Positions 1 to 64,000 of a DNA stretch of 64,000 nt are shown in pieces. Each line of letters opens with the position of its first letter. Position 1 is the stretch's first letter. Both the position numbers and the translations under genes were made by a program. The stretch is from Oikopleura dioica (taxonomy: Eukaryota; Animalia; Chordata). Below the pieces are notes generated by a model. It was given only the letters and a program-made list of their open reading frames with translations, searched no databases and was not told the origin of the DNA. The stretch lies in assembly GCA_907165135.1 (NCBI GenBank), contig OU015568.1, positions 3,658,001 through 3,722,000 of the forward strand, written 5' to 3'.

Positions 1-3000
1 TTTGAATGTACTTGCATCGCTGGATGGAAAGGCAATGGAACATTTTGCGAAAACATGGATGAATGTACAGGATTTGGTTGAATTTGACGTAGAAAAAGTA
101 TGGTAATCAGGATAAAATTTATGTCATCAATAAGCATTCTTTCCATTCAACTTTTATGGAAGAAGCTCCTCCTTGTGACTCAATTGGCGGCTTGTGCACG
201 GACACAGTTGGCAGTTTCACGTGTGCTTGTGATGCTGGTTTTTCCGGAGACGGATTAAATTGCACGAACATTGATGAGTGTCTTTTGAGTCCATGCCATG
301 CTGATGCTGTCTGCGATGATTTGGTGGGAAGCTTTACTTGCTCCTGTAAACCGGGCTATTCCGGCGATGGTTTCGTCTGTCAAGATGTAGATGAATGTTT
401 AGTTAGTGGGTTTCCATACTAGCGACTTTAACCCAAAGAAAAATCACGAGTTTGTCTATTTTTATCATAAATTTTGCTTAGTTGAAACCCTTTTTTGAGA
501 CAATCTTGACAATTGCGATGCAAACGCAAACTGTACCAACTCTCCGGGGACCTTTTCCTGTTCCTGTAATTCTGGCTACTCTGGCGACGGCACCAACTGC
601 ACAAACATTGATGAATGCGCAATGGATACCCATCTGTGTGATGCTCAAGGGACATGTGTTGACTTGGAAGGATCGCACTCCTGTGTCTGTGACTCAGGAT
701 ATGAAACAGGCGGCGACGGATTCTCTTGTGTCGACATTGACGAGTGTGCCGTCGGCACTGACAATTGCTCTGCCGATTCTGACTGCAGCAATACTGTAGG
801 AAGCTTCACATGCGCTTGTAAAACCGGCTTTTCTGGAGACGGATTGACCTGTAGTGACATCGACGAGTGCGTATCTTCTCCTTGCGTCGGTCTAGCCACA
901 TGTACGAATAATCACGGCTCCTTTACGTGCACCTGCGGGACGGGTTTCACCGGCGACGGAATTAACACATGTGATAATATCAACGAATGTGACTCCTCTC
1001 CTTGCGATCAATACGCTAGCTGTACAGACAACATCGGAAGCTACACCTGCGTTTGTAACAGTGGCTTTCTCGGAAACGGCTTCTTGTGTTTTGACATCGA
1101 CGAATGCGCTGGAGATCCTTGTGTAGCACTTGCAACTTGTAACAACATCCCTGGCAGCTTTGAGTGCCCTTGTAACTCGGGATATGAAGGTGATGGAGTG
1201 ACGGAATGCACGGACATTGACGAGTGCGCGTTGGACTTTTGCGATACCAACGCTTCCTGTAACAACACCATTGGCTCTGTCGACTGTACATGCAATGTTG
1301 GATACAGTGGCAATGGAACTTACTGCGAAAACGTCAACGAATGCGATCAAGTAGACGTTTGTCAAGAATATTCGACGTGTACGGATACTGTTGGCTCCTT
1401 TTACTGTACCTGCAACGCTGGGTACAGGCTTCATACTGCACAAATTGGATCTGAAGATGGCGACACGATTGATTTGTGTGTGGAAATTGTTGATTGCCAG
1501 GTATTGCGCAGGAGAGAAACGGAGAATTTTTCGTGCGATTTTAATCTTTCGCAAAATTATAATCAAAAATAAAATTAATTTTTTTTTTCGCGGTGAGAAA
1601 ATGAGAGTCCGTGAGTCATGGAAAAAACTGTATCTGAAGCATGATCTCAGAAAATTATCACCTTCACTGGGTGATGGAAAATTATTGCTTTGTCATAATC
1701 AAGCCGATATTTTTTTATTAAATATTTTAATTTGTCTGAATAGAGCTCGAAATTTCCGAGTTTCGGACGATTTACGGGCGAAATTTATCATAATTTTCAA
1801 GATCAGTGACCATGAGTGTAGGATGGCTTCCGTGGAGGGTGTTCGCATAGCTGCGCAGCCGGGGAATGCCTCTGCCCAGCTTGTTGGGAGCTGGGACTCA
1901 ATGGAAAAGATTGCTCCCCGAGTCCTCAGGAGACAGAGGTGGTATGCTCCGCAGCTGGCATTGATATCAAGAGTAAGGGAAAATATTGGTGTAGAGACAG
2001 AATTTTTTGACGCAATCCTTTTCCTGATCGTTTTTTAATTACTAAAATAGTGAGCGATTGCGTCGTTGGCGACAATACAGTTGAACTTATCGAAGGAACC
2101 TGCAAAGCAGTTAAAAGCCAGGATGGAGCTGAACATATACTTGCAACTGCTCTTAACGAATGCGGAACTTCTGCGCTTCACAAAGGAGACTGCATTATGT
2201 TCTCGGTAAGAAGACATTTTAATTGACAAAGCAAATAAAATTTGTTCAGAATCAAGTGATCTTCACTCCTCCAGAAGTCAACGGACTCATCATTCACAAA
2301 AAAATCGCGGCCCAAGTTGATTGTTTCTTCAATGCAACAGCATCGGCAACGAATACTTACAGAGTTGTTAATGAAACCGAACCAGAACCATTTGGAATTC
2401 AACTCAAGAAAGGATTTTCCCCTAGATCTATCTTGTTTCCTCTAAATCGCCTCTCTCATAAAATGTGATTTTCGGGAAAAAAGAAATCCTTATTAAAGAG
2501 CGTATTTTCGTTAGGCCGACCTCAGGTGACTCCAAACGAATTTCTCACTGATGTCAAAATTTTCAAAAGCGATGACTATAGTGAAGAAACAGAGCTAAGG
2601 ACTGATTTGACATACGAAAATAGGATTATTTTTTCCGTGAAGCTGGATTCAAATCATTTGCAGGATGGAGGTTGGTGAAATGATCTACGGCTCTGTTCGT
2701 GCTGTCAATCCTATCGATGGAATATATTTCATGATAGAGGTAAGATTTAGATGCTTTGACAGTGGAATCCTTCGAAATCCGGCAGCTTTCACCTTGCGGA
2801 TAGACGTCACTGTGTTGTGAATTGAATAGCCAGAGACCGGATCTGAAACAGACCATCATCTGATCCCAGACAGGATATAGAAATGATTCCATCAAGACAA
2901 AAACCGGTTCAGAAAATATTTTTATCCTTCTGATTGATTCTCTTTTTCTTGAATAATATTTCAGTCATGTGCCGTCGTAGATGAAGAGACAGGCCGAGAA

Positions 3001-3201
3001 TATTCTTTCATTTCCGACCGATGCCCAAATAGAGCGCTAGATGGGCAGCTTGCTATCCCAGATGCGGAGGAAGTCAGATTCGCTTTTCGAGCGTTCTCGT
3101 TCACGGGAGGAGACGGAAACCAGCTATCCGTCTCGTGCCAAATTCAGGAGTGTTCCATTGAAGATCCTACAAATCCCTGTGAGATAAGCCCTGTTTGCTG
3201 A
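1..3201 (+). CDS. Calcium-binding EGF-repeat protein with C-terminal ZP domain (uromodulin/fibrillin-like extracellular protein); 5' end lies outside the window
   Basis: Many tandem cbEGF units (DIDEC...C.NT.GSF.C.C..GF.GDG..C) from base 1 to ~1500. They are followed by EGF plus ZP-N (CSPSPQETEVVCSAAGIDIK; CGTSA) and ZP-C (CPNRALDG...RFAFRAFSF...VSCQIQECS...CEISPVC*). Multi-exon. Confidence 0.9.
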
Positions 3202-3721
3202 ATAAATTAAAGTTGTTCTTTGTAAAAATATTCGTTAATTTTTTTTTATTTCTAAAATATCGAATTCGACTACATGACTGTATATGATAAATGTACCTGA
3301 TGATATAAAGGTAGAAACTGATATAGAAATATGACTTCACCATTTTAAAAACCTTCCGCAGGCCCTTTGATCTTTAGCAAGTTAGATTTTATTTAATAAA
3401 AACATGTTTTGTGATAAAAAATCTTTTGTTTGAAAAATGCCGTAGTTATTAATATATTTTATGTTATTATTCGTAAAAATGTATCTTAAAATTTTTATGT
3501 AAGAGTGAAAATCGAATTTCCTGACAAAACCTCAGAAATGCAGAAAAAACAATGCTGAGCATCCTTTGTCTTTGAGACGATAGACAAGGGCGCCCAAGCT
3601 CAATCGCGAAGCTACGTTCCAGTGCTCTTTGGAAGAACATAAAACCCCCCATCCCCAAAGTCAATCGCATCATATTTTGAAGCCCTCGTCCATCGATAGG
3701 TCCCACGATTACGCATCGACG

Positions 3722-3889
3722 ATGAAAGTTTTCTTCATCTTTGCACTTCTCTCCGTCGCTCTCTCTGCCGCAGTCAACAATTCAAGTCAAGACAGAAAAA
3801 TACACCAGCGAAAAATCGAAGCTGAATTCCTCAGACGACGACAACTTCTCGAAATTTACATGATCAGAAGGCACATGCGACTTTTTTAA
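3722..3889 (+). CDS. Small putative secreted cationic peptide precursor (55 aa)
   Basis: MKVFFIFALLSVALSA is a textbook signal peptide, followed by an Arg/Lys-rich amphipathic tail. The frame is also open upstream to 3584. Confidence 0.55.
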   Translation: MKVFFIFALLSVALSAAVNNSSQDRKIHQRKIEAEFLRRRQLLEIYMIRRHMRLF

Positions 3890-4504
3890 CCTGTTCTCCT
3901 TATATTCAATAACATAATTGAAATTCAATGAACTCAAATAAAGCATTATTATCGACGACATTCAAATTAAGTCTCAGTTTTAAAATCCTTTGATTGCATA
4001 TGAATGAGCAGCGAAAGGGCTTGCGTGAGCCGCGAAAACCGTTAATTTTGCCCAATTTTTTGGTCGTCTTGATCTTCTTATACTCATCAGGGGTGCTTTC
4101 CACAAAATCTGGGCGTGATAACTGTACCTAAAATAAAACGTGCTCTAAATTGTAGAGCCTACAGACCTTCTGTAGTTAAAAGGACATGCTTAGTGTATTT
4201 GTCATTATCAGCGTGCCCCCTCCTTAATTTTAGTGCTGACTTTCGGTCATTCTGAGGGGTGAGAAATTCTCCCTCAGAAATTAACATAGATTTCAATTGC
4301 GAATGAGAGTTGATTTATTCAATTTTACTGTAATGTACAGAATGAATAAATTTTATATTTGTAACCAAATTTTTCAATTTTCCGCCGCAATGTTCGAATA
4401 TCATGAATCATGATTTATAATGAATTTAATTTGAAAAATATATGTTGTTATTTATTCTCTCAGATTCCACCAAATATAAAGGGCAATAAAAATACAAATG
4501 TGGT

Positions 4505-7174
4505 TCAATTCCATAATTGGGTTGTATAAATTTCGAACATTGTCGTATTTCTGGCGACTAGCTCAACTGGTGTCAGTTTCATATTAGATAGATCAACGTA
4601 TATGAACTGGCTTCTGACGGCGTACGATGTATAAATCTGTCCATCATCAATTACTGCTTCGACGTGTTCAAGAAGAAGATTTCCGTCCATTTGAAACCCA
4701 TGGAAGTTAACCAACGGCTCCATCAAATACTTGTTGATAGAACTGATTTCTTTCTCGCTGTATTCATACATAATTTCATCGAGCTTAATCCAGTGACCCT
4801 AAATTTATGGTTTTTAAATTGTGCCATAATTTATGGCCCATAAATAAAGAAAAGTACATTGTACAAACGATGAATATTGATGAATCTTTTGACGTTCAAA
4901 AAATTAATGCCGACCGTGATCAGTAGGAATCCTTGATTGTTTTCGATCACTTCGACGAATGCTTGATAATACTCTTTTGAGAAGGGAATATCATTCGGTA
5001 GTGAATAGTACTAAAAATCTTTGACGAAAAAAAAGACAAGTCGATAATATTTACAGAAGATTTCCAAGGCGAGTCTCCAATTCTTTTCTTTTCGTAAAAG
5101 TCGACTCTCAAATGATCTGACACAAAATTGAAGACGCCCTTATTTGCAATATGAGGTTTCTCTGGGTATATGTTTGTACTTACAAAATGACCATCGAGGG
5201 TCGTGATGCCTTTTATTGCATTTCTGAGAACAGATGTTCCAAAATGAGTGAAAGTCTTCATCGGCTTTCGCTGAGGGATTCGATGGAACTGCCTTTTATC
5301 GGCAAAATAGCAGATATCAGGCTCATGCTGGACACCGCACGCAAAAAAGGTCATTTCCTTGTCCATCAGACCCGCTCCAGTGACGAATAATCCGTGTTCA
5401 ACATCGAAAGGTTGTTTGACCCAAAGCTTCCTGTCTAGCTTGATTGTTTCATTGTCGAACCGATGAATGTACGCATATTGCTCTTCATGTCTGTATTTGA
5501 AAAGATAGCTCTTTCCTTCCATGAAGATTATTTCTAGTTTCTCTGAAGCACCATTGTCTTCAAACGTTTTCAAAGAATGGCCAAAGATCTTCTCTGATTT
5601 TTCATCAAAATTCATGATCATTAAGTATCTATAACTTGATTTTTTCGTTGATTAATTATCAATGATAATAGAAAATAATTAAACCAAAAAACCTTTCATC
5701 TTTTGTGTAGAAATTTTGCTGCCAGGAGAAAGAGGAAGGTCTTTTACTGAAATTTAAGGGTACACATATTAGTGTTCATTTATCCTTGGCGAAGAAGAAG
5801 TCAAACATAAACTGTAGATAAACTTTCAATAAGGAGAAATTAATCTACCCCTGCGTAAAGTTTGAAGTTTGAATAATCATCGGAGTTTCTGTTCTGTAAA
5901 CATTTTTGATGCATTTAAATTTCGGACATGGGCAGCCATTTGGACAATTTTTCTCAAATGGGCAATCTTCTCTTTTAAAAGATCAGATGCAATCCGGCAA
6001 ATCTCCCGGCATTCCTTGAATTGTACCAAATTCCGAGTATCTTCCTGGCAAAGTGCTTCGCAAAGTTTATGGTCCGTTTTCGCGTTATAAATGCACATGT
6101 TTCTGATCGCCTTATTTTCTTTTGGGGAGAAAATTTCAGGGATGACCTTTTTGGCAAGCCGTTTTTGAAAGATTCGAGGCATTCGGAAATATTTGTAATC
6201 AGCGCTGTATGGATTTCCGCAGTTGAAAACAGGTCTTGTGCATTTTCCGAATTGGACCTTTTTAATGCACTTTTTGTATTCAACGACGCAGGCAGAACCA
6301 AAGCTTGGCTTGAATCTCGATCTTTCCAAGCTCAAATAGTTGGAAATCATCATAACCGAGATCCAGAAAAGACTTCCGAGGGTCAAATAAGTTATCTTTT
6401 GTCGCCAAGTACTATTTCCGTGCTTTTTCATTCGAAAGATACTTTTTCGGCGTTTTACTCCTCGTTTTTCTTGAAAGTTGTCGCCAATATGGTCGCCGGA
6501 TTCGATGAGATAATATTTTGCTTTTTCAGAATCGTATCTTTTTATTTTGTAGATTCGTCCCTATTAACAGGGATAGAAAAAATATTTTGTATGAAAATAA
6601 ATTAAAAAATGATAAAATATGTTTTTTATTTATTCATAATTACAGTTATTTTCCTCTTTTGTGGACATTTTTTGTCCCAAATTTTCGAAAAAATGTCCAC
6701 AAAAGTGGGCAAAAGTCTCCAAAAAATGTCCCGCCGTTGGCCCTACGGGGTAGGGCCTTAAATTTTTTTCTTCGATAAATTTTTCTTCGAAAAATGCCAA
6801 ATTTCATCATTGATACGCTTATTTTTTGCCTTTTTTACTATTTTTGGTAAATTAAACTGTAAAAGCCATTGATTTCTTTGAAAAAAACTCCTGATTTAAA
6901 AAAAAAACACCTTTTTTCTTCTTCTTAAATTTTCTCAGCTGAACAAATGTCCACAAAAGTGGAACATTACCCTTGGAAAAATGTCCCACAAAAACCCCTT
7001 AAAATGAAGAAAATGTCCACAAAATTGGGGTCCACTAATATATTTATCTATTATCAATAATAATAAAATTTTTAATAATTAAGAAATATCTGTTTAAAAT
7101 CAATATCTTCTTGTATTGAAAAATATTTCTATCCTAATCTTTGAATGGCAATGAAAACATACAACCTTTTTCAT
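4505..7174 (-). CDS. Type II membrane protein with Cys-rich module and beta-rich C-terminus, paralog A (apparent 1-nt frameshift near 5975)
   Basis: Aligns along its length with the plus-strand gene at 7500-9404 (MKKHGNSTWRQ, KPSFGSACVVEYKKCIK, ending YTTQLWN* vs YTTKIWK*). Upstream homology (GRIYK, NFQEKR..KRRKS.FR, VVCFHC vs VECYYC) extends the start to the ATG at 7174. Confidence 0.75.
6642..7040. mobile_element. MITE-like insertion in the first intron of paralog A
   Basis: TTTTGTGGACATTTT near 6657 is inverted as AAAATGTCCACAAAA near 7011, with several internal AATGTCC(A)C copies and a GGCCCTAC..GTAGGGCC palindrome. No clean TSD was found. Confidence 0.5.
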
Positions 7175-7499
7175 TTTAAATTTGACGCTTTTTTCTCTCT
7201 TTGATGACAGTTTTTGCGCTATTCTCTTACAAAAATAATGAAGATGCTAAGAAGTACTAGTTGCTGAGAAAAAATAGTAAAGATGCTGAGTTTCTGGCGA
7301 GTAGATTTCCAACTGTCAAGGTCTGAAATGGCAGGTGAAGGTTCTTCAGGTTCAAAGCTTGGAAAGCGGGTTTCTGAACTGTTGAATCGTCGAAAATGAC
7401 AATTTTTAGACTCTGACATTTCCTCATGTCTTCGTTAATTTCTCGTTTTTTTGGGTATACGGTACTCTTTTTTGAGATAATAATTATTGAAGAATTGTT

Positions 7500-9404
7500 A
7501 TGAATGTTGAATGCTACTATTGTCGCGCTAAAGGAAAAATTTACAAACTACCAGAATTCGAGACTGCGAGAAATAAACTTTTCTTGATAAAAAATGGAGA
7601 GGATTTCGAACTCAATTTTCAAGAAAAGAGAGAAAAGCGAAGGAAAAGCGTTTTTCGCATGAAAAAGCACGGCAACAGCACTTGGAGGCAGAGGTTAACT
7701 TATTTGAGCCTTGGAAGCACTTTCTGGATTTCAATAATGGTCATCTCGAATGTCCTGAATTTCGAAAGAACAAAATTCAAGCCGAGTTTTGGGTCCGCTT
7801 GCGTTGTCGAGTACAAAAAATGCATCAAAGTCGCGGATTTCGGCGAATGCACCAAAGCGCTTAATAATTGTGGGAACCCCTATCATGATGATTTCAAACT
7901 CTTCAAAATGCCAAAAATTACCAAAAAGGTTTCGATCAAACAATCCGTTCCCGAAAGCTTCAGCGAAAAGGAAAATGTAGCCATTCGAAACATGTGCCTT
8001 TTTAACGCGAAAAAGGATAAGAAACTATGCGAAGTTCTCTGCGAAACTGGTTCTTTTAGAAACTTTCATGAATGCAACGCTATATGCTCAAGTGCATCCG
8101 AATTGTCAAGGAAAGAAGATTGCCCGTATGAGAAAAATTGCCCCGACGGATGCCCTTGTCGGAACTTTCGCTGTAAGAAGAATATTTATAAAACAGAAAC
8201 GCCAATAGTTCTTCAAACATCAAGATATGAAACGACTTACAAGTATGGATATGCTACGTTTGAATTGGCTGAAAGGTAGGGGCCCTACCTTTCCGGACCC
8301 TACCGTAGGGCTAAACACTTTTTCCTTCAGTTGCCTCAATTTAAATTCTAGTTATCGACATGTTCTACTGATCGAATTCAACAAAGACTCGAGAAAAATT
8401 GTCGGAACTAGAATAAAGACCTTCAATTACGACACTTACGAAACGTTCCAAATAATATTCATGCAAGGGAAACACTTACTCTTTCAATATAAAAGAAGAG
8501 CGCCCTTTGCGTATGTTCATCAAGTCAACGAAGACAACATTGAGCTCAAAATGCAAATAGCTGTTAGTGAGCCATTTTACTTCAATACCGGATATTTTAT
8601 CACCGGTGCCGGAAAAGTCGGTGTTGGGAATGAAATGAGCATTTTCGCCTGCGGGGTTGACTCTGATCCGGATGTTTGCTATGTTGCTTACTCGAGTAAA
8701 TTCAAACGAACAGCTTTTCGAAAGCCTGCCAAGACGTTTGCTTTCGGAGACCTTCAGTTGAAAAATTCGGTGAAAGGCTTTACTACCCACGATGGTTATT
8801 TCGTATGTCATTAAAAAAAACAAGAAAAAGAACTATTTTTAGGCCGTCTTTAATTTCGTTTCCGACCATTTGAGAATCGACTCTTATCAGAAATCAAACG
8901 ACGGAAAGTCTCCATGGATGTCTTCTTTTTATACAATACCAAAAAATATGCCTCGTTCGAAAAGATTTTATCAAGCCTTTGGAGAACTTATTATAGATGA
9001 TCAAGGAATTCTCATGATCACAGTTGGGATCAACGATCTGCTAATCAAAAGATGGATAAATATTCATCGTCTCTACTCTGTAAGTCAATCTCTTGTAATC
9101 AAGATCGAACAAGGGAGGAAAAATTCAGGGCATTTGGATCAAGCTCGACGAAATATTCTTCCCATTCAATGCGAAGCAACAGTATTTGATGATGAATTCA
9201 ATTACCTTCATGTCCGATATCGATGCTTTCTCTATCGATGGAAACTTGCTACTCGAGACAATAAGCTATCCATTCGCAGGAAGCATGAGTGAAAGAAGCA
9301 CATTTGTTTATGTAGATATTCTGAATTTGGACTGGATTCCCGTCGAGCTTTCTTCCCCGAATGCCAAGATTTTCGATGAGTACACGACTAAGATATGGAA
9401 ATGA
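7500..9404 (+). CDS. Type II membrane protein with Cys-rich module (CPYEKNCPDGCPC) and beta-rich C-terminus, paralog B
   Basis: ORFs 7500-8279, 8227-8814, 8870- and 9186-9404 are joined by short introns. TM segment LTYLSLGSTFWISIMVISNVL. Collinear with paralog A. Confidence 0.8.
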
Positions 9405-9492
9405 GAAATTTTTTCTGGATTTCTCTTCTCCAAATATCGAAGCCATAATTTTTGATCAAATTTGACATATGCTAATTAACATCTAAGATGAG

Positions 9493-11327
9493 TAGGGGGT
9501 CCACCGTGGGAAAATCGATTTTTTAGCATCCTCTTATAGAGATGAATGATACATCAATGGAAAGCTTATGATCCACTGATCATTTTAACATATGACTCGG
9601 GGTCATAAGAGGTCACATGAGGTCAACTGAGGTCAAAATATGATTTTTCTGAAAGCTGATTTTTATTAGGGCTTTCATGCATGAAATTGATCGCTGATGA
9701 TCACTGATCATTAAAATCGGTATAAAAACTTCATCCGGATCAATCTTGATCCATCAGAGTGAAAAAATTAAAAATTCGAAAATCGTAAATTTCACTGATA
9801 AAACTCTTCTACTACTGTTTTTTATTCAATAAAAACTTGTTATTATTTGTCCAATTTTGGATTTTTTTCCTTTTTTTCTAATTCTTAATATGATCCCCTG
9901 AGGGCAATGCCCTGAGGCAATTTTGTGCCCAAGTGAATTTATTGCAAGTTTCATCGAACACGCAAAGAAGTTACTACTTAATAATCAGAATTTTGTGAAT
10001 TTAAAAAAATGAACATTTTTTTTCTAGAACACCCAAATAGAAAGCCATAACAGCAAAAATCAGTAAATTCGCTTCAATTTTCGTGAAAAAACAATAATCG
10101 TGCTCACATAGCTCCCGCAAGGGTGTCTGTGGTAAAAGCTCCTTTGATGGCATAGTTCCGAGAGCTTTTAGATAAGCAGCAGCTATCTGTGCACCACCGA
10201 CGGCGGCTCGCAAAGCAACAGCTTGAGTCGTCACCCCCTCATGCCTTCGAAGGATGATCCCCTGGTTCATTCTTGGCTAGCATAGGAAGCTTCTTTAGGG
10301 AGCAAGCCTCTTGGGGAACAAACACGGACCAAAGAGTCAAGGCTGGAAGGCCTCTAAAGACAAGGGAGGGCTCTTAACACGGACCAAGGCGTCAAGGCTG
10401 GAAGGCCTCTAAAGACAAGGGAGGGCTCTTAACACGGACCATAGTGCCGAGGCTGGAAGGCCTTGGAAAAAACAGAACAAGACGCAATCAATTAAGTCAC
10501 GGACGGGGCCAAGCCGACCCGAGGGAAGGCCACACCATCATATTCAATTCAATCATCGACGGGACCAAGCCGACCCGAAGGGGAGGCCACACCGGCATGT
10601 TCTCTCACAACCCTCTTACATTTCTGCGGTCACTCTCTATGGGTGCGGGGTACCAAAATCGAGCAGTCGTAAGGGTGTACCTGAATACTCCGTACACCCC
10701 AAAAGGTGTTCCAAGTAAATTTTTGTCTTCCAGTAAATGTCTTCAAGCAAAGATTCCTCCGGAGGACCTCTTTGACAGTGTCACATGACTTAACTTTTGA
10801 TATTAATGATCGATGATTTTGTTAAAAAAATTAAAAATTTGGTTCTTCCAGCAACATTCTTCCATCAATGGAGTCCTCCGGAGGACAAAGATGAGTCATT
10901 GATGGCACATGATTTATATTTTATTCAAATGAGCAAATTATCATCGAAAAATGGTGATGAAAAAAGTGTCATCGTCGGGAATCGATCACCTCGATTTTCA
11001 TAGAGAGGTGGTTTTTAGAGAAAGAATTGGCTCTAGAATTTTTTGCCCCAGAGTGCCCCACCTGATTTTTGTACCATTAGATAGCATTTTTCGCGTAGAT
11101 TAAGATGAGAATGGTTTCTCATTTGAATCTTTTGGAAGATTTTTTTAAATCGCAAATTTGTGCTAGCTCTAGCCTAAAATTCAAATTTTAGGGATGAAAA
11201 AGGGATTTTTCTATATGGTCGTAATGGAGAAAAATGATCCTCAGTATTGATCGAACTTATTTCATCAATTACTTTTCATGTTCAGAAGGGTTTAGTTTTA
11301 CCGAATTTTCCCACGGTGGACCCCCTA
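9493..11327. mobile_element. Non-autonomous hAT-type DNA transposon (1835 bp)
   Basis: Perfect 23-bp TIRs TAGGGGGTCCACCGTGGGAAAAT (9493-9515 and 11305-11327). Perfect 8-bp TSD AAGATGAG (9485-9492 and 11328-11335). No transposase ORF. Confidence 0.92.
10321..10593. repeat. Two tandem repeat arrays inside the hAT element (55-bp unit x ~2.6; ~36-bp motif twice with 56-bp period)
   Basis: AACACGGACCAA...GGGAGGGCTCTT starts at 10321, 10376 and 10431. GACGGG(G/A)CCAAGCCGACCCGA... starts at 10502 and 10558. Confidence 0.9.
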
Positions 11328-11483
11328 AAGATGAGACATCTGTACATGAAATTAAATCAAGACAATTGAATAAATTAGCACACAAGATATTGAGATTTTT
11401 GTAAATCTCCACAAATGGTCTGAAATTTATTCCTGAAATCATCCTATGATCATACTTTGACAGTTAAAAATTCCAAAAAATTA

Positions 11484-11555
11484 CTCCGTGTCGGGGAATC
11501 GAACCCCGGTCGCCCGCGTGACAGGCGGGAATACTCACCACTATACTAACACGGA
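11484..11555 (-). tRNA. tRNA-Asp (GTC)
   Basis: Reverse complement TCCGTGTTAGTATAGTGGTGAGTATTCCCGCCTGTCACGCGGGCGACCGGGGTTCGATTCCCCGACACGGAG folds as a cloverleaf with a GTC anticodon and TTCGA T-loop. An oligo-T Pol III terminator follows. Confidence 0.96.
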
Positions 11556-11685
11556 TGATACCCTTCGCCATTATTAGACATCATAATCCAATTTCTATGA
11601 GTTTTCAATTATCCTTCATTTATTTAAATTTTAAAATAAACAGTGATGCACAAAAGACAGCCACTAAAAGCAACGCATCTTCTTT

Positions 11686-13507
11686 TTACAATCCATTCGC
11701 TGTTCTTCTTGAAGAAATGATTCCAATGAGACCAGAAAGCAATCCAGCTAAGGCGACCATAGCTCCACCGATGTAGAAAGGCAGAATGTAGCTACCGGTT
11801 GACTGGACAATTTGACCCATTCCAACAGACACCTTAAAAGGATGATTTTCAAGATAACGCTCACGGTTGGATTCGCTTACAATCATACAGCTGATTCCAT
11901 TAAAAGCAGTGCTCAATCCAACACAGCTCATTAATTGGCCCTCCAGCTTCACCACTTTCAGGAAATCGGACAGTGTTACAAAAGAAAGTCCTCCCCAGCC
12001 ACCTAAGATTCATCGTATCGTAATTTAACTAGAGGGGAAATACCTTGAAAAGCTCCAGAATAGATACAAACGAAGGCAAAATGAATATTTGAAGGCATAA
12101 GAGGTAGTAGAAAGAATGATAGGGACAAGTTGAGGCAATTGAAGCAGAGGAAATAATGACGATTCATCCAGTCCCTATCTGATAAAATCCCGATCGGGAT
12201 TCTAAAGATTATTGATTCTGAAAAATTTTTAACGAAAATCTACCTGCAGGCGAGTTCGGAAGCGCCCATGATAGTAATCATCGATGCAGCAGTAACTGGA
12301 GTCAGGGAATAAGCACTTTGGGAAAAGGGGGAGACATAGAGGACTCCAGCAAAATATCCACCATTCAGGATCGCTTGAGCGAGCAAGTACAGGTACAACT
12401 CAGGGAGGGAGAAGATCTTACTGTTTTTCAGCTCGGCATTCTGATAATTTTTGTAAAGATGTGCGTCTTTGAGCTTTTCCTGTCAAATTGAGCAGTTGTC
12501 TGGTTTTCTTCCATCTCTTCTTGGTTTGCAATGAGTTTTTCTTCCTTTTTCTCGGCGATGATTTTGGCCTCTTTTGACTTTGGTGTATGCATGAGGGCTC
12601 CAGCAATGAGGAGGTTTAAATAGATTCCACCAAGGATCAAATAGTACCCTAAAAAGTAATAAAGCTTGCACGAGTTAAAAACAGATCGGATATGATGTTA
12701 TCCGAAAAAGAGGTGAAAGGAGTGCATACCTGGGACAGTGAATGTTTCCAGAAGCCATGCAATTATTAGGGGAAATAAAAGCATGCCAACTGAGGTACCA
12801 CATGATCCAATTTGAGTTGCCATCGTTCTTTTGGCTTCCCAATAAACTGCAATTTGATTTAGCGCGGCCATAAAAAGAAGTCCTTTCAGCAGGGCTTCAA
12901 AATCAGAAAACCATAATCTCCTTATTTTTTTATGATTATTTATAAATATTAAAAATAAAATTTTTTTGAGTAACTCAATTTTTATTCATTAGATTGTTGC
13001 CGAAATTTTAAAATCGTCTTTGTTGATAAAATATTGAAACCGTAACAAACATGACGGAAATGATGAAGAACGAAATAAGGGCCACACTGAAATCATACAA
13101 ACGTAATTATTGAATTCTTGCAATAAATTCACAACTCACGAGAAAAGCCGAACAAAGTAAAGCATCACATGCATCAAACCCACCAAAACGCCACTAACGA
13201 CCACAGTTCTTCTATTCCCAAGCTTTGCCAAAATCGGTGACCCAACAAGCCCTCCGACGATGATGCCGATCGAGAAGATTCCAGGGATGTAGTTGACCGT
13301 CACAGCTGATAAGTCGTAGAAACTTTGCATTGGCCCAAGAAGCACGGAGAAAGATCGGCAAAATCCAAAGACCTTTTTCGGAATTTTTATTGAAACTTCA
13401 GAAAAATGTCGAAAAATTAATTTTCCTTCAAAAATCCCTGCCAGAAAATAAACCAAAAACATAGCCAAAACTGTCGCCCAAGCCCACACTCCCCCATCTT
13501 TCTTCAT
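11686..13507 (-). CDS. Monocarboxylate transporter family (SLC16/MFS) protein
   Basis: N-terminal DGGVWAW motif matches the PDGG.GW signature of SLC16. Multiple TM helices, central charged loop, and C-terminal TGSY.LPFYIGGAMVAL. Multi-exon. Confidence 0.85.
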
Positions 13508-14044
13508 TTCTTCTCTGATTCTCAAGTCCTAATCTTCAAATCTCGGTTTATTTTGTCTCTCTTTCAGTTTCGTTGGTTTATTGTTACGCACTCAAAAAGG
13601 TGAGCCGCTCAATATTTTTTATTGTTCTTGACCATCATTTTTTTTCTTATTGTTTTTTTCTCGTTCTCGTAGTAAAAAAGGAAAAGTCAGGTTAACTTTT
13701 TGGCGAGGACCAAAAAATGCTGTGGGCGATATTGAACGATGACGCACCAACTTGAACCTGAAAGGGTTGAAAAATCGATGATAAAAGTGAGATTCTCTTG
13801 TTGTTATAAAATAGCTTTAGGGCGGGCGGAAATTCGGAGAAAAGCAAATTTGGATAATGATCGGCATTGGAAGTCAGAATGGCAATAAAGCAAACAATTC
13901 GTCGGTGAAGAAATAAATTGATGAAACTACTTTAAATTTATACAATAGGATAGAATAAGTAAAAAAGGTGTTGATGTTTACTTTTAAAAACACTTCCGTT
14001 TAGAGGTATTCATTTCTTTGGCAAAGAAAAATTCATTCCGCAAT

Positions 14045-14976
14045 ATGAGCCACTACAGCGGTTTCGGCAACGAAAAACATTTGCATTTTTTTGACGAAGA
14101 AGACAGTTCTTCTCCCGCTCGAAGACGTCTTCTTCGTGATTTAAGACGTCTAAAAGAAGACCCACCAACTGGTGTTGACGCCGTTCCCACGGAAGAGAAC
14201 TTGCTTTTCTGGAATGGTGTCATTTTCGGCCCTGAGAATACAGCCTTTGAAGGAGGAACCTTTCATCTGATTCTCTATTTCACAGAAGAGTATCCGAATA
14301 AAGCGCCGGAAGTGAAATTCACTTCAAAAGTTTTTCACCCAAATGTGTTTGCTAATGGCTCAATTTCTCTTGATATCTTGGAAGAGAACTGGTCTTCAAA
14401 TTACGATGTGTCTTCAATTTTGGTAATCAACATTTTTTAGAAAATGAATTAGTCTTCAGATCATGGCTGTTGATTTCGAGTCCTTTGGTTTTACCCGGCA
14501 TTTTTTTCCGGGCAACCCGCAGATTTTTCAGCGAGTTACTCGCACGGAGAGTCTTTTCACGGGCTACCCGCGTTACTTGTTTTCTCCTTTCCGCCGAGTA
14601 GCTCGCGATTACCCGCAACCCTTTTTGTCGAGCCAATCAGACGAGCAAATTTTCTTCTTTCTAGTCGAAATTTTCGCGAGTAGCTCGCGATTATCCTTTA
14701 CCCATTTACTCGATTTACTCGCACGGGTCTCCGCGCGAGTAACCCGTAGAAAAATCTGCGGGTTGCCCGGAAAAAACTGCAGGGTAAAACCAAAGGACTC
14801 GAAATCAACAGCCATGCTTCAGACAGTCTGAAGTTCAGACTTCGATTCGAAATCTTCTCGATGAACCGAATCCGAACTCGCCTGCGAATACCTTGGCTGC
14901 TCAGCTCTTTACTGAAAACAGAGCCGAATACGATAAGAAAATCGAGGAAATCGTCGAAGCAAGCTGGAGATCCTAA
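14045..14976 (+). CDS. RAD6/UBE2A/B-like ubiquitin-conjugating enzyme with catalytic Cys replaced by Ser
   Basis: [17 protein letters not shown]..., [15 protein letters not shown], and exon 2 (14839-14976) [26 protein letters not shown]. These closely match RAD6-family E2s. Confidence 0.92.
14462..14816. mobile_element. hAT-type MITE (355 bp) in the intron of the E2 gene
   Basis: Long (~85-90 bp) imperfect TIRs begin CATGGCTGTTGATTTCGAGTCCTTTGGTTTTACCC. 8-bp TSD CTTCAGAT/CTTCAGAC (14454-14461, 14817-14824). This explains the mirror ORFs 14463+ and 14815-. Confidence 0.9.
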
Positions 14977-15260
14977 TGAAAATTATGAGAGTAAAGTCGT
15001 AAATGCTCATTTCTTATAACAGCTCATTGCATACAGACCCGACAGGCTACCTTGGTACTGTAAATCTCCACTGAACAATCTACAAATAAAACAGAACCGA
15101 ATCACGATGAACTAATGAATTTCGAAAAATCAACATGGACCTATCCACTTCGAAAGAGCATAATGTCCAGAGCATTAAAATTTTAGTTTCGTCTGAAAAA
15201 TTGATCTTGGCACACGTGAAGGTTCTAAAAACGCTCTTTATTGGAAGTAAAAGCTAAAGA

Positions 15261-16312
15261 ATGAAACAGAATTATACAAACTTCTGGCAGAGAGAAAATT
15301 CTAGAGAAGAAAAAGAAGAAAATTTTAATGTGGAAATTTATCGTCCTGAATATTTTATTCGCAGGAAAGTTTTTGAAGGCAAAAAATACAAGAAAAAAGG
15401 TCTTTTTATGATTTTTATCATTGAAAAACGGAAGAAAGGGATGACCTTAGGAGCATTATTCGCGATGATTTCGAACAAATGGGCCGTAATGAGCGATTTC
15501 GACAATTTTCAAGGCGGAAAGACAAAAGCATCCATGGGAATTTGGGTGAGTCAAGCAAGTTTTCTTTTATTAGTACTTCGGGTCGTAATACAGTAAATAT
15601 GCGCTGTCCTTGAAGCTGTCAGAAAATTCACAAAATAGCCATTTTTCAGTGCTATAAAATTGTATTCTAGCGATATTGCTCACAAAACTCGCCTGGAATG
15701 GAAGCCTGTGATGTCAATTCTCTCACGTCTTTGAACAATCATCCAGCAAGTGTCATCATCAACAGAGTTCTTGGAGTACTTTCAGTCTCTTTTATGTTCA
15801 TTTCCTTCATTATTCTCAATTTTTCGACGCTTACTTTTTTCCGTCTGCCCGTGGAGACATTCAAACGCCTCATCCGAATTTCTTCCATTTTCATGCTCCT
15901 TGGATTTGCTCTTATATCTGTTACAACTGTCATTTTCGCAGTGGAGATCAAAAAGTCTTGGGATGCACAAGCAATAAGAAACTCTTGTATTTACTGTTAC
16001 ATTATGCAATGGGACTTTGGCTGGGCACTGTATCTCATTTGGTCAGAAGCTTTCATTATGATACCTACAGGGAAAGGATTTAATATGGCTAGGGTTAGGG
16101 TTAGAGTTCTTCTTTGAAGAAGAAAACACTAGAATGCAAATCTTAAAAAAACTTTTGAAGAAATCCTTACCTTAGCTATCATTTTAATCTGTCTGCCGAA
16201 AATTATGATACCTAATGAAAAATTTGACCCGGAAGAAAACTATGAAGAAGAAATGAAGGAGTTTCAGCCACCAAGAAAATACTCGTTTGATTATTCTGAT
16301 GGATACATTTAA
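15261..16312 (+). CDS. Claudin/PMP22/EMP-like tetraspan membrane protein (5' end uncertain)
   Basis: W...(S)MGIW motif in loop 1, two central TMs, and FGWALYLIW before TM4. The last exon 16176-16312 (AIILICLPK...YSDGYI*) is joined via a GG-AG intron. Confidence 0.75.
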
Positions 16313-17100
16313 TAAAAAATGAGCTATCTTTCCATTGCTTTCAAAACCATATATATAAATTTCCAATAGTTTAAAAAATTTTTTTTCGCTTTAGTATTGT
16401 TGAAATATTGTAACCACGATCAATTAAGTTTTGAATTCTAGCGTCATGTTTTGGTGGGCGATCTCAATCGTATTTGAAAAGGGCCCCTTTTGATCCAAGC
16501 TTTGCTCTTGGTCATATCACTACTACGCAAATGTTTGCCAAAAGCCTCAAGATCAGCTTTTTTTGTCATGTGTGCCCAAAGAAAGAAAAAAAAGAGAAAC
16601 GAATCTCGAAGCAATTTCTGAATTTTTTTTTTGAATGTTGAGCTAGAATCAAGACGAGCCAATAAGCTGAAGGACGTACTCAAGCTGTAGTTTTATGCCT
16701 TTATGATTACAAATCGGGCGCGAGGCCAAATAAAAAGCTCAAGAGCAAGGGCGAAAAAGTAGGAAATAGAGAGATTATCTGCTGAAACAGAAAAGAACAA
16801 TTTGATATCAAGGAAGGGAAAATGATTCTGAAACAGAAGATCAAGCACTAAGATGAAGTTTCTATTCAAAGGAAAAGCTCAAAGATATGACTATTTTCTT
16901 CATTATAAAATACCTCAACTACGAACAGGGATAACTTTAGGGTTTTACGACATAAATTTATTTTTAACAAACCTATATGGAAGGAGATTAATATAAAAAC
17001 AACTTCAAGAAAATAACATTATGATTTTTGACGAATTTAAAGAGTCTGTCGGTCAAGTCTGTCATTATAAAAGCTTCTCAAAGTCATATTTTTCCTCTCC

Positions 17101-20100
17101 TTGCAATCTTCCTCTGCTGATCCCCATTCCCCAGCTATTCTGAACGATGAGCTCAACGAACACTGCCACCAAATCCCGAATCATCAGAGCATGAAATGCT
17201 TCTTTTCAGAAGATGAAAAATTCTCACTGTTTTGTTCCTGCGGAGAGTCTGTCTGCGATGAGACCTGGGAAAAGACATGGAAGCACAACTCGCAAGAAGT
17301 TCAAGTCGACGAAGATGATATTACGAGAAGATTGACGCTCAAAGGCGGTTCGGCGAAAAATGGCTACTCGGAACTCGATATTTTCATGAAACACAGTCTC
17401 CAGGGCAATTTCACTTGTTTTTCGAAGTCAGATTCGTCATCGGAAGTTTCAATAATGGAATATCATATTGCCGTTCCTCATCTAGACGACAAGTTCCAAA
17501 TCGACGCGCGAATCCGCTCGCCTTATTCAGAAGATGCTCTTTTCACGACAAAAGTAGGAAAGGAAATCGAGCTCGAATGTAAAGCGCCTCTTGGAGAGCC
17601 GGAGCCGGAAATCAGCTGGTACAGAAACGACAAAGCAATTGACAATCACCGCCCGCGGAAAGTCCAAGGAAAATCCATTTTGACAATTCGATCTGTAAAG
17701 CTTGAAGATACCGGACTATACGGGTGCGAAGCAAGAGCTAGAGTTGGCTCTCAGTTATTCAGTAAATTCTCTGAAAGGGTAAAAATCCTGGTGGAGTCGA
17801 AGCCAAAGATTTTCGATCTTCTCATTTGCCCGGAAAAGAGAGTGAATTCAAGGGCTTCGCTGAGCTGTGAATTCAGGAACGGAGATTTTAAGATGATGAA
17901 CATTAATCTCTTGAAACAGTTTTGGAATCTCTGTTGTTAGAGGCGAGCCACTGCCAGAAATTTACTGGGAAAAATGTGAAAGTGATGAGAAAAAGAGCGA
18001 TCCACAGAGAAACGAACAAGGGTGTAAAAAGTGGGAAGGACCTAACAATACACATGTTAATGAAAATGAACGGACGGTGCGAAGTACGATCAATTTCAGG
18101 AATAGCTTCTTATGATTGAAATATTTTGTAATGGTAAAATTTTAACATTTCTAGCTTAGTTAGGAATTCACATACGGGCACTATACAGTAGACTACACTG
18201 TGTAAATTATGTCACAACAATAAAAGTATGAAATTTTCGATAAGTCTCAGAGAATCTTGAAGTTATCGTCTCTTATAAGCTTCTCTAGAAAAATCAAGCT
18301 CTCGGACTCCGGAGTCTACCGTTGCTGGGCGATAAATCATCTTGGAGAAACTCCAAGCCAGTGTGTTCAAACTGTTTATGAAAACATCGAAGTTGTCAAA
18401 CCCCTTTCACAAACTAAGTACGAAGGCGCAGATGCCAGCTTCTCCTGCGGCGGTGCTGGTGCGAAAGTGATTAGTTGGGAATTTTATCCGAAGAATGAAG
18501 ATCCAAAGATAGTCGCCTTTAGCAAAAGAGAGAGGGTGAAGGATGGAGTCGCGAAGATCTACTTTGAAGCTCAGAGTCTGTCAGACAGAGCGCGTAGAAA
18601 CGACAGACTGACGGCAAACTGGATCTGGACGAGGTCAAATTCACTGAATAAACTTGAGATCAAAAGAATCAACGAGCAAAACGCGGGGAAATATCTTTGC
18701 ACAGTCGTTTACGATGGCCCAAATGAGGAAAATGAACATTTATTAGAAGCGACATTGACTGTACCGAGCCAGTATGAAATAAGGGGCGCCAATGTTCAGA
18801 AATACGTCGGTATCAGTTTGGACAAGGACTCGGTTTGTAATGTTCATCTATGCGGTGTTACTTGCTCAGGTAAAGAAAAGACCGTAATTTGTTATCAAGG
18901 CTCATTTTTTTGAAGTTAAAAGTAATGTTAATGCGAAAAATAACTTATAATTATTGATGCATCCTTTGCAAATGAAGTGCTAAAAATATTTTTAAAATAA
19001 TTAAATTGAATTTTTAGGGGTCAATGCGAAATCAATCCAATGGAAGAGTCCTCATGAGAGTGAAATCACCGAAAAAGAGGTTGAAAAGATGATCACTCAT
19101 TCCGAATCTCGGAACTCGGAATCCGAAACCTTCTCAAGAATCAACTTTGGCTCCCTCGGCCCTGACAACATTCAAAAAGTCCTCGGTCGCTGGGAATGTG
19201 TTCTTATTCCGAGAAAACCTGGCAAAGCGAATGTAATAACGAAACAAGTCGATGTCTTGTTGAAGAGCAACGAAACGATGCAGAGAGACTTGATGAACAT
19301 TAAGCTTCAAGATTTGAATGTGGATGAATTGATTTCATTCCGCCCTAGTTTTTGCCCAGACAACTGTGTTTTTCTGATCGTTTATGGGGGCGACAAGGAT
19401 CGAGTTAAGATTTACAGCTTTCCGATTAGATCAAATTACCAATAGATCCCTTTTTCATAACTGATAAAAAGTCAACCCGAATTTTGGACACACTTTACTG
19501 CAAAAAATTCCTGAAGAGCTCAAAAATTGACCCGAAAATATCCCACCAAATCGCCATCATCCCCGCCTTCGAAGAACACACGCCTCGGGGCGAACTACAA
19601 TTCATAACTTCTCGCGGGATCATCCGCAAGAAACAAATCCAATCTCAACAGCTGGCGGAAGAGAATGGGATCTTCGCTTCTACCATTCTTCTGATCAAAC
19701 CAACAGCTTCAAATGATTTTCAACGAATAACCGCAAAGAAATTACAGCTCAATTTTCATGACACAAATACGTCGTTGTTGATTTCATGGGAAGAGCCGGA
19801 CATTCTTGAAATGGGAAGATATTACATAACGAAATTTCTGATCGAAATAAATTTGCCACAGCTGAGCGAGAAAAATGGAATCATTGAAGAAGAAATTTTG
19901 TCAGGAAAGAAAAAAATCGCAGTCAATCTTTCAAAATATTACTCTCACGAAGACCTACGTCAAGTCAAAGAAGTCCATGTGCGCCTTCGTGTCGTCAGTA
20001 GAATCTACCAATCTGAAGCAATCTCGAAGAGTCTCAACATTCTCATCCTCGAGGAGCCGGAAAAATCGCAACTTAGTATTGGACTCTTTATTGTTGCAAT

Positions 20101-20783
20101 GCTTGTGGCGATACTGGCGATTGGAACTGCTATCTGCACCTGTCTCTGTTTCCTGAGGCGGAAAAAGGAGGATTCCAAGCGAGAATCTGAGTCGTTGGAA
20201 ATTCCACCGCCAGAAAAAGGGTACACTGATGATTATGCTAGAGAATGGGATCAATTAAATCCACCGTCGGATATTTCTATAGCTGATTTCAGCCAAAATA
20301 GGGATGAGTTTCATTTTCATTAATTCTATCAAAAAAAATTGGTAAAAAACTCATAACAAGCGACCAAAGAGACAGTCACGCCGCTCGAATACAGAAGCAA
20401 ATTCTAGAGGACCAAGATTTTAACCAAAAGCGACCAAGGAAACGCGGCCGAAAGCGCCTTGCTAGACCTGCGGAAGATGACCCTTATGAAGGAGAAGACG
20501 AACTCGACGAGCCACAAGCAAAGTTTGTTCTTCCGCAAATGGATCCAAGCAGAAATTCGACATACAGTGATCAATTTACTGTTTCTGATCATGACGATGA
20601 TGATTGTAAGCTTGTTGCTCGTTTCATGTAAGAATAAATTCAGGTTATCGCTCAGGAAGATACGGAAATCGACCAGTAGGAATTGTTCCTCCGTATACGC
20701 CACCAAGAGCTGCAAGCCAATTACAGTACATTCCAAGCTACAATAGAGATGATGGACAGAAATCGATAAGATATCAAGCTGAT
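17101..20783 (+). CDS. Ig-superfamily single-pass receptor (several Ig domains plus FN3-like region; Robo/L1/DSCAM-like architecture)
   Basis: Ig motifs ELECKA..PEPEISWY, DTGLYGCEA, DSGVYRCWA and NAGKYLCTV. FN3-like LLISWEEP. TM IGLFIVAMLVAILAIGTAICTCLCFL. Tyr/Pro-containing tail. The start codon was not resolved. Confidence 0.8.
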
Positions 20784-20912
20784 AACTTCTGATCATGCCC
20801 CTTGTAAATAAAATTGACCAATTAAACGTTATGTTACCCGCTTTGAGAAGAATGAAATCTGTTTCCGTTTCGCTTATACTTTCTCACTTGCAGTCTATTG
20901 AAGTCAGTTTGC

Positions 20913-21941
20913 ATGATGCTATTATGTATTTTTATAAAACTTTTTGTGATTTCTGCGGAGAGATGTTTGTTGGTAATTTTGCGGAAATACAAGTGTAGAT
21001 AAAAATTAAGGGACGAGGAACTCTATCAAGAGTGCAGGCATCTGTGCCGAGTTGATTTTGGGTACTGTCAATTTTTATGTGAGACGGACTATTGCCTATC
21101 AATTTGTGAGAGAGAATACAGCCGTAAGTAAGGACAAGCCTTCAGTTATTTTATGAATAAGTTTGTCTTTCGTCCTGTCCATGTGGGGAAGACTGTCCTG
21201 CGGGCTGTGTTGATTGTCCCAATCCTATTTGTCGAAACGAGACAACCACATCGACAACGACTACAACTACTACGACTACAACTACCACTACTACAACTAC
21301 CACAACGACAACTACCACAACGACCGTTTCAGATACATGTAAGGAATGTCCAAACGGATTCTGCTTCGATATTGGAGCTGGTTACAAATGTTTCACCGGT
21401 TTATCTTTGAAAAATGTCAAGTATCAAGTCCGTTGGGCCTTTCGGAAAGTTTTTTAAAAATCTTTAGAAATATATCAATTGCGGCCCCGCTGTGCATCCT
21501 GATGATTATGAATCCAAAATTTTCACGAAAGGAGGGAATACTGGTAAATACCAGTATCTTACTTTGAGTGCTGATGAACACTTGTTATGGTTGACTCCAA
21601 ATTTTTGGGAAAATGAAACGTTCAATGATGAATATTTTATTAACACGCATGCTTTCGATGGTAGAGGAGTTGTAGCTTATACAAAGGGAGGAAACATACG
21701 CGACGAAATTTTCCACAAAGACTCGGCCGGAGCACAGAACACAGAAGAAATCTGGAAATTCGAAAAATACTGCGATGAAGAAGCGCCTGGAATGTGTTTT
21801 TTCTGGAGAATTCGCGCAGTTCATGCACATTCGTACACAAATTTATATGTGCAAGCACAAGAACATGTTGATTATTTATATCTGGGGGAGATGAACGGAC
21901 ATGACGAAGATGAATTCTTGTGGACTCTTGAATTTCACTGA
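20913..21941 (+). CDS. Secreted protein: Cys-rich module, poly-Thr linker, small Cys domain, possible beta-trefoil C-terminus
   Basis: Hydrophobic start MMLLCIFIKLFVISA. Spliced CRHLC...CLSICEREYS|VCLSSCPCGEDCPAGCVDCPNPIC. Thr run, then a C-terminal domain with repeated E..W.F/L (EEIWKFE, DEFLWTLE). Confidence 0.75.
21243..21325 (+). repeat. (ACN)n poly-threonine coding repeat (mucin-like linker)
   Basis: acaaccacatcgacaacgactacaactact... encodes about 25 near-consecutive Thr. Confidence 0.9.
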
Positions 21942-22430
21942 GTCAAAGTCAAATAAATATGATTGGCATGATTATTCAATTTTGTAAGAATTGTTCGAGT
22001 AACTCGAACTTCGAGTTTGTTGTTATCAAGATCTATTTGATTTTTAATGGCAGATGAAATCGAATTCCCTTTAGGCTGTAGGCTACAGCCTGTAGGCAAC
22101 ATTTTAGCCGCGAGAAATCTTCACTATCTTTATAATTTATAGTCTATAAATTGGCTTCCCCCACCTTTTTACTACTTTCCTATAGTCTAGAAGACACAAC
22201 AAGACTTCACTTATATATTCTACATAGGAACCATGGTCGTTTGCCTTATCATGATGAAATCTAGTTCCTCCCTCCAATAAAACACAATTCGACTTCCGCT
22301 TGACATATTTTATTGCCAAAATCAATTCGTCGCTCAATTCGTAATCTCTACTCCCATCGTTGATTGACCATCATAAAACTTCTCTCCCTCGGTATAAAAT
22401 CTGCCTCTCCTCCTCAAACTCTATCAAACA

Positions 22431-24308
22431 ATGAATATGGAAAACAAAAATACACTTGAGAAAATTTTCGAAATCTTCAAGACTGAAAAGGGATCTTTGA
22501 ACCTCTCCAAGTTCGTCAAAACCCTCAACGACTTTGGAATTCTCAACGATGATCCCCGCCTTGCTCCCTTTTTGAAGCGAGTGAAAGAGCTCCAAGAGAA
22601 AAAACAGCTGAACTTCGAGGCGTTTCTTTCCGTCCTCGATCCGACCATCGAGCCACTGATCGTGAAGGCTTTCTCTGGCAAGTTGATCATCCCTTCATTC
22701 AAGGAGTTCAAAAAGCTCGTGGAAGAAGTCTTCGAGGACGTCCGTGATTGTAAGGATGGCAAAGCTGCTGATTACATCCCCCAGCTCGCGAGAGTCGACC
22801 CGGACTTGTGGGGACTGTCTGTTTGTACTGTTGATGGACAACGATTCAATCTGGGTGATTTTGAGAAGGTAAGAAAAGTCTTCCTTGATTTCATGAGAAA
22901 ATTGCTTATTTCAGATTTATACGATTCAATCGACTTCAAAGCCCTTCACTTATGCCATGGCCCTCGACCTCTACGGAAGCGATTACGTTCAAGAATACGT
23001 CTCAGCCGAGCCGTCCGGAGAAGGCTTCAATGAAATCTGCCTTGATGATAATAATAAGCCGCACAATCCGATGATTAATGCCGGAGCTATTGTCACTTCT
23101 TCCCTCGTCAAGCCAGAGTTAAATTTGGGTAAAAAAATCTGAACTTTGATTTGATAAAGAAAAATTATTTAGCCGATCGATTCGAGTACATGATGAACAT
23201 CTTTCGCAAGCTTTCTGGCGGAACTTATGTCGGTTTCAACAATTCTGTTTATCTTTCGGAAAAATCTGTCGCCGACCGAAACTTTGCCCTTGGCTACTAT
23301 ATGAAGGAAAACGACTGCTTCCCAAAAGGCAGCTGCTTGAAAACCATCTTGGAATTTTACTTCCAACTCTGCTCGATTGAAACAAAATGCTCAGCGCATT
23401 GCATCATGGCTGGAACTTTGGCGAACGGAGGAGTCTGCCCGATTACCGGGGAAGAAGTTCTGGACGATGTCAGTGTCCAGCATACTCTCAGCCTTATGCT
23501 TTCTTGCGGCATGTATGACTACTCTGGGCAGTTCGCTTATAAAATTGGATTGCCTGCGAAATCGGGCGTGTCTGGATCGATTCTCGTCGTGATTCCAAAT
23601 GTCATGGCGATTTGTCTTTATTCGCCAAGGCTAGACAAGCTTGGAAATTCATCACGAGGGCTGCTCTTTATGGAAAAATTGCTCAAGAAAGTCAACCTGC
23701 ATCAATTTGATAGGTAGGAAACTCGATCAAAGGCCCCTCTTTTAACATTTTCAGCGACAACAATGCGGCAAAAATCGACCCAAGAGGCCATATCAGTGAC
23801 TTCAAGGACTTGGAGAAAAACTCGATTCTTCAAGCGGCAATGACGGGAGATTTGGAGATGCTCCGTCGACACTTTTCAAACGGAGCGGATATTGATGTTC
23901 GAAATGTGATCGGACAGACGATTCTGCACATTGCGGTAGCTGAGGAAAATATGCGAATTGTCAAATATCTTGTTGACGTCTGCGAGGTAATGAGCTCCTT
24001 CTTTTTCGTTTCAAATGGATTTTGAAGATGAATTTGAACGCGAAAGATACTTGGGGAGAAACACCACTTGACATTGCGGAAAAACGCGGAAACATCGAAA
24101 TCTCAACCTTTCTCCGCTGCAGAATGATTCTCAAAGATCTCGACAGCAGGTTTGACTAATTGCATGCTAGAACTCCCGATTGTCAACGTTCTTTAAAAAG
24201 GTTTTCTATTTCAGCCAAATCGCCAAAAACCGACAAGAACTTGCCGGACTCAAGGAGCAGCGAACAAGCGTCGGATCAGAAGATTCTGGAGTAGTGACAT
24301 CTTTCTGA
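22431..24308 (+). CDS. GLS: Glutaminase (kidney/liver-type architecture: EF-hand-like N-terminus, catalytic domain, ankyrin repeats)
   Basis: ADYIPQLARVDPDLWG, catalytic QSTSKP, KPHNPMINAGAI, GMYDYSGQFA..IGLPAKSGVSG, then ankyrin repeats (GQTILHIAV, WGETPLDIA). A probable last exon ends at 24308. Confidence 0.95.
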
Positions 24309-24603
24309 CAAAAATTGCCGTAATAAGTGAAAAATAAAAATGCCAAAATAAATGATCAAAAAGCAGCTTAATTTTGTTTATTTCACAAAGTTCGTTCTTT
24401 TCCCACGAAAAAAATGCTTACATTGCCATTTTCGCATAAACCTGTCAATATCAAATAAATTAACGCGCTGCGTAATAATTATCCAGAGCGAAAGTGATGC
24501 TATCAAGGTGTTTGCCACCCTTTTACGAGCAATTATCATCGCGAAAAATGGGCTCTGACTTTCCTTTTTATTTTCGACTTGTTTCTTTTTCACACAAAGA
24601 ATC

Positions 24604-26637
24604 ATGCTTGTTGCTTTTTTCACCGTAGTCTCTTTTATAAACGCGCTAGAATTTCAAGAGACAACCGATCAGATAGAAGAAGGACTAGAATCTTGCACGG
24701 ATCCTGTAATCGCTAGAATCGCAGGAGGAGAGCCAGCAAACCCCAGTTCTTGGCCGTGGCTGGTTAGACTTGCAATAGAAGATTCAAGATTTGGAACCCT
24801 AACTTGCGGGGGAACGATCGTTTCGAACAAATATGTTCTTACTGCAGGTCACTGCCTGTATTTCGCCACGAAAGTCGTCGCCACTTTCGCCGATGTTAGC
24901 ATAGCCGAAAATGAAGAAGATGAATTTTCGCTCGAGTCGACTATTTTTCATATTCACCCTGATTATGTCGGGCTCAATCGAGGTGAAATTGACTCGTTCA
25001 AGTTTGTTTCTTATAGAAATTTTGAGACATGGGACTGATAGAATTTGACGATATTTATGGAAACGAAAAGACTCCTGGTTCAATTCAGACTGTTTGTTTT
25101 GCAGGATTGGGTAGGAATTTGCAATTGCTGTTTATTTTTCTGCTTTGAAGCTTTTTTTCTATCCAAAAAGGCACAAGAACTTTGGGAACCGAAGCTTGCT
25201 GGACCGCTGGGTGGGGCGAACTATCCTACGCTGGCAAGACTCCTGATGAGCTTCATTCAGTTGGGCTCAATATTTTCAGCAAATACTACTGCTACAGATA
25301 CAGTTATCCGATGCCGTTTTACGAAGATGATATCTGCGCCGGAGCGCCGGATAAGAATGGAAATGGACTGACTGATGCAGGGACAGACACATGCAAAGGT
25401 GATTCAGGAGGGCCGCTGATTTGCAATGTCGACGGGAAAGCCACGATGGTTGGTTTGACAAGTCGGGGAGTTGGCTGTGCCTTTGAAGGAAGCGATCGAA
25501 AATCGTAAATGATTATTTTGCCGCTAATTTAATGATTGCTTCGAAGGGTACCCAGGATTGTACACATCGATCCTCGAAAATTCTGATTGGCTTAGCTCCA
25601 TGCTCGGTTCATCGAAATTCAGAGAGATTACAGCAAGTGAAACATCAAGATTCTCTTGTGCTTTGAATAAAACTGTAGGCGAACGACAATTATTCCGATG
25701 TTATCATATTTTAGCTCGACTTTTTCGGAAACTGTATCGAGCCAGAAAACAATCGAAAAGAGTGGAAAACTAACTGGAGCGAGTGCAAAAACGGCCAGCG
25801 CACTAGAAAATACAGGTTATTTCCTAAGCTTTTAGGTGATCTTATCAGTCAATTAGACTTTTCTCGTCGATTACAAAGGCTGCAGATTCAACGTCCACGC
25901 ATTTTGATCTCAAAATCGGACCAACAATACCAGTCAGAGAATCATGCAACGATCCAACGGTCCAATGCAGCGAAGAACATGCAATCTACAATACTTCCAC
26001 AAAAACCTGTGAACCCCAAGAAGGTTTCACCCGCACAAGCTTTGGAATACTCCCGCAGTCGGTTGAAGAACTCGGCGATGATATAATTTCAGAAGTGACA
26101 AAGAGGATCAATAAATTGTTTTGGGTTGTTGCGAGGGCGGATCTCGTCAAGTGAGGCTTTACGATTCAACAGGTTAAAAACGGAACTTTAGATTCGATCG
26201 CTTGACGAAAACCTTAAAGGACGCAGAAGATGATATGATGAAAAAAGTCAAAAGAGCCTGTGGCAAAACTAGCCAGCGGCTCAATCCTAGACTTTATGAA
26301 GGTAAAACTCATTCCGGATGAAAAAATAGATGAATTTTTTATTATAGAATTGAAGATAATGCACGATATCCTGCAAAACACCATAAAACCCTCCTCATCC
26401 AATATCGATGCCCTTCGAAAAGCGATAAAACTTCTCAATCGCTACCAACAAAATACAATTTTCAACTGCCCGAAATCCGGTTATGGCCCAGATCCAACAG
26501 ATGAAGAGGACTCTGGCGGAGTCACGTGCGTAGAAGGAAAAGCCAGCGCTGGAGGAAACATGAATTTGTATCACAAATGCAAAATAATGCTGAGAATGAA
26601 GAATATTTTCGAGCAAACCTTGCTTGTGCAGTTTTGA
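24604..26637 (+). CDS. Secreted trypsin-like serine protease (S1A) with C-terminal extension
   Basis: Signal peptide and activation site R-IAGG. The triad is intact after splicing: LTAGHC (His), RDMGLIEF (Asp), DTCKGDSGGP (Ser, with an S1 Asp). Further in-frame exons continue to 26637. Confidence 0.9.
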
Positions 26638-26750
26638 GACAGCAAATGTATTCAATAAATATGTATAATTTATACATATTTATACAGTATAAATTATAAA
26701 TGTCAATTTATTAATAAGAATGAACAGAGTACAAATCGACTACGGATAGT

Positions 26751-29700
26751 TTAAAAGTTTTCGTAAGAAACATTATCAAGATCTTGTCCCGCAAGCGGAT
26801 TGGCAGACATCGCGCTTGACTGTCCAGCGATCAGAGCGTTCAAATTTGGTCCTGAAAAGGTCAATCTAAGAAGGACAAGTTCAAGGGTACCTTTAGCATC
26901 CTCGGCGTCAGAATCAACATAGATCTCCTTCGGCTCATTCAAATGTTCTTCAATGTCGAAATCGCTATTGAATGATGCTCGGCCATCGCTACTGCCGAAT
27001 GATGATTGTTGATCTTCATCATCGTATTCCAGAGCCTTAAAATCTATTATTTTCGCTTTTGCTTGGGTCTTACAATATTGATCATTCCTTCTTGTCCAAC
27101 CAGCTGATTCTTGTGCTGCTCGCCCGATGCCTGGTAAGCTTGTGACTCATTGTAAGCACCTTTGCTGGACATATCATCCATGTCGTATTTCATCGCTCTT
27201 TCTGATTGCAATTTTCGCTGAAAAAGATAAATACTTGTTATTCAAACACCTTCTTACCGCATATCGTTTTCGCATGCAGCACATGCAGACAATAATTCCA
27301 GCGCAAAGAACAGAAAGACCTCCTCCAATGGCAATCACAAGGATAAGCCATTCTTTATCGCCCCATTTGTCCTCTTCGATGACTTCTTCGCATTCTTCGA
27401 GTTTTTGCATATTGCAGCTCACCTAAAAATATGATGGATGCTTGAAATAAAGCCTTTACTAACCCTGATGTTGTAGGGCTCTGCTTTGAGAGTATTATGA
27501 GCTTCAACATCATTAAGAACAAATGCAATATCGAATGAAGTGAGAAGGTCTCTGTTTTCTTCCCCTGCACGCAGGGAATCAGTGAAGTTGCAGCTTGAAA
27601 TTGGAACACTGCAAGATTTGCTCTGATTTGATGATTTAACGACGTAAAAATTGATTTCTGTGTAGTATTCGACTTTTGGATCATCTTCAGGAGCAAGTGG
27701 ATCAGGGCGATTTTGGGTCTCGACTTTGTAAAGCTCAGTACTGTAGTCATAGTACTGAAAATGAAGGATGAAATAAGATCAAGAATCACAAACTTACGCA
27801 ATCACATGCATTTTTCCTGGGAAGAATGCTCTCGAAAAGATCGTTCATTTCTCCTTTGAATTTATTTGTGAGCGCTTCATTATCCCAGTCATCTTCTTTT
27901 GTTGACGTCACAAGTCCAACATGCTCCTCATCAAGAACAGTCACGACGATCGGAAGAGAGTTGTAAATGACAGACTGTCCGTTTTCAACTTTGCACTTCG
28001 ATTTGAAAAAATCGGGATATTTTTCGACATATGCGCAATCGTAATTTTCATAAAGAGGAGCTTCGTTTGCCACCTCGACTAAACAAGAGCTAGATTTGAG
28101 ACTCGAAAGAAGAGAAACCTGTGATTGTTGCTACAGCAAAGAAATTGTTGCTCTTGATATCCGGGATTTGCTTCAAGGTCTTGAGGTTGAATTTCATCGG
28201 GTCTTCTGGATCAGCTGTAACTTGGAAAAAGTCCTTGTTGTTTTGACATTGAGAAGCGCTGGAACCGCAGATGTAGGTTTCGGAAATTTTCTTGATTCTG
28301 CTTCTTCGATTAGTTTCATCACCATCTGCGTCGGAGACCTCGATTTGTGGGGTGATATCTTTGCCTGCTTCAGTTGTTCCTGCGAGAACATAATGAGCAG
28401 TTTTAAATGGAGCGATGAGAGGGCCATTGTCGTTGACATCTTCGACATTAACTGTCAGCAGAAGCTAGAAAAAATTGAGATTTGAGAAGTAGTCTAAAAT
28501 AAAACGAAAAAAATAGGCATGCAGTTTTTAATAAAAAATATTCTGGCACATTTCTCTCCTCTTGAAATGTCTGTAAGTATTTCCATATTAGTATTTTTTT
28601 TTGATAAAAAGTCTTGGCAACTTACTTTCGAGAGAAACTCCTAAAACAAAGATTTTTATACTGTACAAATTCATATAAAAATCATCTTTTTTGATGAAAA
28701 GCGAGCATTTTTTGGCGATGTTTTCTGATTCGAAAATTTATCTTACCGTTGACTGAAGGTTCTACAATTTCATGATGATAAATTACGATTTCTCTTTTCA
28801 ATGAAAAACTTACCCTTTGATTCTCATCAAGAACTCCATCACACTGATCATGGCAAAATTCAACGGTACATTTGCTGAAGTCATCTAACAAGTTGCACTC
28901 ATCATCATAAACATCGATTTCAAGTGTGAATTTATCATATTCTTCGCGGTTCAAGCCCTTTTCATTTGTACCAGGGATGTATTCCGCGGTTATTCCCATT
29001 TCAATTCTACCGGCGACCCAGTCAGAGCATCCAGTTGGTGGTTTATCGGCTTTATCAGTGACGGAGAAGATATTATCACAAGAAACTTCTTCAGCAAGCC
29101 CGGGACCGCATTTTTGGACATCTTCGTAGAAACCCTTAATTTTTGTAAATAAGTGTATGGAAAAACCGTAAAAGATCATACCTTGACGTTCTGGACGGTA
29201 TATTTGTTGACATCAGCTGACCATTTTCTTGAATCTTTATCAATAGCGCCGCAAAATGATTGCGCGTCGAAACCAGTTCCTTCTTTGATCGTTAGTTGTC
29301 TATCTTTTTCGTCAAGATCAGCGAAAGTTGGACCGTGGTCGTTGATGTCCTTAATCTTTGAAGAAATTTATAATGGCGAAAATTTAACCTTGACAAGAAC
29401 TTTCACGATCTCCTCAGATTGGCCTCCAGGTTGGCCTCCATCTGTAGCTCGAATTACCAGATCGTAAAAGACTTCCTTGTCGAGATGATCCTGTCCATTA
29501 TGATGATTTCAAAAACTTTTCTGGGGCCGGAAATCGTAAAAACTGCAAGTGCAGTTTTCTTCAGCTCGTCAAGACGAGTCGAATGATGGGTCTAACTCCT
29601 GATAATTCTAAGGATTGACCGGTTTACCGGCTGGTTACCGGAAAATACGTTGTCACCGGCCGTTTTTGTTCTAGAAGTGATAAACGGGTGATTGACCCCG

Positions 29701-32700
29701 GAACTTGTTCCTCATAGTCAGTTCTACTGCAGGGTAGAAGATGAAGATTGTATCAATACTCTGAAGAGAGTTATCACTAAAATTCTATTTTTGGCGAAAA
29801 TGGGACCGGAAATTAGGAACGTGCAGCAACAACAAAATATAAGTAAAAATTACTGTTTTTGGTGATAACTCTCTTCAGAATGTTGATACACCCTTCATCT
29901 TTTAGCCTGCAATAGAACTGACTATAAGGAACAGTTTCCTGGGTCGAGCATCTGTTTACCACTTCTAGAACAAAAACGGCCGGTGACAACGTATTTTCCG
30001 GTAACCAGCCGGTAAACCGGTAAATCCTTAGAGTTATCAGGAGTTAGACCCATCATTCGACTCGTCTTGACGAGCTAAAGAAAACTGCACTTGCAGTTTT
30101 TTTACGATTTCCGGCCCCACAAAAAGTTTTTTGAAATCATCTATTCAAGATTCCGTCCCAGCTGAGTTGATTTCTCTCATTCTCGAGCTTCGGAGTGATG
30201 ATTGGGCTTGCACCGAGATTTCCAGGTGTTAGTGAAGAGCCCTCACAAACATCCTTGTCTTCATCGGGATTGAACACATCGCCACCTTCAACAGAAAAAG
30301 GAGACTCTTGAGGCGTTGAAAATCGAATCCGACCATAGTTGAAATAGCATCGATCTTTATCAAGGGTTCTGAGAAGACAGTTTTAGTGGACTGGCTGAAA
30401 GTATTTTTACCTGATGTCGATTGGCTGAATAGTATCCTCAATTTTTTCATAAATCTCCATTATCATCGGATCTCCTTCATTATCTTTCGGAATGAAGATT
30501 TCCGGAGAGTGCTCATTTTCATCTTGAATGGCAAATCGGATCATCGTGTTTCCAGTAGGATCGGAAATCAAAGAATTGTCATTGGATTGTTCTGTATCGG
30601 AGCAAATTGCAGTCGCTTCATCGAGGTCAGCTGGGCATTGGAATGCATTTGTCTTGTCACTATCCTCGCAGTTTCCATTTGAGCAGTCGATGTTACAAGC
30701 TAAAAATATAAAAGAAAGTCGTCGTTCGTTTCAAAATACCTTGGACGGTGAATTCGAAGTTGAAATGAAATTGACCATCCATCATTTCTTGGTTGTTCTT
30801 GATCTTGGAGACACCATCGGCATCAATAAATTTGGCAGTACTTTTCATCTTAATTTGAGACTTGAAAGTTTTCTTTGTAATGGAAATGGCGTCAATCTGA
30901 AAGAATTCTGCAGCATCGAGAAGGCTAGAATTGGAAGTTTTGATACGGAAACAAGTTCTGGTGTTCAAATAGTCATCATCGTCGTCTTGAATTTGCGACA
31001 AATCGAAGACTTTGGGAGATTGCCCATTTGATCCATCCTTAACATTCCACGATCCGGCAGGAAGCGTGTACGCAGGGCTACCTTCCAGGCCATTGTAGAT
31101 TTGAAAGAGAGGTGCATTGATGTTCGAGTCAAAAATGACAATGCTCAATCTTGAGCTTACTCGTGTATCTGAACCCGCTGGAACGCAACATTGTTCGACT
31201 GTATTTCTATCTGCGTCACCATCAAGAGAACAAGCGCGAACTGTATAAATGTATGACTTGGCTTCCTGTCGATTCAACTGTTCCCCCTCACGCAATCTTA
31301 AAAAGTCGCTGTTAAAAGTCGCACCTCAATACAAGACTCGAAAAAGACAGAGAACGAGCAAATATTGTAAATTTTTTTCTTTATTTGCGCAAGTTACAAT
31401 TTGCTCGAAATGTCAATGTTCATGCTCGTAAATAAGTCTGACTCTAACGCATCGGATATTTGTTTAGAACATTCTCATTGCGATTCTTTCCTTACCTGAT
31501 TTGCAGGGATAAACTGCCCTCTTCTTTTAGGTAATCAGTTCCAAAATCTTCCCAACTTGTTCCCTTTTTATCGCCATTGACGACTTCGAAAATGCCAACA
31601 GCGTTGTCAGAATTTTTGATGTCGCAGAAGAAAACATGCCTGAACTGAACACTATTTTGATTTGTAAATGTCAGCTGAAGATTTTGAGATCCGGGCTTTT
31701 CATTTTCAATTGTCTTTACGAAATAATCTCCGGAAGAATCATATTCGAACATTGCTCCATCACCATCGAGAACACTTGGTGCTTTGTTTTTCTCTGTAAT
31801 TTCCAAGTTGACGGTGAAAATAGAGCATTTCGAAGCGCCATCAATCATCGTTCCTTCGTCGCATGCTTTGATATCAAGCATGACTGTATCAATTTCGCTG
31901 AATGCAAGTGCTTCTTCAACAGTTACTTCCAACGGATCAAGTTGGGCATTGAAAACAGTTTCGGTATCTACTGAAAACTTGTTAGCGCAACTGACAGAAT
32001 TGTCGCTTTTTGAACAGCTAGTTTTGTCGATTGAAAGTTTGAACTTTCGATTATCATCTCTTTCATCGATGTCAGTGATGATGATTCTATGAGGATCGTT
32101 TCCATTGGAATACGCAGTAAGAACAGTACCGACGGCATTTTTTTCCTCAAGCTTTCCAAACTCGCTGCAGTAAGAGCATTTTAACTGACCAGGTCCGGCT
32201 TCAAACTTTCTCGTTTGTCCGTTGAAAAATCGAGGGGGATTGTTGTTGATGTCCTGGATGAAAACAGTAATGTCGAAAGACTGCTCTTGCATGTAATAAT
32301 CTTCGTTGAATGCACATGATGGCATGCCTTTGCAAGGTTCATTTTGGGAACATCCGTTTCGGAAGTCAGCTGGCACTTTCTCTTTTGCAATGACATTGAG
32401 AATGAGGTTTGAAACTCGAGTAGAATTTGATCGGCAATTACCAGGATCTGCTTCTGGGTCGCATTCTGCATTGAATTCACCATTGTTTTTCAATTTTATG
32501 AAGACAGCACTTTCAGGACCGGCCGGTTGATCATCTGCTGCAGTGCCGTAGTCGATCTCAAAACTTGTGCTAAAATCATCTCCAGCAGTCGTTTTTAGTT
32601 CACTGAGCTCAATTCGTACTTCCCACTTTAAATCAAGGTCAGGATCGGATGCAGAAATCAATAGCTTTTCTGAGCTATCTCGATCTTCTGTAATGTAATT

Positions 32701-35700
32701 TAGGCTTTCTTCAGTGCGGTATTTTCCCTCTTTGAAATAAACCATCGCTGGTGGAACATTGAATCGCGGCGCTTGATCTGGAGCGTCGAGAACTTCAACC
32801 ATAAACCGAGCGTTTGATGCATAATTTTTTCTAGTTCCATTCGAACTTCGCCAAGGACCTTCATTTTCTGCAAAAAGCTGGTAGTTATAAAATGGTTTGC
32901 TTTCGTAATCAGCTGGCTCGGTTTGTGAAGCAGATGCTTTCTTGCAGAAAATGTCTGATGAGTCATCACACGGACTTGTTGTTAGGACATAAGAATCATC
33001 ACTTGAATCCGAAAACGCAATATCTGTTGGTCTTGTGCAATGATCAGGTTGGCATTCTTCAGGGTTGTTAGGGAACAGATTTCGGAATTCTTTGATAGTT
33101 ATTTGTCCATTAAGCGTCTTGGCCGTAGAAAAATTACAATATTCCGTGACGTCTGGGTCTGAGCAACTAGAAAGGTGATCCAATTTTCCATTTATCACTG
33201 GACATTCAGTGACTTGGAATTCGCTGACATCATCAAAGGACGGTGGGTCAAGATTTGATGGATAGATCGCAAAATCTTGAGCATTTCCAATTCCGGCTTG
33301 AAGAGAATCAACTTGTGGTGCTTGATTTAGGCAATGATAAGCAGCCCTAATCTTGACTTTTGTAGGTTCGATTGGCTTTATGAGAGCTCCTGACTGGGAA
33401 GTATCATCGTTAATTTCATTTTTGAGATTGAAATATATTCGCTTGGTCACCACCTGGCTGATGTCAATATTCTCAACCAAAGTTGGCTCGAATAGAGATG
33501 TTAGGGATTGATCGAGACTCCAGCCCTGAGCAGTGTTGATCTCACCACCGTTCGGCGTCCATATTTCTATCGAAAGGCAATGTTCTTGCCTTTCGTCATT
33601 TGTTTCGTCGCAAATCTCTGGAAAACATATTCCAGCGGGTAAATTAAAGCCAAACGATGTATATCCATCAAAATTTGTCTTTTCTGTATGTTGATAAATG
33701 TAATCAATTTTTGGATTTTTCTGACCAATTTGTGAGTATTGCCTGGTATTTCCATTAGACGCTTGAAAAAATGACGCACAATTATCCGTTGGAAGGCCAC
33801 AATTCCGATTTCCAAGTTTTTCATTATTCTTAAGAGATTTCAAAGAACTTTTTTCGTAACTGTCTTCGTGATTTTTATCGAGATTACCAAAATTATCTAT
33901 CGCCTTTGTCTTTTCTGTAATCTCCAAATTAACAATAAGGGTAGAGCATTGCGGAGCTCCATCCATCATTGGCCCTATGTCACAGGCGTCGATGTCAAGT
34001 CTGACTGTATCAATTTCACTAAATTTAACTGTATTCTTAGCAATTATTTCAATTGAATTCAGCTCAGCGCTGTAAATTGAATCACCATTCATCGAGAAAA
34101 TCCCAGCACAATTGACGGATTCACCATTCTTGGAACATTTAAATCTGTCGATGAAAAGGGTAAATTTTCGATTATTTTCTTCTTCATCGATATCAGTGAC
34201 GATTATTTTTTGCGGATCATTTCCGGAGGAGTACGCAGTAAAAACAGTACCGACAGCATATTCTTCCTCGATTTTTCCGTACTCACTGCAGCTAGAACAT
34301 TTCAGTTGACCAGTTCCGGCTTGAAATTTCTTGGTTTGTCCATTGAAAAATCGCGGCGGGTTGTTATTTATATCCTGAACAATAACAATGATGTCATAGG
34401 ACTGTTCTTGCATATAATAATTTTCTCTGAAGGCACAAGCAGGCATTCCCTTACACGGCTGATTTTCAGAGCATCCGTTGCGGAAGTCCTCTGGGACTTT
34501 CTCCTTTGCAATAACATTCAGAACAAGATACGAAATTCGTGGACTAGTTGAACGACAGTTTTCTGGATCCGATTCTGGGTTGCATTCCGAACGAAGTTCG
34601 CCGTTGTTTAAGCTTGATGAAGACAGTGCTTTGTTCTCCTGCTGGTTTATCTGCTCCAGTATCGTAATCGACCTCGAAACTCGAACTAAAATCATCTCCA
34701 GTCGTAGACTGTAGCTCATTGAGTTCAATTTTCACGTCCCATCTCAAGTCGAGATCTGGATCAGAAGAAGAAATCAATAATTTTTGTGTGCTGCTTCGAT
34801 CTTGACTTATATAATTGAGATTTTTTTCTGAGCGGTATTTTCCCTCTTTAAAATAGACAATAGTTGGAGGAACATTGAATCGAGGGGCTTGATCTGGGGC
34901 ATCAAGAACTGTTACCATGAACCGAGCATTGGACGCATAATTTTTTCTAGTTCCGTTCGCGCTTCGCCAGGGACCTTCATTTTCCGCAAGTAGTTGAATT
35001 ATGTAAAAAGGCCTAGCTTCATAATCAGAAGGTTTGTTCTGATAAGCAGCGGCTTCAAGGCAGAAAATGTCGGATGAGTCTGCGCAAGGTGTCGTTGTCA
35101 ACAAAAAAGTATCATCTTCAGTTTCAGCGAATGAAATATCGGAAGGTAAAGTGCAGCTATCAGGCTTGCACGCGTCAGGGTCGTAGATGAAAATATTTTT
35201 GAAATCTTTGATTTTTATGAAGCCATCCATTTCTTTTGGCTTTGAAAAATCGCAATATTCTGACAAGCTAGGATCGCCACAACTTGAAAGATGATCCAAT
35301 TTTCCGGTTATTTCTGGACATTCTGTGACTTGAAATTCGCTGACATCATCAAATGAAGGAGGGTCAAGATTTGAGGGGTAGATCGCAAAATCTTGAGCAA
35401 TTCCAATCTCATATTGAAGATAATCAACTTGTGGTGCTTGGTTCAGACATTGATAAATTGCAAGAATCTTTACTTTTGTAGGCTCAATTGCCCTTATGGG
35501 AGATGTTGTCTGGGATGTATCATCGCTAATTTCATTCTTGAGATTGAAGTAAATTCGCTTGGTCATCACCTGGCTGATGTCAATATCCTCTACCAAGGTT
35601 GGTTCAAATAGTGGTGTCAGGAATTGATCAAGACTCCAGCCATAAGAAGTATTTATATTACCGCCGTTTGGCGTCCATATTTGAATCGAAAGGCAGTGTT

Positions 35701-35956
35701 CTTCATTTGTTCCATCACAAATCTCTGGAAAACATATACCAGAAGGAAGTCTATTATGACCAAATGATGTATATCCCTCAAAATTTGATTTTTCTGTGTG
35801 TTGATAAATATAATCAGTTTTTGGATTTTTTTGTCCAATTTGTGAATATCCTCTGCTATTTCCATTTGCGGCCACAAAAAAACTCGGGCACGAAGTTGTC
35901 GGCGGGCCGCATTGGCTTTTAGCAAGAGCTAAAACAGCGCCGAGGGTTACCCTCAT
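26751..35956 (-). CDS. Giant non-classical cadherin-like protein with Cys-rich insertions; interrupted by a frameshift (~34608) and a foldback insertion (29501-30141)
   Basis: Cadherin motifs DINNNPP, LDKEVFYDLVIRATDGG, DINDHGP and VANEAP. Signal-like N-terminus. TM WLILVIAIGGGLSVLCAGIIVCMCC. Cytoplasmic tail ends VSYENF*. Confidence 0.85.
29501..30141. mobile_element. Foldback/MITE element (641 bp) with TA target duplication, inserted in a cadherin exon
   Basis: Outer arms of ~190 bp are near-perfect reverse complements (GATGATTTCAAAAACTTTT...CTAGAAGTG), and there is a second inner inverted segment. TA at 29499-29500 and 30142-30143. Confidence 0.92.
31790..35911 (-). repeat. Intragenic tandem duplication, two ~2.0-2.1 kb units within one intronless cadherin exon
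   Basis: CGPPTTSCPSFF..NGNSRGYSQIGQKNP starts at 35911 and CGLPTDNCASFF..NGNTRQYSQIGQKNP at 33801 (period 2110 nt). Both units end VNLEITEK.KA. Confidence 0.92.
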
Positions 35957-37105
35957 TACTTTTAAGCTTTCTGTTCTTTTTCTCTCTCAAAATCTTCCCA
36001 GTATTCTCTAAAATATGACTTTGGCTGCTCTTTGCAGTTGGAAGTAAAACACAACTCGCGCTGACTCGATTGAGTTTTATATTTATTCAAGCAGTATCTA
36101 CGTCAGGAATTTGTTTACTTCTTGCATTTACCCGCCAAATCTTTCGTAAACTCCCTCTTATGTTACTCATCCTCACATTAAGAAGCATATTTAAGCAGCC
36201 TTTAAAAACCCTAGATATAGGGCAATAAAATGATAAGCGATCTGATTTTGCAAGCGTTTTATTGACTTGAAAATAAAGCATTAGCAAATAGAACTCGCTC
36301 CCGCTCGTGGCTCCAGATTGTTGACTTTGGGACGACTGCAAAGAATTACTTGGCGATTTGAGACTGTAAATAAATATTGACCACAGATGCAAAAATTCCA
36401 AAAGAAAATATTTCCCAAATCGCAATTGAAATCATGGAAGACCTCCCAAATCAAAAATCTTTCTCGAAAATATCCAATAAATGAGTTGTTATATTCATTT
36501 TATTATCCGGTTTGAAAAATCAAAGCTAAGGTTCGAAATGTCATTCAAGGTCGTCTTTTTCAAATTGATTTTTGTCGCGAGTGCTGCCCGTTAAAAAATC
36601 ATAACATGGACGTAATGAAGTTGAACCTGCGCAGGACACGCTATAAATGAAGATTTATACGAAGGTCAAGGTGGCTAACTTGATCGACCTTTCTTTTCTT
36701 TACTAATTTCCCAAAATCGAAGGTAAAAAAATCCTGCTGCTTTCATTTTTTATCCCCTCACTTAAAAGTTCAATTTTTAAAATAAAAAATTAAAGATACG
36801 AATTATTTTTCCTTTTTTTCTTAAGCCTGTCGATTATCATATATACTCTCATCTACGTATAATTTTCCACTCGGCTGCTCCTGCCCCTGGGTGCCAGATC
36901 TTTTAACTTTTTCAGAGGAAGAGAAAATAGGAACAATAAAAGCGCTGATCCCGAATAACCCATAGAGATTAGGAGATCCACTAGAGCTACGGAGACAACA
37001 ACCTTCGCTGAACCGATATTTACGATCGTGCTATATATCGTTGTATACGATTCTATTTTTTTCTTATTTCGAAAAGGACGAAAACGATTTTTCTGACGAG
37101 AAAAA

Positions 37106-39596
37106 ATGGGGAACGCAAATTGTAAGAGCTGCAGATCAGATACTGTGAGAGAACCAGAGACAATCAGGAAAGGCTATTCTTGGGTCGATGATTTTTTGAT
37201 AAAAGAAAATGAGGCAAAAAATATAGCCTTTTTTAAGACAGGCTCCTGTAAAGTTGCCGGCAAAAGAAACACATGATCTTCATCAACATGAAAATAATGT
37301 TGATTCAGGAATGATAAAAATCAAACCTATAGAAATTATTAATGAAAAAAAACGAATTATTTTTATTTCAATCAGGCACTTCTTCCGCCTCAATAATCGA
37401 AGAATTGCCTCCGACCCAGAAAACAGAGGAGCCCGAAGAGCCTATCGGGGAAACTGGTAGCTTTGTGATGAGGAAAGAAAACATCGTTCCTGATGTTGAG
37501 TCAGAGGCAGAAAGCATAATTGAGGATGTAGCTGATGTTCCTGTTGGAATTCCAGAAGCCGATATCGTCGAAGAAGCTCCAGTTGAGGTTGAAGAAGCTG
37601 TTGAAGCAGGTGTTGAAGAGGTCGATGTTGTTCCAGAAGAAGTTGAAGTTATTTCCGTAAAGGAAGCTGAAATTGAAGAAGTTGTCACCGAAGATGTCGA
37701 CGTCGTTGTCGAAGAAGTTGAGATTGAGAAAGTTGTGGAAGATGAGGTTGAAGTTGATGAGGTACCTGTTGCTGAGCCAATCATTGAAAATATCACAGCT
37801 GTTGAAGAACAAGATAAAGCTCAGGAAGTTACGGAAACACCAGCTGAAGTCGAAGTTTTGGATGCAAAAATAGAGTCTGAAATGGAAGAAATAAATGAAG
37901 CTGTTACCGAAGCTATAGAAACTCCAATTACCGATGACATTGCTCCTGCAGTTGAAGAAAAAATAGAAGAAGACGTTCCTGAGGAGCCCGCTGAAATAAA
38001 GATCGATGAGACTCCGATTGAAGATGTTGCTACTGCTGTTGAAGATACAGTTGTTGAATCTGCTGTTGAATCCGCTCCAAAAGATGAAACAGTTGATGAT
38101 CTTGTTGAAGCTCCAATTGTTGAAGCAACGACTGAGGACGTGATCGAAAAAGCTCCAGCTGATGTAGCTTCAATCGTAGAAACACCAGTTGTATCTATCG
38201 AGCCCGAGTCACTTGAAGATCAAGTCGAAAAAATCGCTGAAGAAGCAGCGACTGATGAAATCTTAATTGAGTCTGCGGCAGAAGAAACCCCAGTTGAAGC
38301 TCCTGCTGAGGAAAGCATAAAAGAAGAGCAAGCTGTTCTCCCATCCGCCAGTGAAGCCCTCACTGATCATATTGAGCCTGCTCCAGTTGAAACTTCAATC
38401 GAAGAATATGCTGAAGACGTCCAAATCGATGAACCCATAGTTGAATCTCCAGAGCCAGAAATCGCAGCTGAAGAAATCAAAGTCGAGGAAGCCCTCGAAG
38501 ACGTTGTTGAAGAGGTCGTTGTTGAAGAAGAGATAAACGAAGACCCGATTGAACCTTCAGTCGAAGAAATATCAGTTGAATCTCCAGCTGAAGCATCCCC
38601 AGTTGAAGAAGCGAAGAAAGGCGAAATCGAAAGTGAAGAGGTAGTTGTTGAAGAAGAGAAAAATGAAGACCAGGTTGAAACTTCAGTCGAAGAATCACCA
38701 GAAGAATCTGTAGCTGAAACAACCCCAGTTGAAGAAGCGAAGAAAGACGAAATCATAATTGAAGAGGAAGCTGAGCTCGCTGCACCTCCAGCTGCTCCGA
38801 CGGACATCGCCTCAATTGAAGAAACTTTGCCTGAATCACCTGAAATCGAAACAAAAGCATCTCCAGTCGAAGATATCGAAGTAATTGAAGAAGACGTTGC
38901 AGAGGAATCTGTAAAAACTGAAAATGATTTATCCGAAAAAGATGAAACAAAAGAAGAGGTTCCAGAACCAGCCGATGTTCTCGAAGAGAAACAGGAAACT
39001 AGCATCAAGTCTGATGAAAGTGACCATGAAACTGATGAAGACAAGAAGAGTGAAGAGTCACCCGAAATTGAAGTTTCGAAAGAAATTGACGAAATACCTG
39101 ACGAACCAGCGATCGAAATTCCTCTAGAGCAAGATAAGATAGAAGAGGAGTTGGAGGGAAAACCTGACGAAAGCCATCATGGAACCGAGTTAGATGAAAA
39201 TCCTCCAAGCCCTGTCGTATCAGAACAAGACGAAAAAGAAGTCAAAGAAACTGAAACAAATGTTCTGGAGGTAAAAAACACTCGAACCTCGATTAATTAA
39301 AAAAAATATAGGTTGAAAAGCTAGCTGAAAAAATTGAAGAGGTCGAAGCAGAGAATTCCGCTGTTGAAATTGTCGAGGAAGTACCAGTCGTTGCAGAGTC
39401 TCCTCTTCCAGAAACAGGCGATCCTGAAGTCGAGCCTGAGGTCGAAATTTCTCCAGAAGAAAAGCCCGCTGTTGAACCCGCTCCTGCTGAACCTGCTCCT
39501 GAAATCAAGGAAGAGTCATCGGCTTATGAAGACAACCAAGACGACCTTGGAATCCCTCCATCTGATAATGACATAACATCCTCAGACATCTACTAA
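37106..39596 (+). CDS. Highly acidic (Glu/Val/Pro/Ala-rich) intrinsically disordered protein, possible N-myristoylation/palmitoylation
   Basis: 652-aa low-complexity ORF plus short upstream exons (MGNANCKSC...) and a final exon 39313-39596. GA-AG intron at 37309-37375. Confidence 0.8.
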
Positions 39597-40303
39597 ATCA
39601 GTCAACCTAACAACTCAAAAATCAATCTTGTGCAAATAAACATGTAATTAAAAAACTAAAAATAATGGTTATTGTTTTGTTATTATAAGATTTTATTTAT
39701 GTACAGAAAAGTTTTCGTAGATGTCTTTCAGACAGCGAGGTGACATTCTTCGCTTTTATGTCTTCTTCATTTTTTCTTGCGTGGGTTAATATGCATTGGG
39801 TCCTGTTTTTTGCATGTTAAAAAGCTTCGTTGGGATCGTTGATAATTTTCTAGTGTTGACTTGGCATCATCTCAAAATTCACATTCTTCTTGACTCCGTT
39901 ATATTACCCGTCTCCCTTTTTTAATTAATTTAAATTACGCCCTACATTTGAAAAAGAATTTTTCTTGCATCCTGAAAAATAGCATTTAAAAAATTTCTCA
40001 ACTGCTGAAAAATTGATTTTCGGCCAATCAAAAAGGCAAAATTGCAATCTCAAAAAAGCGCTTGGGAAGAATCGAGGGAGATCAAATTTTGATGATGAAT
40101 GCGCTCGATGAAATATTTACAGTTGAGTTGAATTGGATAATTTACAGTCGGTCGTTGACTAAGCAGGATGGAAAGAATTGTAAAAGATTTGGGCTTTGTA
40201 AAAATTGTTATAAGGAGATTTAGAGTGTGCCAGCGGCTTTTCTTGCTTTTCGCTCGAACCTTGAATTTGGTATCATTAGTGAAATGACTCCCTTATTTTT
40301 CAT

Positions 40304-40916
40304 TTAATACCATTTGGACCAGTCGGACGGAAGTGGTCTGGCCTCCATTTTGTGAAATCGTTGGTAGCTGTTTTCCAAAAGAAATCGCCACTTGGTCATT
40401 CGCAGGCTAGGTGATTGCCGGATGCAAATATTTTCAAAAGAGACATGGAATTACCTGACTCGCGCGACATTGGAGTAAGAATTTCGATGCTTGGACTTGC
40501 ACTGGGGAAGATAAGCTAGAAAAAATAAACATGAAAAGATTGAACTTGATAATTAAAAAAAGGATTAGTTTTTGCCGTCGTTTTGAGACCCTTAAACTGC
40601 AGAATCAAAGTTGAAGCTTCAAACTTTTTTTTTTGCGAAAATTCTTGAAGGCGATTACGAGAAAAGTATATCTCTGAAACTCGCTCTGGAATTTCCTCCG
40701 GAATCTCATCAGTGGTGAGAATGGAATTTTTCAGCAATAATTCCTCTTGTCTTATTTTAGAAAACGAGCACTTACCATCGACCCATTTGGCGATTGAGGC
40801 GCAAAGTTGGCTGATTCCTTTGAGTGGATCATCTTTGTTGAATCGAGGCGTGATTCCTGTTGATACAGTTTCTTCTTCGGGGTCTTCGTACAAAAGGTCG
40901 TACAGTTCTTCTTCGG
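40304..40916 (-). CDS. Uncharacterised protein with helix-Trp-Cys-helix motif (5' end unresolved)
   Basis: Splicing GT-AG introns gives an uninterrupted PLKGISQLCASIAKWVDAYLPQCKSKHRNSYSNVARVSLRMTKWRFLLENSY...SKWY*. Confidence 0.6.
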
Positions 40917-41194
40917 CTAAAGAAAAAAAAAATGTTGATTGTAAAATTTTTGAATGAACAAAAACGTATGTGTTTGGCCAAGCGGACTTTTGGTTTGAAA
41001 TTTAGACAAGCGGGAATGAGATAAAGCCGAAAGAGAGGGTCGCCTTCGCGCTCGTGATAACAGACGATTTATTTGACAAATGGAACGGATAACACGTTCT
41101 TATATCTTCCAGTCGGCGAATCAATTGTTAGAAATAAGACGATTAGTAATTGGATCATCAGGGTTCGCTAGGGAAATCTGAATTAACTGACTAA

Positions 41195-41596
41195 AAAAAT
41201 TTTTGGAAATGAATTTTTTGAAATCCAATAAGATTGCTGTATTTGGCCTACCGGCCAATCAAAACCATTTGCATAAAAATCTGTTCCAAAAATTGGTTCT
41301 GCCCGAATCAACATACCTAAATGGGACTAAACCAATTTATGGAAGTGCATTTTTGAATAACCAATAAGATTGCTATATTTTCCTGCCAATCAAAACCCTG
41401 CCAATCAAAACCCTGATCCGTTAAATCACTTCCATAAATTGGTTTAACCCCCAAAATGGTACTCACATTGTATCTTTTGAAAACTCGGGTTAAACAAATT
41501 TATGGAAGTAATTTTATTGATCAGGGTTTTGATTGGCCAGAAGGCCAAATAAAGCAATCTTACTGGTTATCCAAAAATGTACTTCCATAAATTGGT
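41195..41596. mobile_element. Cluster of three ~105-115 bp mini-MITEs (third copy inverted)
   Basis: Units at 41195-41297, 41331-41443 and 41494-41596 are bounded by ACCAATTTATGGAAGT / ACTTCCATAAATTGGT-type inverted repeats. They share the core CCAATAAGATTGCT...GCCAATCAAAAC. Confidence 0.8.
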
Positions 41597-42138
41597 CAAG
41601 CCCGAAAACTCTGGGAAAAGGAGTCTATACTGTATTGAATATTTTTTTTGACTTACTGTAACGACTGTCAGCACTTCTTCGTTTTCTTCCTCCTTCTGGT
41701 GGGGTTCCGCATCTGAAAGAAAAACTTACTCCCTGGTTTTCGGAGAAACATGACAAGAAATTTGACAAACAGAAGCAGCAATTAAAAACTAAGGGATAAA
41801 AACGCATCCCTTTCATTAAAACCCTCAGCTCGGTTCAGTTCTTGTAGGTGTTATGTTTTTGTGGGGTGGATGCTTATCAAGGACTTGTACGGTGATAGCG
41901 GTGGGCTGCGAAAATAGTTCGGCGGATGCCACGTGCCAGAGAATTTTCTTTTCTTTACGAGCACAAAATCGAGGCAACCGCCATCTATAAATATTGAACA
42001 TATGTGGAGGGCGGCTTTGATTGAAAATGTTCATTTTTCAGCATCGTGAGTTTTTTTTCACAAATTCAAAAAAGCTGACGGGGGTGGTTTGTCAATAATT
42101 AACATATTTTGACAAGTAAGAATTAATCAATTTCCGGC

Positions 42139-42396
42139 TTACTTTTGGTATCTGTCCTGGAGTCTCTCAATCGTTCTGTCAATTCTCTGTTCCCAATTTC
42201 CTTCGGGCTTGTCCACAGCTGGCAAGCACTTTCCCTCAGCATTGCAGAGATTTTCACGAGTCCACTGGGCAATCTTGTCGCCAATAGCCCGGATTTTTCG
42301 ATCGGGTTGGTTTGTTCGAGGATCAAGACTCGAGCTCTCTTGAGCAGTGGAAATGCTCGAAGGGGCAATGATTGCTGCGATGGAAATGAGCTTCAT
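42139..42396 (-). CDS. Small putative secreted protein (85 aa)
   Basis: Hydrophobic N-terminus MKLISIAAIIAPS. Helical body KIRAIGDKIAQWTRENLC...C...WEQRIDRTIERL. Confidence 0.6.
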   Translation of the reverse strand: MKLISIAAIIAPSSISTAQESSSLDPRTNQPDRKIRAIGDKIAQWTRENLCNAEGKCLPAVDKPEGNWEQRIDRTIERLQDRYQK

Positions 42397-42725
42397 CTTT
42401 TAGTGAAGTTTCTTGGGTTCGCGGTTTGAAGATTTTTTCTCTCAGAAGGAGGAAGACTAAATAACTTTAGCGATTGAATTTATTGAAGAATCTATATTGG
42501 TCGCTTTAAGATTATTTGTTATCTATCAATAGTCATACTTTGGATTGACATTATTCAAAAAAAATAACGACAAAAATGAGATTTGTTTTAAAACAAATTT
42601 TGATGGAATAACCATTAAGTTTCTAATGTTTATATTTATTTGGTTTTTCTTTTATAAATGACGGTTGAAAATTTTCTAAAAATACTATCTAAGAAATTGA
42701 TAACAAGATTGGTGAATTACTCACT

Positions 42726-43327
42726 GACGCGCTTTTTTTAAGGTTACTGTATTTATTTCTCCCACTTACTCCTTTGAAGACCCAGATCACTACATATATT
42801 TTGAATCAGCAGAAAATATCTAGAAACGTGACCGTACCCGATTCTAAAAAATCACTTCCGTTTACGATTCTAGAGCCGGAAATGTAAAAATCATGAACGA
42901 ACGGTACCCATAGAACCCATAGTCTATGGCTTGTGATAAAATAAAGGCTAGATGACCTCTCTGTCGATGCTAAGGCGAGTGAGTCCTGTTTTTTTGTGAT
43001 GACGCAACTTCCGATTTTCAAATTTTATAAATTCCCGCCTCTAGAATCGATTATAAAGAGCTTATCTAGCCTTTATTTTATCACAGGCAACTCAAAAATG
43101 ACACAAGATTCAATTTGATATGCCATTGTCTAGGGGTTCTTTGGGTACCGTTCGTTTATGATTTTTACATTTCCGGCTCTAGAATCGTAAACGAAAGTGA
43201 TTTTTGAGAATCGGTTACGGTCAAGTTTCTAGATATTATCTGCTGATTCAAAATATATATAGTGATCTGGGTCTTCAAAGTAGTAAGTGGGAGAAATAAA
43301 TACAGTAACCTTAAAAAAAGCGCGTCC
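42726..43327. mobile_element. Foldback element (~600 bp, ~230-bp inverted arms)
   Basis: 42726-42958 (GACGCGCTTTTTTTAAGGTTACTGTATTT...GGCTAGAT) is the near-exact reverse complement of ~43060-43327, apart from a ~35-bp indel. Termini are degenerate. Confidence 0.88.
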
Positions 43328-45157
43328 ACTGTTATCTTGATCTTATTTTCGATTAAGATTTCACTTCAAAAATTTTGCTTTTTTTTTATTGTTTTACCTG
43401 ATTCTTTCGTCTAATTTTCTTGCTTTTTCTGCACCAACGGAGTTATTCCCGTCTCTAGCCTAAGTCGATCTTGACTGAGTCGAGAAATATTCTTTCAAAG
43501 TAGTATTCGTCGTCGTCGCACTTGATGGAACTGTAGCGAGGGCGCTCACGAGTCGAAAAAATCGTGAAAACGCACTTCGGAATTACGGGCGCGCGTATTC
43601 TAGCGCCCTCTCGTTCGCGCTCGACTTTTTTCGACCGGTCGAGCTCAGGCTAAAAAAGCTAGCGTGGAATAAAGCTCTGACCTGATACTGTCTCTGATGA
43701 ATGAGATATTGAATTGATTCGGATTAACTTCTTCTTTTCTTCATGTCCAGAGCCTGACTAAACTAACATACTTCCATCAATACGTTTTGAAGAGGAAAAA
43801 TTCAAACTTTCATATAATTTACTTTAGTTAATGTGTCTAAGATTATTTCTAGAGAATTTCTTAAAGGACAACGGAACCCCTTGATCGTTCAATCAATGGC
43901 TAAAACGAAGTAAGAATCTTCAAAAACTTTGATGAATAATGTGGTACTGTTTAAAAACTCTTTTTTTATAACATCAAAAATAAGCCTTTTGGAGCCTTTA
44001 TAAGCCTTGTGCACTGAACAATAATTTTACCCAAAAAAAACGTGCGAATTCTGATTCGTCGCTTTATAGAAGTGGTTCGAAATTGCGATAAATTAAAGTA
44101 TTTCTTTCTTATACAGTTTCGTTGATTCATTATGATTTCAAAGATGAACTTCTAAGTCAAACTTCTTCTATATTGAAAAATGAAGATAAAAGTCAAGGAA
44201 GTCTTTTCGACTGAGCCCCGTTTATCTAGTTTTGGGAGAGTGAAGATGTAAATCTGTCTAGAATCCTATCCGGCATCTGTTGCGCATGGTTTTGCGCGAC
44301 CTTTATGCAGCGAGCGGCCCCAACGTGCGATCATACTCTTATCGCATCAACTTTTCGTGAAATTTATGCGTGATTAGATTTGCTTCTTTCGAGAGGATTT
44401 AGAAAAATTCATGAGATAAAGAATAAAAAAATAAACACTTCTTTTTATCAAAAAAAAATTATCTTTTCTTTAAAAAAATTTTTTTATCAAAAAAAAATTA
44501 AAAGGTTAACTCTTGATCAACCGGTATTTGTTCCGGTCAAGATCGCAAAATCGTAAAAATGAAAATGGAAATCGGTTTAACCTCTAGCTGGACGTGGCTT
44601 GAAATCGCAGGTCGTGAGTGTGACACCGCCCTGTCGAAAATGGACCCTGTGGATTATATTCAAATGATACCAAATCATGTATAATTCAGGATCCCTGCCA
44701 AGCTCAAACCTTCCAGTTGCGTCATCCCTTTGATTTTCGACAGCCGTGGCGACCTTCTTTTTCGTTTTCTTCAAGAGGTCAAAAAATTGCTAAATAAGAT
44801 CATTTTTTCTCCGACTTTTCTTTATTTTGGCAAGGCGATAAAACTCTTCGAGATAATCGAGGGTTTCTGAAAACGGAACTTGAGCTGAGTGCCCCCGATT
44901 CAATGTCGAATTCTTCCGTCCACCTAAATTTTCTGTTTTTGTCATGAGTGATCATTGATGACCGATTAGTTGAGGTTTCTTAGGTTTTTTTTGTTCAAGA
45001 AAAAGATATCTTATTTCGGATCATTCAAATTTCAAGTTGCAATTTGAGAAATGGATTCTTGTTTTTATTTTTTGCAGAATTATTTGATCAAAAACAAGGT
45101 AATGACAGAGGAAAAATGGAATCAAATTGTTTCATTTTTTAAATAATTCGGCATTAA

Positions 45158-45260
45158 ACCAATTTTTGGAAGTGAGTTCATGGATAAGAGTTTTGATTGG
45201 CCGGTAGGCCAAATACAGCAATCTTATTGGCCATCCGAAAATGCACTTCCATTAATTAGT
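45158..45260. mobile_element. Fourth copy of the ~105-bp mini-MITE family
   Basis: TTTTGATTGGCCGGTAGGCCAAATACAGCAATCTTATTGG is the exact reverse complement of the core at ~41228-41267, with the same terminal inverted repeats. Confidence 0.85.
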
Positions 45261-46853
45261 AAAATTTTAATGCAACACCGTTTATAAAGTTCTTCTACAT
45301 TTAGCGCCCTCTTCCGGAACATCTGGCCTTTTTGATAGTTATCTACTTAGAATTTCAAATGCAGTAGATATTCATCTTGAATTTTAAGGTCTTCCTGTCG
45401 ATAAGATTCCTACCCCTTTTCCCTTTTCGACTTTTTTCTCCTTTTTTGACCAAAAAAGCAGATAATTGGCTCTGAAAGATCCCCTTATTTTGCATAACGT
45501 GGTGGAGGCTAAACTGTTTGTACAATAGTAGTGTTAGCTGGTTTGGTAGTTGTGGCCAAGGTGAGCGGTTAACCCTCGAATATTTATCGAATTAGCTTTT
45601 TGTAACTCAGAGTTATCGCTAAAAAGCTTATACAAAATATCCCTTACAAGAGGAAAAAATGCCACGTTTACTGGCTTCATGAGCTGATAGCTGATAAGTT
45701 ATCATTCCGATCAGGATTACTCATCCCCACTTACCGGGGGTTCCATTTTCTCTAAAAACAATTTCCCGCCTGTTAGAGCTTTATTTTTATCTGTATCCTA
45801 AAATGATGATTTGGGAAGTCATTTCAAGTCAATTATACAGCTTTTTCTTGGTAAGCAAAGTCCCCCCTTTTCAATATGCAGCCACGTGTTAAAAAGCCAA
45901 AGCAAATTTATTCAACGGAAAATATTTTTCAGGCCAAAGTTATTTACGCTCGGGCGGATTCCTTCTTAGGCTGGCCCACTCGAAAGTATGGACCACGGGT
46001 AGGGCTTTACTATTCCCACGTGCGAAGGAATTTATGAAAAAGACGAAATACCAAATGAAAAAAAAATATCACAAGTGACGGACGAAATAACAGCAAAACG
46101 ATATTGCACAGCCCAAGAAACTGGAAACAGAAAAATATCCATGAAAATGACGATTTCAAAGAGGTATTTTTTCGTTAAATTGGGTCAAAAAGGTCTTCTT
46201 GATTAATCAGAATTGATTTTGATTTTGAGAAAGTGATCATTTTTCCCGATTTTGAGTAATCTATTGAGCAGCTCGTATTTTCTATAAAATCAAGTTTTAC
46301 AATTTTGATTACACAAGAATCCGACGTGAGAACGAATTAACACTAACACACCCGTTTTCGTATTTTGATCTAAGCCAGCGAAGTGACCTCCAAAATAAAC
46401 ATGTTACCGCTTTGTGGAGCAGCTTTTTTCGCTGAAATTACTATTTTCTGAAAAATGTGGCCACTTGAGAAAAGATGCAATCGAGCGGCTTCTATTTTCT
46501 CAACGCGCTGGACGGCGAAACCGTTTCTGCTGAACAAAACGCTACTTTGGTGCGACTCTTCTTCTTAATTCTTTACTGCAGGTAACATCTATAAGGGCAT
46601 GTTACTCAAAAATACTAAAGCTGATTCTTCTAGAAAACCAAATAAAACTCTAATCAAAGAAAGTCGTTTTTTAAATTCGCTTTCCAGATTCCAGATAAGG
46701 TTTCGAGATTCGCGAAAAAGGGAAAATGGGGGCACGCTCATCTTCTAATCTAACCCTTCAATTTACTAATTTATTCTGTAAGAAGCGAAACTTGCCACAA
46801 TTTTTCCACAGAGAGTTTTTATGGATAAATTTTCTAAAGCACGATATTTTTAG

Positions 46854-47442
46854 ATGATTCTCAACGTACCCGCGTTACAGATCCTCAGCTCTGCAGAAAA
46901 TGAGTCAAATGCTCAAACTTTGTATGAATTTGGAACTGCCGTTTTGGGATTCGGTCATTTCGTTTGGGATGATCGTGCGCCCAATTTTGGTGGAGTGCGA
47001 ATGACGATGGAGGACGCAGATCTGCGGCTCGTTCTTCTCTATTTGTCGAGCGGTTGGAAGAAAGTCAATATGAAGGTAAGGGTTCTATCCCCTTCGGTTT
47101 TTAGTGAAAAAAAAAATACTTTTAGTTCTTGTTTTCTCAAAACTGGGAGATCGAGGAAGCTGGATGGAAGCTCCAATTCAAAAATTCTCGGGATAATGGA
47201 GGAGTAGATGCCCCTTACTATCTCTGGTTGTCGAATCAAGGTAATTTGAAACTACTTGCGAACGTTTAAAACTCGGTTCAGATGGAGGAGTTCCATTCAA
47301 GGCGGTGGTGGAGCGAATTCATCCCTTCAATGGAAGTATCATCAATCGACAGGAGCTTACCAGCGAAGCGGATGGAGAGCGACAAATGATGAAGTGCGAA
47401 GGTGGACTCGGTACTTTCATCCGCTTCAATATTGATAAATAA
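46854..47442 (+). CDS. Uncharacterised 3-exon gene (165 aa if complete), only partly visible in the ORF track
   Basis: Exons 46854-47075, 47126-47240 and 47282-47442 are joined by GT-AG introns in consistent phase (0, then 1). The frame stays open to TAA, which is followed by AATAAA. Confidence 0.7.
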
Positions 47443-50400
47443 ACCTATAAACCTGTAAATAAACCTACAGAAAGAGGATAAAACACAAACCATCATTTGA
47501 ATTTTCTTCGAAAGTGCCTTTTGAAAGGGCATTCGAAAGGTGAAAAACGCTGAGAAATGATAGAGCTGGCATTGTATATACAAATTTAAAGTGGTAGACC
47601 ACTAAGTGGTTGATTTTACAGCACTCAAAAACCGCCAAAACAGAAGTCGGAAGCGCTCCCTCGGAGATGTACTCATAATTTTCAAAATATTAGAAATTCC
47701 CCTGAGAAGTTTTCTTCCGTGGAACTGTGTCATGCACGTTCCACAAGTAGTAATGAAAAAAAGAAGCAAGAGGTAAAAAATCAGGTTGTTTTTAGAACCG
47801 TTTCGTTAATTTTTCAAAGCTCGATCTGGCTTTTTGTGGCTTTCGGGGGTCAAAACGTTACGCTCCTTTTTTTTGATAAAACTTGTCCGAAAAAAGAGTG
47901 GTCTTATCTCATAAGCTTCGAGTCAAGGACACAAAGGTCTGCCGGCTAGCTTTCTCGCTGATAAGATGGCTCACTGCGGGAGACCACAGTTTTTTTTCTG
48001 ATCATCAAATTTGCACTCTTTTTCTTTCTCAAGCTTCTTATCAAAAACTCCTCCCTTTTTTCGCATCGAAAGAACTTTTCATTTTTCGCTATGTTTAGAG
48101 AGCTGAGATTGCTTGATTGCCCAGAAACTCTTCAATTTTTTCGGAAATTCGGAATGAAATGCGGCTGACCGCGGTGAGGCCGCTCGGAACACGTCTCGGA
48201 GAAGTAAAAGGCGCAAAACGTGTAATTTGCGCAGAATTTCGGAAAATTTGGATTCCAGCCGCGAAATCATAACGGCCCTGAAAATGGAGGGCTTGTTACT
48301 GTCGTTGTTCAAGTTTGATTATAAAAATTGAGAGCTTGTAAAATTGATGAGCTCATTTTCGAGGCAAAATTTTCCGTGAAATTTAACAGCGCGAAAAATC
48401 TTCCTTTTCGTCCTAAAGTTCGAACATCCAGTAAGTAAAAACACGAGCGCTAATAACGAGGACAGAAATGTGCTCAGTGCAAAGAGGGTGCTCTCTGACC
48501 GGTCGTTAGATTTTGTTGGAAAGTTATGCGAGCCAAGGGCGCCTAATTAGTCGAGGCCAAATGTCATCCGGGGGAGCGGCGAAATGCTTTCTAACGAGCC
48601 ACTGCATTTGAAAGCCCGTGGAACGATCCCCCTCCTCCTCCTCCTCGAATAGATCAAAGTATCCAATTCTCAACATCAATGCATCAATCAAAAACGAGAA
48701 AAAACTTAAATTTCTTCTCAATCTTTTTGACGAAATTTGTTTCTCTAGACTTGTAAGAGTAGGTCGTTACCCCCTTATTTTTTCTGATAAAAATTCGCTT
48801 TGAGAAATTATCTACCTGTAGTTCCTCCGAAGGCTCATTTTAATATTTATCAATTTTTTTGTCGTCACTTTGCAATTTTACCACTTGAAATTTCAAAAAA
48901 AATATCTTTGAAAAAAATTTTTCGAAAAATAAGGGTTCCTTCTTGGTTATGTTTTTAAAGAAAATAAGGGTGTCAACATTATAGTTTACAATAAAAAGTC
49001 AGAAGAAACATCTTTGAAGGCGATTATTTTAAATAATAATTGATAATTAATTTATCATGAAAACTCATGTAGAAAACAAAATGAGACAACTACCTTTACA
49101 AATAACTTTGACGTCTACTGTGTAAGTCAATAAGTAATAACGCCCGAGAAAGAATTCGCGCAAAAGAATGCCCAACAAATTGCCACATCTTGTCCTCGCC
49201 ACCACAAATACACGTGGGTGACACAATCTTATCAAGTAATAATTTAACCCAGCGAGAAGAGATAGCGGCCTCTTTCCAAAAACTTGAGAGGGAAAATGGC
49301 TCCCAATTTTAGGAAGCAAATTCAATTCGCGGTTCAATTTTCTTTTTATAAGAAAAATTCAACTTTGAGTCGAAAACTTCAAAAGCCAAGATTTCTTAAA
49401 TTTATAAATTTGAATTATAATAAATAAAAATAAAATATGTATTTTAAAGTATAAAATTATATAATTTTATATTATATAAATAAAATTAAACTTTTAAATT
49501 ATTAATTCGGCATCTCTTTTTCTACGAAATTTCGTTTTCCAAAAAATTGGCGGATGAAAGAAGATTTTATTTTGAACACGTAGGATAGTAGTTTTCCCGT
49601 ATTTTTACGCGTCATCTTATTAACTTGGTCTATGCAAATCGTCGTGGCCGGATTATCAAAACAAACATACCAAGAAATAAACCACTAATTTCAGCAGCCA
49701 AGTTCAACAGGTTTTGCCGGCCATCATCAAAGATTCTTTCCTCAAAAAACAGATTTTTAAAAATTTTCGAAAATCCGAAAAGAAGGCTACGGCTGATCCG
49801 CGCTAAGAGCTTTAGTCGTGTACCGGGGATGCTGAATTGGCAAAAAGAGATTATTCTGAGTTGTAATTTTGAACAAAAGCGGCGATAAATTATGTTTTAT
49901 TGAGCTATCTCATGAAGAACAACAGAAAAACCAGAAAGAGTACGAGTCCATAGTTGGTCGAAATCGCGCTTGAACAGCCAGGAAAATGCTCACTCTAGAA
50001 TAAAACAAGGTTTTCGAAGCTTGAAGTGGGGAGAGCTTACGAATCGCCAAGCACCACAAGCAGCTGAGTTCCATTTTCTATGATAAGCGGAGCATGTTTC
50101 TTCTGACGGATTCCGGAAGTCAGGATCTTGGCGAAATTCTCGCCAAATTAGTTTGCACATTTTATGGCCTTCAACATAGGATCTTATAGGATTCTAGGAC
50201 CCAGAAGGAACTTCTTTAAAATAAGCTGAAAATCCTCAAAAAGAGTAAAGATCCATTCCTGGCCCAAGATAAGGTTGGTTCGACATTTTCTCTTTATATT
50301 CTCTCTTGACTACTGTTTTTCATATTCGTTAAATTCTGGCGCCTTTCCGGTAATAACAATGACTATTATTGAAAGCTAACAAAGCTGAAAATTATTTTTT

Positions 50401-53111
50401 TCTCCTCTCAAAATTTTTATGAGTCGGCGATGCTTGTAGTCATAACAATTCGATTATCAAAAAAAAATTATTGAAAAGTTTTGTTTTGCGTATTCATAAC
50501 GTCGTTTTCTTTCGTTATTTTTCACAAAGGATGATCTTCTTTTTACTGGGCTTATTTTTATTATTCTTTCTTATTGGGCAACCAGTTAAGAATTCCTACG
50601 GTAGGATAAAGATAGAGGAAAATCTTTACTAAACCTTTCCTAGAAATTTCGCCTTATTGTTTTTTTTACTGTAAAAATGAATAAGAAGAACATCAAGATT
50701 CATCACTGATTACTCGAGCTAAACTTTCAAGCGCCTCTTTTTTTAAAAAGCATCCAAAGCAGGCCAAAATTCGATGTTGACTCCATCAGATGATCCTATG
50801 TCGCGTGCGGTTTTCTTATCGCCGAGATTAGTCGATTTTTCGATGAACCTCCGGCTCGAGGTTGCCCTAGAATCACTCATTGCGGCCGGCTCAGTCGTGT
50901 CCCTGCCAAAATTTCCGTCTCCGAATATTGCTTGGTAAGGCAACGACTATTTAGGAAGCATGAGGGGGGATTTATTCGTGTACTTTTGGTTTTTAGGGGT
51001 TTTATGAACACGTAAGCACTTTTATGAAATTTTTTTGAAGGAAATTTTTTGACGAAAAGTTCATTTCAAATGTGAAAATTCCGCACTTCGAAATTGCTGC
51101 TTCCGAAAAATAGTGTCGGAAAACGCAATAAAATGACATTCTGTGGTGTTCGAAACAAGCCCAGTCGGTGGTGCCACTCTATAATTATCGATCAAAAAGC
51201 ATTTGCAGGCGACGGCCCAAGAATGCGCAAATTGTGTAAGGAGAAAATTCATTTTCGCGAAACGCTACGTGCAAGAAGATCGGCGAATGATTAACTTTAA
51301 TCATAGTAAAAACGTCAGAAAATGATGAATTCGAAAAAATTTTTCTCAAAAAAAATGGCTAGAAGCAGGTCATTCTAAAAGTGTAAAGAAAATATTTTGG
51401 ATTTTCGCTGAGAAAAGGGTTTCTATTTTATTCACGCAAAAAAGGATGACTTGCGCAAATTGAATAAATCAGAATCATCCCGCTTTGCCGAATTTTCTAA
51501 CGCTAAAATTCCATTTTCCCAAATTCCATCATTACGAAACTATCCCATTTTACCCGCAAAGGGCAGAAAAAAGCGCTCCTTTTTCTGGGGAGGTGTCAGG
51601 AACCGACAAAAAATTCGACAAATTTTGCGTGGAAATTATCAACCAATCAGAAGCCTGGATTTCAAATGGCAAACCAGCCAATCAGCAGCCGAGTAGTCGC
51701 CCACGCAAAATTTGTCGAATTTTTTTGTCGGTTCCAGACACAATCCCTTTTTCTAGAAAAAAAGTGATCAAAAAAGAAAACAAAAAACGTGCATTTCCAA
51801 GATGTAAGAGTTGACGCTCCAATGTTTGCATAAAAACACAGATGTTCAAAAAGCGAGGTCCCCCTAAGTAAGTTTCTAAATTTATAATAACAGTTCTTCT
51901 CTACAAAAACCTGCAAAGCATGAAATTAAAATAAAAAGCTCGAAAAAGTTTTATCGGTAAAAATTTGATTCAAAAGCTGCTCAAAAAAGGAATAATTCGA
52001 ACCGCAATTGGATTAAAATCGAATAAATCAACACAACAAGCGGTTGGGAAAAAGATCCAACTGCTCTACCGTTTTTTTAGGATAACTGTAACTGAATTCT
52101 TTTCCCTAGTTTTAAGACTATCTACCGGCTGTGGCTGCTTTTGGGACAAATTGCTATCAACAAGATAAGAAGCTCCACTTAGTAACGCTGGATTCCCTGA
52201 ATTCGACGCGGATAACTTTAACTAGGGTTCAGAAAAGGGCGATTTAAGGGAGTAGGAAGGATGTCTACTGCCGATTTTTTTTGCTTCGTGACGCATTTTT
52301 TCGTTTCTTTGCTTTTTTAAAAATTACGGTCGAGATAATCTTTCGCGACTCAGATTTCTTCGGACTTTCTCAAAGCCCGCCCGATTAACTCGTGGCTTTT
52401 CATGACTCTAGAATTCGAGACTCAGCCCGGGACTTTTGCGCCCTTTTCTTTTGAAAAATTTTCGTGCCCTGAAATTTCAGATTTTGGTGAAAAAATGACT
52501 GCTCGTGGGATCGATGAACGTTGAGTTTAACTTGTAGCTGAGGCACTTACTTAGATGTAATTTTCTTAACCCGTCGGGATCAATTAGGCATTAGGTTTTC
52601 ACGGTACTGGAAAGTACGTCGCTGCTCGGAGAAGATGAGCTGTTGACTCGGTTCTTGTTTTTTTTTGCTAATCCCCGATTTCGATAGAACAAGAAAAATT
52701 GACTAATGGCCCATTTGAAATGGGCATTTTTTTGAGGATCCAATTTTCTCGGAAATTAAATAAGGGTTCAATTATTAAAAGTAAGACTCACAGTAAGATG
52801 CCTTCGTTTTCTTAGTAAACCACATATCAAGATAAGGAAAACCTGAAACGAACAGCCAGAAAATCCTCCATCGTTATCCACTTCTTTCGCATTCCATCAA
52901 GCCAGGAAGGGCACAAACCGACTTTGAAGCTCTGGGAAAACTTGAAAATTTTTGCGGCGGTAAGGTTTTAGAGACATTCTAATTGACCAAGAATTACGTT
53001 TCAAGGCCGCGAAAAGATCTGATTCTTTTGACTTATCACATCACGCGAAATTCCCGAATTGGTCATGTACACGACCTTAAAATTCATATTTGCGTAATTT
53101 ACTTAATACAC

Positions 53112-53187
53112 TGACACCCTTATTTCTTTCTTTGTATCTTTCAGAAATCTTCAATCCTTGTTTTTGTCAAATAAAATAAGGGTGTCA
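53112..53187. repeat. 76-bp element with 14-bp perfect terminal inverted repeats
   Basis: TGACACCCTTATTT ... AAATAAGGGTGTCA. The same AAATAAGGG(TGTCA) motif recurs at ~48928, ~48962 and ~52759. Confidence 0.6.
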
Positions 53188-56100
53188 CTCTGCTGGCTCT
53201 TGAATTAACAAAGCTCGCTCCGTTAGCCTCTTGAATATTTTTCGTAACAACAAGGTTAACCAATCATTACAACCATCTGCGGCGAGAAGTCGGTTTTGCA
53301 CTTGAACCCTCCTCAACCCATCCGTTTGAGGGCACTTTGATGGTTCAAAAAGATCATCAGAAACTTTCATTTAGAACCTTTCCTTCCTTCTCATGTTCAG
53401 CATGTCTCGAAAGAGCCTTATTCGCACGATAAGCCGGCGGAAATGAGGGATGATCATTTCGCTTTCCGCAAATTACGTCCAAATGACGAGAATTTTCAGA
53501 TTGAATTTTCAGCTACTTGATTTTAGAAATGCTTTGGTCAGATTTTAACGGGATATTTACGCGATTTATGAAGGATGATATGTAAATATTTGAAGCAAAA
53601 GAAGCATAAGCTTCAAATGATCTTAAATTTTTTGATGATTTGTTTTCTAACAATCCGTAAAACGCCTCAATCAGTAAGTACCCTAAACTAACAAGAAACT
53701 ACCCTGCTGCAAGTATTAGGCAATAAGAACAAAATAACGAGCAGCTGGTCAATAAATTTGGCGCTCTAGTCTAGTCTGCACCTGTTGCACCATAATAAAA
53801 GCTTCCCAGAAACTCGTACAGTATAAAAATAATGATACTTGTAAATGAATCAATTATGAAGAGGAACGAACAATAACTAACATGGAAATGTTGTTTACTG
53901 TTCTATATTTTTCTTAGAAAAGTCAAGTAGAAGAATGAAAAATTTTTAACCAGCGATCTTTCCTTCGAGATTTTCGATTTGAGTAAAGAAAAATCTCAAC
54001 ATATAATAAACCGACCCTTCTATTTAACAAGCAGTAACACATTTATCTTCATTCAACAAGATGTGACACAAATAAAAATTTAGATAAAAAGTAAAGCTTC
54101 TATGTAAAAATCATCATAAATTTGTTTTCTTTCTTGACCTTGAGTTGATACTGTGGCATCTTCTTACGTATTGATAAGACTATCTTGGCCTGGGAAAGAA
54201 GACGAATTCAACACCTTATCTGTGAGAAAAGGGCACATACGCCGCGGTTGTTAGGTCGAGCTGGCTAGGTTTTTGCGGTGGACTACAGTAAACATACAGA
54301 GTTTGAGGAGCATTTATACTTTTAGAGAGACCGCGTTTTCCATGTCATTTTTTCTTTCGTTCAAGTCGGAACTTACATTCGTTCAAAAAATTTTATTTCT
54401 TAAGAGCTTTGTTATCCAAAAACCACCTGTCTAAGAGACACTGCCTCCATCATAATAACATAGTGCGGGAAAATTTTTATCCTTGCCCTCACCAGTGGTT
54501 ATTTTGCCTTTCAAATTACATGCAATTCAAAGCTTGTTGCTGGCGGATTTTGGCTCAAGTTTATTACGCAAGCGGTTTTTGAAGGGATTCATTTCCAGAA
54601 AGCGGAAGGAAGGACAAATTGCCAGTTGATCCAAAAAAGGAGGAGCAAGAAACTGAGCTGCATTGGATTTTTTTTTTATAAAATTTTGTATTAAATCAAT
54701 AGCGCTAAAATCCGTGTCCATCCAAAAACCAGCATCGTTTTAATTCGTCTTCGCTTCGAAACATCACGGAACTGAATTTTCACTTTGATAAATTGCTTCG
54801 TTTTTACGCTTTAGATAGAAGGTGTTAGGTCATAACGATTATCTTACCTCCTCTAGTCTTTTATTGAGACCATCAGTCAACGATAAGCGCCTGGTACTGG
54901 CGCTGGATCGCGTCACTGGGAGCAAAGAAACACGCTCGTCGGAAATACTGTGCATTCCGTACATTTGACGGTCGTTCAATTTGTAATCCAAGCCCATCTC
55001 TTACGAGCCGCACCAGCTTTTTATAATGGCTCTTTGAGTTCTCTCAGCTGATGGCATAATAATACGCTCTAGAAAAAGCGTTCGATTAATTCAACTGGTT
55101 TTCTGATACCGTTCTTTTAAACGATGCCGATTTATGATAGGGAGAGCATTCTTTCTATGATGGATTTAAATAACCCATGGTAAAAGGTGAGAAAGAAAAA
55201 CGTGAAGATTGAGGTGACATAACTGCGAATTGGCGGATATTTGCGGGCGAAAATTGGGGGCTTCTTTAGGCGTCATTCTTGTAGAACGCGTTTTCGAATA
55301 GCGCCCTAAATATGATGATTTTGGCAGCTTTAATTTTTCGCGTATTGAAACAAAGCATAAAAAACGAGTCCTTTTCAAATATAAAGCGTGACATAATTAT
55401 ACACCTCCCTTCAGACCCCCTTATCTTTCATTTTTATAAAATTTGTGGTAAAAGGGGATTTTCTGTTTTTTGCACACGTTTTCAGATGCATAATAGCTTC
55501 AAACAAAGTGTCAAAAAAGTATTTATCGGAGGAAGAATCTCCATCCTCGAGCTTTCAAAAAGTTTGCTGTTAGAAGTGTCTTTCGCTAAACATCGATTTT
55601 TATCAAGATTTCGGCTCTAATCTCGCCATTAGTTCTGCTTAAAAATGTCACGTGGAAAATGAAAAAATATGATGTGAGAATTATGACTGTATAGAATTTC
55701 ATATCCTTTAATGGAGCAGCTTCGACCTCAATTTTTATGAAAAATGAACCCCGCTGACGTGGTCGATTAGGCTGATTCTGAGCGGTTGGGCGCAATTAGG
55801 GACAATGACTCTCATACCGTTCGCTTTCGTAAACAGCAGCGGATCATTTGACCCGTTTTCTAGCGGCTTTCTTACGTGGAGCCTAATTGCAAATTACAAA
55901 AAAATGAACGCAGAAGAGGATAATAATTTTTCGTGACACCCATATTTTTAAATAAAGCAGAACCTAACATCATAACTTTTTTTCGAGATTACATCGATTT
56001 CATAAAATAAAACGCGTAATCCGGAAAGAAAAAACTGTTCCCTGGTTCCTGAAAATCCCAAAACTAGTCCGGTTTACGCCCTTAATCTCTAAAAATAGCA

Positions 56101-56791
56101 GCTTCCAAAACTCCAAAATCCTAACGGTTTGGATTTTCACATCATCTCACATCGTTCTGGTGTAAGATACTTTAATTAGATTGAACCGCACCCAATCATG
56201 TTCCGAGCAAAGATTCTAGTTGCGGAATTTAAGATTAAATGAGCGGGTGTGTTTATACTTGCTCGACCTGGTTACGTTGCTCCGGATAAACCAAAGTTCG
56301 ACGTTTCTCCGAATCGATGATTAAATTAGATCATCTCAATAAAAACCATAAAGAGATTTTTTAGCATACAGGGGCGTCACACAGCTCTTGTCAGAGTTGA
56401 TTTTCTTTTATGTAGTCTTCTCGTTTATTTATTCCTAGAAACAGAATGTGGTGAAAGTGAGGTGAAGAAAGTTTGGTAAAAATTCTTTATTGTCAACAAA
56501 AAATTGAACTCGTGGATTAAAGAATTCTCGCAGTCGGTAAGAAGAGGTCGAACTTCGAGATACCGTGGATTAAATCAAAGTTCCGGTGCTTTTCGAAAGA
56601 TTCTATCGTATCCTTTTACGTCGTGAAAAGTTTAGTATTTCGAATTCAAACTTAACGAACAGTTACTTCATTGAAAAAATGGAGATCTTTAATACCGGTT
56701 ATCATTATTCTTGTTATTGAGAAATCTCGCGCTAGACATGACATTTCAACTGGCATTTATCATATTTATTTTCATATGCAGACATTTTGAA

Positions 56792-58068
56792 TCAGACATA
56801 ACTCAACCCCTCCAAATAATCTTTACAAATAGTTTCAATCAAAAACCTCTGTTCTTTTCCAATTTGACTTTCCCATTGAGACACAATTTTTGAAGAATTT
56901 CTCGAAGTTCCATATTGATATTTTGACCCTTTTCAAAAGGTAAGAAATAAGCTTCATTTATAACGCTTAAAACCTGAACTTTTTGAAGGTGCTTCCGTGT
57001 TCTTCTTGATCCAGGTATGTAGGTTCGGAGGAAAGTCCCATTTGAGAAAATTATAGACAGTATTTGCTTGTTTTTCTGGTTCTATCGCGAAATCTTCAAA
57101 TTTGGAAGACATCAATCTCGAGTGCAAATAGAAATTTTCTTCGAAAAATTCTTGTTGCTTCAATTTTTCACTGCAATATCGATTGATATTCAAATAATAA
57201 TCCTTCAGCTCTCCAGCCTTTTTTCGGCTCAAAAACACCGGGCGGGAGTCTCTAAAAATATCGGTATTAGCAAGTTTCTAGCTCGAAATTCTTGCCTGAA
57301 GTAGAGAAGAACTCTCAAATCGACATTTCTTCGCTCTGCTTCTTTTAATAAAATTTCGATATTCGCTGGTTTGATCGTCTTGATCACCCTCTTCTTTTTC
57401 TTGCAAAGATTTTCCACATCGTGAATATTATAATGTCTGCACATTTTGCCATTGCAAATTTTTTTGCTCAGAAGGCGGATGTGTTTCTCAAACACAATTT
57501 TATTCTTCGTTTTTGGAGATTCCAACAAGTAAGGGCTCGTAACATTGCATTGGAAGAGATCGAGAATAAATGACGCCCATTCTTCTTGGATTTCTGGTCG
57601 CATCCAATTTTTTCCTCCTTTTGTTTTGAGCAAGTTGTGATCAGGTTCAAAGAGCTTTGATGAATGTTAGCTTTATTCTTTCAGGGGGTTAGAGCTTAGG
57701 TTAGGGTTAGGGCTCGGGGTAAGCGTAAGGGTAAGGCTACGGATAGAAAGGATAAGGGTAGCCCTTGCCCTAATACTTACGGCTCCCTAAATTTCGCCCC
57801 TTTCCTGGTTTGAATTAGTACTTACATAGAAAACCTTATCATTCTGGTTAAAAAGCTCTGCGAAAAAAGAAGAACCAGTTCTATATCCCGTCGCTAAAAG
57901 AACATTCTCCGCTGGGGGCAATTCTTTTATCTCTATCTCTTCTATATTATTCTTTATTCTTATGGATAAGTTTCTCTCGTGAAATCCTTTTCCCGACGTC
58001 TCCGACAAAAAGAAAACGCCAAAAATGGCAAATAAAAATAAAATAAGGCTTTTTTTCAAGTCTTCCAT
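56792..58068 (-). CDS. Golgi carbohydrate sulfotransferase (CHST/GlcNAc-6-O or Gal-6-O type)
   Basis: Type II TM and 5'-PSB motif VLLATGYRTGSSFFAELFNQN. Also RVIKTI, and C-terminal YGTSRNSS..VSQW...IETIC...LEGLSYV*. Confidence 0.88.
57683..57750 (+). repeat. Degenerate TTAGGG-like hexamer array in a sulfotransferase intron
   Basis: GGGGTTAGAGCTTAGGTTAGGGTTAGGGCTCGGGGTTAAGCGTAAGGGTAAGG. Confidence 0.7.
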
Positions 58069-58615
58069 TTTATTTTGCTCTCTGAATTCATGAGAATATT
58101 CGAATAAATGCTTCATGTATCGTTTGGGTAATCGTCTATTATTTGCGTTATCCCTGGTTAAACAAAGATAGAGAGAAGTTTTCTGCTATTCGGCGGCATA
58201 AATTCTTTAAGAACTCGTTAAATGCCATTTTATATGACATTTCGTCAAGATCATAAAAGATCATTGCCGATCGCTGATCGGGAATTATTCCTTGCGTTCG
58301 TACAATGACTCTTGTATTGATTAACTTTTGGTATTGAAAGTTAGTTCGAGCTTCCCCCGCTGCTGTCGGTGCTTGTTTCGCGTTTGGAAAGCCCTAGAAA
58401 CTGTCAAGCGATGACGTTATCGCTGAATTTTCCGAAATATTCCGAACCTTTTGTTTTCTGATCCTTGTTCGTTCTTTTTTTGATGAACTTGAGACGGTCA
58501 GTGGCCACTTTTTAGCGAGTTTTTTATTGAATTTTAGAATTTAAGACTCTTCAGAGTACAGTCAGTCAAACGAGTTCAGTTGTTTTTAGATGATAAATTC
58601 AGGAGCGACGTATTC

Positions 58616-58978
58616 TTAAAAGGGTTCTTTTGAATCTTCCCGGCTGAAAAAAGCGCTTCTCAACGAAGACTTTTCAAAACCCTGACTCAGGTTTTCTGCT
58701 TTGGAAAATCGAACCGGCCCTAGAACAAATGTAGCAATCCACAGAATCAGGAAGAAAATCACCGCCATGAAAGCAATTGATTTGAACGCGCTGGCTCGTT
58801 TTCGCCGAATTCCAGACTTGGAGATGATATACGGAATTTTGTGCAAATTGTCGTGCCCTAAATGGTGAGGTTCAGCCAAGTTCAACCCTAAGTACGAGAT
58901 AGAAAAGCCACACCCGTCGAGAGCCCTTTCTATTGCGTGAAATACACGATTCGCGGATTCTTTTGAAATTTCAAACAC
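58616..58978 (-). CDS. Possible exon with one TM segment; partly overlaps a dispersed repeat
   Basis: 120-codon ORF with IAFMAVIFFLILWIATFVL. Its 3' part shares CCTGACTCAGGTTTTCT and flanks with 63820-63910. Confidence 0.3.
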   Translation of the reverse strand: MFEISKESANRVFHAIERALDGCGFSISYLGLNLAEPHHLGHDNLHKIPYIISKSGIRRKRASAFKSIAFMAVIFFLILWIATFVLGPVRFSKAENLSQGFEKSSLRSAFFSREDSKEPF

Positions 58979-59955
58979 TTACATTTTAGCTCAACATTGC
59001 GGAATAGCTTCTTTGGATCATGGTCAAGCTCGTCCGCTGGTCGAAGGCTTGTTTCGCTTTTTACACAAGTTTGCAAATAAACAGAGAAAAGGAGGGTTGA
59101 TTTTTCTGAAACTCTTTCCTGTCAGTTTTGTGGATTGGAAGAAGAGAGCTTGAGGAGGTGCTTTGTTAGAATTTCGTTAAGCGGAATCTAACCGGTTAAT
59201 TTTAGTGGCTTAGCAGAAGAGAGTAATACCCGTTGATAACTTATTATGAAAATGCAATGAGCCCCAATAGTTGATTATTCTGGTAATTCAAGAAACTCCT
59301 TCCCTTCGTGACATAAAAAATCTAAATGAGGACGATAATTGGAGCTCGGAAAACTTGAAAAAAAAACTTCGATTTTCTTTAACTGAGGTTACTGAAGAAT
59401 TCTTTTTGTTGTTGTTTTCGCTCGTTCTAGAATTTTTTTCGTTGGGGGTTTTTGATTTCAAGTGAATTTTGAAGATGCAAAATAAACTTTGACCGTTTCG
59501 TGGATTGATCAGAAAAATGAAAAACTGATAAAACTGAAAAAGCGGATTTTCAGAATGATCCACGAAATTTTCACCAAGCAAGATCGATTCTTGGACTTCA
59601 GAAAGAAATCCTCTTGATTTTTATTTTGACATAGAGATTAAAGACATGTTTATGGAGGAAACAAATTCAAACCGCTTAAAGCGTAAATTACAAAAACGCT
59701 TTTTTCGTTACATAAAAGGAAAATCCGCCAGTATGTTGATTTCTTTGAATATTTCGATTTTTCTTTTCGAAGAATTGAGAAAAACAGTAACGTAGCTTTT
59801 TATTTCGAAGAGATCGCGTTATTCTCGTAACACCTTGATTTATTGATGTTGAGGTCTTGTTCGACAAAATGATGATACTCACAATCTGGCGGATTTGCTG
59901 GTGAGTTGGAAGAGTACAATATTTTCCTGTGGGTGAGATCGGTTGTGATTTGAAG

Positions 59956-60375
59956 CAGAGTTGTTAAAAATGTATACTTCACTCGCCCTTCAGAATGAAG
60001 TATACTTCATGGAGTATACTTCAGGGCGTTGCAGGGCGTTAAAGGGCGTGAAGTGTACTTCCGCCCTTCCCTCTACTTCAACCGCCCTTCCGCCCTTCAC
60101 TCTACTTCAACTTGGTTCTGTCGGCCATCAGAATCCATCCGCTAGAATTTTTTCAAATTTTGCGCTTATTGGCTCTCAGGCGCCATGATTTAAATCACGC
60201 TGATTGTGGCAGATGAAGTGGGAGCTAAAGTTTTCGATAAGAACCGATAGCTGAAGTATACTTCAGCGCGTGAAGTATACTTCAGAGCCATTTCGTACTT
60301 CACCGCCCTTCAAGAATGAAGGGCGCCCTGCAGATTTTTGAAGGGCGGGGGGAAGTATACTTTTTTCCAGCTCTG
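59956..60375. mobile_element. hAT-type MITE (420 bp)
   Basis: Imperfect TIRs CAGAGTTGTTAAAAATGTATACTTC / CAGAGCTGGAAAAAAAGTATACTTC. Perfect 8-bp TSD ATTTGAAG (59948-59955, 60376-60383). Internal GAAGTATACTTC and GCCCTTC repeats. Confidence 0.9.
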
Positions 60376-60575
60376 ATTTGAAGCATAATAAAAATATAAT
60401 GATCGTTCTGAGAGAAATAAGGAAAGTTCAGAAATTTGTATTTGATTTGTAAACAAGAATGTGTTTGTTTCAAACAATGGTCTGCATATGGACCAATCGT
60501 CTATCGGGCACCATTAAAATCGAAATATTACAAAAGGCTTTTTTGAAAGAGAGAATCAACTAATTTCTTGATATA

Positions 60576-61626
60576 ATGTCCAGTCCGCCTTCAATAATAT
60601 CATACAGCGACCTAACAGCAAATACTCCTAGTAATTTTTACGAGAACCAGAATCAGAGGGGACAAAATTCAGGTTGAATTCTATTACCAAAATCTTTTCT
60701 GAGAAAAATTTCTAAGGAATTTCGAGAGAAGAGATACTTGAACTGATCGACTTGAAAAACCAGCCTCTTTGGAAAGTATTTGGAGACTTTCAAATAGCAG
60801 CACAGAAAGAAAGATATGAATTGGAAAAAAGAATTGATTCCCTTGAAACTCTGGCAGAAAAACTATTCGACGAAAATAAGGAGCTCAAGAACAATAGCGA
60901 AAATCTAAAATTAACTAATGATTATCTCGTCGACGACTTAGAAAAGATGAGAATCGATAATGAAAAACTGCTTAAGAAATTGAAGGAAAAATGGGAGAAC
61001 TCGAAAATTCAAGAAGAAAATAAAAAAAGAACTAGAGAGATCCAAGATTTACGCCAAGAACTGCGGTCCATAAGCAAAGGCATACATCTGAGGATTACCG
61101 AAAGCTTCGTTGACAATGGAATTTTTCCAAACTCCATTTCCAGTTCATGTGATGATTATGGACGCAAAGAGATAAAAAATGCTTTGAATATACTAGCATC
61201 AGGACTAAGAACCATTAAAATACAGGTAAAGATTTTGGCAATTGATTTATTTCTTTTAGATAATAAAGAATAACAATTAATTGATCTCATTCGAAAGAAC
61301 ATTAACATGAAAATGGTTTTTAGTTCATACCGATAAGTTCGAGTAAAGATTCACGATGCTTTGACTTTAAAGAAGCTGGTTGGAGTATACAATTTTATTC
61401 AGGTTTAGCTAATGATGCAAAAGCAAATAGGAACGAACATATTCGTTCTTTGAAAGTAACAAATCCAGGTACCAATTAAATCTAGAAATATGATGCTTGC
61501 AATTCATTTTTTTCTCGGGTAATTTTTTTAGATGGTGACGCGAAATTTCAAGCAGAAATTACACAAGAATCGTTATCCTCACCCCGCGGAAATGTCATTT
61601 TGAGCTTATTACGACTCTTACGTTAA
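60576..61626 (+). CDS. Coiled-coil protein, uncharacterised (ends approximate)
   Basis: Heptad-rich ORF 60752-61273 (ELEKRIDSLETLAEKLFDENKELKNN...). An upstream ATG exon begins at 60576 and probable downstream exons follow. Confidence 0.6.
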
Positions 61627-61724
61627 GCTGAGAGTGCATAAAAAATGTACGCTCATAGATTAAAAACACTCAAGTTTTTCTCTTTTTATCAAAAGTTATT
61701 GAGGTAAAATTGGTCGATAACTTA

Positions 61725-62188
61725 TTAGTTTTGATTTAGAGAGCCGAAAGATGAAAAGACTGATTGAATAAAGTCTCCATACCCGTTTTTAAGATTTAAA
61801 AAACCCTGGAACCTCCTTGTTAATAATAACTCGTAAAAATTTGCAAAAACCCAAAAAGTCGGGGTAGAAATTGTTCCAGGCAATGTAGCGGTGTAAGGAT
61901 AATGAATTTCCAGAGAATCCTTGGGGATCCAAGAATCCTCGGACTTCAACAAAAAGCAAAGAAATTTTGATTAGTAAAAAATTTGGAAGAAGCCATATCG
62001 TTACTTTTGGTACTCTCTATCCGGAATCTGTTGTTCTTGTTTCCTTTCTGTAGCCTTTCGACTAAAAATCGAAATAAAAATTGATAATAAAAAATCTTCA
62101 TTAGAAAAGAATCCTTGAAACATTCGAAATCAAGCATGCCTAGAATCTGACGGTAACAGCAACGCCTGACTTTTTCAACGTGAGACAA
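61725..62188 (-). CDS. Possible small uncharacterised gene
   Basis: Two abutting minus-strand ORFs with protein-like composition, downstream of the ABCG gene. No recognisable domain. Confidence 0.3.
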
Positions 62189-62779
62189 GTGTAAATTTTT
62201 ACGTACAATTTCGCAGGCAAAAGCATTTCTCCGTCACGTGTATTTGCGAAACGCGTGAGCAAGGACCGGCGCGATAAGGAAAAACTTTCCAACCGCTGTT
62301 TGTTTAGAAAGAAAGTGAATTTTTTTCAACAGTTCTGAAAACTTTTCAACGATAATATTTGCCCCAAAAAAGCTGGATTCATCCTTCTTTCCGAAAAAAA
62401 ACAGAAAATGTCGAAAACGATTGACAAGAATCTTTTTTTTTTTACTGAGTCGAATTTCTTTGAAAGAAAAAATCTTATGATGATTGAAATTTAATTCTGA
62501 GTCCGGGTCATCACCTGATCATCAAGGAAGTTGGGTCAGTTGCGCACGTTCAAATCTGTAGAATTCTGTTCTTACGAGTTCGTAAAACTGCATCTTTGCG
62601 TTACGAAGAGCGATAATAATTACGTGGTTGATAGAGCTTATCAGTGTGTTAAAACGTTGAAATCTCATGGCTATCGACCACGAAATTCAACGAACGAAAT
62701 GCGATATGCATTCATTTCAAATAAGTTTTGTAAATCAAATTTTTGAAAAACAAGAGAGGATACCCTTAAATATTGTATT

Positions 62780-63757
62780 TTAAAAAGATGAACTTGGTGG
62801 ATCAGTTTCAATACTTTCGACATCAGAACTTTCTCTTTTTTCATATTTTTTCTTTCTAAAGAATTCAGAAACTTTCTTATGAATCCTTGCTGACAGTATT
62901 AAGCGTAATTTCACAGCGCAGAAGGCAAGAAGTCGTAAAGCCGCGTAAAACACCAGTAAGACCATCCAATCTCTTGTAAGGTCGTTGCTCGTGATCTCGC
63001 GATTTTCAAGGACTAGGAGCGGAGAGTTACAGTCGGGAACTGAGCAGGTTGGCCAATCGCAAGGAGGATTGATGGAGGGAGCAGGGTTACTGGAGTTTGA
63101 CGGTTCTTCAGAGGATTCTTAGTCGAGAGTTCGGAAATAAGCCTTTTATCAAACCTCAGTTTCAACCGCATTTTATCATTTTTTTCACTTCTAACTGAAA
63201 TTAAGTCCTCCTTATTACTCCTTCCTGGGCAAAAAAGCGGAGCTCTCGGTGGAACTTGGTAAAATGTCCCGTAAATTGAAATCACCAGCGCGTCGAATGA
63301 GTAAAACCCGTATGAGGTGTACGAAATCCAACGTAAGTATTTAACGATGTTCTTGACGGGCACGAAAAATCCAGCGAAAAGAAGCACTGGTATACAAGCC
63401 AAAGGGCCGATGAAAGATGAGGACTAAAATCACAAAGTTCAACTGCTGTCGGAGCTACTGTACCTCGACTGAAGGAGCCACGGCGCCGATGAGAAGCCCC
63501 ATTGACGCGGAAACAAGAGAGTTGATGATACAAATCGTCGAAAACATGAAAAAACGAGCAGGAGATTGAACTTGCGATGTCATGAAATAAGAAATAACAA
63601 GGTAGATGTAGTCGAAGATAATTTGAAAAGGAAGCTCAGCCAGTGTTATAGCCAGGAAATACGGGCCCACGTTGTACCAGCGATTGCGTACTTCCCGCAT
63701 CATTACGGATATTTCTAAAAACACTGTGTTTTCAAATTGGTCAACTTGATAAGGTAT
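62780..63757 (-). CDS. ABCG/White-family half transporter, 3' exons (TMD); gene continues beyond the window
   Basis: FLEISVMMREVRNRWY.VGPYFLA.TLAELPFQI, SMGLLIGA, LLFAGFFV...LRWISY.SY..Y.F.AL, and final WMVLLVFYAALRLLAF. These match the ABCG1/4-type membrane domain. Confidence 0.92.
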
Positions 63758-64000
63758 CAATGGTTATCCCTCATTAATTGATAACAGCTTAAGTCTGGGC
63801 TCGGCAACCTGTGTACAAAACCTGAGTCAGGGTCTGAAAGCGGCTTTTTATTGAAGATCTTTCAGAACCTGACTCAGGTTTTCTACTCAGGTTTCCGAGC
63901 CTAGGACCCATAAAATAGGGGTTTATGCAGCACTATAGTTTCTGTTTATCTACTCACGGATGGGGAAAACAAGCAAGGATGGCATGATTGCAGAAAATTG

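What the first reader, a model, noticed from the sequence alone, without database searches (positions are those of the whole stretch)
14045..14976. RAD6/UBE2A-like E2 with the active-site cysteine replaced by serine (natural pseudo-enzyme)
Seen: [15 protein letters not shown], with codon TCT at 14366-14368. Established: RAD6/UBE2A/B reads HPNVYADGSI-C-LDIL, and this Cys forms the ubiquitin thioester. Cys-to-Ser E2 mutants are used experimentally as inactive or oxyester-trapping, dominant-negative reagents. The rest of the fold, including HPN, is intact and there is an added acidic N-terminal extension. Inference: a retained paralog acting as a UEV-like scaffold, ubiquitin trap or competitor for RAD18/BRE1-type E3s. 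This is interesting in a lineage known for a remodelled DNA-repair toolkit.
Basis: partly seen in the sequence, partly recalled or inferred. Interest (0 to 1): 0.72.

Follow-up and report, generated by a model that had tools for sequence, protein, structure and literature searches.

The report
Cysteine-free RAD6-like E2 variant in Oikopleura
The tunicate Oikopleura dioica keeps, beside its normal RAD6 ubiquitin-conjugating enzyme, a diverged copy with no cysteine at all (serine or alanine at the catalytic position in four lineages) that evolves under purifying selection, so it is most likely a non-catalytic E2 variant and not a sequencing error or a dead gene.

Summary
Window 14045-14976 (+) holds a two-exon, 171-aa gene (exon 1 14045-14422, exon 2 14839-14976), identical to the annotated O. 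dioica OKI2018_I69 protein g9463. It is a UBC-fold protein whose nearest solved relatives are UBE2A/B and RAD6. Codon 108 (TCT, 14366-14368) aligns with catalytic Cys88.

New evidence:
- Independent marine-metagenome contigs carry orthologs with TCG (Ser) or GCT (Ala, in two contigs). A contig from another organism label keeps TCT.
- None of the three ortholog proteins contains any cysteine.
- Pairwise dN/dS for exon 1 is 0.16-0.27, and it stayed below 1 in 500 of 500 bootstraps. The Ala-bearing branch is the most constrained (about 0.08).
- The 21-residue N-terminal extension is 17/21 invariant.
- Two canonical, Cys-bearing RAD6 copies lie about 9.7 Mb away on the same contig and share the SSIL|TSI intron position.

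Best reading: a conserved RAD6-derived pseudo-E2 that acts by binding. The RING/E1 face (helix 1) is kept, while the backside centre changes S25 to D in every ortholog. The Ala ortholog argues against an oxyester "ubiquitin trap".

Expression is untested, because the two RNA runs laid no reads at all. The case is modestly interesting: an independent origin of a UEV-type pseudoenzyme.

The parts
14045..14422 (+). Exon 1 (codons 1-126): N-terminal extension plus UBC core up to ...YDVSSIL
   Evidence: Translation; Pfam UQ_con 108.6 bits; UBE2A/B best PDB matches; identical to P0001 residues 1-126
14045..14107 (+). Lineage-specific N-terminal extension (residues 1-21, [21 protein letters not shown]), absent from canonical RAD6
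   Evidence: Alignment A1; 17 of 21 residues identical in three orthologs; pairwise dN/dS for this segment 0.04-0.19; predicted disordered, pLDDT below 50
14177..14179 (+). Codon 45 GAC (Asp), at the position of RAD6 Ser25, the centre of the canonical E2 backside
   Evidence: GVDAVP in all orthologs against GVSGAP in canonical RAD6; role of S25 taken from PMC4605308
14366..14368 (+). Codon 108 TCT (Ser), at the position of catalytic Cys88
   Evidence: Orthologs have GCT (L007, L008) and TCG (L009). The X5 contig is unchanged here
14423..14838 (+). Intron (GT..AG, phase 0) at the same SSIL|TSI position as intron 2 of the canonical RAD6 gene
   Evidence: The intron is about 48 nt in L007. The X6 contigs join 14438 or 14454 to 14834
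14462..14816 (.). MITE-like foldback element inserted in the intron (89-nt terminal inverted repeats, 93% complementary)
   Evidence: At least 10 near full-length copies at 93-96% identity elsewhere in the genome. Absent from the X6 and L007 introns
14839..14976 (+). Exon 2 (codons 127-171 plus TAA): [17 protein letters not shown]...EASWRS, the C-terminal helices of the UBC fold with the Ser120-equivalent kept
   Evidence: Translation; Pfam UQ_con positions 103-139; alignment A1
13980..14002 (+). Upstream block with ACTTCCGTTT, shared by three lineages about 45 nt before the ATG (candidate promoter element; weak evidence)
   Evidence: Alignment A2 and sequences. The L009 copy is visible in the sequence but shifted in the alignment
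15085..15090 (+). AATAAA about 110 nt after the stop (possible polyadenylation signal; weak, common by chance in AT-rich DNA)
   Evidence: Sequence

Best explanation
This is a single-copy gene of the Oikopleura dioica species complex. It arose by DNA-level duplication of RAD6/UBE2A and became a catalytically dead E2 variant. It keeps the UBC fold, the HPN motif, helix 1 (ARRRLLRDL) and the Ser120 'gateway' residue. It has no cysteine anywhere, so it cannot carry a ubiquitin thioester (shown). One lineage has Ala at the catalytic position and is the most constrained, so the retained function does not need a nucleophile there (inferred from selection). The best-kept surface is the helix-1 / loop-4 face that E2s use for E1 and RING E3s. 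The canonical backside is remodelled in all orthologs (S25D, G26A, A27V, D50G), and a conserved aromatic/acidic N-terminal tail has been added. The most likely mode of action is therefore by binding: a non-chargeable regulatory subunit or competitor at RAD6-cognate E3/E1 docking sites, with the new tail recruiting a lineage-specific partner (inferred, not shown).
For: Fold and subfamily:
- Pfam UQ_con matches both exons.
- UBE2A/B/RAD6 are the best solved relatives at E about 1e-46.
- The AF2 model shows UBC topology at mean pLDDT 70.

Loss of Cys is old and shared:
- OKI has TCT, the X5 contig TCT, L009 TCG, and L007/L008 GCT.
- There are zero Cys in P0001 and in the exon-1 products of P0002 and P0003.

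Selection:
- Exon-1 dN/dS is 0.16, 0.27 and 0.19 for the three pairs.
- The bootstrap 95% upper bounds are 0.33-0.47, with 0 of 500 replicates at or above 1.
- Three-point branch omega is 0.08 for the Ala lineage.
- There are no stops or frameshifts in any copy, and all three sequenced copies (OKI, L007, L009) keep GT after SSIL/SLL.

Origin and context:
- The intron position is shared with canonical RAD6, so this is not a retrocopy.
- Canonical Cys-bearing RAD6 is present at G000:C1:13.31 and 13.38 Mb.
- Surface mapping comes from alignment A1. The roles of S25, G23/D50, loop 3, Q93 and S120 come from PMC4605308 and PMC10018343.
Against: - There is no expression evidence. The two RNA runs laid 0 reads on the stretch, which the tool marks as no test. 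No cDNA-derived ortholog spanning the exon junction is in the protein collection.
- dN/dS of 0.16-0.4 is far looser than expected for canonical RAD6.
- In the Okinawa and X5 lineages the RING-contact loop WSPTY has become WSSNY and QNR has become EEN. This weakens the 'keeps the RING face' argument for this particular genome.
- No partner was identified. Whole-genome scans for BRE1 and RAD18 were inconclusive.
- Exon 2 of the orthologs was seen only through the read laying tables.
Confidence: 0.62

Rival explanations
1. Serine-based E2: in the Ser-bearing lineages E1 slowly charges Ser108 with ubiquitin as an oxyester. This would give a long-lived E2~Ub that acts as a trap or as a dominant-negative for RING E3s, which is the reader's 'ubiquitin trap'.
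For: Ser is kept in three of four lineages, with a synonymous TCT/TCG difference. HPN, with the oxyanion-hole Asn, and the Ser120 gateway residue are retained. Established knowledge (mine, not tested here): engineered Cys-to-Ser E2s form stable oxyesters.
Against: The L007/L008 lineage has Ala and is the most constrained branch (omega about 0.08). Tyr82 is Phe in all orthologs. Gln93 is Glu in three of four lineages, and Asn94 is Glu in three of four.
Confidence: 0.12
2. Decaying or unexpressed duplicate: a pseudogene that merely has not yet picked up a stop codon.
For: The catalytic residue is lost. The rate is higher than in canonical RAD6. A MITE sits in the intron of the Okinawa copy. There is no transcript evidence.
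Against: The frame is open and the splice donor intact in four or more independent sequences separated by dS 0.15-0.7. dN/dS is significantly below 1. The N-terminal extension is conserved 17/21. The upstream block is conserved.
Confidence: 0.08
3. Neofunctionalised binding module outside the RAD6 pathways, in the way AKTIP/Ft1 and Drosophila Pendolino are UEV-type proteins working at telomeres. The UBC fold would be a scaffold and the conserved N-terminal [14 protein letters not shown] tail the main interaction motif.
For: The backside is remodelled in all orthologs, and the RING loop is further altered in the Okinawa lineage. The strongly conserved new tail has omega 0.04-0.19. UEV-type precedents: PMC4481533, PMC4481407 (titles and abstracts only).
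Against: Helix 1 and loop 4 remain RAD6-like, and no partner is known. This overlaps with the best explanation and differs only in which partners are bound.
Confidence: 0.15
4. Sequencing or assembly error, or a rare allele at the catalytic codon.
For: The Okinawa reference comes from a single assembly.
Against: TCT appears in an independent contig of another run (X5). Non-Cys codons appear in three other metagenome contigs from different samples.
Confidence: 0.01

Closest known systems
RAD6 / UBE2A / UBE2B (E2 ubiquitin-conjugating enzymes)
   Same: It has the UBC fold. Identity to animal UBE2A is about 64-68% over the core. It keeps HPN, helix 1 ARRRL.RD, the EEYPNK loop, the [10 protein letters not shown] segment with Ser120, and the C-terminal helices. 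It shares an intron position with the O. dioica RAD6 gene.
   Different: Catalytic Cys88 is Ser (Ala in one lineage) and the protein has no Cys at all. All orthologs carry Y82F, S25D, G26A, A27V and D50G. There is a 20-residue N-terminal extension, and evolution is much faster. Among 151 RAD6-like proteins retrieved here, only these three lack the Cys.
UEV-type E2 variants (UBE2V1/UEV1, UBE2V2/MMS2, TSG101 UEV domain, AKTIP/Ft1, Pendolino)
   Same: A UBC-fold protein without the catalytic cysteine, retained by selection and presumed to work by binding.
   Different: The origin is independent, inside the RAD6 clade. There is no Pfam UEV match (only UQ_con and a weak RWD hit). HPN is kept. It is restricted, as far as found, to the Oikopleura dioica complex. 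The backside position that binds ubiquitin in MMS2/UbcH5-type proteins is Asp here.
Engineered E2 Cys-to-Ser / Cys-to-Ala / Cys-to-Lys mutants (for example the UBE2A variants in PDB 8btl and 6cyr)
   Same: The same position is replaced in an otherwise RAD6-like protein. One search shows a UBE2A chain with Lys at that position among the best matches.
   Different: These are natural alleles fixed in several lineages, with further co-occurring surface changes.

Membership tests
UBC-fold / E2 superfamily (Pfam PF00179 UQ_con) | Sequence match to the UBC core over its whole length | tested here: met
   Exon 1 matches profile positions 1-101 at 108.6 bits. Exon 2 matches positions 103-139 at 30 bits. 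Both are above the 27-bit cut-off.
UBC-fold / E2 superfamily (Pfam PF00179 UQ_con) | alpha/beta UBC topology (N-terminal helix, four-stranded sheet, C-terminal helices) | tested here: met
   The AF2 model has H24-38, four strands, H122-134, H144-152 and H154-170. Mean pLDDT is 70, from a shallow alignment.
RAD6/UBE2A/UBE2B subfamily (active E2) | Closest relatives are RAD6-type E2s rather than other E2 subfamilies | tested here: met
   UBE2A/B/RAD6 chains score E 1e-46 to 1e-39, and the next subfamilies about 1e-27.
RAD6/UBE2A/UBE2B subfamily (active E2) | Catalytic cysteine (Cys88) forming the ubiquitin thioester | tested here: not met
   The position is Ser108 (TCT) here, with Ser or Ala in the orthologs. 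The protein has no Cys at all.
RAD6/UBE2A/UBE2B subfamily (active E2) | HPN motif and Ser120 gateway residue | tested here: met
   HPN is kept in all orthologs. NPNSPAN is kept in exon 2 of the Okinawa copy.
RAD6/UBE2A/UBE2B subfamily (active E2) | Canonical backside (Ser25 centre; Gly23/Asp50 contacts for Bre1) | tested here: not met
   S25D and D50G occur in all orthologs, while G23 and E49 are kept. Roles are taken from PMC4605308 and PMC10018343.
RAD6/UBE2A/UBE2B subfamily (active E2) | Charging by E1 and discharge with RAD18/BRE1/UBR E3s | not testable with these tools
   This needs biochemistry.
UEV (ubiquitin E2 variant) pseudoenzymes, as a functional class | UBC fold lacking the catalytic cysteine, maintained by selection | tested here: met
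UEV (ubiquitin E2 variant) pseudoenzymes, as a homologous family (Pfam UEV PF05743; UBE2V1/2 clade) | Sequence membership in the UEV or UBE2V clades | tested here: not met
   The Pfam scan at E<=0.01 returns only UQ_con and a weak RWD hit. The nearest relatives are RAD6-type.
UEV (ubiquitin E2 variant) pseudoenzymes, as a functional class | Defined binding partner (an E2 such as UBC13, ubiquitin, or an E3) | not tested
   No complex prediction or experiment was done, and no partner was identified.

The most novel reading that the evidence does not exclude
A chordate has evolved, from RAD6 itself, a dedicated non-chargeable regulator of RAD6-dependent ubiquitination (PCNA, H2B or N-degron pathways). 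It would dock on the cognate E3 or E1 through the retained helix-1 face and bring in a new partner through its conserved [14 protein letters not shown] tail. This would be part of the rewired genome-maintenance system of a lineage reported to lack classical end joining.
Probability: 0.15. Interest if true: 0.7.

Novelty: new variant of a known kind. Interest (0 to 1): 0.45.

Why it matters
Catalytically dead E2 variants such as MMS2/UEV1, TSG101 and AKTIP are important regulators, but the known ones are ancient and far removed from any active E2. Here the dead copy and its active parent sit in the same small genome and are still about 65% identical. That gives a natural experiment on which surfaces must change when an E2 turns into a binding protein: the active site, Y82, the backside S25/D50, and a new tail.

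The serine/alanine alternation between lineages answers in nature a question usually put with engineered mutants: is a residual nucleophile needed? If the protein modulates RAD18 or BRE1 function, it would bear on how O. dioica maintains its genome with a reduced repair toolkit. If it is not expressed, it is merely a slowly dying duplicate.

Tried and rejected
- Expression: one reads search and one lay were allowed. The two oligo-dT RNA runs chosen (X14, X16) laid 0 reads on 13950-15050 at 88% likeness. The tool marks this as no test, because the organism or lineage was not shown to be in those runs. Expression stays open.
- More orthologs: the JGI metagenome scan found only canonical RAD6 of other organisms, at 59% and 45% identity. 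A search of residues 85-171 of P0001 and a search with the most divergent ortholog found nothing beyond P0001-P0003. P0058 looked promising by score but is a canonical RAD6 with an internal duplication.
- Partner E3s: whole-genome scans for BRE1 (PF08647) and RAD18 (TIGR00599) gave only marginal coiled-coil or RING-only matches. I do not claim presence or absence.
- Literature: nothing was found on Oikopleura E2s or on a natural Cys-less RAD6 paralog.
- Phylogeny: dating the duplication needs the three-exon canonical O. dioica RAD6 as one row. Exon-wise identities are 60/73/69% to the canonical O. dioica exons and 64% to Ciona. They do not resolve the timing.
- Full-length work used the database protein P0001 by reference, not a joined model of my own.
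- Not run: the large representative search (clusters at 50% identity would hide Cys-less RAD6 variants), a fold search (the sequence matches are already decisive), and a complex prediction (no specific pair is claimed).
- X6: the catalytic codon could not be read with certainty in either X6 haplotype contig, because not all of their differences were listed.

Full report
**What is there.**
The window is G000:C1:3658001-3722000 of a 64-Mb, 19-contig genome. The gene is annotated in NCBI as Oikopleura dioica OKI2018_I69 PAR g9463, a 171-aa protein held here as P0001. Reading the DNA gives the following model:
- Exon 1 is 14045-14422 (126 codons).
- The intron is 14423-14838, with GT..AG ends.
- Exon 2 is 14839-14976 (45 codons plus TAA).

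My first exon-2 coordinate was off by one and was corrected. The two exon translations match P0001 exactly, so P0001 was used by reference wherever a full-length protein was needed.

**Checking the observation.**
- Pfam UQ_con matches exon 1 (108.6 bits) and exon 2 (30 bits).
- Against solved structures, UBE2A, UBE2B, C. elegans UBC-1, plant UBC and yeast RAD6 lead at E 1e-46 to 1e-39. UBE2D and UBE2N types follow at about 1e-27.
- In the printed alignments, Ser108 (TCT, 14366-14368) sits exactly on Cys88 of ...HPNVYADGSICLDIL....
- The 20-21 residue N-terminal extension ([21 protein letters not shown]) precedes the canonical SxPARRRL start.
- An AlphaFold2 model from a shallow alignment gives the UBC topology at mean pLDDT 70. 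The extension is disordered.

**The canonical copy.**
A six-frame search of the whole genome finds only one copy of the Ser gene. It also finds two canonical RAD6 loci on the same contig, at 13.31 and 13.38 Mb. Each has three exons and reads HPNVYADGSICLDIL. Their second intron lies between SSIL and TSIQ, the same position and phase as the single intron of the Ser gene. The Ser gene is therefore a DNA-level duplicate and not a processed retrocopy.

**Is the Ser real, and how old is it?**
Four independent sequences bear on this.

| Source | Relation to the Okinawa protein | Catalytic codon |
|---|---|---|
| Okinawa assembly (window) | reference | TCT (Ser) |
| P0002, on two contigs from different ENA assemblies (L007 from a Tara Oceans run, and L008) | 90% identical | GCT (Ala) |
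| P0003, on contig L009 | 78% identical | TCG (Ser) |
| X5 contig (a run with another organism label), covering 14177-14438 | closest to Okinawa (dS 0.155) | TCT (Ser) |

- L007 and L008 differ from each other by one synonymous site, so they are independent observations of Ala.
- The X5 contig has 19 differences over its span. All 19 are listed, and none falls in codon 108. Its protein is a fourth variant with GSISLD.
- None of the three database orthologs has a single cysteine in the regions compared. P0001 has none in all 171 residues.

By parsimony the ancestor of the four lineages already had Ser, and one lineage then went from Ser to Ala by a single first-position change.

**Selection.**
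- Exon-1 dN/dS (NG86) is 0.16 for OKI-L007, 0.27 for OKI-L009 and 0.19 for L007-L009, with dS of 0.33-0.64.
- Codon bootstraps give 95% upper limits of 0.33-0.47. None of 500 replicates reached 1.
- A three-point decomposition gives branch omega of about 0.34 (Okinawa), 0.08 (the Ala lineage) and 0.24 (L009).
- The N-terminal extension is 17/21 invariant and has omega 0.04-0.19.
- All copies keep an open frame. The three sequenced copies keep the GT donor.
- An upstream block with ACTTCCGTTT recurs about 45 nt before the ATG in all three lineages.

This is not neutral decay. It is, however, much looser constraint than one expects for RAD6 itself.

**Which surfaces are kept.**
Canonical numbering is the paralog numbering minus 20. 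Comparisons come from alignment A1.

Kept in all orthologs:
- helix 1 (ARRRLLRDL)
- G23, N37 and E49
- the EEYPNK loop
- HPN and D90

Kept in the Okinawa exon 2 as well: [10 protein letters not shown] with Ser120.

Changed in all orthologs: F13L, S25D, G26A, A27V, D50G, Y82F and C88S/A.

Published roles of the changed positions:
- S25 is the centre of the canonical backside, and S25R cripples Rad6 activity.
- Loop 3 with E49/D50 is the Bre1 R6BR docking site. Q93 and S120 tune the active site (PMC10018343).

The Okinawa and X5 lineages additionally changed QNRWSPTY to EENWSSNY. L007 has EERWSPTY and L009 keeps QNRWSPTY.

The pattern is this. The E1/RING-facing helix 1 is the most RAD6-like part. 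The backside and active site are remodelled, and a new conserved tail is added.

**Mechanism.**
Shown:
- The protein cannot form a thioester.
- The loss is shared by all lineages found.
- The coding sequence is under purifying selection.

Inferred:
- Because the Ala lineage is the most constrained, the function does not need a nucleophile. This disfavours the oxyester "ubiquitin trap".
- S25D argues against a role as a backside ubiquitin binder.

The most likely mode is a binding role: a non-chargeable decoy or regulatory subunit at the E1 or RING docking sites used by RAD6, or a scaffold whose new tail recruits another partner. I put about 0.62 on "selected, non-catalytic E2 variant acting by binding". 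I put far less on any particular partner.

**What is not known.**
- Expression is untested. The two RNA runs I could lay gave 0 reads and count as no test. No cDNA-derived ortholog exists in the protein collection.
- BRE1 and RAD18 could not be identified with confidence by family scans.
- The time of duplication is unresolved. The paralog is about 64-68% identical to every canonical animal RAD6, including the O. dioica one.

**Comparison with known things.**
Functionally it belongs with the UEV-type pseudo-E2s. By descent it does not: there is no Pfam UEV match, and its nearest relatives are RAD6-type. I found no description of a natural Cys-less RAD6 paralog or of Oikopleura E2s in the searchable literature. 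I rate it a new variant of a known kind and give it moderate interest.

**Side observations.**
- The intron of the Okinawa copy was enlarged from about 48 nt (L007) to 416 nt by a roughly 355-nt foldback MITE. At least 10 near-full-length copies at 93-96% identity exist elsewhere in the genome.
- Both haplotype contigs of run X6 lack the MITE.
- The two canonical RAD6 copies differ by about 1.2%, and by a 1-nt insertion that changes the last residues of the 13.31-Mb copy.

Noticed in passing
window 14462-14816: A foldback MITE of about 355 nt (89-nt terminal inverted repeats, 93% complementary) sits inside the intron, flanked by CTTCAGA-like direct repeats. At least 10 near full-length copies at 93-96% identity lie on other contigs. 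The element is absent from the same intron in the X6 haplotype contigs and in the L007 lineage. It may belong with the foldback element another note reports at 29499-30143 of this window; that was not compared.
   Followed up: partly
G000:C1:13313374-13315000 (L003) and G000:C1:13384076-13386000 (L002): There are two canonical RAD6 genes about 70 kb apart, with 30 mismatches in 2605 aligned bases. Their second introns differ greatly in length (about 90 against about 700 nt). The 13.31-Mb copy has a 1-nt G insertion that changes the C-terminus from ...VVEQSWKEDDE to ...VVEQRLEGGR. This could be a real recent segmental duplication, an assembly duplicate, or a homopolymer error.
   Followed up: partly
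L007:1-234 and L009:150-219 against window 13790-14044: The upstream non-coding DNA is strikingly similar between the Okinawa and L007 lineages. An ACTTCCGTTT (ETS-like CGGAAGT on the other strand) block recurs in all three lineages shortly before the ATG. The region also faces a minus-strand ORF at 13136-13525, so it may be a shared bidirectional promoter.
   Followed up: no
Read-laying table, window 14242-14454 in run X6: Run X6 holds two haplotype-like contigs of this gene at similar depth (55 and 59). They differ from each other at several exon-1 sites, suggesting high heterozygosity or a pooled sample. The catalytic codon could not be read with certainty in either, because not all of their differences were listed.
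   Followed up: no
window 15698-16117 and 17101-20323: Downstream neighbours are a small multi-pass membrane-like ORF and several immunoglobulin-domain-like exons on the + strand. There is no evident functional link to the E2 variant.
   Followed up: no
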